Assembly: GCA_027022365.1 (NCBI GenBank)
Contig: JALVYU010000031.1
Coordinates: 320,001 to 384,000, forward strand
Length of the DNA stretch: 64,000 nucleotides
Direction: 5' to 3'
Source of the DNA: Desulfurococcales archaeon
GTDB lineage: Archaea > Thermoproteota > Thermoprotei_A > Sulfolobales > Desulfurococcaceae
The notes below the pieces were generated by a model. It was not told the DNA's origin. It saw nothing but the letters and a program-made list of their open reading frames with translations, and did not search any database. A program made the position numbers and the translations under genes. This document shows positions 1 through 64,000 of this stretch, piece after piece (position 1 is the stretch's first letter; the number at the start of each line of letters is the position of its first letter).

Positions 1-737
1 GATGCAGTTGCGACGCCTAGCAGTACGCTGGCAAGGCTCATGGTGAGATTATTGGTCAGCATGTACTGTATTATTTCAACGATACTACTACTAGGGATGA
101 CCATAGTGGCTACTCTGAAGACCAGGGGGAGAAGGTAGCGTGGATAATATACGCCTACGAGTATCAGTAGTAGCGGTCTAGCGATATTGATTATTCTCCA
201 GCCCTCCTCCGACACCATGTATGCTAGCCCCATGGTAACCATTGCTATGGGGACCATGAACAATCCGGCGAGAACAGATAAGAATACCACGAGCAATGCT
301 AGGACAGCGCCCTCCACGCCATAGTAGTAGACATAGACGGGCGTGAGACAAATGATCCCCTGAACAATGAACGGGGCAAGCATTGGGAGAGCAACAGCCA
401 GGTATCTCAATATACGTGGAGCCGGAGAAGCGAGGATGTAGGGCAGAGTTCCAGCCCACATATCTGATGAGGGCCTCTGCATGATCATATCGGCACCTAT
501 GAGGACTGTCAACATCAGGTAGCTCATCGTAAGGAAGAAAGTTATGGCGGAAACATGGAACCGCTGGCTAAAACTCGTCAGACCACCCACAGCTAAGCCC
601 ATGATAACGAATAACAGGGTCAATATGTACGGGTAAACAATAAACGATACGATCAGGCTCTTCCGCCTAGTTAAATCCTTGTAGAAAGCCATCCATTCAG
701 CCCATAAGATCTCTCTGAGACCCAATGAACCCGTCAC
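1..737 (-). CDS. ABC-2 type transporter permease, partial (runs off the window start)
   Basis: Not in the ORF track. Translated by hand from a GTG overlapping the ATPase stop (GTGA): MTGSLGLREILWAEWMAFYKDLTRRKSLIVSFIVYPYILTLLF...GTLPYILASP, multi-TM ABC-2 pattern. Confidence 0.85.
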   Translation of the reverse strand, partial: MTGSLGLREILWAEWMAFYKDLTRRKSLIVSFIVYPYILTLLFVIMGLAVGGLTSFSQRFHVSAITFFLTMSYLMLTVLIGADMIMQRPSSDMWAGTLPYILASPAPRILRYLAVALPMLAPFIVQGIICLTPVYVYYYGVEGAVLALLVVFLSVLAGLFMVPIAMVTMGLAYMVSEEGWRIINIARPLLLILVGVYYPRYLLPLVFRVATMVIPSSSIVEIIQYMLTNNLTMSLASVLLGVATA

Positions 738-1741
738 CCCTTACTGCTGTAGTAGACAAAGACATCCTCGAGGGTCGGCTCTTCCACGGTTAGCTTCACT
801 ATATCGGCACCATTAGAGACCAGCACACGGATGACATCACCGATTAACTCCTCCGGCTTTCTAGCCTTGAACATAATAGTTGTGAGCCCATTCTCTCTAC
901 GTATTTCAGGGTCGACACCGATCACTTCCTTCAATTTATCATATCTACGGGGCCCGCCCTTGACCATGATCTTTACGGTCCTGAAAGCCATGATCTTGTC
1001 TTTCAGCTCGTCCGGCGTGCCCTCGGCAACTATTATTCCCTTATTGATCAATATGATCCTATCGCAGACTATCTCGGCCTCAAACATGTTGTGGGTGGTG
1101 TACAGGACGGTCTTGCCTTCCCGGTGGGCCAACCCCTTGACGAGATCCCTGATCTTGCGGGCGCTAGGAGGATCTAGGCCTAGGGTAGGCTCGTCCAATA
1201 ATACGACGTCGGGATCGCGCAGGAGTGCTCGGGCAAGATTGAGTCTTGCCTTCATGCCGAGACTGTATTCCTCGAATAATCTATCACTAGCACCTAGTTC
1301 TTCAAGACCTACTACCTCGAGGACCTCTTGCACACGCTTCTTAATAGTGTTGGAGGAGAGACCATAGAGCGCTGCGAAGTACTCTAGGTTCTCTCTTCCA
1401 GTCAGCTTATTGTAGAAGCCCTTCTCAACCGTCAACATTACCCCGATATTCTTTCTAACCATGTCCGCCTCCGTAACCACATCATAGCCTTTAACATATG
1501 CTTCTCCTTCATCCGGAATTAGGAGGGTGGATATGATCTTGATCGTAGTTGTCTTTCCAGCACCATTAGGACCGAGTAACCCCACTACTTCGCCCGGATA
1601 AATCTTAAAACTAACGCCCTTCAAAGCCTCTATAACAATGGTTCGGCCCTTGAATAATCCTTTCCTCTCCTTAGTCTTGTATCTTTTGATGAGACCTATT
1701 GCCTCAACGCTGGGGGACCTTGGCACAGCGAAACCCCTCAC
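734..1741 (-). CDS. ABC exporter ATP-binding protein (DrrA-like)
   Basis: Walker A GPNGAGKTT, signature YSLGM, Walker B VLLDEPT, H-loop, C-terminal EPTLEDVF. Confidence 0.95.
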   Translation of the reverse strand: MRGFAVPRSPSVEAIGLIKRYKTKERKGLFKGRTIVIEALKGVSFKIYPGEVVGLLGPNGAGKTTTIKIISTLLIPDEGEAYVKGYDVVTEADMVRKNIGVMLTVEKGFYNKLTGRENLEYFAALYGLSSNTIKKRVQEVLEVVGLEELGASDRLFEEYSLGMKARLNLARALLRDPDVVLLDEPTLGLDPPSARKIRDLVKGLAHREGKTVLYTTHNMFEAEIVCDRIILINKGIIVAEGTPDELKDKIMAFRTVKIMVKGGPRRYDKLKEVIGVDPEIRRENGLTTIMFKARKPEELIGDVIRVLVSNGADIVKLTVEEPTLEDVFVYYSSKG

Positions 1742-2022
1742 ATCCTGTTTGATTCATTGTTCTTTATAATGCGTATGTGGAGGGGTCTCCATAGTGGAAT
1801 ATAGGACCTTGTCTAGCACGCTCCACATCTTATGGTCTAGGACTGTCCACCCGGAAACATATGATTCCTGCGCTAATAAAAAAGAATTACATATCAAGAG
1901 TAGCCGGAACGTGGCCAAAGGGGGATCGGAAGTCCCGTCTGCCTTGCTCGCCGATTAGGTTTTATTATATGTTAATAATGATATGTAGGTAGTATTGGCC
2001 TCTCAAGGAGCTTGTAAGGTGT

Positions 2023-5000
2023 ATGGTTTTGGGCCGAATAGGCAGGATCAACGGTCACTATAATCCTTGGACTGTGGAGGAAGAGATTAAACGCTTCTGG
2101 GAGGAGAACAAGATCTACGATAAGGTCAAGAAGAAAAGCATGTCTCAGCCTAGAAAATTCTTATTCATAGACGGGCCCCCTTACCCCAGCGGAGATATAC
2201 CACACATAGGTACTGCTTGGAATAAGACCATCAAAGACGTGATCCTCAGATACAAGAGAATGAGGGGCTACAACGTATATGATCGCCCCGGGTACGACTG
2301 CCACGGCCTCCCGATTGAGGTGAAGGTCGAGCAAAAACTAGGGATCAAAGTAAAGCGTGAGATAGAGGAGAAGATAGGCGTAGACAAGTTCATTCAAGAG
2401 TGTAAGAACCTAGCCCTCAGCAACCTCTCAAGCATGACAAAGTGGTTCCGAGAACTAGGAGTGTTCATGGACTGGGAAAACCCCTACCTAACACTGAGAG
2501 ACGAGTACATTGAGGCTGGATGGTGGCTTTTCAAGAAGGTGTACGAGAAGGGCCTCCTGGACAGCGAGCTGAGGGTAGTGTACTGGTGCCCAAGGTGCTC
2601 CACGACACTTGCCGAGTACGAGATAGAGTATAAGGTATTAGAGGATCCGAGCATATACGTAAAGTTCCCCGTAAGAGGAAGGGAAAAAGAATACATCCTG
2701 ATCTGGACCACGACGCCCTGGACGCTCCCGGCCAACACCTTCGTAATGGCTCACCCAGACGAGACCTATGTTAGGATAAGGGTTGGTGACGAGAAATACA
2801 TTCTCGCCAAGGCGAGGCTAGAACATGTCGTAAGGGAGACCGGGATAAGAGAGTACGAGGTAATCGAGGAGTTCATGGGTAAGGAGCTAGAGGGGCTCGA
2901 GTATGATCATCCGCTGAGAGACATTGTCCCCCTACAGGAGAAACTATCAAAACACCATAAGGTCTTCATGGCCCCCGAAGTAGTCACGATGTATGAGGGT
3001 ACAGGACTAGTACACGGAGCGCCCGGACACGGTATGGAGGATTTCAGCATAGCGAAGAAATACGGCGTAGACATTATCGCTAGCCCTGTAGACGATGAGG
3101 GAAGATTCACCGAGGAGGCGGGCAAGTATAAGGGCCTATACGCCAGGGACGCCAACCCGGTTATAATACAAGACCTTAGAGACAGGGGAGCCCTCCTATG
3201 GAGCGGCTCTCTCCAGCACAAGTACCCTATATGCTGGAGATGTAAGACCCCTGTACTCCAGAGGGCTACGAGGCAGTGGATAATAAGGGTGACGAAGCTC
3301 AAGGAGGAACTGAAGAGAGAGGCTTCAAGAGTTAACTGGATGCCCGGATGGGCGCTTGAAAGACTAATGAACATGCTGGAGAATCTGCAGGACTGGGTGA
3401 TAAGCAGGCAGAGGTACTGGGGAACACCACTACCAATATGGATATGCCCAGAAGGCCATAGGCTCGTCATAGGCAGTATCAAGGAGCTCGAAGAACACGG
3501 TGGTAGAAGACCAGTAGAACTGCACAGGCCGTGGATAGACGAGGTGGTGTTGAAATGCCCTGTCTGCGGGAAACCCATGAAGAGAGTGCCGGACGTAGCG
3601 GATGTTTGGTTTGACAGCGGAATAGCATTCTATGCGGCGAGAGCTCATCCCGAGAGGCTCCCTAGGGACGAGGTCGTCCTAGACTTCATAACGGAGGGAC
3701 ATGACCAGATTAGGGGCTGGTTCTTCAGCCTCCTAAGATCCGGTGTCTTGGGCTTCGGCAAAGCCCCCTACAAGAACGTGCTGGTCCACGGCTTTGTCCT
3801 GGACGAGCATGGGAGAGAGATGCATAAGAGCCTTGGAAACTATGTGGGCACTGATGAGGCCATAGAGAAGATGGGTAGGGACCCCCTTAGGCTATGGGTT
3901 CTACAAGCAACCGCGTGGGAGGACTTAAGGTTTAGCTGGAAGGGCATAGAGGAGACTAGGAAGGATCTAAGTATAGCGTGGAACACATATGTCTTCGCAT
4001 CAACATATATGGAGCTCGACTGCTACGACCCAATAGAGCAGGGACTGGAAAGGCTCAGGGAACACCTAAGGATAGAGGACAAGTGGATCCTGTCAAGAAT
4101 AAACACCCTCACCAAGAAGGTTACGGAGTACCTTGAGAAATACTATGTCCACGAAGCCGCGAGACTCATCAGGAAATTCATCGTAGAGGATGTGAGCCAC
4201 TGGTACATAAGGCTGATAAGGCCTCGTGTATGGATCGAAGAGAACGTTCCCGACAAGCTCGCAGCCTACGCTACACTCTATTATGTGTTGAAGAAATGGC
4301 TGCTCCTGGCAAGCCCGATGATACCCTTCATGGCTGAGAAAATATACCGGGAGTTCATAAGGCCCGCGGAGCCCGGTGCGCCAGAATCAATCCATCTAAT
4401 GGAGTGGCCGAGCATTGACGAAGAATACATTGATCCAGGGCTTGAGGAGGAAATGGAGCTGGTCAGGCAGATCTATGAGGCCTCGGCGGCAGCGCGTATG
4501 AAGGCCGGGATAAAGCTGAGACAGCCGGTCAAAAGCATAATAATATATAGTGACGATGAAAGAATCGCTGAGACGGTGAAGAAGTACGCCGATCTAGTAA
4601 AGCGTATAGCCAACGCTAAGAACGTGGAGGTAAGACCCGTAAGTGAACTAGGAAAACTAGTCAGGTACAAGATAGAGCCGATTTACAAGGAGATAGGGCC
4701 GAGATTCCGCAAACAGGCTAGGCAGGTGATAAAGTATCTCCTAGAACACCAGGACGAAGTAGCCAGAACAATACTTGCAGAGGGCAAGGCCCTGATCAAG
4801 CTGGAAGACGGCGGCGAAGCCGAGATAACCAAGGACTATGTCAAGATAACACCAGTATATATTGAGGGCTACAGCGTGGAGGACACGGAGTGGGGAGCCG
4901 TAGTAATAGATACAAGGCTAACAGAGGAGGAGCTGGCGGAGGGCCTAGCAAGAGACGTTATAAGACGCATACAGGTCATGAGGAAGGAGCTAAACCTACC

Positions 5001-5196
5001 GCTCGACGCCAAGATAATCGTCTGGATGACAGTGCCGGAGCCGCATGTAAAGCTGATCGAGAAGAAGCTCAGCTACATCGCTGGCGAGACGCGTGCAGAG
5101 AAAATAATGATAACGAGCGAGCACCCCGGCGACGCCTATACCAAGGAATGGGAGATCGAGGGGGAAACATACAAGATATCGATCAGACAAATCTGA
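2023..5196 (+). CDS. ileS: Isoleucine--tRNA ligase (archaeal/eukaryote type)
   Basis: 1057 aa; DGPPY..HIGT (HIGH), GYDCHGLP, WTTTPWTLP, GTGLVH, DWVISRQRYWGTP, EGHDQIRGWF, EMHKSLGN (KMSKS). Confidence 0.98.
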   Translation: MVLGRIGRINGHYNPWTVEEEIKRFWEENKIYDKVKKKSMSQPRKFLFIDGPPYPSGDIPHIGTAWNKTIKDVILRYKRMRGYNVYDRPGYDCHGLPIEVKVEQKLGIKVKREIEEKIGVDKFIQECKNLALSNLSSMTKWFRELGVFMDWENPYLTLRDEYIEAGWWLFKKVYEKGLLDSELRVVYWCPRCSTTLAEYEIEYKVLEDPSIYVKFPVRGREKEYILIWTTTPWTLPANTFVMAHPDETYVRIRVGDEKYILAKARLEHVVRETGIREYEVIEEFMGKELEGLEYDHPLRDIVPLQEKLSKHHKVFMAPEVVTMYEGTGLVHGAPGHGMEDFSIAKKYGVDIIASPVDDEGRFTEEAGKYKGLYARDANPVIIQDLRDRGALLWSGSLQHKYPICWRCKTPVLQRATRQWIIRVTKLKEELKREASRVNWMPGWALERLMNMLENLQDWVISRQRYWGTPLPIWICPEGHRLVIGSIKELEEHGGRRPVELHRPWIDEVVLKCPVCGKPMKRVPDVADVWFDSGIAFYAARAHPERLPRDEVVLDFITEGHDQIRGWFFSLLRSGVLGFGKAPYKNVLVHGFVLDEHGREMHKSLGNYVGTDEAIEKMGRDPLRLWVLQATAWEDLRFSWKGIEETRKDLSIAWNTYVFASTYMELDCYDPIEQGLERLREHLRIEDKWILSRINTLTKKVTEYLEKYYVHEAARLIRKFIVEDVSHWYIRLIRPRVWIEENVPDKLAAYATLYYVLKKWLLLASPMIPFMAEKIYREFIRPAEPGAPESIHLMEWPSIDEEYIDPGLEEEMELVRQIYEASAAARMKAGIKLRQPVKSIIIYSDDERIAETVKKYADLVKRIANAKNVEVRPVSELGKLVRYKIEPIYKEIGPRFRKQARQVIKYLLEHQDEVARTILAEGKALIKLEDGGEAEITKDYVKITPVYIEGYSVEDTEWGAVVIDTRLTEEELAEGLARDVIRRIQVMRKELNLPLDAKIIVWMTVPEPHVKLIEKKLSYIAGETRAEKIMITSEHPGDAYTKEWEIEGETYKISIRQI

Positions 5197-5215
5197 TAAA
5201 ATACTATCGTTTCTC

Positions 5216-5506
5216 TCAAGCTATTTTCTTGACCCTGAATTTCGCGACTCTGCTGGTTTCACTCTCTTCTATGATCTCGGTTATCTCGGCTTCAACCCCG
5301 TGGTCTTCCAGCACGTACTTTAGATCCTCGATCCAGTCATTGATTCCACACGTGAAGCAAAAAGAGCCAGTGAACCTGACAATCAGCTCTTTGTCTTTAT
5401 AATCAATAATTTCCGCTATTGCTTCGGGTGACCGGTACCTGTTGTATTCATCGATCGCCTCAGTGATCTTTGCTGGCACTTTAACTTTATGTACAGCATC
5501 TCTCAT
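5216..5506 (-). CDS. Conserved archaeal hypothetical protein with a CxxC motif (NifU/Nfu-like segment)
   Basis: VRFTGSFCFTCG motif; GGTGA RBS before the ATG. Confidence 0.75.
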   Translation of the reverse strand: MRDAVHKVKVPAKITEAIDEYNRYRSPEAIAEIIDYKDKELIVRFTGSFCFTCGINDWIEDLKYVLEDHGVEAEITEIIEESETSRVAKFRVKKIA

Positions 5507-5588
5507 TCCGTGATCACCAGTAGTGGTTATGAGGATTTGGGGAAAAGTTCTGTTTGCCGAAGGGTTATCTGGCTAAGTAAAAAAGGCT

Positions 5589-5960
5589 CTAGAACCTGAT
5601 CTCTTTTCTGGCCTCCCATAATCCGTGCAGGTTGCAGTATGCGATGGCATAGAGTGTTCCCGGCTTCTCGAGCTTCAGTGTGATCTCCAGTTTTGGCTCA
5701 GCGTATCCTGGCTCCAAGTCGATGGTCGCCAGCCTCACGGGGTTGAAGGGGCGGCCTTCCTCGTAATAATATAGCTCGATCCTCCTTATGCTGTGCTGGG
5801 CCGTGTTTGGATGGGGGCCCACCTCTACTTTTACTGTGAATGGCTCGCCGGGCTTGATCTGCTCCGGAACCTCTATTTTTGGGGTATGCGTCTCTGCCTT
5901 AGTTATTGCCTGGCCTTGGGCTGTTTCCGGGGAGTATATGAGTTCGGAGAATCTGGGCAT
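5589..5960 (-). CDS. sor: Superoxide reductase / neelaredoxin (class II SOR-like)
   Basis: Fe ligands present in ETHTP, PHPNTAQH and YCNLHGLW (4 His + Cys). Confidence 0.9.
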   Translation of the reverse strand: MPRFSELIYSPETAQGQAITKAETHTPKIEVPEQIKPGEPFTVKVEVGPHPNTAQHSIRRIELYYYEEGRPFNPVRLATIDLEPGYAEPKLEITLKLEKPGTLYAIAYCNLHGLWEARKEIRF

Positions 5961-6063
5961 TTATTAATCACCATTTATCTAGTTCTGTCTTTTCTCTTTA
6001 TTAAGGATTACCTCTACAAAGTATTTTGTTAGAAAAACTAATCAATCTGCATAGATAGTCAAG

Positions 6064-6264
6064 TCATTGGTCAGTCTTTTTGGCGGCGTCGCGATATATT
6101 GACAGGCTTGTGCTCAACAGTATTATGCCGGTTACAAACGATAACAGGCTTTCAAGAACCTTATTGTACACGAGAACATATACGGCGAATGAGAAGAAAC
6201 CTATTGAGGCCAGTAGCGATATCAAACTATATATTAGGCCGAACCTGCGTAGTTGGCTCCCCAT
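6064..6264 (-). CDS. Small two-TM membrane protein
   Basis: Two hydrophobic helices; AGGTG RBS; last gene of the MoxR operon. Confidence 0.7.
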   Translation of the reverse strand: MGSQLRRFGLIYSLISLLASIGFFSFAVYVLVYNKVLESLLSFVTGIILLSTSLSIYRDAAKKTDQ

Positions 6265-6288
6265 CTTTACACACCTTTATCTAAGACC

Positions 6289-6957
6289 CTAGTATGTGTT
6301 TATGGTAAGAAAAAATATCGTAAGAACCATGGATACGGCTAAAGCAATATTAGATAATACTCTATGACCTTTGCGCCTCAGAGCTAGAGAGACAGTATAG
6401 GGCATGAGACCTAGAAGGCCCGCTGAGCTATATGAAGGCCATATAGCTGTGAGTAGAAGCACTATGCCGAGCACATAAGCCAGCTTTATAAGGGCGTTCT
6501 CGATGCTCGACAGTTCTCTTTTCAGCTTATCACCGATCCACGTGAAGAGCCCTGGTCTCGGATCAAGAGTTGCCGTGAGGGCCGTGAATACTACAAGTAT
6601 GTATAGCATCTCGGACTCCCACGCGCCAATGTATTCCAGCTTCTTCCCGGCAAGGACGAGGGATAGTCCAATGGCCAGCATCATGTAGACCGAGTACCTC
6701 GATAATGACCCCCATAGGATCTTTAGGCCGCCGCTGGCTCTATACGGTTTATCCGTCATGAGAAGCACGTACTTATAGCCGGGGATCAATGCGGCTATCA
6801 GTGCTATGTAGACCGGGTTAAGCCCGAGATATATGCCCGCAAGCACCGACCCTAGAATTATAGCTGCCGCTATCTCTGTCGCACAAATATATTTCTCCAG
6901 AATGATACCTATGCTTATCACTGCCAACACAATAATGAATATCACTAGATCATCCAT
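6289..6957 (-). CDS. Multi-TM hypothetical membrane protein
   Basis: Hydrophobic throughout; ATG overlaps the DUF58 stop (TAATG). Confidence 0.8.
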   Translation of the reverse strand: MDDLVIFIIVLAVISIGIILEKYICATEIAAAIILGSVLAGIYLGLNPVYIALIAALIPGYKYVLLMTDKPYRASGGLKILWGSLSRYSVYMMLAIGLSLVLAGKKLEYIGAWESEMLYILVVFTALTATLDPRPGLFTWIGDKLKRELSSIENALIKLAYVLGIVLLLTAIWPSYSSAGLLGLMPYTVSLALRRKGHRVLSNIALAVSMVLTIFFLTINTY

Positions 6958-8210
6958 TATCGTCGCCCTCCAACATTGATCCTAACACCTATCTCTGGAA
7001 TCTCAAATCCTAGCCCAAGCCCTGCTATTCGGGCCGCTATCCTTGAGAGGAGAGCCTTGTACTCGTCTCTGCCTGTGAGGCTCTCGTAGTCATAGTCGGG
7101 GAAGAGGAGGAAGAGCTTCCCCGCGTATACGTGGAGCAGCTTATCCAGCGGATCGGGTCCTTCCAGTAATAGTGTCAGCGGATTAGTGACGAGGACTACT
7201 AGATCGTACCGCATGGGGTCTATGCCGAGATACCGTGCTTGCTCAGCGTATACTGATAATGGTGACTGGCACCCCTCGCCCGGCTTTATTAGTGATGACA
7301 TATCATATATTGCTCCAAGAATGTCTTTTTCAACCCCTATCCTAAGCTTAGGGGATATGTCACAACATACGGCCATATCGATATGGGAGCCTGTCTTGGC
7401 TAGATATTCTAGTATTCCCCGTGCAAGCCTTAACTGTGCGTGGGCGAGAGTATTGGGTGGTCTTCCAACGTACCATAAATAGTTCCTTGTATCGACTAGT
7501 ACGAGGGTCTTAGCCCTTGACTCGCCGTAATCTAGTCTTACAACCAGTTTCCTCGTCTTTGCATATTCTTTCCACAGGATCTTTCTAGGGTCATCGCCTG
7601 GCTGGTACTCTCTATAACCGGCTAGATCGTATAGTCCTGACAATGATTTCCCAGCAATATATGCCCCGATGATCTTCTGGAGACTCTTAACGGAAACCCT
7701 TGTCCTAGCGGTTCTCGGCAGAGCCACAGTGTACGCGTTAGCTGTATAGGAGTATTGCTCGAAGAAGTAGCCCAGTGGATCGGTTATCGACATATAGAGC
7801 TTTCCGAAGCAATGGGTTCCGGGAGCCTCTACCCTAAAGAGATATTCTGCTACGGCCTCGCATCTCGGAGGTAATGCTATTGTGAATACGGGTTTCTTCC
7901 TGGTGCTCGTGAACTCGGGGAGCGTGTCGATCGCCATTAGCCGCGGGATAGGCTTATCTCCATGGTTCTTGAACCTCAGAATCATTTTCACCTGGTCTAG
8001 CTCACCGCATACCTTCTTGTCTACGCCACGCTCGACAGTGATGTCCCGTACATAGTTTTTTGTCTGGAAGAACACGTGGTATTCGTAGTAGAAAACAAGT
8101 ATGAGTGCGAGAGCTATGGATAATCCGATCAGGGATCTAGAGTACAGGCTGTATAGGAGAAGCAATAAAGCAACGACTAGATGTGTGTATCCGCTAAAAG
8201 TTATCTTCAA
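6957..8210 (-). CDS. DUF58 domain protein (MoxR partner)
   Basis: TDPLGYF and YREYQPGDDPRKILWKEYAK motifs; N-terminal TM helices; TTGA overlap with moxR. Confidence 0.9.
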   Translation of the reverse strand: MKITFSGYTHLVVALLLLLYSLYSRSLIGLSIALALILVFYYEYHVFFQTKNYVRDITVERGVDKKVCGELDQVKMILRFKNHGDKPIPRLMAIDTLPEFTSTRKKPVFTIALPPRCEAVAEYLFRVEAPGTHCFGKLYMSITDPLGYFFEQYSYTANAYTVALPRTARTRVSVKSLQKIIGAYIAGKSLSGLYDLAGYREYQPGDDPRKILWKEYAKTRKLVVRLDYGESRAKTLVLVDTRNYLWYVGRPPNTLAHAQLRLARGILEYLAKTGSHIDMAVCCDISPKLRIGVEKDILGAIYDMSSLIKPGEGCQSPLSVYAEQARYLGIDPMRYDLVVLVTNPLTLLLEGPDPLDKLLHVYAGKLFLLFPDYDYESLTGRDEYKALLSRIAARIAGLGLGFEIPEIGVRINVGGRR

Positions 8211-9166
8211 GGAACCTCTACCCTTTCGAGAATGAAGTCGATGATCTTGTCAGGCGTCAGCCCTGTTATCAAGGCTTCACCGGATAACATTATCCTATGC
8301 CTCAAAGCAGCATGGGCAACGTACTTCACATCATCGGGTGTTATATAGTCTCTCCCCCTCATAAGAGCTATTCCTCTTGAGAGCAGTAGGAGTGCTATTG
8401 CTCCACGGGGTGATGCACCCAGCCTCACCATTTTATGGCTACGGGTAGCCTCCACGATCAATGCTATGTATTTCAACACGTTCTTATCAGCCCTGATCTT
8501 CTTAACCGTACTGATTATCTCCAAGATCTCTTTCGGCGTGAGGACAGGCTCCACATCTTCTTCGCGGACTATATCGTAGTAGCGCATAAGGATCTCAACA
8601 GTCTCATCCACACTGGGATACCCTATAATGATCTTGGACAAGAACCTGTCAACTTGTGCTTCGCTCAGGGGGAATGTCCCCTCGATCTCAATGGGGTTCA
8701 TTGTCGCAATAACGAGGAAGGGGCTCGGCAACCTGTATGTTCTGCCCTCGATGGTTACTTGTCTCTCCTGCATAGCCTCAAGCAGTGCCGCCTGGGTCTT
8801 CGGAGGCATACGGTTTATCTCGTCCACAAACAGGATATTGGTGAACACTGGACCCTGCTTGAAGACGAAGCCTTGCCTGGAAGGGTCGAAGATTTGTACC
8901 CCGATAATATCTGATGGCAGCATATCTGGTGTTCCCTGTACACGTTTGAAGTCCAGGCCCAGAGACCTGGCTATAGTTTTTGCCATTAGGGTCTTTGCGA
9001 CACCGGGGACTCCCTCGAGGAGGACATGGCCCTCGGAAAACAGTGTCGCCAAGACCAGTTCTAGCTCCTTCTTCTTACCGATCACTTTCTTCGAGACATT
9101 GTCTATGACGCGGGATAATAGTCTACTATACTTCTTTACTTTTTCTTCGAGGTCTCGGCTCCCCAA
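8207..9166 (-). CDS. moxR: MoxR family AAA+ ATPase
   Basis: GHVLLEGVPGVAKT, TPDMLPSDIIG, DEINR.PPKTQAALLEAMQERQVT, ATMNPIE.EGTFPLSEAQVDRF, GASPRG. Confidence 0.95.
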   Translation of the reverse strand: MGSRDLEEKVKKYSRLLSRVIDNVSKKVIGKKKELELVLATLFSEGHVLLEGVPGVAKTLMAKTIARSLGLDFKRVQGTPDMLPSDIIGVQIFDPSRQGFVFKQGPVFTNILFVDEINRMPPKTQAALLEAMQERQVTIEGRTYRLPSPFLVIATMNPIEIEGTFPLSEAQVDRFLSKIIIGYPSVDETVEILMRYYDIVREEDVEPVLTPKEILEIISTVKKIRADKNVLKYIALIVEATRSHKMVRLGASPRGAIALLLLSRGIALMRGRDYITPDDVKYVAHAALRHRIMLSGEALITGLTPDKIIDFILERVEVP

Positions 9167-10098
9167 TCTTTTAGCCCCCTCTGAATCTCTTTACGGGTAA
9201 TCAATGCCTCGTGTCTCGCAGGTTTCTTGAGCTTGGGGTAGGGTGCCCGGGGAAAGCTGAACAAGTACATTGATACAAACCCTGTGGTGATCATCCATAG
9301 AATCATTAGGGAGATTATCTTTAGCAGGCCCCGGTGCCCGAAGAATAATCCGGGAAAGCCGGAGACCATAGCCATGATGGTGTTAATAGTCATTACTCCT
9401 TTTAATGAATACATCATCCTATATGCTCTATTACCCTCATAGACCAGGATCTCCTTGTTCCCGACCAAGCGTTTTATGAAGTATGTATCGTGTACGCCGT
9501 AACGCGTGTCTGTCACTATGTAGTTTATTACGAGGCTCGAATCACCGATCACTATCACTTCTCCCTTACCGATCTTCTTCTCGAAAGCCACAACGCCGTT
9601 CCCGGCCCAGCAGATAGGCCTGGCATTCCTAGGCTCTGGGAAAGTCTTGAAGACATCGAATAGGACGGGCACGGCACGATCATCCACTCTACATATACCC
9701 ATAACAACACGCCCGGCAAAAACACCCGTGTTAACTCCCAGTAGCTTTAGGATCGCATCTGTATTATTTGTTTCATCCATAACTATTACTTCTCCGCCAT
9801 TCCTAACCCATTCGAGCACCTTGCGGGCATCATCTATGCTTATGGGCTTATCCGGGCTTATAATGAACAATACGTGAATCCATGGCGTGTATTGATGGAG
9901 ATCATCGAAGTCCGTGATGACTATCGGGCTATTCCTATACATCATTACCATGAAGAAATAGGATACACCTCCCGGGCCATTATTATATATTGATGGGGAA
10001 TCACCTATCACCTCGCGGGCTATCATTAAGTTTGAGTAGACAATCAATAAGATCAGAACAACGGCTATACTTACGCCGATAGCTTTTGAGCCTATCAG
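9136..10098 (-). CDS. DUF4350-like membrane-anchored protein of the MoxR operon (start extended to a probable CTG at 10098)
   Basis: SIYNNGPGG, WVRNGGEVIVMDE and GKGEVIVIGDSSLVIN motifs. The frame is open upstream of the ORF-track start (10047) through a hydrophobic anchor. Confidence 0.75.
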   Translation of the reverse strand: MIGSKAIGVSIAVVLILLIVYSNLMIAREVIGDSPSIYNNGPGGVSYFFMVMMYRNSPIVITDFDDLHQYTPWIHVLFIISPDKPISIDDARKVLEWVRNGGEVIVMDETNNTDAILKLLGVNTGVFAGRVVMGICRVDDRAVPVLFDVFKTFPEPRNARPICWAGNGVVAFEKKIGKGEVIVIGDSSLVINYIVTDTRYGVHDTYFIKRLVGNKEILVYEGNRAYRMMYSLKGVMTINTIMAMVSGFPGLFFGHRGLLKIISLMILWMITTGFVSMYLFSFPRAPYPKLKKPARHEALITRKEIQRGLKDWGAETSKKK

Positions 10099-10622
10099 TC
10101 TCCGACACCACCCCTGATCTTATCGATCTCCCTTACTACCTCATCGACATCGCTTCTTTCCTTGGATCCGTAAACTACGTCCTCGTAGACCTCCGCGAAC
10201 CTATAGATCCTCCTATCCCTGCTCATCAATGCCAGTTCTCTCGGCGTGCATGAGAGACAGCCGAAAATCTCTCTTAGCCGAAGATAATAGCTTCTCAGAA
10301 TCTTCTTTATCCCAGCATACTCGTAGATCGCTCCAATAAAAGAACGGCGTTCTCTGGCGCCGAGCTGAACTATTACACGTGTAGGGGCATGGAATCCGCC
10401 ACCATAATAATGGGCCAGGATCAATATCACGGCGATCACTATGGCGGAGAACAAGTAGTATACAAGAAAAGAAAAATGTAGAGCCCCGGCCTGGGGCTGC
10501 TTGTTCATTAATGCTACTGTAGAATTTAGTGTTAAGTTGCCCCTGGGAAACGTGGAATTAATTATGACTGGGTGGGCCGTACTGTTCTCGGGGATGGGTA
10601 TGTACCTTATAGGATTGCTCAA
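10095..10622 (-). CDS. DUF4129-like membrane protein
   Basis: TM segment followed by TPRE...FAEVYEDVVYG; first gene of the MoxR operon. Confidence 0.7.
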   Translation of the reverse strand: MSNPIRYIPIPENSTAHPVIINSTFPRGNLTLNSTVALMNKQPQAGALHFSFLVYYLFSAIVIAVILILAHYYGGGFHAPTRVIVQLGARERRSFIGAIYEYAGIKKILRSYYLRLREIFGCLSCTPRELALMSRDRRIYRFAEVYEDVVYGSKERSDVDEVVREIDKIRGGVGD

Positions 10623-10700
10623 TAACCCCGGGCACCCCAGAGATATAGTATGGTTGATTTTTCCTAAATATATTTGATATTAAAACCGGTTTAAACAGGC

Positions 10701-12230
10701 TTAAGAGCCGCTATCGATGATGCCCCGTATGATTTCCAATTTATCTTTCCTGGAAGGCAGAAGAGCATCGTCCTGGACGTAGTCAAGCCCTAATCTAAGG
10801 GCTTCCTCCGCCTTTGCTAGTTCGCCGCCTATGTAGGAGGCGTGATCGAGTCTCGACAAGAGTCCTTCCCGGATAATGGTGTCCCTGATCTCTCTCGCCG
10901 TCCTTCCTCTGATCAATAATCTGCCCTTCTTACCCATGTAGAGAGCCTCTATGACTCCTTCACGATGATTAACCCTTATCTTGAATATACCCATAGGATC
11001 CATAACGATCCTATCACTTGGTACAGCCTCGACCACCCTATACGGCTTTTCAAAGCCCACCCAGTGGAGAATTCTAGGCTTTACCAAAAGCATATCAATG
11101 CCTAGGTCACGGGGATTTTGCCCGAGATATGCTGAGAGGAGAAACAAGTTGTTCAAAGCCTTGATCTCCTGGAGGCTCCAGTAGAGCTTCTCTTCGAGCT
11201 CCCAGATAAACAGTAGGCCCACGCCCGTCCTAGCCAGTAGTGGAAGGAGCAGCCCGTAGAGCCCATGACTGTCAACGTCGACCCCCCACGCATGGTTGGT
11301 GGGCCAAGCCGATTTAGCAATACCATCAACCACCTCTAGCTGCTTGAGACGATCAAACAGGCTGAACGGATTGGGAGGCAGGGATATGTCGAGAATAATC
11401 CTGTGCGGCTCATCCTCAGCTCTCCTGACCGCAGAGGCTAGATCACTATATGACTCCACAACGACCCCGTACTTGTCCTCAATACTATCAACCTGTTCCG
11501 GCATGACACCATAAACCAGTGAAACCGTTACACCCTCCCCGACTATAGTGTCAAGGTACTGGTACGGCGCCGCTATCCTTCCATCGTACATCCTCAGATC
11601 CTTCACCAGGCCAAGTATTTCTTCGTCGGGCTCTCTCGGCGGAAGAGCGATTATGTCGGGCCTATAGGTTAGAACATAGTTTTTCAGCCAATCAGCGCCG
11701 AGACCGTGATCTAGGATGAGAGCGGTGATGAAGGGAGGCGGATTCAATGGCATCCGTAGATTGTTTATCATGATCGACTCCTTCAGCCGTTCACTCCGGG
11801 CCTTCTCTATGATCTCTCCTAGTTTTTCGCCGATGATCTCCTCAGCGGGGCGATCAGGCTCTAAGTTATCGATACCTATCATAAAGGCCAGGAGGAGCTG
11901 TTCAAGCTTATTAGGCCCACGTACAATCCTTACTCCCAGCTCCTCCATTATCTCCCTTAAGTCTCCTCTCACCAGGCCAGGAACCAGTATGATATCCGGT
12001 TTATCCTCCCCTACCAATCTCTTAAGATGATACAGGACCACGTTGCTCGTAGCGAGACCTATGACCTTCACAGGTATTTTCACAACCTTTACTTCCATAT
12101 CCCTTGAGAGAGGAGCTACATACCTATTAACATATTCCCTAACCATGGGATAAGCATACTCTCCCGTAACTATCCAGATCCTTCTAGCCACACCCATCAT
12201 CTCTTTTTCAGCCACATCATTAAATAACAA
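10701..12230 (-). CDS. Dihydropteroate synthase-related protein (N-terminal DUF6513-like, C-terminal DUF4346-like)
   Basis: IWIVTG..A, DIILVPGLVRGDL...GP, PRDLGIDML, MDPMGIFKI, LDHASYIGGELAKAEEAL..G.DYVQD. Confidence 0.85.
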   Translation of the reverse strand: MLFNDVAEKEMMGVARRIWIVTGEYAYPMVREYVNRYVAPLSRDMEVKVVKIPVKVIGLATSNVVLYHLKRLVGEDKPDIILVPGLVRGDLREIMEELGVRIVRGPNKLEQLLLAFMIGIDNLEPDRPAEEIIGEKLGEIIEKARSERLKESIMINNLRMPLNPPPFITALILDHGLGADWLKNYVLTYRPDIIALPPREPDEEILGLVKDLRMYDGRIAAPYQYLDTIVGEGVTVSLVYGVMPEQVDSIEDKYGVVVESYSDLASAVRRAEDEPHRIILDISLPPNPFSLFDRLKQLEVVDGIAKSAWPTNHAWGVDVDSHGLYGLLLPLLARTGVGLLFIWELEEKLYWSLQEIKALNNLFLLSAYLGQNPRDLGIDMLLVKPRILHWVGFEKPYRVVEAVPSDRIVMDPMGIFKIRVNHREGVIEALYMGKKGRLLIRGRTAREIRDTIIREGLLSRLDHASYIGGELAKAEEALRLGLDYVQDDALLPSRKDKLEIIRGIIDSGS

Positions 12231-12288
12231 GTATTTCTAGAACACCATGTATGATAATATTATTGCACTACAATTATACTCTAACTCT

Positions 12289-13138
12289 CTAATATACACC
12301 GATGAAGATCCCTAGCGCTGAAACCAGTGTGCCATAGACTGCTCTGGGAGACGGCTTTTCTCCAGCTATTACCCTAGAGAACATCCTGCCTAGGACGGGG
12401 CTTATGCTGGTTGCCAGCGCTGTTACCGCTACGCCAACTGTTTTCACCGCGTACAGGAATAGGGTCATGCCTATTCCGAAGCCCAGTCCCCCGGCTATGA
12501 ATCCTAGTATGAAGCCGTTCTTCGTGAAGACATAGGGTGTCTCCCTGTATGATACTGTTGCTAGGATTAGGAGAACTGTTAGGTTCCTGTAGAGGGCTAC
12601 TACTAGTGGTGCTCCGTAGCTGACGGCGAGTCTGCTCAGGGTGGCGCCCATTCCCCATGAGAGAGCTGCTGCTAGGGCTGCGGCTACACCGGCCTTGTTC
12701 AGCCTTTGTTTCTCGCCACTGTAGATCAAATATATTCCTGTCAGGGCGAGGACTGTGCCTATGACTAGTCTTGGACTAAGCTGTTCGTGGTAGAGTATGG
12801 CAGATAGTACTTGTGCTATGAATATATATGTATATCCTATTGAGACTGCGTTTCCTCCCCCTATTCTCTGTATGCTGTATATGTAGGATAGGTCGCCGAG
12901 CAGTGGCCCGAAAACAGCGCTGATCGCTATTACGAGGAGGCCTGCGGGGGGGAATACTTGGTGGTAGTGATGACGCTATAACCATTAACGCCAGTAAGAT
13001 GACGGCGTACATGCTGCGTGCATAGTTGATGATATAGAATGGTTTGTCGCGCCCATACCTGCTTATTATCCCTGGTGCGAGGCCCCAGATCGTGCCCGCC
13101 AGTAGTCCTGCCAGTACGCCTAGCACTATCGTTGTCAT
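12289..13138 (-). pseudogene. EamA/DMT transporter split by a +1 frameshift in a G7 tract (12946-12952)
   Basis: Removing one base joins MTTIVLG...SIPP to AGLLVIAISAVFGPLLGDLSYIYSIQRIGGGNAVSIGYTYIFIAQ... and into the 146-aa ORF, giving a two-domain EamA protein. Confidence 0.85.
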
Positions 13139-13258
13139 TTATAGTCTCGCTCCTCTAAGGATATTACCATGTTATAGCCTTGATTAAACAACTACCTAAT
13201 AAGCAACATTATCTCCGATGAGAGGAAGGAAAAGACATTATGATCCGGGCTTGTGGTG

Positions 13259-13930
13259 CTAGACGGGCCACTTCTCCATCCTGTAGGCCATGTCCCAGAA
13301 CATGTACTCGTACCTGCTACTGGTTCTGAAAATCCATTTCAGCCTCTCGATATCACTGTACCCGATGCCTATCTTGTCGACTGTTTTTATCAAGTCCTTT
13401 GTCAGCTCCCTGTACTCCTTTGACCTGTACGTCTCTATCCATTCACGGTATATCTTGTTCTTGTTCTCCTCTATGAGATCCTCTAGTTGCTCGGGAAGCC
13501 ACATGTATGTCCAGAAGCAGGGTAGTGTTGAGACAAGGCACTCGACCGGCTCTCCCAGACTACATATGCTTAGGACGTGGTTCACGTAGGCGAGAGTTGT
13601 TGGCGCGGGCTCGACGGCTCTGACCTGCTCGAGCGTCAGCCCGATCTCGCCTAGGTGTTTCTCGTAGTTCTCGAGCTCTATGGTCGCATCGCTGTAGGCC
13701 ATCCATAATGCTTTCCTGGTGAGCTCGTAGTCCCTTGTCTTGGCCGCTAATAGTGCGAAACTCCTTGTCATACCCACTAAGAAGTAATAGTCTTGGGCGA
13801 CATAATACCTGTACTTTTCCAGGGGGAGTGTTCCCCGGAATAGTTCCTGGACGAATGAATGGTTCTTTATTGCTTCCCAGATCCTCTTGGAATCCCTGTA
13901 GAGTAGGTTGTGTAGGGGCTCCTCTGCCAT
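13259..13930 (-). CDS. tenA: Thiaminase II / aminopyrimidine aminohydrolase
   Basis: HSFVQEL..GTL...YVAQDY, catalytic LPCFWTY, YREWIETY, YEYMFWDMAY. Confidence 0.95.
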   Translation of the reverse strand: MAEEPLHNLLYRDSKRIWEAIKNHSFVQELFRGTLPLEKYRYYVAQDYYFLVGMTRSFALLAAKTRDYELTRKALWMAYSDATIELENYEKHLGEIGLTLEQVRAVEPAPTTLAYVNHVLSICSLGEPVECLVSTLPCFWTYMWLPEQLEDLIEENKNKIYREWIETYRSKEYRELTKDLIKTVDKIGIGYSDIERLKWIFRTSSRYEYMFWDMAYRMEKWPV

Positions 13931-13934
13931 GCTA

Positions 13935-14474
13935 TCATCTCCTGATAGCTTTCCCTACGGCGGCGGCTACTGCTCCATATACTGCTCCGCTGAACATTGC
14001 TGCTACTAGCCAGAACAGCATTACTGGTGGTGTAGCTATTTCTCCAAAGAGTATCGCGTCGAGTGCTACGCATGGGAATGCTGCGAATACTCCTGCTAGT
14101 GCACCTGCTAGTACTCCCCAGTTCTTATACCCTAGGAGGAGATAGGCCAGCTCGCTTGCAAGTCCCTGGGCTATACCGTATTCGAGGTTTGTGAATCCTC
14201 CCGCTGTAGGTATTATTGTCTCGATCAATGCTCCGAGGGTTTCTCCCAGGAACGCTGATCCCGGCTTCCTAATAAGAGTGGCTGCGAGGGGTGCCCCAAT
14301 ATACCATAACCCGTAGCTTATTGCTCTGGCCAGCACTGGTCCGCCGAGTGCTTTGCCGAAGTAGTAGACGTACCATGCTGAGTAGAACACTATTCCCGAT
14401 ACGACTGCTACTACGCCGAGTATAGCGTAATCAACCGTTGTGTATCTCGTTCTGCCCACCATTTTTATCACCAT
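13935..14474 (-). CDS. ECF transporter S component, YkoE/HMP-thiamine precursor type
   Basis: GLW....LA..LIRKPGSAFLGE and GIAQGLASEL motifs; adjacent to tenA and thi4. Confidence 0.88.
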   Translation of the reverse strand: MVIKMVGRTRYTTVDYAILGVVAVVSGIVFYSAWYVYYFGKALGGPVLARAISYGLWYIGAPLAATLIRKPGSAFLGETLGALIETIIPTAGGFTNLEYGIAQGLASELAYLLLGYKNWGVLAGALAGVFAAFPCVALDAILFGEIATPPVMLFWLVAAMFSGAVYGAVAAAVGKAIRR

Positions 14475-14494
14475 GTTATCTATCCCTAGATAAC
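14475..14494. promoter_or_regulatory. Palindromic operator in the divergent thiamine-gene promoter (candidate ThiR site)
   Basis: GTTATCTA-TCCC-TAGATAAC, a perfect 8-bp inverted repeat between the TATA-like element and the ECF S start codon. Confidence 0.6.
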
Positions 14495-14549
14495 CAGGTA
14501 ATAAATGTTTTAATAACCCAGTAAATATACTGAGACCCCGGGAGAGAAC

Positions 14550-15362
14550 ATGAGCTTCTTCCCCGAAACACTCAAGAGCCTGGACGAGGCCGACCTAGCT
14601 AGGAGAATAATAGATGCAGCGCATGACAGGCTATGGGATATCGCTGAGACGGACGTAGTGGTCGTGGGCGCCGGCCCAGCAGGCCTTACGGCGGCCTACT
14701 ACCTCGCAAAGAAGGGCGTCAGAGTACTTGTTCTCGAGAGGATGCTGGGCGTCGGCGGCGGGATAAGAGGCGGCTCGATGCTCCTGCCAGTAGCACTCGT
14801 CGAGGAGGGCGAGGCCCTTAAGATAGTCGAGGAAGTAGGGGCCCATACAAGGGGACTCGGAGAAGGAGTCTACGCTGTAGATCCCACGGAGCTAATGCTA
14901 AGAATAGCTGTCAGAGCAATAGACCACGGCGCAGTAATATGGCCCGGCGTACACGTGGAAGACCTGATAACGAGGGGAGAAGACAGTGCCTTGCGGGTAA
15001 CAGGAGTACTGATAAACTGGACGGTAGTCTACGAGTCAGGGTGGCACGTGGATCCACTCTATATATGGAGCAAAGCAGTGGTAGACGCGACAGGCCACGA
15101 CGCCTACATAGTGAAGATCCTGGCAGAGAGGCATCCGGAGCTCAGCCTCCTAGTACCTGGGATGCAGAGCCAGGACGTCTGGCGCGGCGAAGAAGAAGTA
15201 GTTGAGAAAACAGGACGGGTAATCCCCGGCCTATACGTAGCAGGAATGGCGGTAGCGGAGCTGTACAACACGCCGAGAATGGGCCCGATAATCGGGGGAA
15301 TGCTTGTCTCAGGCAAGAAAGTAGCAGATCTTATAACTGATGATTTGTCCAAGAATCCCTAA
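14550..15362 (+). CDS. thi4: Sulfide-dependent ADP-thiazole synthase (His-type Thi4)
   Basis: VVGAGPAGL, WHVDPL (His rather than the suicide Cys), VDATGHDA, PGLYVAGMAV, PRMGPIIGGMLVSG. Confidence 0.95.
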   Translation: MSFFPETLKSLDEADLARRIIDAAHDRLWDIAETDVVVVGAGPAGLTAAYYLAKKGVRVLVLERMLGVGGGIRGGSMLLPVALVEEGEALKIVEEVGAHTRGLGEGVYAVDPTELMLRIAVRAIDHGAVIWPGVHVEDLITRGEDSALRVTGVLINWTVVYESGWHVDPLYIWSKAVVDATGHDAYIVKILAERHPELSLLVPGMQSQDVWRGEEEVVEKTGRVIPGLYVAGMAVAELYNTPRMGPIIGGMLVSGKKVADLITDDLSKNP

Positions 15363-15561
15363 AACATAGTATTACAAGCCTTCTGAAGATGAAGAAATAC
15401 AGGCACGTTCAATGTGTCTCTCCAGCATTCCTTCAAGGACCTACAGTGAATAGCCTTTGTTTCATTCTTATGATATGTGTTTTCGAGATATGAACATCAT
15501 GTTTATATATTCGTTGATTAAAATTAGTTTTTCTCTGACATAGGTACTTCCTCGCGATTCA

Positions 15562-16488
15562 ATGGTGTATGTCATGTTTACGGTAGAGAATATAACACGA
15601 TATTTTGGCAGGTTTAAGGCGCTAGACAATGTTAGTTTTAAGGTTGATAACGGAGAGATTGTCGGATACGTCGGCTTGAATGGCGCTGGTAAAACAACCA
15701 CTATTAGGATTTGCGTCGGCGTTCTCCGCCCTTCCAGCGGCGATGTAGTCGTTGATGGCTACTCGATCACTAGGCAGAAACGCGAGGCCAGCTTCCACAT
15801 AGGCTGGGTGCCCGAGCTACCTATTTTCGAGCTCGACGAGAAGGCTATCGACTACTTTGTCTACCTGGCCGGATACTACGGCTTGTCCAGGAGCGAGGCG
15901 CGCAGGCTTGGGAAGGAGCTTTTCGAGCAAGTAGGGCTGTCTAGGTTCATGGAGCGCAGACTCAAACACTACAGCCTAGGCATGAAGAAGCGTTTTGCCC
16001 TGGCGGTGTCGATGATTAATGATCCACGCAACTTCTTCTTCGACGAGGTCTTGAACGGCCTCGACCCTAAGGGAATAGCTTTCTTCAGGGATCTGGTGAA
16101 GCGGTTTAAGCGTGAAGGCAGGGCAGTGCTGTTTTCAAGCCATATACTGAGCGAGGTTGAGAACATAGCCGACAAGGTTGTATTCATCCACAAGGGCAGG
16201 ATCATCGCCGTCAAGACCATGGATGAGATCAAGAGCATGGTTAAACCCGCCCTGGTCGTGAAGGTATCTAATCCTGACGACAAGCTACCAAAGATCCTAG
16301 AGAAGTACGGGGAGGTCAGAGCCAGGGACGGGAAATACATCTTAGTGTTCAAGGAGAAGCCGGACAAAAACCAGATAGTCAAGGAGCTCGTTGAGAACGG
16401 CTATAGCGTCGAGGAGATCAGGCCAGCCAGGACCAGTCTCGAGAAAGTATTCTTCAAACTAATAGGCGAGGCGGGGGAGGAGCGGTGA
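15562..16488 (+). CDS. ABC transporter ATP-binding protein
   Basis: GLNGAGKTT, YSLGMKKR, FFFDEVLNGLDP, SSHILSE. Confidence 0.95.
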   Translation: MVYVMFTVENITRYFGRFKALDNVSFKVDNGEIVGYVGLNGAGKTTTIRICVGVLRPSSGDVVVDGYSITRQKREASFHIGWVPELPIFELDEKAIDYFVYLAGYYGLSRSEARRLGKELFEQVGLSRFMERRLKHYSLGMKKRFALAVSMINDPRNFFFDEVLNGLDPKGIAFFRDLVKRFKREGRAVLFSSHILSEVENIADKVVFIHKGRIIAVKTMDEIKSMVKPALVVKVSNPDDKLPKILEKYGEVRARDGKYILVFKEKPDKNQIVKELVENGYSVEEIRPARTSLEKVFFKLIGEAGEER

Positions 16489-17981
16489 AGAGGAGCCTTG
16501 TCCCGGTAATATATGATTTCAAACGCTCATTCCTCAGGGCTTCAACACTTGTATTGCTCGTATTATTCATAGTGGCCGGGATAGGATTATCGTATCTAAG
16601 CTACAGCATAGTCTCGAACCTTGCCGGCCCCGTCAGAACACTCGGGATAATAGCCATGGATAACGGCAATACAACAGTCTATGGCGTAGCCTATGACCTG
16701 GTCGGAAGACAGTTGAGCGGTGCGAAAATATTGTTCCTAGACAAAATGGGGAGAACAATATATGAATCCCGGGTCGATGGACTGTATCATCTAAGCTTCA
16801 AAGCACCTATTAATGATAGAATAGCTAGGGTCAGGATAATATATAATGGTAAGAGAGCAGACGAGGACGTCCTACCCCTAAACTACGTCAATAAGACATA
16901 CTATATCCTATACTATGCAAATCCTTTCTCTCTAACCGAGAGCGATGGAGTACTATGGATGCCCCCAGATAACCCGAGGACATATGCTGTTGTTTCCCTC
17001 ATAATGCTGGATAAGAGCTCCGGCGAGGCTCTACTCCAGGTATTGTCGTTCAACACCGCTGATCATCGGCTTAAGCCGAACTACGAACTAATCATCGGCT
17101 ACATGAAGCTGAGCAGCAACGGCCCGGATACCACTTACATCAACGCAAGCAAACTGCCACATATAGTCCCTTATAAGGTTATCAATATTAGCGACCCTTA
17201 TGTTAGATATAGGGTTAAACTAGATCCCAGCTATAACGCCATAGTGGTAAGGGTTAATGGATCAAATGAGACCTTGATAATAAGATACGATAGGCTACGG
17301 CCTGCGAAAGGGTTCATGATAGAATCAATGCTTAGCTCGAGCGGCCTCCAGTTATTCCTCAACTTCTTCCCCATAGTCTTCCTCTACCTAGCATATAAGC
17401 TGATATCTAAGCCTAAGGCCAGCGGCGCGCTCGAATTCATTCTAGCGAGGCCGGTTACTAAATGGGATCTATATGTCACGCGTTATGTGTCAGGAGTCCT
17501 AACCGCCCTGGTTTCATCCGCTATCTTCGTAGTAGCCCTCGACATCGGCTTTGCGGCTTTATGGGGCATAGCTTTCGGGGCTTACACGTCTTTTCTGCTC
17601 TTCCTAGCGATATTCCTGGGCCTGGTTGCATGGTATAGTTTCTGCTACCTATTGTCGTCCGGGCTGAAGAGCTCCTCAGGCTACTTAGCGCTCTCTATAG
17701 TATTCTATTTGTTGTTCGCCATGTTCTGGGGCCTCATAACGTTCTTGGTCGCTCTGCAGATAGGGGCCGGTTTCACGGGTGAGGCCTGGGAGAGCCTCAG
17801 CTACAAGCTCAGCATGCTGAACCCGATTAAGGTCAGCGACCTGATAATATATTATGTTAGGCTGCATTACGGCTTGGTCACGCCCATACAGTGGATTAAC
17901 CCCGGCATCGTGGCTGGGGCGATCCTCGCCTGGATAGTAGTGCCATTCATACTCGGCTATCTCGTGTTCAAGAAGGACTGA
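16485..17981 (+). CDS. ABC transporter permease with a large extracellular domain
   Basis: N-terminal TM, ~240-aa soluble loop, C-terminal TMs with GALEFILARPVTK; GTGA overlap with the ATPase. Confidence 0.88.
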   Translation: MKRSLVPVIYDFKRSFLRASTLVLLVLFIVAGIGLSYLSYSIVSNLAGPVRTLGIIAMDNGNTTVYGVAYDLVGRQLSGAKILFLDKMGRTIYESRVDGLYHLSFKAPINDRIARVRIIYNGKRADEDVLPLNYVNKTYYILYYANPFSLTESDGVLWMPPDNPRTYAVVSLIMLDKSSGEALLQVLSFNTADHRLKPNYELIIGYMKLSSNGPDTTYINASKLPHIVPYKVINISDPYVRYRVKLDPSYNAIVVRVNGSNETLIIRYDRLRPAKGFMIESMLSSSGLQLFLNFFPIVFLYLAYKLISKPKASGALEFILARPVTKWDLYVTRYVSGVLTALVSSAIFVVALDIGFAALWGIAFGAYTSFLLFLAIFLGLVAWYSFCYLLSSGLKSSSGYLALSIVFYLLFAMFWGLITFLVALQIGAGFTGEAWESLSYKLSMLNPIKVSDLIIYYVRLHYGLVTPIQWINPGIVAGAILAWIVVPFILGYLVFKKD

Positions 17982-17989
17982 TTACAGGG

Positions 17990-18042
17990 AGAAAAATAAG
18001 AAAAAAACTGTTTGTTTCGGGGAAAAACCTATCTTTTCCCCG
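17990..18042 (-). terminator. Hairpin plus T-tract terminator between convergent operons
   Basis: CGGGGAAAA-ACCTATC-TTTTCCCCG (18018-18042) directly after the symporter stop, followed on the minus strand by TTTTTTTCTTATTTTT. Confidence 0.65.
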
Positions 18043-19512
18043 TTACTCGTATTTTCTACTCGTCGGCAAACTGACAATTATGAACGCTATTGTCCCCGCT
18101 GCCAGGGCTGGGACTGCCGCGATGTAGATGCTGTCCCATATAGCCCAGTCCAGCTCGCCCTCTACAGCGATCGTGGCCGGCAGTGTCAGCAGTATTAGGG
18201 CAATCCATACCGTGAGGTTCACGGCTATGCTCGCATACGCCCCTTGTTTCGTCGCGCGTCTCCAGTAGAGCCCTAGTATGAAGGGTATTCCCTGTACCAT
18301 CAATATCAGCTCCCAGCTAAGATTCATTAGGAAGTATATCGTCTTGCCGTAGAAGGCTATCAGGAGGCTGATCACAGTTATGATCGGGACAAGTATCCTG
18401 CCCAGCAACAACTTGGTCTTCTCACTGGTTCCAGGCCTTATCTTCGGCAGTATATTGTTGACTATCATGGTAGAGGGGATGAGCATCGCGGAGTCAGCGC
18501 TGCTCATGAGGGCTGCGAGAAGGCCTATGCTGAAGATCACGAAGGGTATTGTCGGCAGAAGCTTTAGGCCGAGGGTTGGCAGGATCTCGTCGGGATTGGA
18601 TAGGTTGGGCACTATTAGGCGGCCGAAGATACCGATAGTAGCGGGCACTAGTCCCAGCAACACATAGGTTATCCCGGCGGCGATGCTTGAGTATTTGCTG
18701 ACCTTCTCGTTCTTGGCCGATAATGCCCTCTGGACCAGGTCCTGGCAGCTGAGGCTTCCTATTCCCTGGACAAGCCATGAAGAGATGTAGAAGCTCGCGC
18801 CCAGCAGGCCAACGTATCCCAGGTATCCCCAGTTGTTTTCGGGAAGTATTGAGAAGTCGCTTAACGGTATCTTTGACCCGACGACTCCTAGCCCGCCGGC
18901 AGCGCTGATAACGAAGGGGAGGAGTATGATTATCCCCGTGATAAGTAGCATTGACTGGAAGAAATCTGTTACGGCAACACTCCACATGCCGCCCAGCGTT
19001 GTATATGCTACCGTGACTATTGTTCCGAGCAGTAAACCGTACGTGTAGGGTAGGCCTAGGAACACCTTGAATATCGTCCCGAAGCTCAGCAGTAGGCTCG
19101 CCATCCATCCCATGTAGGCTATTGTCTGCACTACCGCGGAGGCCAGCTCCATCCCGCCGCCATACCTGTCCCTGAAGAAGTCGCTCACAGTCATGTATCC
19201 TTTACGCCTCAGTATCCCGGCGAAGAATAGGCCGAACAATATGATGCAGAGCCCGGCCCCGATGGGATCCATTATCACGCCGCGGTACCCGTAGCTGTAA
19301 GCCATGCTGGCACCGCCGAGGGCGAGTCCTGTGCCAAACCATGTTGCTAGTATAGTTCCATATGTTAAGAGGTAGCCGAGCCTCCTCCCGGCAACGATGT
19401 AGTCGGCTAATCCCTTCACTCTCCTTGATGCCCAGTAGCCTATGATTAGGGTGAAGACCATGTAGAGACCTATACCTATGAATGCTAGTCCGACCTTATC
19501 CATCACGTTCAC
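18043..19512 (-). CDS. Sodium:solute symporter (SSS) family protein
   Basis: DYIVAGRRL, YTTLGGMWSVAVTDFFQ, QDLVQRALSAK, LAALMSSADS; GTGA overlap with hisD. Confidence 0.93.
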   Translation of the reverse strand: MNVMDKVGLAFIGIGLYMVFTLIIGYWASRRVKGLADYIVAGRRLGYLLTYGTILATWFGTGLALGGASMAYSYGYRGVIMDPIGAGLCIILFGLFFAGILRRKGYMTVSDFFRDRYGGGMELASAVVQTIAYMGWMASLLLSFGTIFKVFLGLPYTYGLLLGTIVTVAYTTLGGMWSVAVTDFFQSMLLITGIIILLPFVISAAGGLGVVGSKIPLSDFSILPENNWGYLGYVGLLGASFYISSWLVQGIGSLSCQDLVQRALSAKNEKVSKYSSIAAGITYVLLGLVPATIGIFGRLIVPNLSNPDEILPTLGLKLLPTIPFVIFSIGLLAALMSSADSAMLIPSTMIVNNILPKIRPGTSEKTKLLLGRILVPIITVISLLIAFYGKTIYFLMNLSWELILMVQGIPFILGLYWRRATKQGAYASIAVNLTVWIALILLTLPATIAVEGELDWAIWDSIYIAAVPALAAGTIAFIIVSLPTSRKYE

Positions 19513-20858
19513 CTCCCGGTCAAGCGTTCGAGGCGTGCATCGATGCTTTTCTTGTGGAAGAAAAACCCTTCGATACCGGCTAGTACCGACGCGTCACGGC
19601 CTGTTATCTCTAGGCCGCGGGGCTCGACGTACTGGATATCTATTATCTTGATGTAGTCGAGGACGCTGAGGCCGCTCCTAGACCTTGCGGCGCCACCGGT
19701 TGGGAGCACATGGTTTGACCCGAGGCTATAATCTCCCAGTGCTGCCCCCGAGTATTCGCCGATAAACACTGTTCCTGCGGAGCTTATCTTCTCCAATACA
19801 ATGCTTGTGTTCTCGGGTCTCGTAATGACTTCCAGGTGCTCGGGAGCATACTGATTTGCAAACCGTATTGCTTCGTCGAGACCATCCGCTACGAGTATCC
19901 CTCCATACAATGACATGCTCTCTGCAGCTGTCTCACGTGCTTTATCAGGCGCCTTGTCCAGCCATGATATGATCTCGTCCCTAACACGGTAGGCTTGTTC
20001 CTCTGAAGCCGTCACGAGTATTGAGGACGAGAGCACTCCGTGCTCGGCCTGGGCCAGTAGGTCGAGGGCTATAAGGCCCGGATCACCGGACCCGTCGCTC
20101 AGAACCATTATCTCCGAGGGCCCCGCCAGCATGTCTATGCCTGTCCTAGTGGAGGCCAGGAATTTGCCCGCCGTGAACCAGGGTCCTCCGGGCCCCACGA
20201 TCTTGTCTACGCGCTCCACGGTCTCCGTGCCACACGCCATTGCGGCTGCCGCTTGCACTCCGCCTAACCTATAGATCTTGTCCGCACCGGCGATAACTGA
20301 TGCAACTATTATTGATGGATCGATTCCGGGGTCGCCTCTGCCCCTGGGCGGGGAGGCGGCGAATATGTTTCTGCAGCCCGCGACTCTTCCGGGCACTATG
20401 GTCATCAGGGCTGTTGATGGATACGGGTAGAGTCCGCCCGGTATATATGCTCCGACCTTCTCGACAGGCCTCACGATCTGGCCGACATATACTCCGGGCT
20501 CGACGCGGTAGATCCACGTATCCCTGAGCCCTTCCAGGATCTTCTGGTTGAAGCGCCTTATCCTATCAGCGATCCTTTCGAGAGAGCCCCTTAGCTCGCT
20601 GGGCACCTTCTTAAAGGCGTCCCTGACCTCATAGTCGAGGATCTCGATAGGAGTATCTCTTGGGATACCGTAGAATTCCTGGTAGAAATCCCTTATGGCT
20701 TCGTCTCCGCGGCGGCAAACATCCCTGAATAATACTTCTGCTCTCTTTACCTGTTCCTCTCCTAGGCGCCAGCGGCTCAGGATCTTCTCTGCGTCTTCAC
20801 GGCGTAGACGGGCTATCCGCTCTAGCCTTATATTGTATTTTCTCGTGAACGGACACAC
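19509..20858 (-). CDS. hisD: Histidinol dehydrogenase family protein
   Basis: YIPGG..YPSTALM, GGVQA, DKIVGPG, AGPSEI, AQAEH, APEHLE, GDYSLGSNHVLPT, final His in EGFFFH. Confidence 0.93.
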   Translation of the reverse strand: MCPFTRKYNIRLERIARLRREDAEKILSRWRLGEEQVKRAEVLFRDVCRRGDEAIRDFYQEFYGIPRDTPIEILDYEVRDAFKKVPSELRGSLERIADRIRRFNQKILEGLRDTWIYRVEPGVYVGQIVRPVEKVGAYIPGGLYPYPSTALMTIVPGRVAGCRNIFAASPPRGRGDPGIDPSIIVASVIAGADKIYRLGGVQAAAAMACGTETVERVDKIVGPGGPWFTAGKFLASTRTGIDMLAGPSEIMVLSDGSGDPGLIALDLLAQAEHGVLSSSILVTASEEQAYRVRDEIISWLDKAPDKARETAAESMSLYGGILVADGLDEAIRFANQYAPEHLEVITRPENTSIVLEKISSAGTVFIGEYSGAALGDYSLGSNHVLPTGGAARSRSGLSVLDYIKIIDIQYVEPRGLEITGRDASVLAGIEGFFFHKKSIDARLERLTGR

Positions 20859-21158
20859 CTCTACACCCCGAGAAACGCGTTATTCTTAGTGTTAGGACTG
20901 TTGTAGCCTGGAGCGAGGCCTATAATGGTATAGGATTGACTATCGGAGACGATATATCCGGTCTCTAGGTATGGGTGTATGAACCATGACACCTCGCACC
21001 TCTGGAGAGGAGAAATGCTTTGGAACAGCATTATACGTTGTGTGTTCTAGATGGAACTCGCCGCGAGTGTTTCTCCGACGTGGCCGGTGTTTACCGGATC
21101 TCGACGTAGGTGTGGATTAGGAAAAACACTGTTTTCAGCTCATTGTGGGGGAGGAAAA

Positions 21159-22427
21159 CTATTTTTCAGCGTACCTTCTTATCTGGATCCTATAGATCGT
21201 TGCTCCGGCTACGAATATTGCGATCGCCGCCACCACGGACTTAACGAACAAGGGCAGTATGTCGGGTAATCCGTACTGGTATACAACGATATCCCTTATA
21301 CCGTCTATTGCCCAGGTGAACGGGAAGTTCTCCGCAAAGATCCTCATCCACCCCGGGAGCCATTCTTTCGGGAACCATATCCCTGCCGTGAAGGTGAATA
21401 GCAGTCCCAGGGCGGTCGATAGGCTCGAAGCCCCCTTACTGGTTCTCGAGGCGAGTGATAGGACTAGACCCATACCTATCGACATAATGGCGGCTGCCAG
21501 CATGAATACTGGTACGAGCCAGTCGACAGGGTTTAATGGGCTCCAGTAGATCCGGGCACCGGCAACTCCTATTCCCACGAACAACGCTATAAGCGCTGAT
21601 ACCACTAGGACAATTATACCGCCCAGCGTCTTGCCTATTAGGAGCTCCGGGCCGCTCGAGGGGCTTGCCAGCAGCCTCTTTAGTGTTCCAAGCTCTTTCT
21701 CCCTCACAATCATCGCAGAGCCGATCAATAGGCCCGTGTACAGGAACATCATACCTATAGCTCCAAGGGTATACCATCCTATAATAGCTGGCCTAGACCC
21801 CACCGATTCGGGTACTACTTCCTCCACCGAGGCATTAATGGGGAAGGCGATACCGATCAGATACTGCTTTATCCTGTCCAAAGACATCGTAGCATTGGCT
21901 GTTGGCATATATTTCGAGATATAGGCTAGGCTAACATTGATCTTAACGCTTGAAAGCCTACGGGAAACTCCCTGGAGGAATCCCGTGATTATTCCCTCAT
22001 AGATCTGCTTCGTGGATGGATTATCAGCTCTTATAAGCACGATCAGCCTGCCGGTGCCGTATGTCGCGTTCACGCCGAACCCGTCGGGTATAATGATGCC
22101 TGCGTCGAGCCTCCCCTTGAGGAGGAGTTCTTTGAGACGCACCGAGTCATTTATCATCTCGACGTTGAACAAGTGCTTACCATTGATCATCGTGTTGTTC
22201 ATGAGGTCTACGAGATAAGTACCGTTAAAAGGCGCCACGCTATGATCATTGTTCACCACACCAACGCTTAGAGTAATTACATGTCCGGCTCCAGGCGGCA
22301 CGAACACGTAGGCCGTCATCAAGATCCATATAATCGGCCATGCCACCACCCAGAACAGCGCCGCCTTATCTCTAAACATGGTTTTTACATCGCGTACAAT
22401 AAAGGCTTTAACAGCACGCCAATTCAT
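21159..22427 (-). CDS. ABC-2 transporter permease
   Basis: RDKAALFW, extracellular loop, REKELGTLKRLLASP, PKEWLPGWM. Confidence 0.92.
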   Translation of the reverse strand: MNWRAVKAFIVRDVKTMFRDKAALFWVVAWPIIWILMTAYVFVPPGAGHVITLSVGVVNNDHSVAPFNGTYLVDLMNNTMINGKHLFNVEMINDSVRLKELLLKGRLDAGIIIPDGFGVNATYGTGRLIVLIRADNPSTKQIYEGIITGFLQGVSRRLSSVKINVSLAYISKYMPTANATMSLDRIKQYLIGIAFPINASVEEVVPESVGSRPAIIGWYTLGAIGMMFLYTGLLIGSAMIVREKELGTLKRLLASPSSGPELLIGKTLGGIIVLVVSALIALFVGIGVAGARIYWSPLNPVDWLVPVFMLAAAIMSIGMGLVLSLASRTSKGASSLSTALGLLFTFTAGIWFPKEWLPGWMRIFAENFPFTWAIDGIRDIVVYQYGLPDILPLFVKSVVAAIAIFVAGATIYRIQIRRYAEK

Positions 22428-23362
22428 CCCTCCAGCCTCCTACCCGTTAGTTTGAGGAACACGTCCTCGAGATCGGGCTTGAGCACCCTTAGAACACTTA
22501 TGCTGAGACCCAACTCGTAGGCGGTGCTCGTGATCTCTGGTACGAGCTGGTCTGGATCCCTACAATGTATCCTCAGGGTCTCCGCACCAGTCTTATTAAC
22601 TTGTAGCCCGAGGTTTCCCGCCAGGTACGACTCGAGCTTCTCAGCCATGCTTTGTTCTCTAAGAACCACTTCTATAACGGCCGGCGGCCCATACCTTGAT
22701 TTCAGCTCCTCCGGCGACCCGGAAACTATTATGCGGCCCTTATCCATGATGGCTACTTCGTCGCTGAGCTTATCGGCCTCCTCCATGTAATGGGTCGCCA
22801 GAATAACTGTTTTACCGCTTCTCCTCAGATCCATTATGAGCCCCCAGACGCTCTTCCTGATACCCGGGTCTAGGCCTGTTGTCGGCTCATCGAGAACTAT
22901 CAGCTCCGGATCATGGATGAGAGCCGCTACAATGCTTAGCCTCTGCCTCAACCCACCACTATATGTCCTGACAGGCTTGTCTAAGTAACCAGTGATCCCT
23001 AGCTTCTCCGCGAGCTCCCTGATCCTATCCCTGGCATCACGGGGGCTCACACCATATATTCCGGCGTAGAAGAAGAGATTCTCCCACCCGGTCAGGTTTG
23101 GATGTAATCCGTGTTCTTGGGGCTGGAAGCCTATCCTTGCCCTGATCCCCGGGCTCAACGGTGATCCGCCCAAGACCATCACTTTGCCCTTATCCGGCTT
23201 CGAGACCCCAACTATTATTGATATGAGTGTCGACTTGCCAGCCCCGTTAGGTCCGAGTAAACCGTATACGCATCCCACAGGAACCCTAAGACTTACGTCG
23301 TCGAGAGCCCTGACGCTATTATATGTTTTCACAATGTCTTCAGCGATGACCGCATAATCCAT
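22424..23362 (-). CDS. ABC exporter ATP-binding protein
   Basis: GPNGAGKST, YSGGLRQR, LDEPTTGLDP, THYMEEA. Confidence 0.95.
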   Translation of the reverse strand: MDYAVIAEDIVKTYNSVRALDDVSLRVPVGCVYGLLGPNGAGKSTLISIIVGVSKPDKGKVMVLGGSPLSPGIRARIGFQPQEHGLHPNLTGWENLFFYAGIYGVSPRDARDRIRELAEKLGITGYLDKPVRTYSGGLRQRLSIVAALIHDPELIVLDEPTTGLDPGIRKSVWGLIMDLRRSGKTVILATHYMEEADKLSDEVAIMDKGRIIVSGSPEELKSRYGPPAVIEVVLREQSMAEKLESYLAGNLGLQVNKTGAETLRIHCRDPDQLVPEITSTAYELGLSISVLRVLKPDLEDVFLKLTGRRLEG

Positions 23363-23529
23363 CTTCGACGCCTCACAGCATGATTAGATGTTTTGTCAAA
23401 ACCATATTATATGATATTATTTAAAAACAATTATCGGTTTTCTGAATAGCAGAACAAATAGCCCGTTACCTACGGGTTACAAAGAATAGTAACCATTGAC
23501 ATTAATACTCCTAACACATATAATACCTT

Positions 23530-24708
23530 GTGGAAACCGAGACAATACGTTCTTCTATATACATGGTTGAGGCTGATGAGATGAGGGAAAACCATGCAGG
23601 ATCGGCTCTGAGAATAGGTGACTGGATCTTAGGCATAGCTAGGGAGAGCCGCCCGAAAGAACTAATGGTTGAGGTTACAACTTCTTGTAATTACCAGTGC
23701 ATTTATTGTTTCAGAAACAATATCATAGGAGAAAAACTAACCCACATGATGACTCCTGAGACATTCATGAAAGTAGTCGAGAACGCGCTGGAGGCCGGTG
23801 TAGAGAAGATAAGCTTCTCAGGATGGGGCGAACCCCTGGTCAACCCGCATATCATAGAGTTTATCAGGACAGCGAAGGAGAAGGGTCTCAGGGTTCTTCT
23901 GAACACCAATGGATACTACTTGGACAAGTACCTCGACGACATATATCGTCTTGGAGTAGATGAGCTCGTCGTCAGCATGGACAGTGATGAAGACGATGTA
24001 TACAGGCTGTTGAGACGTGGAGGGGATCTCGGAAGAATCGTTGATGCTCTTCTCAGGCTCAAAAAATACAGGGTAAGGGATACGAGGCGTTCACCGGATC
24101 TATGGATAAACTTCACCCTGACAAAATACAACTACAAAAACATAGTTCCGATGATAAAGCTAGCCGAGAAACTCGGGGCCAGAATGCTGGTCGTATCAAA
24201 CATGATACCGCTATCAAAAGAAATGGAAGAGATCACCTGCTACAGCAACGAGGACTGTGCCGAAACAATAGAGAAGCTCAAAACAATGCTTGCAACACTG
24301 AGTCTAACACACAATGTCGTGATAAGTCTTCCGGACATAAGGCTGAGAACCGAGAGGCGTTGTCCGTTCGCGGCGGATAAGGCCCTATATATAAGATGGG
24401 ATGGCAAGGTAGCACCCTGCATATACTATGCTCATCACTGGAGAAACTACTTCATGGGGATAGAGAGGGAGATATACCCAGTAATACTCGGAGACCTGAA
24501 GAAGGATAGACTCATCGACATATGGAGATCACCCAAGTACCTACGGCTAAGATTCATGACGGAGTTCAGCCACATGCCTAGCTGCCTCGACTGCCCGGTC
24601 AGAGACTACTGTATCCTAACAAGAGACAACAAGGCGGACTGCTGGGGCAACACACCCACATGTGCTCACTGCCCCTACAGCAGGAACATGACCAGATGCC
24701 CATTATAA
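23530..24708 (+). CDS. Radical SAM/SPASM protein, tungsten-cofactor oxidoreductase maturase type
   Basis: CNYQCIYC; SGWGEPL; Cys-rich tail RCPF...GKVAPC...PSCLDC...C...DCWGNTPTCAHCPY, as in TIGR04317-like proteins; aor and gor are nearby. The true start may be slightly downstream. Confidence 0.85.
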   Translation: METETIRSSIYMVEADEMRENHAGSALRIGDWILGIARESRPKELMVEVTTSCNYQCIYCFRNNIIGEKLTHMMTPETFMKVVENALEAGVEKISFSGWGEPLVNPHIIEFIRTAKEKGLRVLLNTNGYYLDKYLDDIYRLGVDELVVSMDSDEDDVYRLLRRGGDLGRIVDALLRLKKYRVRDTRRSPDLWINFTLTKYNYKNIVPMIKLAEKLGARMLVVSNMIPLSKEMEEITCYSNEDCAETIEKLKTMLATLSLTHNVVISLPDIRLRTERRCPFAADKALYIRWDGKVAPCIYYAHHWRNYFMGIEREIYPVILGDLKKDRLIDIWRSPKYLRLRFMTEFSHMPSCLDCPVRDYCILTRDNKADCWGNTPTCAHCPYSRNMTRCPL

Positions 24709-25050
24709 GGAGAAATATAGCTTGTTTGCGTAGCTTAATCGCTTTCCTCCCTCAATACAATATAAACAACCACAGCTATCATCATGAATGAAGAACTCCG
24801 AGGATCATCAGTCTGTGTTAAAATCTTGAAATAGCCGTCTATAGAATACAATACTTCATTAAGGAAAACGTTCTCGTGCCAATATTGAAAATATAACAGC
24901 ATATCCCTATAGGCTACATGCTTTAGAAGCATAACAAAGCATAATTTTTAGTATACTCGGTTATCTCATATACGTACAATGCTCATAGAATTATTGGTTA
25001 AAGATCCATAGGGTTTTATCACATAGATGTTCATATGATAAAATGGATTG

Positions 25051-25129
25051 AACGAGGCAAGATATGATGAAATACCTTATAAAAATTATTTATGTTGTAC
25101 CTTTTGTACTTCATCATATCTTGCCCGTT
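25051..25129. repeat. Long inverted repeat (~24-bp arms, 16-bp perfect core) enclosing a TATA-like spacer
   Basis: GGCAAGATATGATGAA (25056-25071) / TTCATCATATCTTGCC (25110-25125); the spacer contains TTATAAAAATTATTTAT. Confidence 0.9.
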
Positions 25130-25209
25130 TATGCCTAATGTTTTTCATAGTCGATCGTAATTGAGTGATTGCATATATATCGGCATTTAAGCGAACATCA
25201 TAATATATT

Positions 25210-25671
25210 ATGAACTTGATATGGATATATAATACTTTGATTATCTACTATGTATGGAATTATTATAGTACCATAAGGGTGAATAATAGTTTGTCCGAAG
25301 AGGAGAGATGCCTTGAAATAATTCTTCACATAGATAGGCAGAGGAAAATCTCTACTGTTATTGGGTCATTAAATGCTATATTATTCAGTGTAATACTCTT
25401 ATTCGCATTACTGATTATGCTAATTGCTAATCCTCTGATCAACGGTTTTGGGCTAGTCGGCGTAATATTAGGCTTAGCATTATACGTTATTGTATTATTC
25501 GTAATAAAGTACTCCAGTACGAAACGAGAACTAGATTTGGAGGGTCCTTTACAGCGATACTGTTTATCAGAGAACATTCCTGAAGAACTAAGGAAAATAG
25601 CTCAGAGTTTATTGGAGGAGAGAAGGAAACCTGAAATCTCCATGAGAGGGGAGAATATCTACAATAAATAG
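25210..25671 (+). CDS. Hypothetical membrane protein (AT-rich gene)
   Basis: 153-aa ORF with 2-3 TM segments and a charged C-terminus. Confidence 0.6.
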   Translation: MNLIWIYNTLIIYYVWNYYSTIRVNNSLSEEERCLEIILHIDRQRKISTVIGSLNAILFSVILLFALLIMLIANPLINGFGLVGVILGLALYVIVLFVIKYSSTKRELDLEGPLQRYCLSENIPEELRKIAQSLLEERRKPEISMRGENIYNK

Positions 25672-25810
25672 GAGATAAATTTGGTTATTGTTGGGGATAT
25701 ATAATTTTTCATATATTTTTAAACATTATTAACTACTTTTCAAGAGTACGAAACGTTATTGTCGAATATTGATATCCTATTACGGAAAACTGATTATACT
25801 GGTGATATAC

Positions 25811-28114
25811 TTGCGTAGTGTATCCACTATTGTTGCTGTCGTCATTATTGTCGGTATAACAATGGCTATCACTGTAGCAGTTGCGCTTTGGTTATCAGGA
25901 GTAATTACTTCGAACAGTTATGGGACAGGAGTAACTAAGCTCACCATACTTGATCTAGAATCTTATGGTAGATTAACAAAGATCATTGTATGGAATTCTG
26001 GAAGTACTACGGCTTCCATAAACGGTGTCTATATTGATGAAAAGCCTGTTAGGGTCAGGGTTGCATATAATGCCAAAGACAAATCCGAGTACAGGATATA
26101 TATTAATAGGACCATCGGTGATGAACCATTTACGATCAAGCCTGGAGACACAGTTGATCTCTGGGTTGTAACAAATAAGCCGTTGGAGCCCGGCGTCCTT
26201 TATAACGTAAAGATTACTTTATCAAATGGAGAATCATTTATGATGCCCCTTAGGGTTTCTAGAGCAGTTTCTGAGAATATTCATGAAGTGGGTCTAGCAT
26301 GTTTCGTGGATCCAGCACCAAAATATGATCCTCCTATAAGATTATGGCTCAACTGGAGCGGCTCTGTTGCGATCTATATTAATGGCAAACAAACATATAG
26401 TTCATTGACGAGTGGGCCTACGACGCTCTACCCCAATGACTACGTATCAACAAGAATTCTAAAACCGGGTTTGAATATACTAGCTGTCGAATATAATTCT
26501 TCGACTACGACATATATAGATCTATCACTATATGTTCAAAGGTTCCTCATAAATGGTGTGAAGTCGTGGACGAACTTGTTTAGAAATAATGGGATCTGGA
26601 AAACATTCAATTCTACGAACCCTCCATCTCCGGATTCAAGAGGTAATCAATGGTATTCACCACAATATAATGATACTTCGTGGAAGACTATTCAAGCTCC
26701 TGCAGGCACTACAGGCTACTACGCGACTTACTCGTACGTTCCAAACGGCTATACAGAGTACTACCGTGCAGTAATTCCTGTCCCGTCAAAAATAGATGGT
26801 GTGCCCGTGACAAGTATAGTCAATGCTACTATTAGGGTTGCGTCAGACGATAATTCTACAGTTTATCTTAACGGTGTTAAGGTATATAGTGATACAAGCT
26901 ATCATGGATACAATTATTGGAACTACGTATATACCATAAGTGATACTACTAAATATAGTTTAGCTGTAGGCGGTAAAGCTGTTCTGGCCATAGCTGTATA
27001 TAATGATATTGGAGACTACTATTTTGACGTTGAGATACAGTTCAGGCTAAAGCTGGCAAATGGTAATGTTGTGTCCTATATATGGCCTAACAGAATATTA
27101 ATTAAATACAAGATATTATCTCAAGGGCAACAAGTACCGAACGGATGGTATTTGCCAGACTTTGATGATAGTTCTTGGAGTACGGGATATCTTCCCATGG
27201 GCTATACAGTTGATACTTCTGCAGGCCTTGTTTACAATACGATTGACTCCTCAACAGGATTAACAGCTTCTCGTATTCTTATCAGGATTCACATGGATCT
27301 AGGATCAAACAATATGCCCGTAGCTCTCGACAATGAAGAATACTATAATGCAAATTACACAGGTTACAATGGGTATCTCGTGTTATTTGACGTCGTAGAC
27401 TGGAAGTTCAAGTACTATAAGCTATATAACCCAACAGGTGATCCGAGGCGCACAAGTCAGTACATAGTTATTGGTGCAGGAGGCGTTGAAGGCAGCCTGT
27501 CCGACGTATTTAATGGTATTGTCAAACCCATATACTCAGGCAACCCCTATCTCTTGCTGGGAACCATTAGTGCTGAGGCCTCAAGATACAATAGTCCTCC
27601 AACTTCTCCAATAATACTTTATGTTAACCCCTATTCTAGTACTGAAAGGAACTTTACTTGGACAAGCCTAAATACATCGTATATTGATAGGTTCATCTTG
27701 ATCAAGGAACCTGAAGCTGTTCCAGGCCTAGATATTATAGTGTTATGGGAAGATATGTGGAAGTCCCCCACATGGACTGATGATACGGATCAGCATAGCT
27801 GGGTTGATGAAGCGCTGAGAATAACTTGGCTCGAGAATGGAAGCATCCTTATTGGTGTGTACAGGGCTAGCGGAGACTGGTTGCATGCAGTAATAATTGC
27901 TGGTAAACTAGCATACTTTAAACCACACTATGATGAATATGGCACAAATACTTCACAGCCATGGACGGCACTAGATGATCTCAATGGCGATGGTAAAATT
28001 ACACCAACAGAGCAGGTGCACTGGGAAATAGGATATGATCCGATAACTGGTACTATTACACAGTACAGGGCGCCATCGGGTGCAGTTGTAACAATATGGA
28101 AAATAACACCCTAG
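25811..28114 (+). CDS. Large type IV pilin/archaellin-like surface protein with putative carbohydrate-binding domains
   Basis: GGTGA RBS then TTG giving MRS|VSTIVAVVIIVGITMAITVAVALWL (class III signal); repeated WY.P.(Y/F)(N/D)D.SW motifs; ASDDNSTVYLNG; DDLNGDGKIT Ca-type loop. Confidence 0.8.
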   Translation: MRSVSTIVAVVIIVGITMAITVAVALWLSGVITSNSYGTGVTKLTILDLESYGRLTKIIVWNSGSTTASINGVYIDEKPVRVRVAYNAKDKSEYRIYINRTIGDEPFTIKPGDTVDLWVVTNKPLEPGVLYNVKITLSNGESFMMPLRVSRAVSENIHEVGLACFVDPAPKYDPPIRLWLNWSGSVAIYINGKQTYSSLTSGPTTLYPNDYVSTRILKPGLNILAVEYNSSTTTYIDLSLYVQRFLINGVKSWTNLFRNNGIWKTFNSTNPPSPDSRGNQWYSPQYNDTSWKTIQAPAGTTGYYATYSYVPNGYTEYYRAVIPVPSKIDGVPVTSIVNATIRVASDDNSTVYLNGVKVYSDTSYHGYNYWNYVYTISDTTKYSLAVGGKAVLAIAVYNDIGDYYFDVEIQFRLKLANGNVVSYIWPNRILIKYKILSQGQQVPNGWYLPDFDDSSWSTGYLPMGYTVDTSAGLVYNTIDSSTGLTASRILIRIHMDLGSNNMPVALDNEEYYNANYTGYNGYLVLFDVVDWKFKYYKLYNPTGDPRRTSQYIVIGAGGVEGSLSDVFNGIVKPIYSGNPYLLLGTISAEASRYNSPPTSPIILYVNPYSSTERNFTWTSLNTSYIDRFILIKEPEAVPGLDIIVLWEDMWKSPTWTDDTDQHSWVDEALRITWLENGSILIGVYRASGDWLHAVIIAGKLAYFKPHYDEYGTNTSQPWTALDDLNGDGKITPTEQVHWEIGYDPITGTITQYRAPSGAVVTIWKITP

Positions 28115-28224
28115 ATCCTTAAATGAGAATGTTTATTATTGTTAACTTTTTACCGTGCTGTTCGGAAAATAACCAGCCATGCTTATATCACTGAGTACTC
28201 AAAATAATCCCTTGGGTCCTTAAT

Positions 28225-29190
28225 ATGGGAAGGACTATCCTATTTGTACATGGGGATAGTGATGGTGTGGTTTCCGGCTCATTAGCTCTTCAAGCATTCA
28301 GGCTTAAAGGCTCCACTGATATCCGTATAGTGTTCACGCACCCGGCGGGTTTAGCAAGTGATCTTGCTGAGTTCGCGCGTCCAGGCGATACCGTGTTTAT
28401 TGCGGATATAGCTTTAAGCGAAGCTCATCTGGATGAGATAGAGGCGTTGTTCAAAGAATACAGTAGGCGCGGAACACTGATCTATGTTGATCACCACCCG
28501 GAGCCCCTGGGGCTGAAGCCCGGCGATCTCGAGGGGATCATAATTCATGATACGAGAGCCTCGGCAAGCGAGCTCACTTACAGGTATTTCGAGGAGATCC
28601 TGGGATGGGAATACAGTAGGGTCGCACTCTATGGTGCTATAGGTGATTACCTCGATACGACCCCGTGGGTTCTCGATGTTCTGAGAAACTGGGATAAGAG
28701 GACGATTTATTTCGAAGCCGGGGTTCTCTGCCAGGGCCTTGAGGGTAGTAGGCGGATGTATGACTTCAAAAGACATGTCGTGGAGCACCTGTCAATGAAT
28801 AAGCTCCCTAGCGGTCTCAGCGAGCTACTTGTCCGGGCACTCATAGAGAGTGTTAACGACGAAGAACTAAGGCTTTGGGTATCACGTAATATCAATGTGC
28901 TAGAGAATCTCGGATACGTCATGAATCCGCCGGGTAGTCTGGGAAAAGCGGCTCTTTATGCCAGAACATATAGTGATAGGCCAGTCGGGTTAGCGGCTCA
29001 GAGACACCGTGGGCTCTACAACATTAGTATTAGGGCGGCGAAAGGAGTTGATCTAAACAAGATCATACGCTCTATCGCCGTACGTGTCGGTGGGACAGGG
29101 GGCGGCCACCCCCAGGCCGCGGGGGCTAGAATACCTATTCATAAATTCAGGGAGTTCCTACAGCTCCTGGATCAAGCCCTAAAAAGATAA
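28225..29190 (+). CDS. DHH/DHHA1 family phosphoesterase
   Basis: HGDSDG, IADIA, YVDHHP, ASASEL, GAIGD, GGGHPQAAGA. Confidence 0.93.
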   Translation: MGRTILFVHGDSDGVVSGSLALQAFRLKGSTDIRIVFTHPAGLASDLAEFARPGDTVFIADIALSEAHLDEIEALFKEYSRRGTLIYVDHHPEPLGLKPGDLEGIIIHDTRASASELTYRYFEEILGWEYSRVALYGAIGDYLDTTPWVLDVLRNWDKRTIYFEAGVLCQGLEGSRRMYDFKRHVVEHLSMNKLPSGLSELLVRALIESVNDEELRLWVSRNINVLENLGYVMNPPGSLGKAALYARTYSDRPVGLAAQRHRGLYNISIRAAKGVDLNKIIRSIAVRVGGTGGGHPQAAGARIPIHKFREFLQLLDQALKR

Positions 29191-29271
29191 TGATAACTCA
29201 TATCAACGGTTTGTCGGAGCCAACGACTTTTCGGCCCAGGGCTTCGTCTAGCCGCACGTGTTCCTGGATAA

Positions 29272-29706
29272 CTAGGACAGGCTTATCAGTACTAGGCCCG
29301 CGAACACCATTAGCCCACCGATTATTTTGAGGGGAGCCGGTTTTTCTCCCAGCAACACTATGCTCAGGACTAGGACGAACAATACACTGCTCCTATCGAT
29401 GAAAGCTACCTTGGATGCATCGCCGAGTTTCAGCGCCTTGAAATACAGTATCCATGAAGCCGCCCCGGCTAATCCGCTTAACAATATATAGAGCCAGGCA
29501 CTGCCCCGGAGCCCTGACGGTCTCCAGTAACCGCTCCACATGAGCATCATTAGGAAAACAAGGATCAATGATGTCATGACGATACTGCGTATGCCCGTAG
29601 CTGTCAGGGAATCGATGTCCCTCAGCCCCACCTTGGCGAAAATAGTTGCGAGAGCAGCGCATAATGCCGCCGCTAAGGCGTAGTAGAGCCACGAACCCAT
29701 TATCAC
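29272..29706 (-). CDS. EamA/DMT family small transporter
   Basis: IFAKVGL..IDS..AT.IR, SWILYFKALKLGDASKV..IDR.SV. Confidence 0.9.
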   Translation of the reverse strand: MIMGSWLYYALAAALCAALATIFAKVGLRDIDSLTATGIRSIVMTSLILVFLMMLMWSGYWRPSGLRGSAWLYILLSGLAGAASWILYFKALKLGDASKVAFIDRSSVLFVLVLSIVLLGEKPAPLKIIGGLMVFAGLVLISLS

Positions 29707-29823
29707 CGCCCAAAAACAATTATTTCTCGGGCAACTTGATATATTATGGCATCATATTTTTAGCGCTGATTGCGTGGTGTCCGCGGCGTCATAGCGTGTT
29801 CGCGTAGCGAATGATATGGATGA

Positions 29824-30798
29824 TTATCTCGACTGTGAGACAAAGAGACGCTGTATTCGTCTCCAGTATTTCCTTAATGGATGGTTTCTTGGAACACGTA
29901 TTCCTTCCTGGAGAAGATTATATGCTAGCAGGGAGTCTATCGTTGCAGCCGCTTCACCGAGCGTCTCGAGCCTCTTGATCGGACCGTACATTATGTAGTC
30001 GGCGCCCATGGTTCTTAGGTAGGCTATTGCGGCTGCGTTGACGCTGTAGTATGTCTGGGCGCCGTGCTTCTTCCTCGATATAATACCTATACTGTTAGCC
30101 GGGGCGCAGCCGCTGGGTATCCCTACGTGTTTTTTCACTAAGTATATGGTTTCGCCGCTGAGAGCTATGCTCGCGGGATCCAAGACAATAGCGTCCGCCA
30201 AGAGGTTCTTGAACCCCGCCTCCTCGGCCATCGGCTTGAGCTTCTCGGTGAGAAGCCTTAAGCGGTCACGGGGCCTGAGACTCCCCGTAGGGTTCCTGGG
30301 GTCGAACAATAGTAGTATGGCTGAGTCGACTCCTGCCTCTCTTATTAGGCCCAGCTCCTCCTTACTGGTATATGGGTCTACGCCGTTGGCGACTATTAGT
30401 TCTCCTAGCCCCTTCTCCCCGACAAGCCGGTAAGCCTGGGGCCTTGCGGCCTCGTCCGGTATGTCCAGGAACACGGGCGGCTCCAAGAGGTCGATAGTGT
30501 CTAGGATCTTCTCGACCAGCGGCTTATCCGGGATAATCAGGTCAACACCTAGCCCGAGGCCATAAGTGTCGGCAGCAGTTCTCGCCTTATTGTACACGTC
30601 TTCTACACAGGTTTTATCAACACTGTTCTCGCCTAGGCACTTGTCACCCATGTAGAACAGACTACCGATCATGAGCAACGGCTTCTCGCCCGGTATTCCC
30701 CCAAGCTTAACACCGCCTGGAAGCTCCGCCAGGAACTGCTCTGTCCAACCACTATAAGGGCCGATCATCACACGATCAGCTCCACTTATCCGGCTCAT
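29824..30798 (-). CDS. mtrH: Tetrahydromethanopterin S-methyltransferase subunit H-like methyltransferase
   Basis: GGVKLGGIPGEKP.LMIGSLFYMGD, LLADAIVLD.ASI, GIPSGCAPANS, GADYIMYGPI, HPL. Confidence 0.8.
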   Translation of the reverse strand: MSRISGADRVMIGPYSGWTEQFLAELPGGVKLGGIPGEKPLLMIGSLFYMGDKCLGENSVDKTCVEDVYNKARTAADTYGLGLGVDLIIPDKPLVEKILDTIDLLEPPVFLDIPDEAARPQAYRLVGEKGLGELIVANGVDPYTSKEELGLIREAGVDSAILLLFDPRNPTGSLRPRDRLRLLTEKLKPMAEEAGFKNLLADAIVLDPASIALSGETIYLVKKHVGIPSGCAPANSIGIISRKKHGAQTYYSVNAAAIAYLRTMGADYIMYGPIKRLETLGEAAATIDSLLAYNLLQEGIRVPRNHPLRKYWRRIQRLFVSQSR

Positions 30799-30946
30799 TA
30801 TTACTTATAATGACACTATACGGCTACTAAATTCTTAACTACCGAAAAATACAATCTTAACCCCCGGTAGGATTGGTAGCTCGTAGCATTTCCTGGATAT
30901 AAAAACATGTCATCGCCCGTGAAGATACTGGCAAATATTGTTTGAA

Positions 30947-32317
30947 CTATATTATTGCGTCTACTATCAACGCTACACCAAGTGGTACCATGTAATTTGT
31001 TGGGCGGCTATAGTGAAGTACGAGTATGCCTGGAACTGGTTCGGGGTTCATCCTGTAGAGGGTGATGTAGAGGTCGGCCTTCATGGAGCGTTCTATATAT
31101 CCTAATTCATCCATACTGGCTGGACTTAATACTACATATAAACTGCTTGTCCTTACAAGGTAGTGTTTGCCCGGGGATATCTCTATGGTTCCATTACGTG
31201 TTACTAGCTCTATCTTTCCAATCATGTCTCCTTTTACGGCAAGTATGGCGCTGACCACGTAGTTTCCACCGGGGATTCCTAGATGTATTGTGAGAGGCTC
31301 CATTATCTTACCCATCATGATGCTATATGATGTCCCTTTCTTGGCCGATGATGAGGTCGTTAAGACTGTGTAATCGATCCCCGGCGTATCCCTTGGATAA
31401 TAATCTAGGTTTACATGCAGATGGTAATATATGATCTCGGGCGCTATCACGCCATAGTATGATGTATATCCTCTAAATACTGGTTGGTAGAAGCCGTCCA
31501 GCCTGATCAGTGTTGCGGGCGGTGATAGAACCACCGATCTATAGGTGAATCCCCTGTTTACCAAGAGACGATAACTCTTGCCCCCAATATACAGCATATA
31601 GGTAGTTGTATCGGAGGGGTCAAAAGAATCGGTGTGGACGTAACCATTCTCCTTATCTAGGGCATAGATCATACTGCTTGTTGTGGCTAGTAAAGACAGG
31701 ATAACCAGTATAATGACTGGGTAGAGGAGGATAGTAGCTGTAATACTCCTAATCTTAGGCCTTGTAATCACTGTGTCCGGATATCCGGCGATAACCCATC
31801 CTTCAAACGCTTTGATCAAGATAGCGATAATTATTAGGAATAGTAGATAAGCTGTCGGAGCGGCTCTTAATGATATGAGTAGGTTGGTTGCGCCGACGAT
31901 GCAGTATGTGATTCCCAGTAAGAATGTTCTAAGGGGAAGATCCACGTGCATGTAGGCACCTATATATGCCAGGCCATAAGTTATTGATGGGGCGAACACT
32001 CCTGTGAATATAAGCAACATGTATAGGGTCTCATATGCGTCGGGATAAAGAGCTGATAAGATAGAGTAAGCTATCAATGATATGATCATCAGGAGGAATG
32101 AATAGATGATGTACTTGTAGTATATTGTGAGCCTCGGCTCTACAAGCTTAAAACTATGTGCGTAGAATAAGATGATGATTAATCCTATAGCATATATGGC
32201 TGGAGATAATATGGGGTCTAGCCATAACAATATTATGCCCACGATCTCTATGATTATGCCCGTGATCCCGACCGTTTTTAACCGTATTTGCAAGGATCCG
32301 GCTCCCCGCACGATCAT
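30947..32317 (-). CDS. Hypothetical membrane protein (N-terminal multi-TM region, extracellular domain)
   Basis: 456-aa ORF; about 7 TM segments followed by a beta-rich soluble domain. Confidence 0.75.
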   Translation of the reverse strand: MIVRGAGSLQIRLKTVGITGIIIEIVGIILLWLDPILSPAIYAIGLIIILFYAHSFKLVEPRLTIYYKYIIYSFLLMIISLIAYSILSALYPDAYETLYMLLIFTGVFAPSITYGLAYIGAYMHVDLPLRTFLLGITYCIVGATNLLISLRAAPTAYLLFLIIIAILIKAFEGWVIAGYPDTVITRPKIRSITATILLYPVIILVILSLLATTSSMIYALDKENGYVHTDSFDPSDTTTYMLYIGGKSYRLLVNRGFTYRSVVLSPPATLIRLDGFYQPVFRGYTSYYGVIAPEIIYYHLHVNLDYYPRDTPGIDYTVLTTSSSAKKGTSYSIMMGKIMEPLTIHLGIPGGNYVVSAILAVKGDMIGKIELVTRNGTIEISPGKHYLVRTSSLYVVLSPASMDELGYIERSMKADLYITLYRMNPEPVPGILVLHYSRPTNYMVPLGVALIVDAII

Positions 32318-32423
32318 CCTGTTCCATATCCATGTATCATTAAGGAAAATACTCGTCTGAAACCCGAATATAATGTTATAAAAAAGGGTTCGTTCTTAAA
32401 GGATTCCACTATAATAAAACGTG

Positions 32424-34322
32424 TTAGCCCGGCAGTAGGCCTTCTTCCTCGAGCCTGTCCGCCAGCCACTTGAGTCCTAGCTCTTCTAGTTTGGCGCGTG
32501 TTGGCCTGCCTTTGATCCATCCGCGTAGCTTGTAGTATTCGGGTAGCATCTCGTGTAGTCTGACCACGTGTCCTTTGCTAGGTCCCTCTTTGATTGGTTC
32601 TTCGAGTAGGCGCTTCGGCAGGGTATCGTATTCTTCGCCGTCGCCGAAGCTTAGGACGTTGAATGCTCTCTCAGCATTATATATTCTCTCGCCCGTCTTC
32701 ATGACGTCTTCCTTGGTGTAGTTCCAGCCAACTACTGCTGATATTATTTTGGCGTAGTCTTCGGCCCATACTGCGAAGGTGCTGAACTTACAGACGATCA
32801 TCGAGTCCACTACTGCGAATACGTCCTGGAACTCTTTGACTAGAGCTGGTTTGCCCTTGGTCTCGAACCTGTCGACTAGTGTTGGTACACCCAGTACCTC
32901 CGGGCTTATCATGTAGGCTCTCAGGTGGCATCCTCCACGGTTGCTGGTCGCGTATCCTAGTCCGTGGCCTTGTGCGCCGCGCGGGTCATATGCTGGTAGT
33001 TCTTGTTTGCGGACCGACATGCTGACCTCTGGCGCCCCGTATTTCTGGCAGAGCCTGTAGCTACCCTCTGCTAGGTCGTCGCCGATGCCGCTCCTGTATG
33101 CTATCCTCCATGTCAGCTCGACTATTACTTCTGGGGTGCCCCACTTCGCGTGGAGGCCTCGTAGTTTCTCCTCAGGTATCTTGCCTAGCTCTACCAGTTC
33201 TAGGAAGGCCGCTATGGTTGCTCCGGTGCTTATCGTGTCTAGTCCCAGCTCATTGGCTAGGTAGTTTGCCTTCATGATCGCGTGCATGTCGAATATTCCG
33301 GTGTCTGCTCCGAACGCCCAGATTGTCTCGTATTCGGGGCCACCGCCTTCTCCGCTGAACGGGCTCTTGGCCTTTGTGTAGCGGGCACATGTGATCATGC
33401 ATCCCCAGCACGCCTCCTCTAGGCTCTTCTTCTTGTCGAGGTATTTCTCGGCCATTGTTTCTCCGCTTATCTTGTCGGCGTGGGGGAACACGCTTTCCCT
33501 GAAGTTCTTGGTGGGGAATATTCCTGCGTTGTTGATTATGTTGACGAGGACTGCTGTTCCGAGCTTGGGTAATCCCTCGCTCGTCACGGGGTTCTCGCGG
33601 TGTTTGCGGGCTGCCTCCTTGGCTACTTCTCTGAATAACGCCTCGTTCGCTATCTTGGGCTTCTCGTGTCCCAGGACAGCTATTGCTTTGACTTTCTTAC
33701 TGCCCATTACTGCTCCGTGCCCGCCTCTGCCCGCGGCCCTGTTCTTATCGTTCATTATGGCGGCGAACCTGACGAGGTTCTCGCCGGCAGGGCCTATTGC
33801 CGCGACCTTTATGTTCTTGGCCTCGTCTCTACCTATTTCGGCTGAGAGCTCCTCTATGATCTTGTCTGTCGTGTGGTGGACGTCTAGCCCCCAGAGATGG
33901 TGGGCGTCCCTGATCTCGGCTTTCCCGTCATGTATCCATATGTAGACGGGCTTCTCCGTGGTCTCCTCGAGTATGATCCCGTCGAACCCCGCGAACTTCA
34001 GCATGGGCCCGAATTTCCCGCCGCTCTGGCTATCGTGGATCGTATCTGTCAATGGGCTCTTGGTTACACTGCACCATCTACCGCTCTCGGGGACACCAGC
34101 TACCCCTGTTACCGGGCCTGTTAGGACGAACAACTTGTTGCTGGGACTGAGCGGGTCACATCGTGGCGGGATCTCTTTGAGCGCTAGATAGACTCCTAGG
34201 CCTCTACCGCCGATCCACATCTTGAGAACATTCTCGGGCGGAAGGGGCTCAATTCTTATCTTCTCGTTCCAGAGGTTAATACGAGCTAGTCTGCCCATGT
34301 AGCCTCCTAGCAAGAATTCCAT
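32424..34322 (-). CDS. aor: Tungsten-containing aldehyde:ferredoxin oxidoreductase
   Basis: GGRGLG, KSPLT, IGPAGENLVRFA, RAAGRGG.GAVMGSK, CWGCMITC, GPEYET, GLDTIS, YDPRG, SNRGGCH. Confidence 0.95.
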   Translation of the reverse strand: MEFLLGGYMGRLARINLWNEKIRIEPLPPENVLKMWIGGRGLGVYLALKEIPPRCDPLSPSNKLFVLTGPVTGVAGVPESGRWCSVTKSPLTDTIHDSQSGGKFGPMLKFAGFDGIILEETTEKPVYIWIHDGKAEIRDAHHLWGLDVHHTTDKIIEELSAEIGRDEAKNIKVAAIGPAGENLVRFAAIMNDKNRAAGRGGHGAVMGSKKVKAIAVLGHEKPKIANEALFREVAKEAARKHRENPVTSEGLPKLGTAVLVNIINNAGIFPTKNFRESVFPHADKISGETMAEKYLDKKKSLEEACWGCMITCARYTKAKSPFSGEGGGPEYETIWAFGADTGIFDMHAIMKANYLANELGLDTISTGATIAAFLELVELGKIPEEKLRGLHAKWGTPEVIVELTWRIAYRSGIGDDLAEGSYRLCQKYGAPEVSMSVRKQELPAYDPRGAQGHGLGYATSNRGGCHLRAYMISPEVLGVPTLVDRFETKGKPALVKEFQDVFAVVDSMIVCKFSTFAVWAEDYAKIISAVVGWNYTKEDVMKTGERIYNAERAFNVLSFGDGEEYDTLPKRLLEEPIKEGPSKGHVVRLHEMLPEYYKLRGWIKGRPTRAKLEELGLKWLADRLEEEGLLPG

Positions 34323-34589
34323 CCCCAGTTTATGGTTTTGTAAACGTTTTTCTAAAACTTTTCGTTAGTAACATACAGATTATTATCTGTTGATAAACTG
34401 TTCGTCTTTCTGTATATTTTGTTTGATTCCACGGTTTTCCCACTAAAACATGTCAATGAAAAAAGGTTGAACACATTGAATCATATAGATAAGTATATTT
34501 TTCATATAAAAACAGAAACAGTAATAAACTCGATGAAACATCGGAAAATAATGAATAAAAGTTCATCAAATAAAAAGGAGGCGAAGAAT

Positions 34590-34982
34590 ATGAGTCAAGG
34601 TCCCAAGATCATAGGTAAAGACGCTCTTGGAAGACCAATAAAAGACTTCTCAAGCATCCCGTGGTGGGGCGTACCAAGGAAACAGATACCCTGGTATCCC
34701 CGGATAAATTATGAGCGGTGTATAGGATGTGGAATATGCTTCATAACATGTGCGGGCAGAACAGTCTACGACTGGGACTTCGAGAAAATGAGGCCTATTA
34801 TCGCCAGGCCATACAACTGCATGGTCGGATGCGACACATGCGCAAAAATGTGCCCGCGCGACGCGATCATATTCCCACACCTAGGAGAACTAAGAGCATG
34901 GCGGGACAAGTACCAGGTAATAACAAAGGCGAGGAAGAAGCTCGAGGAGATCAAGAAGAAAATGGGTGAGAACAAGGGATGA
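34590..34982 (+). CDS. 2[4Fe-4S] ferredoxin family protein
   Basis: CIGCGICFITC and CMVGCDTCAKMCP; GGAGG RBS before the ATG at 34590 (the ORF-track start at 34419 is in promoter DNA). Confidence 0.9.
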   Translation: MSQGPKIIGKDALGRPIKDFSSIPWWGVPRKQIPWYPRINYERCIGCGICFITCAGRTVYDWDFEKMRPIIARPYNCMVGCDTCAKMCPRDAIIFPHLGELRAWRDKYQVITKARKKLEEIKKKMGENKG

Positions 34983-35299
34983 GCAAGGAGTTACCGACAC
35001 CTATGAAAACACTTGGTGAAGTATCAGCCGAGCTACTAGAGGCTTTCAAGAAGCTTAGAGAAGTTGCACAGAAGCCCGGCAGACTGGATAAAAAGACCAA
35101 GCGGCTAGCGTTGACTGCTGCGTATGCGTCTATAGGATGCGTTGATTGTCTCGCGGGATGTATTATCGAGGGGCTTAGAGAAGGAATAGATCTCAATGAA
35201 CTATTGGAAGCGGCATCGATAGCAGTTCTTGTTCATGGTGCTGAAGCGGTTATAACGATCCATAAAGCGGTCAGCATAGTGAAGACCAAGATGAAATAA
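34979..35299 (+). CDS. Carboxymuconolactone decarboxylase/AhpD-like protein
   Basis: PGRLDKKTKRLAL....IGCVDC, ELLEA; ATGA overlap with the ferredoxin. Confidence 0.85.
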   Translation: MSKELPTPMKTLGEVSAELLEAFKKLREVAQKPGRLDKKTKRLALTAAYASIGCVDCLAGCIIEGLREGIDLNELLEAASIAVLVHGAEAVITIHKAVSIVKTKMK

Positions 35300-35316
35300 T
35301 ACACTTACACAGCATA

Positions 35317-35892
35317 TTATTTAAAAAAGGTTTTCTCCCGGGGATAAAACATCTTCTTGACTATATCACCATACTTCTCGGGCGGTATACACTCATGTGG
35401 AGTTAGAACATAACATATCAATGAACCTATGAGGCTCCTAATCCTTACACGTTCTTCTACACCATCGTTTCCATAAACTTTCCTGGCAAGAATAGTTATC
35501 GTTGAGCTACATAGCCTGGAGATCTCCCGGTCTATCTCTTCGTCGAGGGCTTGGTAGGAAAACGTGAACAGCAGTAGTCTCCTCATGCGTTTGTCATAGT
35601 ATTTCTCTAGAAAACCGTAGACTATGCAGTCAATAAGCTCTTTTCCCTCATATTTATCTGCGCATTCCTCGAGAAGTGTGCGTGGTAGAACTCTGAGAGC
35701 GACTTCTCTTATTAGGTTCTTCTTTGACTTGAAATACCAGAATATAAGGCCCTTGGAAACACCTGCTCTGACCGCGATCTCGTCTATGCTTGCCCCACTG
35801 TACCCCTTCTCCGAGAACACGTCAATGGCCGCATCAACGATCTTATCTCGTGTGTTACTCAACACTTCTTCCCTATGAACATCTTGTAACAT
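35317..35892 (-). CDS. TetR/AcrR family transcriptional regulator
   Basis: TRDKIVDAAIDVFSEKGYSGASIDEIA.RAGVSKGLIFWYFKSK. Confidence 0.95.
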   Translation of the reverse strand: MLQDVHREEVLSNTRDKIVDAAIDVFSEKGYSGASIDEIAVRAGVSKGLIFWYFKSKKNLIREVALRVLPRTLLEECADKYEGKELIDCIVYGFLEKYYDKRMRRLLLFTFSYQALDEEIDREISRLCSSTITILARKVYGNDGVEERVRIRSLIGSLICYVLTPHECIPPEKYGDIVKKMFYPREKTFFK

Positions 35893-35952
35893 AGCATAAT
35901 TACAATATATATAAAGTAGAAAAATAGTGTTTTATCAGATAAAAACCCCGTC

Positions 35953-36948
35953 CTAATAAGTTTGCGTGTTTTTTATCCTTGCTAATACGTGGAGATACAG
36001 GATACAGAGTACAGGCTGGATTGCAGGGATTATTGCCGGGGCTACCGTGGCAGCTCCGCCCAGTGCGACCGCTGAGATTATTGTCGCAGCGCTCTCGTTC
36101 TTAGATATACTGACATACGCTATTGCTGTGTGTTCACCATATCTTATTCCGAGTATTCTAGTGATGATCCACAATATACCGAGAACGACGAGTATGATTG
36201 ATGCTTGGCCGAAAATTATTGTGGCTGCTATGTATGGCTTATTCACGATTATCGGAGCCTTACTCATTATCAGCAAGAATATCAGTGATAGCATACAAGT
36301 CATCGTTATGAATGATAGGTAGGGCCCGATCCTTCTCTCATCCACCTGTTTCTTATGTATAAGGTAGTATCGGGTTATCTGGCCCAGTACTAGAGGCGTG
36401 ATGAGAGCTATCAGCATAGACACTGCTATTTTAGATACAGGTATTCTCACCATTTCAAGGCTTCCGTAATATTCCAGATAAAGTGGCCCAACGAAGAGCG
36501 AGCCGAGGATCGTTATGAAGACTAGAGATGTAGCCAGCTCAATGCTCCCCTCGGCTAACAATACGTAGCCCACTGACGCACTGCTGGCAGGAACAATATT
36601 TGCCGCAACGTATCCCAGCCTTATAGTTGGGTCTGGGAGATAATTCGCTATCAGCATTGATAGAGCTGGTGCTATGATAAGTGTTAGGAGGATTGCTGTT
36701 AGAAGTGACTTGGTATCTCTCAGCGCTCCACCTATCTTTTCTAATCGTAGCTTTATCATCGATGGGTAGAGTGTCGATATCGCTAAGATTATTATGATGT
36801 ACTTTAGTAGCTCCTTGTGCTGCTTTACCGCCGGTGCTATATAGTATCCGGTTATAGTGCCCGCTATTAGGGCTACTATTGTTAGTACAAGAAGGTATTT
36901 CTTCATTATTGCTTCTATTGTTGTTATTTTAGCCATTTTGTTCACCAT
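35953..36948 (-). CDS. Acr3/bile acid:Na+ symporter (BART) family transporter
   Basis: About 10 TMs; LYPSM, IIAPAL, PASSAS...LAEGS, ITPLVLGQ, SKNESAA. Confidence 0.85.
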   Translation of the reverse strand: MVNKMAKITTIEAIMKKYLLVLTIVALIAGTITGYYIAPAVKQHKELLKYIIIILAISTLYPSMIKLRLEKIGGALRDTKSLLTAILLTLIIAPALSMLIANYLPDPTIRLGYVAANIVPASSASVGYVLLAEGSIELATSLVFITILGSLFVGPLYLEYYGSLEMVRIPVSKIAVSMLIALITPLVLGQITRYYLIHKKQVDERRIGPYLSFITMTCMLSLIFLLIMSKAPIIVNKPYIAATIIFGQASIILVVLGILWIITRILGIRYGEHTAIAYVSISKNESAATIISAVALGGAATVAPAIIPAIQPVLCILYLHVLARIKNTQTY

Positions 36949-36968
36949 TGACTGACTGGTCAGTCAAT
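36947..36968. promoter_or_regulatory. TetR-type palindromic operator at the transporter start codon
   Basis: ATTGACTGAC-TG-GTCAGTCAAT, a perfect 10-bp inverted repeat; the TetR gene is immediately downstream. Confidence 0.8.
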
Positions 36969-37034
36969 TAGAGAATCGATAAAGTAATTTAAAAATATTT
37001 CGAACTTCATATGAGTTATATTATAATAGAATGG

Positions 37035-37597
37035 CTAGAAGCTAGAGAACATGATACTGGCTACCACGTATAATCGATTACATAAACGCTCCAAGTCACG
37101 TAGGCCTCTCTCATCCTTCAGCGCATCACCGTACTTGTATCCTCTAATCCTTGCACCTCTGGCAGAGAATCGTCTCGTGTTTCAACCCCCACGAATATAT
37201 GGGCTGTATTGCTGTATCCAAGCCATATCCCCTTCCGACGACAATAGCTCCGAGAATCTTGGTTTTGAGAAATCCTCTGATACACCATGTTCTATCCATG
37301 ATTTTTTTTCACTAGTGCCGTGGCGTTGTCAAAGTATACTGGAAAGGACACTATAATTATATGAGCCTTCATTATTATTGGTATTATCTTCTCGGTCATA
37401 TCATCCATAATACAGCACTTCTTTATTTCAACACATCTCCTACATCCCATGCGCTCGCCGAAACGATATTCTCTAAGCCTTATAAGGTAGACATGAATGC
37501 CTTTACGCTGAAGGTGCCCAGCAGCATTCACGGCTAATAGCTCTGTATTGCTCCTAGCTCTAGTTGACCCTGTAATGATGGCAGTCCTCAGCACCAC
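37035..37597 (-). pseudogene. Flavodoxin/iron-sulfur flavoprotein (NADPH-dependent FMN reductase family), frameshifted at an A8 tract (37302-37309)
   Basis: ITGSTRARSNT...CRRC....C...DDM...PVYF; removing one A gives VKKIMDRTWCIRGFLKTKILGAIVVGRGYG... ending at TAG 37035. Confidence 0.85.
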
Positions 37598-37943
37598 TTC
37601 CTCGGCACCCCTGACCAATGTACTCAGTTGCTTCTCCATTCAAGAACTTTCTTATAGCCTCATCAGCATTAAGAGCCCCAACGATAAATATCTTAACATT
37701 ATTTCTACGGAGAAAATCCAAGGCCTTAAAACCTATACCGCCCTGCTCCGGCAGAAGGACAGCGTCGACAAGGCCCGCAAAGTACTGGCCTGCCGGGATG
37801 CCGTGCCCACGAGGATTCTCCATACATTTCACCATAATAGTATCGTTATTGCGTATATCCACGACTATGAAGCCGCCTGCCCTACCAAAATGTGGAGAGA
37901 GCCTTTTTGTTGTGCATTCTTCTACCGGGATCAATACCTTCAT
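37560..37943 (-). CDS. NifB/NifX family (FeMo-cofactor-binding-like) protein
   Basis: SPHFGRA.GFIVVD, ENP, VDAVL...GGIG.KA...L. Confidence 0.88.
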   Translation of the reverse strand: MKVLIPVEECTTKRLSPHFGRAGGFIVVDIRNNDTIMVKCMENPRGHGIPAGQYFAGLVDAVLLPEQGGIGFKALDFLRRNNVKIFIVGALNADEAIRKFLNGEATEYIGQGCRGSGAEDCHHYRVN

Positions 37944-38034
37944 GGCTCACCGCCACTTAGATAACTACATAGTATGTATAATATAAAATAGACTATCCTC
38001 ATATGATATAAAATAAAGATAAAACTACAATCAC

Positions 38035-38451
38035 AACTAAGCAATACCCTAGCCTTCTCAAATCGTTTATTACTGGCTTCATCTCATCTTCTTGCTTTTT
38101 AAAGAGAGGCGTGACATTCACTGCTTTTGCAGTTGCTATAACGTATGTTTCTTTAATTCCCCAGCTCTTAATGCTATATCTTCATCTACGCTAATCACAT
38201 ATGTTTTACTTCTAATTCATTCTGTAAAATCAAGTGCCTCTTTATTGGGTTTATTTACTCCTGAAGCCTCGTATATTCTTGAGGCAATATAAAGTATAAA
38301 GTGTTTCACTTAGAGTAACAGTATTTACATACAGATCCAACTGTCTGGCCTTGGTTTTTCTCGAATAATCTGGTAACTACAGACCTATAAGGGGCTCCCT
38401 CATGATTGTATATTCTATAATTACACTCGTGTCAAGAACCAACATTCTCAC
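38035..38451 (-). pseudogene. vapC: Decayed VapC/PIN-domain toxin gene
   Basis: Fragments in shifting frames: MLVLDTSVIIEY / LYVNTVTLSETLY / IASRIYE...EALDF.E* / DEDIALRAGELKK / YVIATAK...PLFKK.EDEM. Several frameshifts, an in-frame stop and a deletion. 3' end approximate. Confidence 0.8.
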
Positions 38452-38689
38452 TATAAATCATTTCTCTATATCTCTTTGTTTCGAGACTATCCTCCTTGCG
38501 GAGAAGTTCGAAGACAATCCTCGAGTCAACATCAACGACTCTAGGCTTTAAAGCCCTAAGGAGAATCTTATCACTAGCAACATCTATCATAACCTCATCC
38601 TCCCCATCAATGCCCGTTGCTTCCCTAAGATTTTTTGGCAAAACTATCACATCCTTCTTACGGACATTCAAAACAACTCTCATATACAT
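38432..38689 (-). CDS. vapB: AbrB/MazE/SpoVT-type antitoxin (VapB)
   Basis: VRKK.VIVLPK.LREA.GI..EDEV......KILLR; overlaps the start of the vapC remnant. Confidence 0.8.
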   Translation of the reverse strand: MYMRVVLNVRKKDVIVLPKNLREATGIDGEDEVMIDVASDKILLRALKPRVVDVDSRIVFELLRKEDSLETKRYREMIYSENVGS

Positions 38690-38690
38690 T

Positions 38691-38714
38691 CTTAATTAAA
38701 ACCTTAATTAAAAC
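38691..38714. repeat. Tandem 12-bp duplication (CTTAATTAAAAC x2) at the vapBC promoter
   Basis: Exact tandem repeat, each copy containing the palindrome TTAATTAA, just upstream of vapB. Confidence 0.75.
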
Positions 38715-39215
38715 ATGGTAAAAAACGAACGAATATAGTTAAACCATACCTAGCAAGTACATCCTAGATAGTATAGTTAGACACTGATCCAACAAGACTA
38801 TCCTGGTCTTTTAGCTATTCCTCTAACGATATATTGAGCTACATTTCTTTCTGTGCACTCATTATCGATTATGTATGGGTTCGCAGTGTCATGTCTAGAG
38901 GCTATTATCTCACCTAGTAGGGCATTACTTCAAGACAATTATATTCAAGGAGAAGAGTAGTGCAATCCGGTACTAGGCGGTGCAATCTAGCAATCTAGAA
39001 ATATATTTCAACGCTAGACCGATTATGGTTCTCCTTTGTTTCCTGCCCCTTTAAGACTATTTTCTGGGGAACAGGTATTCTAGAAGGAGAGGTCTATATC
39101 GTTTGTTCTATTATGGTTTTAGCTTGTATTGATACGGATGGTATTACTGCTTATTATATATTATTATGTATTATCCTATCCGTAGTGAATCTCGTAGGGA
39201 GGTGCTATTGCTGCT

Positions 39216-39482
39216 GTGAAAATACGTGTTAAGGTCTTCTTCACGCTGAGAGAGAGGCTCGGCTGGAAGGAAAAACTGGTGGAGCTACCGGAGAATGCCA
39301 AGCTTAAGGACCTGCTGGATCTCCTACCCGCGATTAAGGAGGAGATCAACCGATATAGAGTCAGGGGCTACAACATGATAATAATGATTAATGGGAGACA
39401 CGCCGAGTTCCTTGGAGGGCTCGACGCTGAACTCCATGAAGGGGATGAGGTTGCCTTCTTCCCGCCGGCTGCTGGTGGATAA
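39216..39482 (+). CDS. moaD: MoaD/ThiS-family sulfur carrier (ubiquitin-like)
   Basis: Beta-grasp pattern VKVFFTLRE...INGR...GDEVAFFPPAAGG with C-terminal GG. Confidence 0.9.
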   Translation: MKIRVKVFFTLRERLGWKEKLVELPENAKLKDLLDLLPAIKEEINRYRVRGYNMIIMINGRHAEFLGGLDAELHEGDEVAFFPPAAGG

Positions 39483-39509
39483 AAGTTATGAAAAATACTC
39501 CCTGGGTTT

Positions 39510-40289
39510 CTAGCTTGATATTATTATTGGTCTTAGAGACGATAGGATGACCGCGCGGGCTAATGGTGTCAGCATGTAGCCCCTAAATACTTTCTTGTAG
39601 AATATGTCCGGGTGTACTATGCAGAACCTGTAGTCCCTGAGCCCGTCCTCTATCTTCTCCTCTATTTTCCCGCTCTGTATTCTTGATAGGACTAGGTGTT
39701 TGTAGCGTAGATCCTTCCTTCCCCTCAGGTATTTCTCGATCTCCTCTGGGCTCGGCTTATGGGTGAAGGCCAGCTCCACGGTATCGATGTCCACTAAGCT
39801 AGTATACCCCGTGTGGAACCTATAGGGCGGCTTATCCTTGGCGAGAATAAGTATGTCGCGGCTCTTACCGATCCTTGTCTGCGGGGTATAAAGGATCAGG
39901 CTAGTCCTCCCCTCAAGTACGGGCTTGGCAACTGCAACCAATAATCTCTTGCTCGGCGGCAACTGCAACGGTATAAATACGGTCTCATACGTGTACTCCT
40001 CAAGATACCTCCTAAGAGCCTCGCCTGGCTTCCCCCTAATAATGTCCCTTCCCGCAACCTCGATACCCTTGGCCCCCAGGATTTCCTCGGCCCTAGCGAA
40101 TTCTTTCTCGAGCTTTCTCATGACTACATCCACATATAATTTATTGAGCACCGCCCTGCCTCTGAGGCAAGGTATAACACCAACCATGTAAACGTCATGG
40201 CCGGGGAGAAGCACATCAATGTCGCGAAGCATGTTCTCTATAGATTCCCACTCACCATAAACAACGATCAACGCACGTGACCTAGGCAT
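39510..40289 (-). CDS. Hypothetical protein, universal stress protein-like fold
   Basis: RGKPGEAL...; tandem UspA-like pattern ending ARAVILSSLRPIII. Confidence 0.6.
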   Translation of the reverse strand: MPRSRALIVVYGEWESIENMLRDIDVLLPGHDVYMVGVIPCLRGRAVLNKLYVDVVMRKLEKEFARAEEILGAKGIEVAGRDIIRGKPGEALRRYLEEYTYETVFIPLQLPPSKRLLVAVAKPVLEGRTSLILYTPQTRIGKSRDILILAKDKPPYRFHTGYTSLVDIDTVELAFTHKPSPEEIEKYLRGRKDLRYKHLVLSRIQSGKIEEKIEDGLRDYRFCIVHPDIFYKKVFRGYMLTPLARAVILSSLRPIIISS

Positions 40290-40389
40290 GACTCACCACG
40301 AAGGATAATATGAGTCACTATATTCTTGATCAAGCGGATAAATAATATTATTCTTTATAAGGAACAACAGTATTGAAGAGGTGCAATAA

Positions 40390-41139
40390 TTGGATTTAAC
40401 CTCATATCTTCTTCACCCGAGAGACGAGTTCGATAAGATAAGCAAAAAGATCCCTATGAGTTTCGTCGAGGAAGTAATAGAGGTTGAACCACTTGATGAG
40501 TTTACCGCACAGTTACCCGAGGATCTACCTTTGGTGCTGGAGAGGGCTGGTCATGGCCTTCATTTCGTGGTGATCAAAATCGGTGAGAAAACCTATAAGC
40601 TACTCCTAAGCGGAGCCAGAATAGCAAATATATCATTATTCCATGGAGGGGAGGAAGTTAGCGGTCTTAGGGCGTTTGAGAAACTATTTAAAGAGCAGGG
40701 CCCAGCACTGATCTACGTTTATCGCGTACACCCACCGACAGCAAAGGCGATTAAATCCCTCATGTCAGGCTACGAGCCCATGGATAGGATACATGAGGAA
40801 ATGATATCGCTAGCCAATAGCATCATAATAGAAACAATCCTTGGTAGACTTGGAGAGGCAAGAAAAGCGTTGAAGAATCTATACAGACATACAGTAGACA
40901 AGCATTTTCCCTTCGAAGAGAATCTTATGAAGCGATACAACTACCCCAACATCTATGAACACATAAAGTATCATAAACTCTACAGGGAAGCACTAGAGCA
41001 GATCATGACGCTGGCCGCGAAAGAACAGTACATGGATATGATCTACGAACTACTAACAACGTTTGACTCGTACCTAAAATACATGGGAGACGAGGACAAG
41101 AGGCTGGCCAGATACATCAAGATGATAATAAACAAATAA
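40390..41139 (+). CDS. Hemerythrin-domain fusion protein
   Basis: C-terminal GYEPMDRIH...HFPFEENLM....YP....HIKYH...EDK; unassigned N-terminal ~120-aa domain. Confidence 0.85.
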   Translation: MDLTSYLLHPRDEFDKISKKIPMSFVEEVIEVEPLDEFTAQLPEDLPLVLERAGHGLHFVVIKIGEKTYKLLLSGARIANISLFHGGEEVSGLRAFEKLFKEQGPALIYVYRVHPPTAKAIKSLMSGYEPMDRIHEEMISLANSIIIETILGRLGEARKALKNLYRHTVDKHFPFEENLMKRYNYPNIYEHIKYHKLYREALEQIMTLAAKEQYMDMIYELLTTFDSYLKYMGDEDKRLARYIKMIINK

Positions 41140-41413
41140 GTATCCCATAGAAAAAACACGGACATCCTCTCATGATAGCTTGGCTGACAGCAATGTAGTT
41201 ATGGAAGTATAAAAGGGGTTTTCTGTAGTTGTTGGCTACAGGGAGCGCCCAATAAATCCCAGGCGAGGCCAGACGGCGGCTCGAGATCACTAGGATTTAA
41301 CTCGCTAACCACAGTAGGGGGTATTCATGGAAACGGCTGGATAATCCTGCCTGGCCTTGTCATGGTGGAGTCGGCGAAGCTGATCGCGTGAATAAAAACC
41401 AGGGTATGCATCC

Positions 41414-42538
41414 TCATATTTTATCGATCGTATAACCTATCTTCCCATTATATAACAGTACCGGGTAGCCTCCAATATCTTTGCTCGAATAGTTTGAGGA
41501 GACGCCATACACGTATAGCGTGAAATAATTTGTTGATAAGTCGTTAAAGTCCTCCGCAACAACGCTGTCGGTTCCATTATACCACTTGATCTCTTCTACG
41601 ATGTTGTCAATATACATGTCGTAAAGGCCGGCTACATCCCAAACACCGAAGCACTCATCAACAATATCTGCTCCGTATAAACCTGTATATTTTCTCAGCA
41701 CAATTGTTTTTCCGTCTATGGCTAGTTTGAATTCGATAATATTGTTTGGATAGGCGGAGAACTCTAAGTCGATGTGGTGAGGGGTATACACCCTGAAGTT
41801 GGTGAATACTTCTTCTCGGCTCACAGTATCGTAGAAGACTATGGTTCCATTCTTGTATGCTTTGATATCGAAGAAGAAATTGTTACCGTTTTGGTAGAGG
41901 CGTATCTCATGTATTATGGTATAGTCTTCGCCTAGCTGGAATAGACCATACCATATATTATAACCTATACGTAGCTTCTCAATATTACTTCCTATATACA
42001 GATCTATGCCGTAGTATCTCCAAAACTGGTGGTATATCGCCGAAAAATGCTCTGGGTCATAATCCCACGCGTTGAAGTATCCTTTCTTAATATAGCTTAG
42101 CACGGGGTGTGCAGTAAGCTTTATTGTTTTATAGAAGGTTGCCCCCGACGAAGTCAGGATCTTGAACTCGACCATGACGCCGGGGACGAGCTGGAACTCC
42201 TGGGTTCTAACAGCGATTTCTACGAGGTGGCCCGGCTTGATCGGCACCTCTCCGTAGCCAATATACTTGTTACTTGTTTCATCCCACGCCCACATTATTT
42301 TGGCTTCCCGCCCATTGATCAGTACATGTGTTATCGTTGTTTCGGCAGAGCCAGTATTCTTGATATAAAGCAGTATTGTTTTAATCGCCATTTCGGCGTC
42401 ATAGAATTCGAGCTTTATGGTGCCTCTATTAATCATGTTCGCAGCCATAGACGATACCCATAGTGCATAGGCAACGCTTATTGCAATAACTATCGCAACA
42501 ATTATTACCGTTGCGAGCAACGATTGCATACTCTTCAA
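41414..42538 (-). CDS. Type IV pilin/archaellin-like surface protein with a C-terminal beta domain
   Basis: GGTGG RBS then TTG giving MKS|MQSLLATVIIVAIVIAISVAYALW; pilin-like IKNTGS..TITHVLING...IKPG...PG....KILTSSG. Confidence 0.8.
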   Translation of the reverse strand: MKSMQSLLATVIIVAIVIAISVAYALWVSSMAANMINRGTIKLEFYDAEMAIKTILLYIKNTGSAETTITHVLINGREAKIMWAWDETSNKYIGYGEVPIKPGHLVEIAVRTQEFQLVPGVMVEFKILTSSGATFYKTIKLTAHPVLSYIKKGYFNAWDYDPEHFSAIYHQFWRYYGIDLYIGSNIEKLRIGYNIWYGLFQLGEDYTIIHEIRLYQNGNNFFFDIKAYKNGTIVFYDTVSREEVFTNFRVYTPHHIDLEFSAYPNNIIEFKLAIDGKTIVLRKYTGLYGADIVDECFGVWDVAGLYDMYIDNIVEEIKWYNGTDSVVAEDFNDLSTNYFTLYVYGVSSNYSSKDIGGYPVLLYNGKIGYTIDKI

Positions 42539-42857
42539 GAATACCACCATTAAGTATCTTGACCATGATATCTTATCAAGGAACAATTAATTCATTTGAT
42601 ATATAATGTTTTTGAAAAGTAGCCGCTAACCACGCAGCTATAGCTGGCTTCAAAAGAATAATGGATGAATAATCTTATCCTTATTTTTATCCCTATGACA
42701 ATGCAACAATGCTTGAAGGTTTATCTAAATATGCCTGTTATCCGGCTCCGTAGAGAGTAGCTAAACATACCGTTTTACTCCGGCTCCTTTCGGAATAACT
42801 GCTCGTTCGGATCCGTCTTCATCATTAATTGATTATTACCGGGAAAGAATTTAGATT

Positions 42858-44825
42858 CTACTGGTTCAAGAGCTCTTCGAGCTTTGCATAGAATTTCTTC
42901 CACCACTCCCGCGCCGCTTTCTCCTTGTTGAGCTGGAAGAGCGTTGCCCATTTCTCGTTGCCGAATTCCTTTGCTCCTAGGGCTAGGTAGTCTATGACTT
43001 TGCGGCTGTCCCAGAAGCTCGGTGCTGCTCCTGCTTTGTCCTGGTACTCGAGGATCTTCTTGTACAGCTTCTTGTATCTGGCGTCGAGGTCTTTGAGCCC
43101 GAACAACTGGTCTAGTATCTTGTCCAGTGTTTTCTCGAGCCATCCGCGGTGGAAGCGGCAGAATCCACCGTTATCGCTCCACATCTCCTTGATCGCCCTC
43201 GTGAATGCTTTCTCCGCGTACTCCTCGGGCTCAGTGAAGACGCTCTTGTATAGGGTCCAGTACCTGCCGAGAACCGCGAGTGGCGCCACCATCCCAGGCG
43301 TCCAGTAATAGTTCGGCGTTATGTGTCCTTCCTCGCCGAAGCTCGCATACACTATTAGGTCGCTGAACCTCCACCCAGCCTGCTTCACCCTGTCCTCATA
43401 GAGTATGTCCAGTATCTTGGCGGCCGACCTGAGACCGCGTTCACCAACTAGTTTTAGGAGCGGGTTCCCACCCCATGCAAGTTTCTCGAGTATGCTGACA
43501 GCTAGCTCCGCGTTCGTCTTGCTGTACTCGATACTGTATTTCTCCGGGTTGAAGAACGGCTTTCGGGGCAGGCCCAGCTCCTCGGGCCTTAGGAGGCCCT
43601 TCTCCATAGCGTCGTAGAGGAAGCCTATCACCTGGCCGGTCTCGATCGCGTCGAAGCCGAGTGCATCTGCTTTCTCCACGGCTTTCTGGGCCTCGTGTAT
43701 CTCGAAGACCCCTATGAATGGACCGAAGCCCTCGTATGGCTCGTAGTCGGTCTTGTACCTGCCGAGCCTCACCTTCTTACATGCTATTGGGCATGGTTCT
43801 CCACAGGTCTTCCAGGTCTTGGTCTCTATTGCTTCGCGGTTGAAAGGCTCCCAGATGAACTTCATGATTAGTTCGTGTAGTCTCTGCCTGAGCTCCTGCG
43901 GCAGATAGATCATGTTCCAGTTGAACATCGGGGTGAGGGTTTTTAGGTGTGGGTAGTTTCCTCCGAGGGTACCGCCCGTGTTGAGCTTGGGGTTAAACCT
44001 GTACTTCGTCCCGGCCTCTATCACCATTGTGACGTACGGCTTCTTCGCAATGTCTAGGAATAACTGGTTGATCGTCTTCAAGTCCCTCAGCTGCTCGGGG
44101 AGATCCTTGCTTCTATCATAAGCTCCGCCATAGATTATCGCGGCAACATGATGGGCACGATATAGCACGCTTCCGGGCCCGCCCCTTGCAGCGTAGTCTT
44201 CGCTGCCCCAATCAATTCTTCCCTTATGGAGAGTTATGCTAGCAAGCGCTCCGAGGCTCGTGTACTTAGCGGCTGGGCCGACCAGGACGCTCCTACCGTC
44301 GTATTTCTCGTAGAACTCCCTGTAGGTGTCGCTGAGGTACTCCTGGAGAGCATACACTCCCTCGAGCCCCTTGTAGCCCCTCCATATCTCCTCGAGCTTG
44401 TCCTCCTCGATCTCGATAAACTCTACCCTAACCTCCCCAGTGCCGGGGTCCTCGAGCTTAAGTATCAATGGCTTCTCGCTCTTCCCCACAACAACGACTG
44501 CATCAACTCCCAGTCTGAACTGGTATGCGGCGCCGCCCATCGCTGCTACGTGGAAGCCCCTCGTCAATGGGCTCTTGAACGCTGCCACGAGGCGGTGGCT
44601 ACCATATAGTTTGCTCCCAGCAAACAATCCCGCACCGAGAACCAGGGCGTTCTCGGGACTGTATACTGGTTTCTTCCAAGTCTCCAGCTCCTCGAGATGA
44701 ACCTTAAGCCCCAGCTCTATAGGCCCCATAACCTCCTCGATCGGATACTCCTTCACCCACGTCTTCCTCGTGGAAACATCTATGAATAAAGCCCTATACG
44801 ATTTCTTCACCGTTAAACCCCCCAT
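42858..44825 (-). CDS. gor: Glyceraldehyde-3-phosphate:ferredoxin oxidoreductase (GAPOR)
   Basis: 655-aa AOR-family protein with GAPOR-type GSHRL, AMGGAAY, SEDYAARGGPGS, TGGTLGGNY, TCGEPCP.ACKK, DYEPY, PNYYWTPG, FCRFHRGW. Confidence 0.92.
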   Translation of the reverse strand: MGGLTVKKSYRALFIDVSTRKTWVKEYPIEEVMGPIELGLKVHLEELETWKKPVYSPENALVLGAGLFAGSKLYGSHRLVAAFKSPLTRGFHVAAMGGAAYQFRLGVDAVVVVGKSEKPLILKLEDPGTGEVRVEFIEIEEDKLEEIWRGYKGLEGVYALQEYLSDTYREFYEKYDGRSVLVGPAAKYTSLGALASITLHKGRIDWGSEDYAARGGPGSVLYRAHHVAAIIYGGAYDRSKDLPEQLRDLKTINQLFLDIAKKPYVTMVIEAGTKYRFNPKLNTGGTLGGNYPHLKTLTPMFNWNMIYLPQELRQRLHELIMKFIWEPFNREAIETKTWKTCGEPCPIACKKVRLGRYKTDYEPYEGFGPFIGVFEIHEAQKAVEKADALGFDAIETGQVIGFLYDAMEKGLLRPEELGLPRKPFFNPEKYSIEYSKTNAELAVSILEKLAWGGNPLLKLVGERGLRSAAKILDILYEDRVKQAGWRFSDLIVYASFGEEGHITPNYYWTPGMVAPLAVLGRYWTLYKSVFTEPEEYAEKAFTRAIKEMWSDNGGFCRFHRGWLEKTLDKILDQLFGLKDLDARYKKLYKKILEYQDKAGAAPSFWDSRKVIDYLALGAKEFGNEKWATLFQLNKEKAAREWWKKFYAKLEELLNQ

Positions 44826-45028
44826 AACAATTGTCTCTACAGACTCATAGTGTACATATTATTAATCAAGTTATATAAGAATACCCTAGCATCCAAAGGC
44901 GAGTCTACAAAGCCGATTAAAATAATTATATTAAAGAGAGAATATGACTAGATATACATACGATCTTTTAGGTCGGTACAAGCAAGAGAACAGCTGGAAA
45001 ATGATGTTCTGAGCTGAATAATGACCTA

Positions 45029-45973
45029 TTACCGCTTCTTTCTACCAGCCATATAATACAATACTATAACTGCGGCACTGGCCCCCAGGAGTAGGGGGAG
45101 AATATAAGAACTAGCAGTGCTATAGGGACGGGCATTACTCTCTGCTGACGTGCTGGTATTTCCGAGAGGAACAGGCGATCCTCGGTCTGCCTCGATCACT
45201 ATTGGTACACTGTAGCCTATAATATCCCTTAAGGCCCTGAAGAGATTCTCCACGCTCTCCCTAGAGGGCTTGGCCCTGACTCCATCGAGTACTATGCCGA
45301 GGCACCCGAAAGCCTTGTACCTGCCCGAGAAGGATAGCCCGGGTAGCTTGCCGCCGTTAACACTTCTTAAGGCTTTCTCGAGCTCTATAGATAGCTTGCT
45401 GAACTGGGAATGCCTACTGCTAACATTGTATATAGTGTCCAGTATGGGTACCAGCTTCGCGGCCGCTTCATCCACAGCGCCCGGATCATATACGATGCCC
45501 CGCGGTATGAGCTTAACCACAATGACGACTCCCTCGTTACGCGCAATAGGCTCTATGGCGCGCACCGCCTCTTCAAGCCGATCCTTATTGCTTGGCTGTA
45601 TTACTGGCAGTACTATGACCCTAACACTCTTGTTAACAAGGTATATTGACCCCCTATATGGGATCTCCAGTCCACATTTCTCACGGAGTAAATCAATGAC
45701 CCTGTCCTCGAGACAACTGATCTTGCTATAGCTCTTAAATGAGGCAACGGATACTATGGGTGTGAACCTGCAGTGCTTACAGCCACATATATCGCTGACA
45801 TGGTAGTATCCAATAAAGCCATCGCCAGAGTATATGAAATAATTTACTCCACGAATACCGCTGATCTTGTATGTGTACTTGAAGCCCTCCACTCTAACAT
45901 ACATATTGCCTAGACCAGCGGCAACACTGCTCAAAAACGCGGAGAAAACTACCATTATTAATAACCAAGACAT
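45029..45973 (-). CDS. Secreted, C-terminally membrane-anchored hypothetical protein
   Basis: N-terminal hydrophobic signal, S/T linker, C-terminal TM followed by RKKR. Confidence 0.75.
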   Translation of the reverse strand: MSWLLIMVVFSAFLSSVAAGLGNMYVRVEGFKYTYKISGIRGVNYFIYSGDGFIGYYHVSDICGCKHCRFTPIVSVASFKSYSKISCLEDRVIDLLREKCGLEIPYRGSIYLVNKSVRVIVLPVIQPSNKDRLEEAVRAIEPIARNEGVVIVVKLIPRGIVYDPGAVDEAAAKLVPILDTIYNVSSRHSQFSKLSIELEKALRSVNGGKLPGLSFSGRYKAFGCLGIVLDGVRAKPSRESVENLFRALRDIIGYSVPIVIEADRGSPVPLGNTSTSAESNARPYSTASSYILPLLLGASAAVIVLYYMAGRKKR

Positions 45974-46129
45974 AATTTTAGCTTCACGGATCTGATCTAC
46001 TATACCTGGACACCTTTTCCAATTCTTTATCTGTAAGCTTGATTATTTGTATATAGATATCTACATATATATTTTCCTGTATTCATAGTGCTCCACCAGC
46101 CTAAATCCTAACGATCCTTGAAGAAATGT

Positions 46130-46876
46130 TTATCCAAAAATTATCTTCTCCATGGTCCTGCCGCTTAAGAGGAGCCACAGGTATACCGTGTAGAAGATCA
46201 GGATAATTATGAGCGCTACTATTGATGTAACCGGGTTAACCACATCATATATGCCATAGAAACTATACCGCATAAGCTCAACCACGTAAGTCAGGGGCAA
46301 CACATAGGATACTGGCTGGAGAAACCATGGAAGCATGAACACTGGTATGAATATCCCTGACAAGAACATCATTGTGAATCTCAATATGTTCATTACAACC
46401 ATGCTATTCTCTATGCTTGCGAGTAGAGCTATTATTGAGCCGATCAGGGAGAAAACAATCGAGCCCAGAATTATCGCGATAATCAGCGGTAATACATGGA
46501 TGACATGTATAGGCGTCAAAACAGATGCTATCACGCTGGCTATTCCAGCCCCTATAAATCCAAATATGAGGCCCGATAATACTTTCGCAGTAACCAGACT
46601 TGCCAGGTTTATAGGGGTATAGAGGAGCTTCTCTATACTTCTAGCTTTTCGCTCAATACCCATTGCGACCTGACTCATTGTCGTTGAGGACCACATCATG
46701 GCTAATGCGATAACTCCGGATATTATTCTCCAATTATAAGAAGCAGCTAACACCAGCATTGCAACAATTGCTATGGGTGTTATGAAGCCCCAGCTCAGAG
46801 TAGGGGGCTTCAAATAGTATTGCCTAAGGTCTTTTTGTAGAATAATTATGGTGTCTCTTAAGAAGCCCATTTTCAT
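46130..46876 (-). CDS. ABC-2 transporter permease
   Basis: ER....EKLLYTP, FLSGIFIPV..LPWFLQPVSYVLPLTY. Confidence 0.92.
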   Translation of the reverse strand: MKMGFLRDTIIILQKDLRQYYLKPPTLSWGFITPIAIVAMLVLAASYNWRIISGVIALAMMWSSTTMSQVAMGIERKARSIEKLLYTPINLASLVTAKVLSGLIFGFIGAGIASVIASVLTPIHVIHVLPLIIAIILGSIVFSLIGSIIALLASIENSMVVMNILRFTMMFLSGIFIPVFMLPWFLQPVSYVLPLTYVVELMRYSFYGIYDVVNPVTSIVALIIILIFYTVYLWLLLSGRTMEKIIFG

Positions 46877-47814
46877 TTCACCGGTTTCCTATAGATCCGG
46901 ATAAAGATCTTGTCCCAGGGTGTCCCCGCCATTCTGATAGAGTCGATTCCATTTCCGTTGCTCGATAGAATATCCTCAGCACGGCTAAGCAGTTCTGGTA
47001 GATCGCGGGATCTCCTGTAATAAGCAACTACTCCGTGTCTGCTAACAACCTTGAAACCTTCTCTCTCTAGTGCAGTCCTAGTACGGGGGTCTATAGGCTT
47101 CTTTGTTGTTATGATAATCTGCTCTTCGATAGGATACTTCGTCATTAGCTCTGAAGGAGTTGTCTCTAAGACCTTTTCTCCATTTTTCAGGATTATAACC
47201 TTGTTAGAGAGATCCATTGTCTCAGGAATATTGTGTGAAGTTATGATTATAGCCTTGCCTTCTCTTGAGAGCTCGATGATGTTCTTTTTGATCAAATTCT
47301 TTCTCTCAACATCGATTGCATTGAAGGGTTCATCTAACAATATGATTTCTGGGTCATGGATTATGGATGATATATAGTCAAATATTCTCTTCAAACCCAT
47401 TGATAATTTCGCGTATTTCCGTGGAAGAAATGATGCAACATTAAAATAATTTGATAACTCTTTTATTTGATCATTACATATGTTTTTATCAATACTATAC
47501 AGTCTACACAGGATGTTTAGTGAGTCCTTAACGGGGAGATCAGGGAATAGTGATGGTTCCTCAGTCATGATACCCATAATCCTCTTCCTCAACGAGGCCT
47601 TATCGGTCATATCTTTTCCATTGATAATAATTCTACCTTTATCTGGGCGTAGGACGCCTCCGATAATCCTTATTGTCGTGGTCTTTCCTGCTCCATTTGG
47701 TCCAAGGAGTGCTAGGATCTCTCCCTTACCTAAAGTAAAGGAAAGATCTCGTACTGCGACTGTTTTTCCATAGGATTTATAGATATTATCCACAACTAAT
47801 ATGGCTGGGCTCAT
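46873..47814 (-). CDS. ABC exporter ATP-binding protein
   Basis: GPNGAGKTT, LSMG, LLDEP, TSHN. Confidence 0.93.
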   Translation of the reverse strand: MSPAILVVDNIYKSYGKTVAVRDLSFTLGKGEILALLGPNGAGKTTTIRIIGGVLRPDKGRIIINGKDMTDKASLRKRIMGIMTEEPSLFPDLPVKDSLNILCRLYSIDKNICNDQIKELSNYFNVASFLPRKYAKLSMGLKRIFDYISSIIHDPEIILLDEPFNAIDVERKNLIKKNIIELSREGKAIIITSHNIPETMDLSNKVIILKNGEKVLETTPSELMTKYPIEEQIIITTKKPIDPRTRTALEREGFKVVSRHGVVAYYRRSRDLPELLSRAEDILSSNGNGIDSIRMAGTPWDKIFIRIYRKPVK

Positions 47815-47907
47815 ATGATGACGCCTTCGATATAGATAAATGTTTAATCTGGATAATCATTAATAGTATTCTCTGAGGCTTGTAATTAAGCATAAAGGTG
47901 TATATTA

Positions 47908-49434
47908 TTGCATATAATGAAATTTGTTGTATTTATGACATTGTCTATTATGCTGATATTGTCTTATACCCAGCCTAGCGTTGCTTATTCTATGGCGCAT
48001 CCACGTAATACTAGGATCCTTTGGCCCATGTACATGTATTCTCCACAGCACAATGGCACTTTTCCTGGACGCTCCGCTAGTCATGCAACAGGTTTCAAGG
48101 TAATGTGGAGATTTGAGGCGAAACTTTGTATTGCTAGCCAGCCAGCTGTAGCAGAGATCAATGGTGTGACTCTCATTTATTTCTCGAGCTGTGACGGGCA
48201 TTTATACGTGGTTAATAACAAAGGCAAGCTGGTTTGGTCATATGATACAGGCGGTGGAATGGATACACCAGCCCTAGGGGATGTTAACGGTGATGGAAAA
48301 ATCGATGTGGTCGTGGGGAGCGGGCCGGGAGATCTCTGGATCCTCGATGCAACAACTGGGAAGCTAGAGTACAGGATACATGGCGACTTCAGCATAACCT
48401 CACCGACACTCTATCCAATATATTCTAGGCACGACGATATAGTGATAGGGAGCTGGGATGGAAGCCTCTATATAATAACAATAATGAACAACCATCCGGT
48501 AATTAAGAAGATCAGAATAGGGAACTGCATAATTTACTCTCCAACAATCGTGACAATAAATGAAAAACCATACATACTGATTGGGACGGCTCTCTCCGAG
48601 CAGGAGATAGGGGAAACAAGAGGCTATATAGCATTGATCGATCCGAATATAGGTAAAATAATTGCCTATAATGAGATAGGCAACCAGATCCATGGAGGAA
48701 TACCCGTGACGAATTACGAAGGAGTTACGATAGCTGTAGCGACCACATTGCACCAGGTAGTCATATTCAAACTACCAAGTCTCAAAATAATTAGACAGAT
48801 AAATGTACCAGGATACATATCAATGAGCCCAGCAATCGGTGACTTCAACGGCGACAATGTACCAGACATTGCTGTAGCGAGCAGCCAGGGATTATTCGTC
48901 TACAGCATTAACGGTACACAAATATATAGTTTCCCATACACGAAGGGATATGCAACCCCCCTATATGCGGATGTTGATGGCGATGGAATATCAGAGATAA
49001 TAGTTCCAGGCTATGACGGGCGACTAGTAATTATCAACTATAAGAAAGGCCCCGAGTACTTCCTAGAGACAAAGGGGCCGCTCATGAGGCCCCCAAGTAT
49101 CGCGGACATAGACAATGACGGTATGCTCGAGATCCTATTAACAAGCAGGGACTTCCACCTATACTGCATAAAGCCGATACCAGAGACAACGAGCACCTCT
49201 GAAATAACCACTACAACACGCGGAAACATAGGATCAGCAACTCTTCAAACCCCTACACAATATCCTATGCAAAGCATCACGGAAACTTCTATCCCGGAAC
49301 ATAACGGTGGAGCTCGTAATCCTAGTGGCTTATCAATACCAGTACAACCAGACATACTTGTTATAATGACAGCTGGACTATCGATAATTCTCGTCATAAT
49401 AGCTATAATATCGAAATACTACAGTATAAAATGA
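47908..49434 (+). CDS. FG-GAP/PQQ-like beta-propeller cell-surface protein
   Basis: Signal peptide; four Ca-loop repeats GDVNGDGKID, GDFNGDNVPD, ADVDGDGISE, ADIDNDGMLE; Thr-rich stalk; C-terminal TM. Confidence 0.88.
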   Translation: MHIMKFVVFMTLSIMLILSYTQPSVAYSMAHPRNTRILWPMYMYSPQHNGTFPGRSASHATGFKVMWRFEAKLCIASQPAVAEINGVTLIYFSSCDGHLYVVNNKGKLVWSYDTGGGMDTPALGDVNGDGKIDVVVGSGPGDLWILDATTGKLEYRIHGDFSITSPTLYPIYSRHDDIVIGSWDGSLYIITIMNNHPVIKKIRIGNCIIYSPTIVTINEKPYILIGTALSEQEIGETRGYIALIDPNIGKIIAYNEIGNQIHGGIPVTNYEGVTIAVATTLHQVVIFKLPSLKIIRQINVPGYISMSPAIGDFNGDNVPDIAVASSQGLFVYSINGTQIYSFPYTKGYATPLYADVDGDGISEIIVPGYDGRLVIINYKKGPEYFLETKGPLMRPPSIADIDNDGMLEILLTSRDFHLYCIKPIPETTSTSEITTTTRGNIGSATLQTPTQYPMQSITETSIPEHNGGARNPSGLSIPVQPDILVIMTAGLSIILVIIAIISKYYSIK

Positions 49435-49472
49435 AAAATATTTTATATCCGTAATTATGTTTGTAAAGGATA

Positions 49473-50462
49473 CTACTTTACAAGAGAGTTATGGCAAGCG
49501 ACATAGTGATTGGGGCTTACCTCGCGTAGCTCAGGCTCTATGGTGCTGCATTGCTTGGTTGCGAAGGGGCATCTTGTGTGAAATCTGCATCCTGGTGGCG
49601 GGTTCTTGGGGTCTGGTATGTCTCCCTTGATCTTTAGTCTTTCTCTTTCTCTCTTCCTTATGCTTGGCACGGCGTCTATGAGTGCTTTTGTGTAGGGGTG
49701 TGCGGGGTTGTTTATGACTTCTTCTGTGGGGCCTATCTCCACTATTTTCCCTAGGTACATGACTGCTATGCGGTCACTGACTATTCTTCCGACGCCTATG
49801 TCGTGTGTTATGAAGAGTGTTGATAGCCGGTATTCTCTGCGGAAGCTTTCGAGCAGGTCTAGTATTGATGCTCTCATCGACACGTCTATCATTGATACTG
49901 CCTCGTCGGCAACGATGAACTCTGGCTTCAGTATCATGGCTCTAGCGATGACTACTCTCTGCCTCTGGCCTCCGCTGAGGTGGTGTGGTAGTCTCTCGTA
50001 GAACTCCTCTGGTGGTGTTAGGCCTACGCGTTTGAGCATTGCTAGTACTTGTTCGCGTGCCTCATTCTTTGTCGCCAATCCGTGTATTATGAGTGGCTCT
50101 GCTATCTGATCCCCTATCTTGATCCTCGGGTTGAGGCTGGCGTATGGGTCCTGGTATATCATCTGCATGTGTCTGCGGAGGGGTCTGAGCTCTTTCCTAT
50201 TGAGCTTCGTGATGTCTCTGCCCTTGAATATTATCTGTCCGCCGCTGGGCTCCTCAAGCCTTAGCACCAGCCTGCCTGTCGTGGTTTTGCCGCACCCGCT
50301 CTCTCCTATGAGGGATAGCGTCTCGCCCCTCTTGATAGTGAAGCTTATCCCATCCACTGCTCTAACGTATTCTTGGCCGTGCCCCCTGATCATGTCGAGC
50401 AGCGTCCTGGTCACCGGGAAGTATTTCCTCAGGTCCTTGACAACTAGGACGGGCTCCACCAT
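49473..50462 (-). CDS. oppF: Oligopeptide/dipeptide ABC transporter ATP-binding protein
   Basis: GESGCGKTT, QDPYASLNPR, LSGGQRQR, HPYT, PPPGCRFHTRC. Confidence 0.93.
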   Translation of the reverse strand: MVEPVLVVKDLRKYFPVTRTLLDMIRGHGQEYVRAVDGISFTIKRGETLSLIGESGCGKTTTGRLVLRLEEPSGGQIIFKGRDITKLNRKELRPLRRHMQMIYQDPYASLNPRIKIGDQIAEPLIIHGLATKNEAREQVLAMLKRVGLTPPEEFYERLPHHLSGGQRQRVVIARAMILKPEFIVADEAVSMIDVSMRASILDLLESFRREYRLSTLFITHDIGVGRIVSDRIAVMYLGKIVEIGPTEEVINNPAHPYTKALIDAVPSIRKRERERLKIKGDIPDPKNPPPGCRFHTRCPFATKQCSTIEPELREVSPNHYVACHNSLVK

Positions 50463-50468
50463 ACCTGC

Positions 50469-51437
50469 TCACCCCTCGACCCCGCTTGATCCAGCCTTAT
50501 GACAGGCTACGCAGTGTTCTCCCAAACACCTTAGGACGGGTTCTTCCCTCCTACACCTATCGTCGGCATAGCGGCAGCGCGGATGAAACCTGCATCCCGG
50601 CGGCGGGCTCCGTAGGTCCGGCGGGTAGCCTGGTATGCTCTCGATCTTCTTGGGGCCCCATAGGTCTGGAACGCTTTTGAGGAGTCCCCGGGTGTATGGG
50701 TGCTGGGGGTTATCCACTATCTCTTCAACCGGGCCCTCCTCGACGAGTTTACCGGCATACATGACCGCTATCCTGTCGCTCCGCTCCGCAGCTAGTGCTA
50801 GGTCGTGTGTGATGAACAATATGCTTGTCCCCTCCTTCTTGAAGCTCTGCAGCAGATCCATTATCGTGTCCTGGACTATGACGTCAAGCGCAGTGGTGGG
50901 TTCATCAGCTATGAGTAGTTTGGGCTTGAGGGCCACCGCTATAGCGATCGCGACACGCTGTCTCTGGCCACCACTCATCTGGTGAGGGTAGGCGCTGATC
51001 TTGTCGCGTGGGATCCCCACTCTCTCAAGCACCTCTCCAGCTTTCTCTAGGGCTTCCTTCTTCTTCATGCCTAGATGCGTCATGTAGACCTCCGCTATCT
51101 GATCACCTATCCTCCTGAGCGGGTCAAGGCTTGTCATCGGGTCTTGGAATACTACCCCGATCTCTCTGCCGAGGATCCGTCTGAAATCTCTCGCACTCAT
51201 GCCGAGCAGGTCTCTGCCATCAAATATTATCTTGCCGCCGACGATTTTTCCAGGTGGGCTTATGAGCCTAACTATGCTGTACGCCATTGTGCTCTTCCCA
51301 CAACCGCTCTCGCCTACTATGCTGAGCCACTCGCCCGGCTTTAGCTTGAGGGATACATGGTCTACCGCCCTGACCACTCCCGTTAATGTATAGTACTTGA
51401 CCACCAGGTCCCTTATTTCGAGGAGATATCCAGGCAT
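50469..51437 (-). CDS. oppD: Oligopeptide/dipeptide ABC transporter ATP-binding protein
   Basis: GESGCGKST, FQDPMTSLDP, YPHQMSGGQRQR, ADEPTTALDV. Confidence 0.93.
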   Translation of the reverse strand: MPGYLLEIRDLVVKYYTLTGVVRAVDHVSLKLKPGEWLSIVGESGCGKSTMAYSIVRLISPPGKIVGGKIIFDGRDLLGMSARDFRRILGREIGVVFQDPMTSLDPLRRIGDQIAEVYMTHLGMKKKEALEKAGEVLERVGIPRDKISAYPHQMSGGQRQRVAIAIAVALKPKLLIADEPTTALDVIVQDTIMDLLQSFKKEGTSILFITHDLALAAERSDRIAVMYAGKLVEEGPVEEIVDNPQHPYTRGLLKSVPDLWGPKKIESIPGYPPDLRSPPPGCRFHPRCRYADDRCRREEPVLRCLGEHCVACHKAGSSGVEG

Positions 51438-51448
51438 CCGTGCTCACC

Positions 51449-52321
51449 CTAGATCGACTGTGCCAGGCTGAGTCTCTCGCTTAGAGCCTCGCCTATCAGG
51501 GCGAACCCCATTGCGAGGAGCATGACCGATAGTCCCGGGAAGAATACCAGCCACCACTGCCCGTTCAGGAAGAACGGCTGCCCGACTCTCAGGTCGTATC
51601 CCCAATCAGGTGTTGGGGGAGTTACCGAGAGCCCTAGGAAGCTGAGGCCGGCCTCCGTCAATATGGCGTCGGCGACGCTGAGGCTGAATACAACCAGTAT
51701 CGTGTGTGCTAGGTTGGGGAGTATGTGTCTCAGCATTATCCTCTTATCCGGTATTCCTAGGGCGTGCGCTGCATCGATGAACAACTGGTTCTTGATGCTC
51801 AGTGTCTGGCCACGTATCATTCTGAAGTATGTCGGTATATAGACGAAGGCTATTGCTATAGCGGTGTTCATAGGGCTCGGCCCGAGCACCGCGGCTATGG
51901 CTATTGCCAGTATTAGTGCGGGGAAACTGTACATGCTGTCCATGAACATGCTCAGCACACGGTCGATCTTCCCTCCCCTGTAGCCGCTCAGTAGTCCGAG
52001 CGGTATCCCTATCGCCATGCTTAGTAGTGTCGCGCTGAACACTACGTAGAGGACTATCCTGCTACCCCAAACTATCCTTGAGAACACGTCCTGGCCTATC
52101 CTGTTGGTCCCCATGAGGTGCTTGAGGCTTGGGGGCAGGAAGGGCTTGTCCACCATCTTGGTTGGGTCGTAGGGGCTTATCCACGGCGCGAAGACCGCCA
52201 TCCCTATGAATAGGAGGACTATGGCTAGCCCTGCGAGTAGTAGGCCCCTCCCGGGGAGGCGGCTGGTGAGCTGCTTTGCCAGCGGGGATAGGAGGCTCTT
52301 GGGCTTGATCCTCGTCTCCAT
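51449..52321 (-). CDS. oppC: Oligopeptide/dipeptide ABC transporter permease
   Basis: PPSLKHLMGT...GQDVFSR, RHILPN, EAGLSFLGL...PDWG. Confidence 0.93.
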   Translation of the reverse strand: METRIKPKSLLSPLAKQLTSRLPGRGLLLAGLAIVLLFIGMAVFAPWISPYDPTKMVDKPFLPPSLKHLMGTNRIGQDVFSRIVWGSRIVLYVVFSATLLSMAIGIPLGLLSGYRGGKIDRVLSMFMDSMYSFPALILAIAIAAVLGPSPMNTAIAIAFVYIPTYFRMIRGQTLSIKNQLFIDAAHALGIPDKRIMLRHILPNLAHTILVVFSLSVADAILTEAGLSFLGLSVTPPTPDWGYDLRVGQPFFLNGQWWLVFFPGLSVMLLAMGFALIGEALSERLSLAQSI

Positions 52322-52334
52322 AAGTGTTCACCTC

Positions 52335-53357
52335 CTAGTACTTGATCCTCGGGTCTAGTAGGGCGTAGATCACGTCCACTATCAGGCTTATGACGGCGAC
52401 GAAGAATGCGAAGAATATTATCGCTCCCTGTATGGAGTTGTAGTCGCGGTACTCTATCCTGTCCACTATGAATGTGCCCATGCCGGGCCAGCTGAAAGTT
52501 GTCTCGGTAAGTATTGCTCCTCCAAGCAGGATGGCGAACTGGAGCCCCATAAGGGTTATCACGGGTATAAATGCGTTTTTGAGAGCATACCATGTTATCT
52601 TGTAGCGGGGTATACCCCTTGCCTTGTAGCTCCTTATGAAGTCCATGCTGAGGACATCCACCATGTTGTTCCTGACGAGCCTGGTGTAGGCACCGCTGAG
52701 CACTATTCCCAGGGTTAGGCCCGGGAGTATCAGGTGCTTGATACTGCTTATTAGGGCTGGTATGTTCCCCGTCAAGATGCTGTCCAGCACGTATAGCCCT
52801 GTTATTGTCTGGAGGCTTATCCTCGGATCAATCCTTCCACCAGTCGGTAGAACCCCTAGTATGACGCCGAAAACATACTGTAGAATCATGCCGAACCACG
52901 GTATGAAGAGCGTGTACGCCACTATGCTGTAGATCCTCATCCCCGTGTCGATCTTGCTCCCCCTCTTCAGAGCCGCTATCATCCCGGTCACCAAGCCTAT
53001 GATCACGCTGAACGTGAACCCCCAGATGGTCAGCTCGAGGGTTGCAGGGAACCTTGTAGCGATATAGTTTATCACTGGTACACCCATGGGGGAGGCAAGC
53101 GTTACCCCGAAGTTTCCGTGGAGCACGTTCCAGAGATAGTCGAAGTACTGAATGATCAAGGGCTTGTCCAGCCCGGCCAGATGCTCTAGGTGCTTGAGCT
53201 GTTCGGGCGGAATATTCCTGGTACCCACAACCGCTAGTATGGGGTTGCCGGGGAGGATCCTTAGGAGTATGAACACTATCGTGTAGAGGATTAGGATTGT
53301 CGGGATTATCATGAGCGCCCTTACCACTATGTAGTATCCGAGGCCCTTCTTCGCCAT
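52335..53357 (-). CDS. oppB: Oligopeptide/dipeptide ABC transporter permease
   Basis: LPGNP, GLDKPL..QY, RFPATLEL, GGAILTETTFSWPGMG, LDPRI. Confidence 0.93.
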   Translation of the reverse strand: MAKKGLGYYIVVRALMIIPTILILYTIVFILLRILPGNPILAVVGTRNIPPEQLKHLEHLAGLDKPLIIQYFDYLWNVLHGNFGVTLASPMGVPVINYIATRFPATLELTIWGFTFSVIIGLVTGMIAALKRGSKIDTGMRIYSIVAYTLFIPWFGMILQYVFGVILGVLPTGGRIDPRISLQTITGLYVLDSILTGNIPALISSIKHLILPGLTLGIVLSGAYTRLVRNNMVDVLSMDFIRSYKARGIPRYKITWYALKNAFIPVITLMGLQFAILLGGAILTETTFSWPGMGTFIVDRIEYRDYNSIQGAIIFFAFFVAVISLIVDVIYALLDPRIKY

Positions 53358-53480
53358 CTATTACACCCTAATACCCTGCTCCATGATGACACCGTAAGCA
53401 CGGCTGTCTAGGGGATGGGAGAGGAAAAAGAGGATTAACCTAAGATCACCGGCTTAAAAACCGAGTGAATACGTTTATCC

Positions 53481-55172
53481 CTAGCCCTGCACCTTGTATA
53501 TCGTGTTGTACATCAGTATCATGGTGGGGCTGGGTATGATGCCACCGATATCGCTCCTTGTCACTATGAATAGCTTGCCCTGGAACAGCGGGACATATGG
53601 TACCTGCTCGGCAAGTATCTTCTGTACCTCCTCGTAGATCTTGGCGCGCTCCTGCTGATCGACTATTGTCTGCGCCTTCTCGAGCAGCTTGTTCACCGTC
53701 TCGTTGGCGAACCCTGTTCCGCTCCACCCGTTAGCGTTGCTGTCGAGGAACGGGGTCAGGTAGTCGTCGGGGTCGAGGTAGTCGGGATACCATCCCAGCA
53801 GGTATGCCTGTAGCTGTCCCTTCCTAATGTATGATACGTAGGTGCTCCACTCGGCGCTCTTGATCGTGACCTTTACCAGCCCGGTCTTCTCCCACTGCTG
53901 GGCTATGAGCTGCGCGATATCCGCCTCGGTGTCACCGTAGTGCGTCGGGGTGTACCACAGCGTTATCTCTAGGGGCTTGTCCTTGCTGTAGCCTGCCTGC
54001 TCGAGTAGCTTCTTGGCCAGCTCTATGTTGCCGTCACCATATATCTTGAAGGCGTCTATGTGGCTCCACAGCCCCTTGGGCACGAGGCTGTAGAGGGGCT
54101 CGCCAGCCCCCAGCAGTACGGTGTCGATGATCTGTTGCCTATCGATCGCAGCGGCCAACGCCTTCCTGACCAGCAGGTTGTTCGTCGGGGATACCTTGGT
54201 GTTGAAGCATATATACCTAATGAAGCTACCGGGCACCTCGATGACCTTGAACCCGCTCTGCTGCTTGAAGTACTGTATATCGGTTGGCCTCAGAGTCCTC
54301 CAGGCAATATCGATCTCGCCGCTCTCAAGCGCCAGTCTTAGAGCTGATGCGTCGCGGTAGAACTTAATGATTATCTTCTCCGTCTTGGGCTTCGGGCCGT
54401 AGTAGTACGGGTTGGCCTCGAGCACGAGCTCCACGTCACGGACGAACTTCACTATCCTGTACGGCCCTGCTCCTCCCCAGGTGGCGTCGCTCGCGATCTT
54501 GTCCTCCGGGTACTTGGGGTTAACCGGGAAGTATGGTGGTGTCGCGACTAGTGCTAGGAAGAAGCTGGTCGGCTGCTTCAGGTAGAACACCACGGTTCTA
54601 TCATCCTTGGCCACAACCTTCTCGACAAAGCTCGTCACGAGCCATGAGGGGTCTCCCTTGATCTTCATTACACGCTCAATACTCCTAACAACATCCTTTG
54701 CGGTCAGGAGGGTTCCATCGCTGAACTTGAGGTTTGGTCTGAGCACGAAAGTCCATACCTTGCCGTCACTGCTAACCGTCCAGTTCTCGGCCAGGCCAGG
54801 CACGATCTCGGTTGTTCCCGGCTTGTACTTGACGAGGCCCTCCATAACGTTGTAGAGGACCTCCCAGGTGAAGAAGTCATAAGCGTTGGCCGGGTCGAGG
54901 TCCGTAACCTTGTCGGTCACACCGATCACAATCTCGCTTGCGAGCTTCGCCTCCGTCGAACTAGCCGAGCTAGTTGGGGATGACGAAGGGGTTGATGACT
55001 CACTTGTTGTCGCAGAGGGGCTAGACGGTAACGAGGACGAAGTACTCGTAGGTGATGCGGGGGACTTGCCGGCCTGGAACGCGAAGTAGCCGGCCGCCAC
55101 GCCCACAATGATTATAGCGATGATTACCGCTATCGCTACCTGCTTAGATAAGGCTTTGAGCTTCAAGTCCAC
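53481..55172 (-). CDS. oppA: Oligopeptide/dipeptide ABC transporter substrate-binding protein (family 5)
   Basis: Class III-like signal (KA|LSKQVAIAVIIAII), Ser/Thr linker, LDPA, PGLAENW, KFSDGT.LTA.DV, GWYPDYLDPDDYL. Confidence 0.93.
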   Translation of the reverse strand: MDLKLKALSKQVAIAVIIAIIIVGVAAGYFAFQAGKSPASPTSTSSSLPSSPSATTSESSTPSSSPTSSASSTEAKLASEIVIGVTDKVTDLDPANAYDFFTWEVLYNVMEGLVKYKPGTTEIVPGLAENWTVSSDGKVWTFVLRPNLKFSDGTLLTAKDVVRSIERVMKIKGDPSWLVTSFVEKVVAKDDRTVVFYLKQPTSFFLALVATPPYFPVNPKYPEDKIASDATWGGAGPYRIVKFVRDVELVLEANPYYYGPKPKTEKIIIKFYRDASALRLALESGEIDIAWRTLRPTDIQYFKQQSGFKVIEVPGSFIRYICFNTKVSPTNNLLVRKALAAAIDRQQIIDTVLLGAGEPLYSLVPKGLWSHIDAFKIYGDGNIELAKKLLEQAGYSKDKPLEITLWYTPTHYGDTEADIAQLIAQQWEKTGLVKVTIKSAEWSTYVSYIRKGQLQAYLLGWYPDYLDPDDYLTPFLDSNANGWSGTGFANETVNKLLEKAQTIVDQQERAKIYEEVQKILAEQVPYVPLFQGKLFIVTRSDIGGIIPSPTMILMYNTIYKVQG

Positions 55173-55569
55173 TCACCCTTCATGAAGACGTTGTTTATAC
55201 ACGTATAGAGGATAGGACACAAATATAAACTTTCCCAAACAGGTGGGAGGATCATTTGTATACCTAGTTATTTATTCAATTATGTATATACGAATTGAAA
55301 AACAATATAAAAACACTCACAGAGGCTTATATAATACCGGCCTATATCCCTGCGTGATAGAGATTAAAGGTTTTCGTCACAGATGGAACCGAAAACAGTA
55401 CTAAACCAATAATATACTGGACTGGCAAACATGCGGCAGGGCACTGATCCTAGTCCTCCATCCACGACATAGCCGCCACGAATATAAAAAGGAGCCTACC
55501 AATACAAAAAAGCATCAAATACAAGAACATTTATATATAGTTATCAACAGATAAAAAAAAGGTGATATA

Positions 55570-56436
55570 GTGGCCCCCCATTCTAGGAAGAGAGCCCCAC
55601 ACATAGCGCTCATACTAGCACTCCTGCTGACCCTACCAGTACTAGTAGCGGTCAGCGTCCACGCCGCCAGCATGTACATATTCGGAACCGATAACCCGAG
55701 CCTAACATCACCAACGGAAAGCACATACATAGACAACCTACTAAATTGGATAAACAACGCCGCAAAATACGGTACCCACGGAGTCTCGAGCACAGTCGTC
55801 GATACCGGGGTGACGTCAGCCCAGATATTGTCCGCAGCGTCATCCGCGTCCGGCCCGGCGCTACTCTTCTTCGTCGGGCACGGCTACTATGAAACGATAA
55901 CCGTGGCTACCGGCACGTACACAATGTACTATATAGTCGACAACAATGAACAGCAAGTATACGATGAAGACATATATGAGCAGACGGCTGTAGGCAGATT
56001 CCACCTGGTATTCCTGCATTCCTGCTATCAGGGCCACGTCATAGGAGGAGTATTCAAGATAGGCGACTCCTACTACCACTACGGCATGCCACAGGCCTGG
56101 CTACATACATCCTTCCTATCCTCCAACGGCTACGGATCCCCAGACTACAGCGGCTACGTCTTCATAGGGTGGAGGAACGTGGCACCATTCTTGTCCTCCG
56201 ATATACTGGGCACCGATGATACGCTCTACAGGTTCATAGGGAACTTCTACGACAGCCTATTCGGATACTACACAGTAGCGGCACCAAGCGTTAACAAAGC
56301 GCTGGATTATGCTTCCCAAAAAGTGTTTGGACCTGGAATATTGTTTGGCGAATCACCGCTCTATAATGGCTTTGTTCTAGGTGGGATACAGACAAAAATG
56401 GTTGTGTATGGGGATGGGAGCTATGATGGCTGGTAG
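55570..56436 (+). CDS. Secreted protein with a clan CD (caspase/gingipain-like) His-Cys dyad
   Basis: Signal peptide; hydrophobic strand plus GHG (LLFFVGHG) and hydrophobic strand plus SC (LVFLHSCY); C-terminal MVVYGD. Confidence 0.7.
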   Translation: MAPHSRKRAPHIALILALLLTLPVLVAVSVHAASMYIFGTDNPSLTSPTESTYIDNLLNWINNAAKYGTHGVSSTVVDTGVTSAQILSAASSASGPALLFFVGHGYYETITVATGTYTMYYIVDNNEQQVYDEDIYEQTAVGRFHLVFLHSCYQGHVIGGVFKIGDSYYHYGMPQAWLHTSFLSSNGYGSPDYSGYVFIGWRNVAPFLSSDILGTDDTLYRFIGNFYDSLFGYYTVAAPSVNKALDYASQKVFGPGILFGESPLYNGFVLGGIQTKMVVYGDGSYDGW

Positions 56437-57694
56437 ATCCTCATATATCTTCGTATACGTTCTGGCCGCTATGATAGTCTTCTCGCTGCTCTCATACGGA
56501 GCGACGATCTCTGGTGCTAGTGAGGACGAGAACCAGTTCTTGAAGCCAGTGTTCATAGTCCTTAACAAGGTGTTGGGCTTCAACACGACCGGGTTCAGTG
56601 TCGCGCAGATCAGGTTTATGGGTGATGTCTACCCGGATAATCTGAAGAACATCTTCTCCTCTAACTACGATGTATTGTTGAAGAACGGGGAGAACTACAC
56701 GGTCTCTCTCGATGTTGTTTTGGTTAACCATGTGCTCGGGAGTGTAAAGTATCAGTTCTCGCTACCTCCACTTAGTGCTATTAGGCCTTTACCGAACATA
56801 ACTATGAAGAGTATCGGGAACCATGTATTGGTGAGCACTGGGTTCGTCAAGGAGTCTCTCCGCAGGGCCGCCGAGGTGATCCCGCTGATCTACGGTGATC
56901 ATGGGAGCCGCCTATACATGGTCATACGCCACACGCTCCAGAAGAGATTGCTGGGCCCATGGATCAGGGTATGGAATACCTCGGATGTGGATTACAAGAG
57001 ATATATGCGGCTGGAGGGCGATTACTGGCTAGAAGTACACTTGCTGTCCCCCACCCCGCTTGAACCGCAGGGCGCGGACGTCTACATATTTTACAGTGCT
57101 CGTCTCCCAATGGGTGTTAAGGCCAACTTCACGGTCATGCATATATCCATAATCAAGGAGAACGGCTCATGGATAATAAGCTCGTTCAGCGTGCCTCCGC
57201 AGTGCCTGAACATAAGGGTCTCCAGGTTCTCCGAGCCCCGTCACGATCTCGTGAAGAAGATGTTCGAGAAAGCCAGAACAGCGCTCGAGGCGTATCTCGA
57301 GAAGAACGGTATAGACGGCAAGATAGTGTCGATCAAGCCGTACAGCTGGGTATATCATTTAAAGGCCACCACGTATAGCCTAACCGTAATCCCGACAAAC
57401 ACGTCGATAATACTTGGAGTTGTTAAAACAAACAGTTCCACAATCTATTACGAGATAAAAGTTAACACCGAAACCCTCGTAAGTAGCGTGGAAACACTCG
57501 GAATACTAGGAAAACCCGTTGCTCCGGCTCACAGCGGCACAGCGACACCTGATGCGGGACAGCCAATGCCCTCTCAGCCCGAGTCTCAGGCGAACGGTTA
57601 TGGCATTCCGGTAAATACGGGGTTATGGGCTCTTGTTGCTGGGGCTGTCATAGTGTCTGTAGCCCTAGCCCTGTTAAGTCTTAAGAGAAAATAA
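56423..57694 (+). CDS. Membrane-anchored extracellular hypothetical protein
   Basis: Likely ATG at 56423 overlapping the upstream stop; N-terminal signal, P/Q-rich linker, C-terminal TM followed by KRK. Confidence 0.75.
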   Translation: MMAGRSSYIFVYVLAAMIVFSLLSYGATISGASEDENQFLKPVFIVLNKVLGFNTTGFSVAQIRFMGDVYPDNLKNIFSSNYDVLLKNGENYTVSLDVVLVNHVLGSVKYQFSLPPLSAIRPLPNITMKSIGNHVLVSTGFVKESLRRAAEVIPLIYGDHGSRLYMVIRHTLQKRLLGPWIRVWNTSDVDYKRYMRLEGDYWLEVHLLSPTPLEPQGADVYIFYSARLPMGVKANFTVMHISIIKENGSWIISSFSVPPQCLNIRVSRFSEPRHDLVKKMFEKARTALEAYLEKNGIDGKIVSIKPYSWVYHLKATTYSLTVIPTNTSIILGVVKTNSSTIYYEIKVNTETLVSSVETLGILGKPVAPAHSGTATPDAGQPMPSQPESQANGYGIPVNTGLWALVAGAVIVSVALALLSLKRK

Positions 57695-57821
57695 TTTTTT
57701 CCCTAGATCATCCCTTGATTGATTGTAATGGATTTTATGCGTGGTTCTTTATCCTAGATATTTTGAGATAATGTTAATATATTATTACGGCCTTATATTG
57801 TTCTGTCCAGGGTGTACATTT

Positions 57822-59087
57822 ATGGGTCTATGGGAATCCTACAAGAGATTCCCGGTGATCTATAAGATCCTTATCGGGTTCATCCTAGGCATCATTGCGG
57901 GGATTATAGTCGGTCCCGGTATTGCCGTGATCTATCCGCTGGGCACGCTATTGATCCGACTACTAAAGATGATCGTTGCACCCATTGTGCTGTTCTCACT
58001 AGTCGTTGGTGCCGCCAGTATAGCTCCTAAGAAGCTGGGAAAAATAGGTACAAAGATAATAATCTATTATCTAGCCACATCGGCTGTTGCAGTAGTGATA
58101 GGTATATTCATGGCGAGACTGTTCAACGTCGGTGCCGGCGTGAATCTCGTCAAGACCGGGGGAACACAGATCAAGGTCAGACAGCCGCCCAGCATTGTCG
58201 ATGTCCTCCTCAACATAGTCCCCACCAACCCATTCGCCGCGCTTACAGAGGGCAAGGTCCTCCAGATCATATTCTTCGCCATCGTTCTCGGCATAGCGCT
58301 CACCTACCTAATGAACAGTAAGAATGAGAGGCTAAGGAAGGCGGGCGAGACGACCTACCGTGTCTTCGACGGCCTGGCCGAGGCGATGTACAAGATAGTC
58401 AGGGGCATCCTAGAATACATGCCCATAGGAGTATTCGCGCTGATCGGCTATGTGGTTGCCAAGTATGGGCCGAAAATACTAGGTCCTCTAGCCATAGCTG
58501 TTGTAGCGCTCTATGTCGGCCTCTTCATACACATATTCCTGACCTATGGAGGTATACTCGCAGCCTTCAAACTAAACATCATCAAGTTCTTGAAGGGCGC
58601 CAAGGAGGCAATGCTGACAGCCTTCGTGACCAGGTCGTCATCAGGAACACTCCCAGTGACCATGAGGGTTGCGGATGAGAACCTCGGCGTTAAGAAGACG
58701 GTTTACTCGTTCACCCTACCACTTGGAGCAACGATCAACATGGACGGCACAGCTATGTACCAGGCAATAGCGACCTTCTTCATCGCCAACGCCCTAGGAA
58801 TACATCTAACCCTCGCCCAGCAGCTAATGATAGTAATGACAGCCGTACTGGCCTCGATAGGTACCGCTGGCGTACCGGGTGCAGGCCTTATAATGCTGGC
58901 GATGGTACTGCAGAGCGTCGGCCTACCCTTGACAGACCCTAACGTCGCGCTGGCCTACTCGATGATCGCAGGCATCGACGTCATACTAGACATGGGCAGG
59001 ACAATGGTCAATGTAACAGGAGACCTTGTAGGTACATCAATAGTTGCAAAGACGGAGGGAGAACTAGACCTGACCAAGTGGAAGTAA
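57822..59087 (+). CDS. gltP: Dicarboxylate/amino acid:cation symporter (GltPh-like aspartate/glutamate transporter)
   Basis: [61 protein letters not shown]. Confidence 0.95.
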
Positions 59088-59599
59088 GCCTCTATATAAT
59101 TATCTCAATATAATATTTCTTCTTAACTATTCATTCACTCAGGGATCAAAGAACACAGGGAGCCCGCATAATCTATTCTGAACAGCCCCATGAAGTATCC
59201 GGCGATGTAGAACAAGCTATAATGGCATTAAAACAGAGATGACAGTATTAGAGTTAGACAATATGTCCAGATGAAGACCTGGCTCCAGATATACAAGTAT
59301 AGCGGCAACGAGATCATTGGTTCTGAGAATTAGATAGGATTTTACCAATGTATTCCGCGATAATGGCCTGGGCCCTTTCAGATGAAATGAGTATTCATGA
59401 TCATATCTATGAGGAAAGAATGTTGAACGACAAGATATCCATAGAAACCATTATGAAAAACGATAAGATAATCAAATCAGCCGAGAAGATGATTGAGGAG
59501 CTCAGGAGCTGGCACTATCTAATACCACCAAGTATATCAGCGATAGAAAGACCGGGACGAGTAGAAGGAAAAACAATAATATTAAGGTAATATGAAAAA

Positions 59600-62017
59600 T
59601 TACAGGCTACTCGACAGTTCCTTAATGATTTTCTCGGCCTGCTCCACTAACTGCTTGGCCTGCCCAACCATCTGCTGAGCAGCCGTTACATCGTCCTGCT
59701 TCAGCTTCTCCTCGGCCTTGTTCAGAAGCTGTGTCGCGTTGCCGAGTAGCTTGTATGCTTCTTCTATCATCTTCAGCGCTGTCTCGTTCTTCTCACGCTC
59801 GGCTTTTATCTTGAGCAGTGATAGTGTCTTGTTATCCTGGTAAATCTTGGCCTTCAGGGCCTTTATCTCGATCTCGAGCTGTACCTTAGCCTTTTCCTCG
59901 GCCGCCTTTATAAGTTTCTCCGCTTCGTCGACAAGCATCTTGGCCTCTATGATCTTGAGCTTTGCCTCGCCTACACATATTATAGCGTCAGCGGTCTTGT
60001 TCTCCCTGAGCATCTTCTCCGCATCGTCGAGCAGCTTCGATGCATTTACTAGTAGTTCTCTGGACTTGTTCAGTAGTTTCATCGCGTCCGTCACGTTGAG
60101 CTTCTCCGCTTCACTGTAAAGCTTGTCTATCCGTGTCATTGTCTTGTTGATGTCCTCCTTCATACTCTTGATAATCTTTTCCAGCTCCTGCTTAACTTTC
60201 TCCTCAACGTCCCTGATCATCTTCTTTACTTCCTCCATCTTCTTCTCAATCTTCTTGATCAGGTCCTTGACCATGTTGAGTATCTTGGCTGCATCGGTCA
60301 CGTTGCCTTGCTGGAGCGTCTTATTGGCTTCTTCAACCATTTTCAGTGCTTGCTGTAGAGTCTCGTTGAGCTCCGCGATCACCTTTTCTGCCTGGGTGGC
60401 ATTGATCTTCTCCGCCACCTGCATGAGCTTTGCTAGGGTCTTATTGTATTCTCTTAGTATTGTTATGGTCTTATTGATCTGGTTCTCGATGTCTATCTTG
60501 ACCTTCTTTACAGTCTCAATTACTCCTTCAGCAGTACTCATCGTAATGTTTACCTGTACGATGATCGAGTCTATCTTGTTGATTAATTGTAGCGCAACGG
60601 TCTCATTCACTTCTCCGTTCTTAACCATCTTCTCCAGCTCGGCATAGAGCTTCTTGGCCTCTTCCAGCATTTTCATTGCCTGCTTGATCATGTTTAATGC
60701 ATCGCTGCAGCCGCACTTCTCAGCTTCTTCAGCTATCTTCTTTAGATGTTTTTCGGCTTCCTCGATCCTAGTCTTTAGCTCCTTCAGCTTCTCAGCTACG
60801 TCCTTTACAATGTATTTAGCCGCGTTCTTCTCTATCATGCCCCATGCTTCGTGTAGCATTGTCTTTATCTCAGCCATTATTTTCAGTGCACCGGTGAGGT
60901 TGCCGTTCTCGATCATCTCCTCCGCTCTCATGGCTAGTCTGACCATTATCTTGTATTGCTCAATGGTCTTGTTTACCAGCTCATATAACCTCGTGTTATT
61001 AGTCTTGATCGCTTCTTCGCGTAGTCTCGCCAGGGCCTGGTTGAGGCTCCTGAGCCTATCCATTATCTCTTGTAGCGTCATGTTAGCTGTTTTCTTCACG
61101 GCTTCCTTCACGGCAGTTGCGTTGGCCGTCATATTTGTCTCTACATATACTTTAATTATCGGTATTGCCTGTTCGATGAGCTTCAGTGCTTGGCTCACAT
61201 GGGTTAGCGCCAGGTCTATTGATACGCTTATCTCCTTAGTCATATTGCTGATGGGGAGGCTCTTCTTGATTATTCTCAGTATGTCTACCGTCTTGTTTAG
61301 CTCGTGCATGGCCTTTATCATGAGCTTATAGGCTTCCTCTAGACTCTTGGTCTTCATCGTCGTGTTCACTGCTTGCAGCGACATAACCTCCACGGTGTCA
61401 GCGAATTCCCGGACATGCATGATCTTCGCTATATTGTCTACTTCTTTCACGACACTTATGATCTTCGCTGTGTTCCCGGTCTCTATTACCTTAGTTATAT
61501 TAACATATAGCTCGTGTAAGAGCTCCTTGTACTGCGTTGAAAGAGTCTTGTTGAGGCTCGCGATCACCTGGTCGACGATGGTCTTGATCACAGTCATGGT
61601 GACGTTTGATGGAGTGGTCTTTTCCAGGATGATAGCTAGTTCATGGTATACGGTGTTCTCCTCCGAAACCAGTTTCTCGAGCTGATCTACTGTCATGCTG
61701 TTTATCTTCATTGTAGAGATGCTGATCAGCTCCTTAACCTTACTCCTGAGGTCTTCTGGAATACTTGAAGCGTTGAGCGACCTATACGCCTTCTCGATCA
61801 TTATCTTCAGGAGTATTGCTTGGCTCCTCAGCACAGTCGCGTTTACGAGTGGACCGGGCTGTGTCTGCCCGTATGCCTGGATCCCGGCCGCCCACGTCAG
61901 AGTGGTTGCCGGGAGCAGAGATAACATTATTAGTGTTAGGACCATAATTGATCCTAGTAGCTTATACACGGCCTTCACGCCTCTCACCTCACCCCCTTTC
62001 TCTCTGTTCAAAACCAT
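59600..62017 (-). CDS. Large secreted alpha-helical repeat (coiled-coil/spectrin-like) protein
   Basis: Signal peptide, about five ~100-aa helical repeats, many NxT/S sequons. The true start may be the GTG at 61978 after a GAGGTGA RBS. Confidence 0.85.
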   Translation of the reverse strand: MVLNREKGGEVRGVKAVYKLLGSIMVLTLIMLSLLPATTLTWAAGIQAYGQTQPGPLVNATVLRSQAILLKIMIEKAYRSLNASSIPEDLRSKVKELISISTMKINSMTVDQLEKLVSEENTVYHELAIILEKTTPSNVTMTVIKTIVDQVIASLNKTLSTQYKELLHELYVNITKVIETGNTAKIISVVKEVDNIAKIMHVREFADTVEVMSLQAVNTTMKTKSLEEAYKLMIKAMHELNKTVDILRIIKKSLPISNMTKEISVSIDLALTHVSQALKLIEQAIPIIKVYVETNMTANATAVKEAVKKTANMTLQEIMDRLRSLNQALARLREEAIKTNNTRLYELVNKTIEQYKIMVRLAMRAEEMIENGNLTGALKIMAEIKTMLHEAWGMIEKNAAKYIVKDVAEKLKELKTRIEEAEKHLKKIAEEAEKCGCSDALNMIKQAMKMLEEAKKLYAELEKMVKNGEVNETVALQLINKIDSIIVQVNITMSTAEGVIETVKKVKIDIENQINKTITILREYNKTLAKLMQVAEKINATQAEKVIAELNETLQQALKMVEEANKTLQQGNVTDAAKILNMVKDLIKKIEKKMEEVKKMIRDVEEKVKQELEKIIKSMKEDINKTMTRIDKLYSEAEKLNVTDAMKLLNKSRELLVNASKLLDDAEKMLRENKTADAIICVGEAKLKIIEAKMLVDEAEKLIKAAEEKAKVQLEIEIKALKAKIYQDNKTLSLLKIKAEREKNETALKMIEEAYKLLGNATQLLNKAEEKLKQDDVTAAQQMVGQAKQLVEQAEKIIKELSSSL

Positions 62018-62027
62018 ATAAGAATCC

Positions 62028-62058
62028 CCGTGAAACCCGCCGTGAAACCCGTGAAACC
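62028..62058. promoter_or_regulatory. Three direct repeats CCGTGAAACC in the divergent promoter
   Basis: Exact copies at 62028, 62040 and 62049, next to TATAAATA at 62068-62075. Confidence 0.8.
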
Positions 62059-62131
62059 AGGTAATGCTATAAATACCGATACTTATTATTCACGTTAAGA
62101 AATACAGTGTATCTGGAGGTATGTTCAAAAC

Positions 62132-63070
62132 ATGTTGATTAGAAATTCGATATTAGTAATTTACGCAGCGCTCGTTATCGGGCTCCTTGTAGCCGCGCTA
62201 CCTCAAGTCACGGCGCAACAGAGCTACAGTGCAGAGATAATAATTGATTCTAATGGCGTGGTAAAAGTAGTAATTAACGGTACCGCCGTCTCCGGGCTTA
62301 ACAAGTACCCTGCCCCCGTCGACCCGATCATATCTACGATGACCGCCATGCTTAACGGGAAGGAAGTCGCGTCAATATACGTTAACAAGACAATATATAT
62401 AGCAACCACAGCTAACGGCACAATACAGATACAATACATAGGAAACATCACGAGCAACAACAACTATCTCGAATTCAACATAAACAATATAGGAGCACCC
62501 GTAAAGATAGTCTTATCCCCCAACATAGTCCTCCTCAGCATACCAAGCAACATCATAAGCGTTAGAAACATCGATGGGAAACTAGTAATGGTTATACTCC
62601 CACCGGCCACGATAAAGTACACGATCACGAAGACCGTGCAGACAGCCACGCCCGTGCCGACCGGGACTGCTTCGGCGGCACCGCCACAGCAGACAACGTC
62701 TACTCCCGTATCAAAGAGTCAGTCCGGGGGGCAGAACACCGGCGCGTCGCCCGGACAGCCCATCGTTCCCACGACAACCACCTATATCGTGGCAGCGATT
62801 ATCGCTGCGGCCGTGATTGGTGTAGCGGTATATTATTTCAAAAAGACAAGGGCGGCGAATATCCCCGACATACTAGATAGGGCTGACAAGATGATCCTCG
62901 AAGAGATAAGAAGAGCTGGAGGGACTATAATGCAGGGCGAGCTCCAGAAGATCCTCGGCTTCCCCAAAGCCACGCTATGGAGAAGGGTTAAGAAGCTCGC
63001 CCAGCTCGGTTTTTTAGAGATCGTCAAGGAAGGGAACTCTAATAGGTTAATACTAAAAAAGAAAATATAA
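62132..63070 (+). CDS. Membrane-anchored winged helix-turn-helix regulator (COG2512-like)
   Basis: Signal peptide, beta-rich ectodomain, T/P/S/Q linker, TM YIVAAIIAAAVIGVAVYYF, C-terminal wHTH GGTIMQGELQKILGFPKATLWRRVKKLAQLGFLEI. Confidence 0.88.
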   Translation: MLIRNSILVIYAALVIGLLVAALPQVTAQQSYSAEIIIDSNGVVKVVINGTAVSGLNKYPAPVDPIISTMTAMLNGKEVASIYVNKTIYIATTANGTIQIQYIGNITSNNNYLEFNINNIGAPVKIVLSPNIVLLSIPSNIISVRNIDGKLVMVILPPATIKYTITKTVQTATPVPTGTASAAPPQQTTSTPVSKSQSGGQNTGASPGQPIVPTTTTYIVAAIIAAAVIGVAVYYFKKTRAANIPDILDRADKMILEEIRRAGGTIMQGELQKILGFPKATLWRRVKKLAQLGFLEIVKEGNSNRLILKKKI

Positions 63071-63332
63071 GTACAACTCTCTTTATAGTCGAGTCTTTGA
63101 TAATATGTGGAGGTTTTACTATATTGGTAAATCGCTTTTGGAAGCGGGATCTACAATGATATATCTGGTATTCTTCTTTCACCGGCTTAGTCATATTGTA
63201 TTCCATACATCTTATTGTATGAGTGAAAAGCAGATCCACAACGAATTTATTTTTAATGATACAATGAGATAATATTTGCTCTAACAATGGTGCGTTATTA
63301 GCCACTATAGCGGATGAGGAGCTGCTGAGGAC

Positions 63333-64000
63333 GTGATACTAATAGTTCTCGGGATACTGGTGCTGGTTCTCCTGTATGGTCTGCTGACATTTGAGGTAAT
63401 GCATCGCACGGCTGCAGCGATATTTGTTGCCGGCATTATTCTTGTGCTTAATCTTGTTTTCCACTTCATGGAGTATACCGATATATTGGGCGGTATCGAC
63501 ATAGATACTATTCTCCTGCTTATGAACATGATGATCATAGTCGGCATCCTTGGTAAGACAGGGTTGTTCGAGTACTTATCGCTCCAGCTGGTCATGAGCT
63601 TCAAGGACAAGCCTTACAGGCTCCTCCTGATCCTCCTCATACTCACCGGTGTCGTGAGTGCTTTCATAGATAACGTGACAACAGTGCTCCTCATAGCCCC
63701 TGTAATCATCGATGTGTTCGAAGAGATAGGCGTCACCCCTGTCCCGGCCCTCTTGGGGATAGTTTTCGCGAGCAATATTGGTGGAACTGCGACCCTGATA
63801 GGTGATCCGCCCAACATACTGATAGGGAGCATGGCGGACATAGGGTTCATGCAGTTCATATATAATCTAACACCAATAGTATTTGTCGACCTCCTAGTCC
63901 TCACAGCGATACTCCCCTACCTGTTCAGGGGATGGTATAGGGAATATTGTGAAAAACTCGGGAGAATCGACGATGAAGTACTGTATAAGAAGCTCAAACT
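63333..64000 (+). CDS. ArsB/NhaD/SLC13 (ion transporter superfamily) permease, partial
   Basis: Not in the ORF track. Translated from GTG 63333: HRTAAA, IDIDTILLL.NMMIIV..L.KTGLFEYL, SAFIDNVTTVLL, ASNIGGTATLIGDPPNILIG. Confidence 0.9.
   Translation, partial: MILIVLGILVLVLLYGLLTFEVMHRTAAAIFVAGIILVLNLVFHFMEYTDILGGIDIDTILLLMNMMIIVGILGKTGLFEYLSLQLVMSFKDKPYRLLLILLILTGVVSAFIDNVTTVLLIAPVIIDVFEEIGVTPVPALLGIVFASNIGGTATLIGDPPNILIGSMADIGFMQFIYNLTPIVFVDLLVLTAILPYLFRGWYREYCEKLGRIDDEVLYKKLK

Follow-up and report, generated by a model that had tools for sequence, protein, structure and literature searches.

How the outside of the cell is coupled to transcription is largely open in crenarchaea, since two-component proteins are missing there: no histidine kinases or response regulators were recorded in 44 finished crenarchaeal genomes (PMC5847659, available in part). 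The locus described here raises the question whether a single membrane protein may serve this function by acting on the promoter of its neighbour. It lies in a 64,000-nucleotide stretch of a Desulfurococcales archaeon genome (the window), and contains two divergent genes, one for a 312-aa candidate regulator and one for a large secreted helical protein, referred to below as the rod. Transmembrane regulators are common in archaea and have been surveyed in 404 archaeal species; in the available part of that survey the class is defined by a DNA-binding domain and at least one transmembrane (TM) region in one protein (PMC10269533), and the 312-aa protein has both.

The regulator gene (62132-63070, forward strand) encodes 312 aa plus stop, and orthologues with 84 to 26% identity display the same build. 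A sequence-only reading of this DNA had described an outside beta domain, a T/P/S linker, a single TM helix and a cytoplasmic winged helix-turn-helix (wHTH), and all four are seen by hydropathy, AF2 modelling and Pfam HTH_24. The N-terminal signal peptide or first hydrophobic segment spans aa 1-28 (62132-62215; helix 2-22) and ends in VTA/QQ, an A-x-A-like motif that suggests cleavage. It is followed by an all-beta extracytoplasmic domain (aa 31-166, 62222-62629), modelled as strands only with pLDDT above 90 and carrying 4 NxS/T sequons, and by a disordered Thr/Pro/Ser/Gln-rich stalk (aa 169-213, 62636-62770; pLDDT 36-39) whose length varies widely between orthologues. The TM helix (aa 214-237, 62771-62842; AF2 helix 214-242) is present in 15 of 15 aligned orthologues and is followed by KKTR. 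By the positive-inside rule, basic residues flanking a TM helix mark the cytoplasmic side, which places the predicted C-terminus in the cytoplasm; as modelled, the regulator is a type-I membrane protein. The ectodomain has no family match in Pfam or NCBIfam. Foldseek indicated a weak resemblance to M1 aminopeptidases/LTA4H in their N-terminal beta domain (E 4.6e-5 to 2.7e-4) with poor superposition (TMq 0.19-0.31, rmsd 5-9 Å), and the VIA-align structure lists for the regulator were taken up by wHTH matches.

The wHTH (aa 247-312, 62870-63067; AF2 wHTH 250-308) matches Pfam HTH_24 at 30.1 bits (cut-off 21.9; 3.5e-7). The C-terminal 65 residues superpose on MarR structures, DNA complexes included, with rmsd 1.1-1.3 Å and Z 11.3-11.9; for 3bpx, 3vod and the MarR-DNA complex 5h3r, VIA-align gave Z 11.4-11.9 and rmsd 1.1 Å over 65 residues. 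Among solved structures, the nearest in sequence are HTH domains of archaeal Lrp-type proteins (PH0140, E 8.8e-7). Unlike MarR and Lrp proteins, the regulator has a bare, membrane-anchored wHTH, lacking the MarR dimerisation helices as well as the Lrp RAM domain. Full membership of the MarR family, whose proteins are soluble dimers of about 140-150 aa with flanking dimerisation helices, was rejected on sub-cut-off Pfam scores (MarR_2 24.6 against a cut-off of 27, MarR 17.1 against 24.6), on the TM segment being the sole helix before the wHTH, and on the protein ending at the wing. Pfam DUF7343 also scores under its cut-off (22.7 bits, cut-off 27.6), and a relative with 40% identity, P0011, has PF24034 in its precomputed matches. 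The recognition helix is PKATLWRRVKKL. The pattern P[KR]xT[LI]WR, located by searching with that very pattern, occurs in this helix in 26 of 26 listed orthologues, with a basic and well-conserved [RH][VI]xxL after it. Conservation within the regulator peaks in the wHTH, and chiefly in its recognition helix, while ectodomains are only 26-40% identical across lineages. A profile search matched 114 cluster representatives at E≤1e-30, and homologues at E≤1e-20 are found in 105 of the 401 genomes sampled from the phylum, spread over 44 of 162 genera.

The neighbouring gene had been read as a divergent, secreted repeat protein, and its longest frame (59600-62017, reverse strand, 805 codons) is real, with a signal-like N-terminus and an all-alpha body. 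From a GTG at 61978 the product is 792 aa (59600-61978), the first 31 of which are signal-peptide-like by hydropathy (61886-61978, ending in TWAAG). Hydropathy revealed neither a second hydrophobic segment nor a C-terminal anchor, and the protein carries 30 NxS/T sequons. AF2 models the body (59606-61840) as all-alpha with a mean pLDDT of 83.3; from residue 361 onwards, long helices (62-67 aa) and short ones (~29 aa) take turns with a period of ~101 aa, lengths from which we infer a chain of helical bundles. The alternation resembles the linked three-helix bundles of spectrin and vinculin chains (about 106 aa for the spectrin repeat), and vinculin chains are the best Foldseek rows, albeit below significance (4.6e-3, with no PDB match at E≤0.001). 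No Pfam or NCBIfam match exceeded its cut-off, Pfam, NCBIfam and Foldseek gave no significant sequence or structural match to spectrin/vinculin-like chains, and BLAST detected no self-similarity. The rod, as a predicted long all-alpha extracellular glycoprotein, may be comparable to archaeal surface stalks such as tetrabrachion and SlaB, but has no membrane anchor.

The two genes belong together well beyond this genome. We collected 61 loci, of which 44 form a full-length set where the match reaches the ectodomain; many are kin, including about a dozen Wolframiiraptor-type loci, and the locus counts therefore overstate independence. The rod itself adjoins the regulator in 11 loci of relatives according to phmmer. 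In 31 of the 44 full-length loci an adjacent gene, tandem downstream or divergent, encodes a signal-peptide-bearing, helix-rich (0.50-0.69) protein with at least 7 sequons, and in 3 more such a gene is one gene away, so that the pairing holds across relatives. Six loci have no helical neighbour in the flank and four are cut by contig ends. Among the named carriers are MAGs of Desulfurococcales, Pyrodictiaceae and Hyperthermus, along with Ca. Wolframiiraptor, Ca. Geothermarchaeum and, in culture, Thermocladium modestius JCM 10088. In five Ignisphaera loci and in L078 the regulator is present but its flank contains neither rod nor site cluster, and both are also missing from the more distant homologues L114-L116, L119, L120 and L126.

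Between the genes are three exact copies of CCGTGAAACC on the forward strand (62028-62037, 62040-62049 and 62049-62058), 21 bp from first to third (12 + 9), as the earlier reading had it. On the rod strand they read 3 x GTTTCAC and are directed at the putative rod TATA. Allowing up to one mismatch, CCGTGAAACC has 8 matches in the window against 2.02 expected, a number reached in 0 of 100 shuffles. Two copies of GTGAAACC within 40 bp occur only here in the whole 1.74-Mb genome, and TGAAAC pairs within 24 bp are found at very few places, this cluster among them; the 7 other single copies of CCGTGAAACC each lie inside an open frame of 186-1033 codons. The uniqueness of the cluster in the genome points to a local target. 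A further element noted before, GTTCAAAAC at both ends of the spacer, is present at 62006 and 62123, but the pair is not conserved: the second copy is altered in all four congeners examined (ATTCGAAAC twice, AATCGAAAC and ATTCAAAAC). Two of 100 window shuffles already hold two copies, and the pair is probably due to chance.

The promoter geometry differs from the earlier proposal, in which the repeats lay over the start site of the rod gene, downstream of a TATA box at 62068-62075. That box, TATAAATA, is present, but comparison with relatives indicates that it faces the regulator gene; it stands 10 nt from the third repeat, TTTTAAG boxes occur at the same distance in two other genera, and GGAGG precedes the regulator ATG at 62115-62119. 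The box proposed for the rod gene is CCATATAAG (CTTATATGG on the reverse strand) at 62014-62022, 7 nt from the nearest repeat. Equivalent boxes (TCTTAAAAAG, CCTAAAAAGG, CTATATAAGG and CCCTAATATC) follow the last site in relatives, divergent and tandem alike, and place the repeats upstream of the rod box. The repeats would thus sit between two divergent TATA boxes, a promoter assignment made from TATA-like boxes and spacing. The 114-bp spacer reported earlier presumes an ATG at 62017, which falls inside the TATA-like box of the rod. Database versions of the rod are annotated at 804-806 aa, in agreement with that upstream ATG; the GTG at 61978 is nevertheless the likelier start, since GGTGAGGTGA lies ahead of it (61984-61993, reverse strand) and orthologue N-termini are shorter, and the spacer would then be ~153 bp.

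Relatives also define the grammar of the sites. (A/G)TGAAAC recurs with the same 12+9 spacing in the four examined congener genomes (G001, G002, G004 and G005) and in two other genera, where the regulators are 43% and 41% identical. Farther out, the core G(A/G)AAC and its spacing are kept across archaeal relatives. Upstream of rods, G[AG]AAC/GTT[CT]C averages 3.15 per 140 nt in 26 loci, compared to 0.43 in 1771 control windows, and at least 3 sites are present in 21 of the 26 loci versus 1.7% of controls. The two zero-site loci had over-long ORF starts; L039 has 3 sites after start correction, and the L043 spacer contains GGAAAC, GGAAC and GTTCC. The motif had initially been picked out by eye from the same loci, and the only unbiased check is a 5-mer ranking over 22 representative lineages with regulators under 50% identical, which put GAAAC first (13x) and GGAAC second (9x). 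Among same-orientation neighbours 33 of 42 spacings are 9-12 bp, with a mode of 10, a phasing that DNA-binding heads lined up along one side of the DNA would require. Promoter-proximal sites hold one orientation across lineages, with GTT[T/C]C towards the TATA, and in most of them the site ends 5-8 nt (about 7 nt) from the TATA-like box. In tandem loci the sites are located between regulator stop and rod start, with none upstream of the regulator, and in L071, L075 and L080 they are 2.6 kb from the regulator and immediately upstream of the rod. The G(A/G)AAC sites accordingly track the putative rod promoter and not that of the regulator. Over the same lineages, the near-invariant predicted recognition helix is matched by a conserved candidate site core; no covariation between helix and site variant (GAAAC or GGAAC) was detected among the listed orthologues. 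By sequence comparison, regulator, secreted helical protein and repeat element form one conserved unit of Thermoproteota.

The repeats might instead act at the RNA level, or be a recent tandem duplication devoid of function, and if the TATA at 62068-62075 served the rod they would indeed enter its 5' UTR. Both options are very improbable in the light of the comparison: number, spacing and position are kept between genera whose regulators are 41-43% identical, core and phasing are kept across classes, and the element lies upstream of the TATA-like box in tandem loci. Moreover, the rod-strand RNA from 62066 to 61976 folds no better than shuffles (z -0.42; 63 of 200 as good), with no Rfam match at E≤1.

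A purely structural pairing has more in its favour, yet we regard it as improbable. The ectodomain-TM protein would then anchor or chaperone the rod, the wHTH would be vestigial or have another role, and a different, soluble transcription factor would bind the G(A/G)AAC sites, which by itself would also yield gene adjacency and a conserved promoter element. The rod lacks its own membrane anchor, and tandem, operon-like order is the commonest arrangement. In L071, L075 and L080 an ectodomain+TM paralogue without the wHTH is co-oriented directly behind the rod gene, and the profile search returned many ectodomain+TM-only proteins of about 210-250 aa. However, the wHTH and its recognition helix are the best-conserved part of the regulator, unexpected for a vestigial domain, and conservation of the site core extends over that range too, with a cluster unique to the locus in the genome. 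An anchoring role of the ectodomain is in any case compatible with regulation.

We therefore consider it probable that the transmembrane one-component regulator acts from the membrane on the promoter of its neighbour. In the proposed arrangement, a Thr/Pro stalk carries the glycosylated beta domain outside the cell, and a minimal MarR/Lrp-like wHTH lies in the cytoplasm, separated from the membrane by ~10 residues. Several membrane-confined copies would bind phased G(A/G)AAC sites, which occupy the space between the two divergent promoters and border on the TATA/BRE region of the rod gene. Site occupancy would set transcription of the rod gene and, in the divergent arrangement seen here, probably also affect the regulator's own promoter, while the state of the ectodomain would set DNA binding or oligomerisation. 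We infer the wHTH as the binder of the sites, the sign and the signal of the response, and action while membrane-bound. Of the envelope-sensing circuit proposed in the sequence-only reading, a local one-component regulator fits the conserved regulator-target-repeat unit; the promoter geometry assumed there and repression by occlusion of the transcription start are specifically not borne out, since comparison with relatives puts the repeats upstream of the rod's TATA-like box.

Sites upstream of and abutting the target TATA are where archaeal activators or BRE-occluding repressors bind, and the position of the promoter-proximal site is as compatible with the one as with the other. We lean slightly towards activation, in which the regulator would assist TFB/TBP in binding a promoter where the operator occupies the BRE position. 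Repression by the same players, which we hold to be a possible but less than likely course, would have the tethered wHTH array cover the BRE by the rod TATA and block TFB, with the rod gene silent until the regulator is removed, by an outside signal or by proteolysis. The promoter-proximal site, 5-8 nt from the TATA-like box, does overlap the expected place of the BRE, and MarR-type wHTH proteins are mostly repressors. In divergent order the array also lies 10 nt from the TATA of the regulator gene itself, which would give negative autoregulation; the regulator's promoter in tandem loci has no sites, so autoregulation is not a conserved feature. The single site orientation across lineages suggests, as a weak argument, that the initiation machinery is contacted in a fixed orientation and not just kept off the promoter. 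In addition, ArnR and ArnR1, the only characterised archaeal membrane-bound regulators as far as the available literature goes, are activators.

Those two proteins are a close functional parallel. In the available part of PMC6396743, ArnR/ArnR1 of Sulfolobus acidocaldarius (Thermoproteota) are membrane-bound one-component activators of surface-structure genes, and ArnR oligomerises and binds repeated boxes upstream of BRE/TATA at -43 to -84. Candidate repeated sites upstream of the TATA and a surface-protein gene as target are shared features. ArnR, as described there, has an N-terminal HTH, HAMP-like and cytoplasmic sensor domains and two C-terminal TM helices (PMC6396743), without a large outside domain, whereas the 312-aa regulator has a beta ectodomain; its boxes are inverted repeats (TCGAC-N5-GTCGA), compared to direct repeats here, and no sequence relation extends past the HTH class. 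Membership of the ArnR family was excluded by the C-terminal HTH, the absence of a HAMP match in Pfam and the one TM helix after an outside domain.

Like the regulator, the bacterial ToxR, TcpP and CadC combine in one polypeptide a domain outside the cytoplasm, one TM helix and a cytoplasmic wHTH. ToxR-type proteins recognise direct repeats spaced by about one helical turn, and ToxS and TcpH are co-encoded periplasmic partners. Unlike ToxR and CadC, the regulator has its N-terminus outside behind a signal peptide and its wHTH at the C-terminus, a reversed domain order, and the wHTH is of MarR/Lrp (HTH_24) type where theirs is OmpR-like (Trans_reg_C). A ToxR/CadC-like receptor was ruled out by this order and by the lack of a Trans_reg_C match in Pfam at E≤0.1. 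The setting also differs, with archaeal TBP/TFB promoters and, as partner, a large secreted helical glycoprotein whose gene has a separate, putatively regulated promoter. ToxR, TcpP and CadC act at a nearby promoter from the membrane (PMC10269533, available in part), as proposed here for the 312-aa regulator.

The locus had been put forward as an undescribed system. Although the class is known from ToxR and ArnR/ArnR1, the regulator family, its helical partner and the operator appear undescribed, and literature searches for COG2512 or DUF7343, and by keyword, returned no paper on them. A tentative extension, which we rate as rather unlikely, is that the regulator doubles as a membrane dock for the anchorless helical glycoprotein, bound by the ectodomain. 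The number of unoccupied docks would be read at the membrane by the wHTH array on phased sites, and paralogues from which the wHTH has been lost would serve as docks only. If true, the cell would gauge its assembled surface structure and adjust synthesis with a single protein, dispensing with kinase, second messenger and soluble factor. The module provides a widespread and tractable case, with a defined protein, a predicted operator with clear grammar and a candidate target. Its ~10-bp phasing by the TATA offers a testable rule for how a membrane-fixed factor may address DNA, and it draws attention to large, secreted helical glycoproteins that form a family in hyperthermophiles.

The best-supported reading of the locus is a transmembrane one-component regulator that acts at the promoter of its neighbour. 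The regulator gene (62132-63070, + strand) encodes 312 amino acids, and an AF2 run with 15 orthologues predicted a confident all-beta ectodomain (residues 31-166, pLDDT >90), a disordered, Thr/Pro-rich stalk (169-213), a transmembrane (TM) helix (214-242), and a wHTH domain (250-308). The wHTH domain resembles MarR domains, including those in DNA complexes (rmsd 1.1 Å over 65 residues, Z 11.4-11.9), and scores above the Pfam HTH_24 cut-off. An N-out, C-in topology is consistent with the four sequons of the beta domain and with the basic residues that follow the TM helix. For the ectodomain fold, Foldseek gave only weak rows, with a weak likeness to the beta domain of M1 peptidases, and both VIA lists for the full regulator were taken up by wHTH matches. 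Comparison of orthologues uncovered no invariant polar residues in the ectodomain that would hint at catalysis.

The divergent neighbour (59600-62017, - strand), here called the rod, has 30 NxS/T sequons and one hydrophobic segment, at the N-terminus, beyond which it lacks an anchor. AF2 predicts an all-alpha protein (pLDDT 83.3), in which helices of 62-67 residues alternate with helices of ∼29 residues from residue 361 onwards, with a period of ∼101 residues. The rod gave no convincing family match in Pfam, NCBIfam or PDB; its predicted fold matched no PDB entry at E≤0.001, and a profile search of PDB brought up no more than designed bundles of helices and comparable matches due to composition. 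Top scores in the ESM Atlas (0.83) were to unnamed archaeal clusters and thus uninformative. The gene is single-copy within the genome, which is 1.74 Mb in size with a G+C content of 45% and in which the window spans G000:C31:320001-384000. Close relatives are labelled Desulfurococcales MAGs in public records, and the stretch is present in 11 DNA runs from 5 studies, the runs being hydrothermal-vent metagenomes, and in none of the RNA runs searched. On the far side of the rod, a sodium:dicarboxylate symporter gene (57741-59087) separates it from a gene (56381-57694, + strand) whose 437-aa product has a signal-like segment at its N-terminus and, at its C-terminus, a TM helix followed by KRK; this protein lacks a Pfam family, and no link between it and the module was found. 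Downstream of the regulator lies a CitMHS-type transporter gene (63333-63998, + strand), a synteny that is not retained outside the genus.

The start of the rod bears directly on the geometry of the promoter. The ATG at 62017 falls within a TATA-like box, CCATATAAG (62014-62022), a GTG thirteen codons downstream (61978) is preceded by GGTGAGGTGA, and rod orthologues of other genera begin near the hydrophobic segment. For these three reasons translation probably starts at the GTG, and the ATG start appears to be mis-called by 13 codons. Database versions of the rod (P0160-P0164) are 804-806 aa long, matching the ATG start, and upstream of the ATG the frame reads through the repeats as GFHGFHGGFHG.

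Exact copies of CCGTGAAACC occur at 62028, 62040 and 62049. Given a start at 61978, these three repeats would occupy the gap between two outward-facing TATA-like boxes, CTTATATGG (rod strand, -), with 7 nt between it and the nearest repeat, and TATAAATA (regulator strand, +), separated from the third repeat by 10 nt. The sequence-only reading had placed the repeats over the start site, downstream of a TATA box at 62068-62075, and this placement is abandoned here. In archaea, the centre of the TATA box lies ∼26-27 nt upstream of the transcription start, from which transcription of the rod would be predicted to begin near 61992, giving a short leader with a Shine-Dalgarno-like element, and that of the regulator near 62098. 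We also considered the repeats as an RNA-level element and rejected this, as there was no Rfam match and the fold was not unusual.

A genome-wide search showed that two copies of GTGAAACC within 40 bp are found nowhere else in the source genome. There are 7 further single copies of the 10-mer, all inside long open frames, and other TGAAAC pairs are located in coding frames with one exception. This sole other intergenic pair consists of two TTGAAACTA copies at 9-bp spacing (G000:C26:81509-81526, on another contig), near recombinase/integrase-like ORFs.

The arrangement of the sites is conserved beyond the genus. All four congener genomes examined, and two other genera as well, have three (A/G)TGAAAC copies that retain both the 12 + 9 spacing and the flanking boxes. 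Where regulator and rod are in tandem, related sites lie between the regulator stop codon and the rod start, and the region upstream of the regulator itself is free of them; for instance, ATGAAAC-ACTA-GTTTCAC precedes CTATATAAGG, a triple TTGTTCC spaced by 11 + 11 bp precedes CCTTAATA, and GGAAC-N5-GGAAC-N3-GATTCC-N3-GATTCC precedes CTAATATC. In three relatives' loci (L071, L075, L080) the cluster is 2.6 kb away from the regulator and immediately upstream of a rod-like gene, and the sites therefore move together with the promoter of the rod.

G[AG]AAC/GTT[CT]C sites averaged 3.15 per 140 nt upstream of the rods (26 loci), compared to 0.43 in 1771 control windows drawn from the same loci, and at least three sites were present in 21 of the 26 rod upstream regions versus 1.7% of controls; since kin loci are not independent, these and the following site figures describe a pattern and carry no probabilities. 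Two loci with zero sites were traced to over-long ORF calls. As the motif had been defined after seeing these loci, we also ranked all 5-mers across 22 representatives whose regulators were <50% identical. GAAAC ranked first (2.0 versus 0.153 per 100 nt, 13-fold) and GGAAC second (9-fold). Adjacent sites of like orientation were mostly separated by 9-12 bp (33 of 42 spacings; mode 10). Across the lineages that share the sites, the wHTH recognition helix is nearly invariant, and a search for covariation between this helix and the GAAAC or GGAAC site variant revealed none.

Full-length regulator orthologues share 84-69% identity within the genus, 43% and 41% in other genera of the family, and 36-26% across the order. 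Cluster representatives matching the profile of 15 orthologues numbered 2063 at E≤1e-3, falling to 584 at 1e-10 and to 114 at 1e-30; most were 280-400 aa long. When the phylum was sampled evenly, matches at E≤1e-20 came from 105 of the 401 genomes (44 of the 162 genera) and were distributed patchily over families. The peptide pattern PK[AT]TLWR[HR][VI] was used to collect 61 named loci, in 44 of which the match extends to the ectodomain. Among the carriers is the cultured Thermocladium modestius JCM 10088 (L089). Rod-like neighbours were recognized by a hydrophobic segment at the N-terminus, 7-43 sequons and a fraction of helix formers between 0.50 and 0.69. Such a gene directly adjoins the regulator, divergently or in tandem downstream, in 31 of the 44 loci and is one gene away in 3; it was not found in the flank of 6 (five Ignisphaera loci and L078), and contig ends interrupt the remaining 4. 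Rods diverge fast, and phmmer ties just 11 neighbours to the rod of the window (E≤1e-3), the others being termed rod-like from composition and position alone. The rod has a conserved stretch of ∼150 residues at its N-terminus. More distant homologues in other families (L114-L116, L119, L120, L126) have neither a rod-like neighbour nor a G(A/G)AAC cluster within ∼4 kb, so the regulator family probably has other targets elsewhere. The ectodomains of these homologues (E 1e-34 to 1e-47) are very rich in sequons, with 9-11 of them.

Other arrangements of the same domains were also observed. L071 (4825-7374), L075 (2942-5498) and L080 (4828-7619) carry a three-gene form of the module, in which a rod-like gene (603-611 aa; 20-23 sequons) and, behind it, an ectodomain-TM paralogue without a wHTH form an operon-like pair, convergent with the regulator. 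The source genome encodes a second ectodomain-TM-wHTH protein outside the window (G000:C26:19227-21659, partly covered by locus L002). This 350-aa protein is distantly related to the regulator (E 7.5e-6), and has relatives in most genomes of the family. Its gene immediately follows, in the same orientation, that of a 413-aa signal-peptide protein; a sensor-regulator paired with a secreted neighbour may therefore occur twice in the genome. In the Wolframiiraptor-type loci (L059, L060, L062, L066, L070, L079, L085), which are close kin, a gene of ∼308-314 aa is divergent from the regulator, ∼100 bp upstream, and its products share a zinc-ribbon-like N-terminus. The single one scanned, from L060, matches Peptidase_M48 (5.9e-23), and such a neighbour could matter for a model of proteolytic release, bearing in mind the kinship of the loci.

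In the proposed mechanism, wHTH heads held ∼10 residues beneath the membrane would occupy a row of sites phased along one face of the DNA, beside the neighbour's core promoter. The position of the sites, upstream of and abutting the TATA box, suits an activator, and could equally serve a repressor that blocks TFB. Activation is slightly, and weakly, favoured because the promoter-proximal sites all face the TATA box in a single orientation, and because the known archaeal membrane-bound regulators, ArnR/ArnR1, are activators with upstream boxes (PMC6396743). The rod itself is a candidate ligand of the ectodomain: it lacks an anchor, ectodomain-only paralogues are widespread, and one of these sits operon-like behind a rod.

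By its combination of a DNA-binding domain and a TM region, the regulator is one of the transmembrane transcription regulators (PMC10269533). It differs from both the ToxR/CadC and the ArnR types in domain order, wHTH type and accessory domains, and its wHTH domain is similar in fold to MarR/Lrp but is without their oligomerisation parts. Our literature search found no paper on this regulator family, its partner or its operator, though the supplementary lists of PMC10269533 may include members. The host group lacks two-component systems (PMC5847659), and the module is of interest as a widespread system in such a group, in which protein, operator and target are all defined enough for direct experiments.
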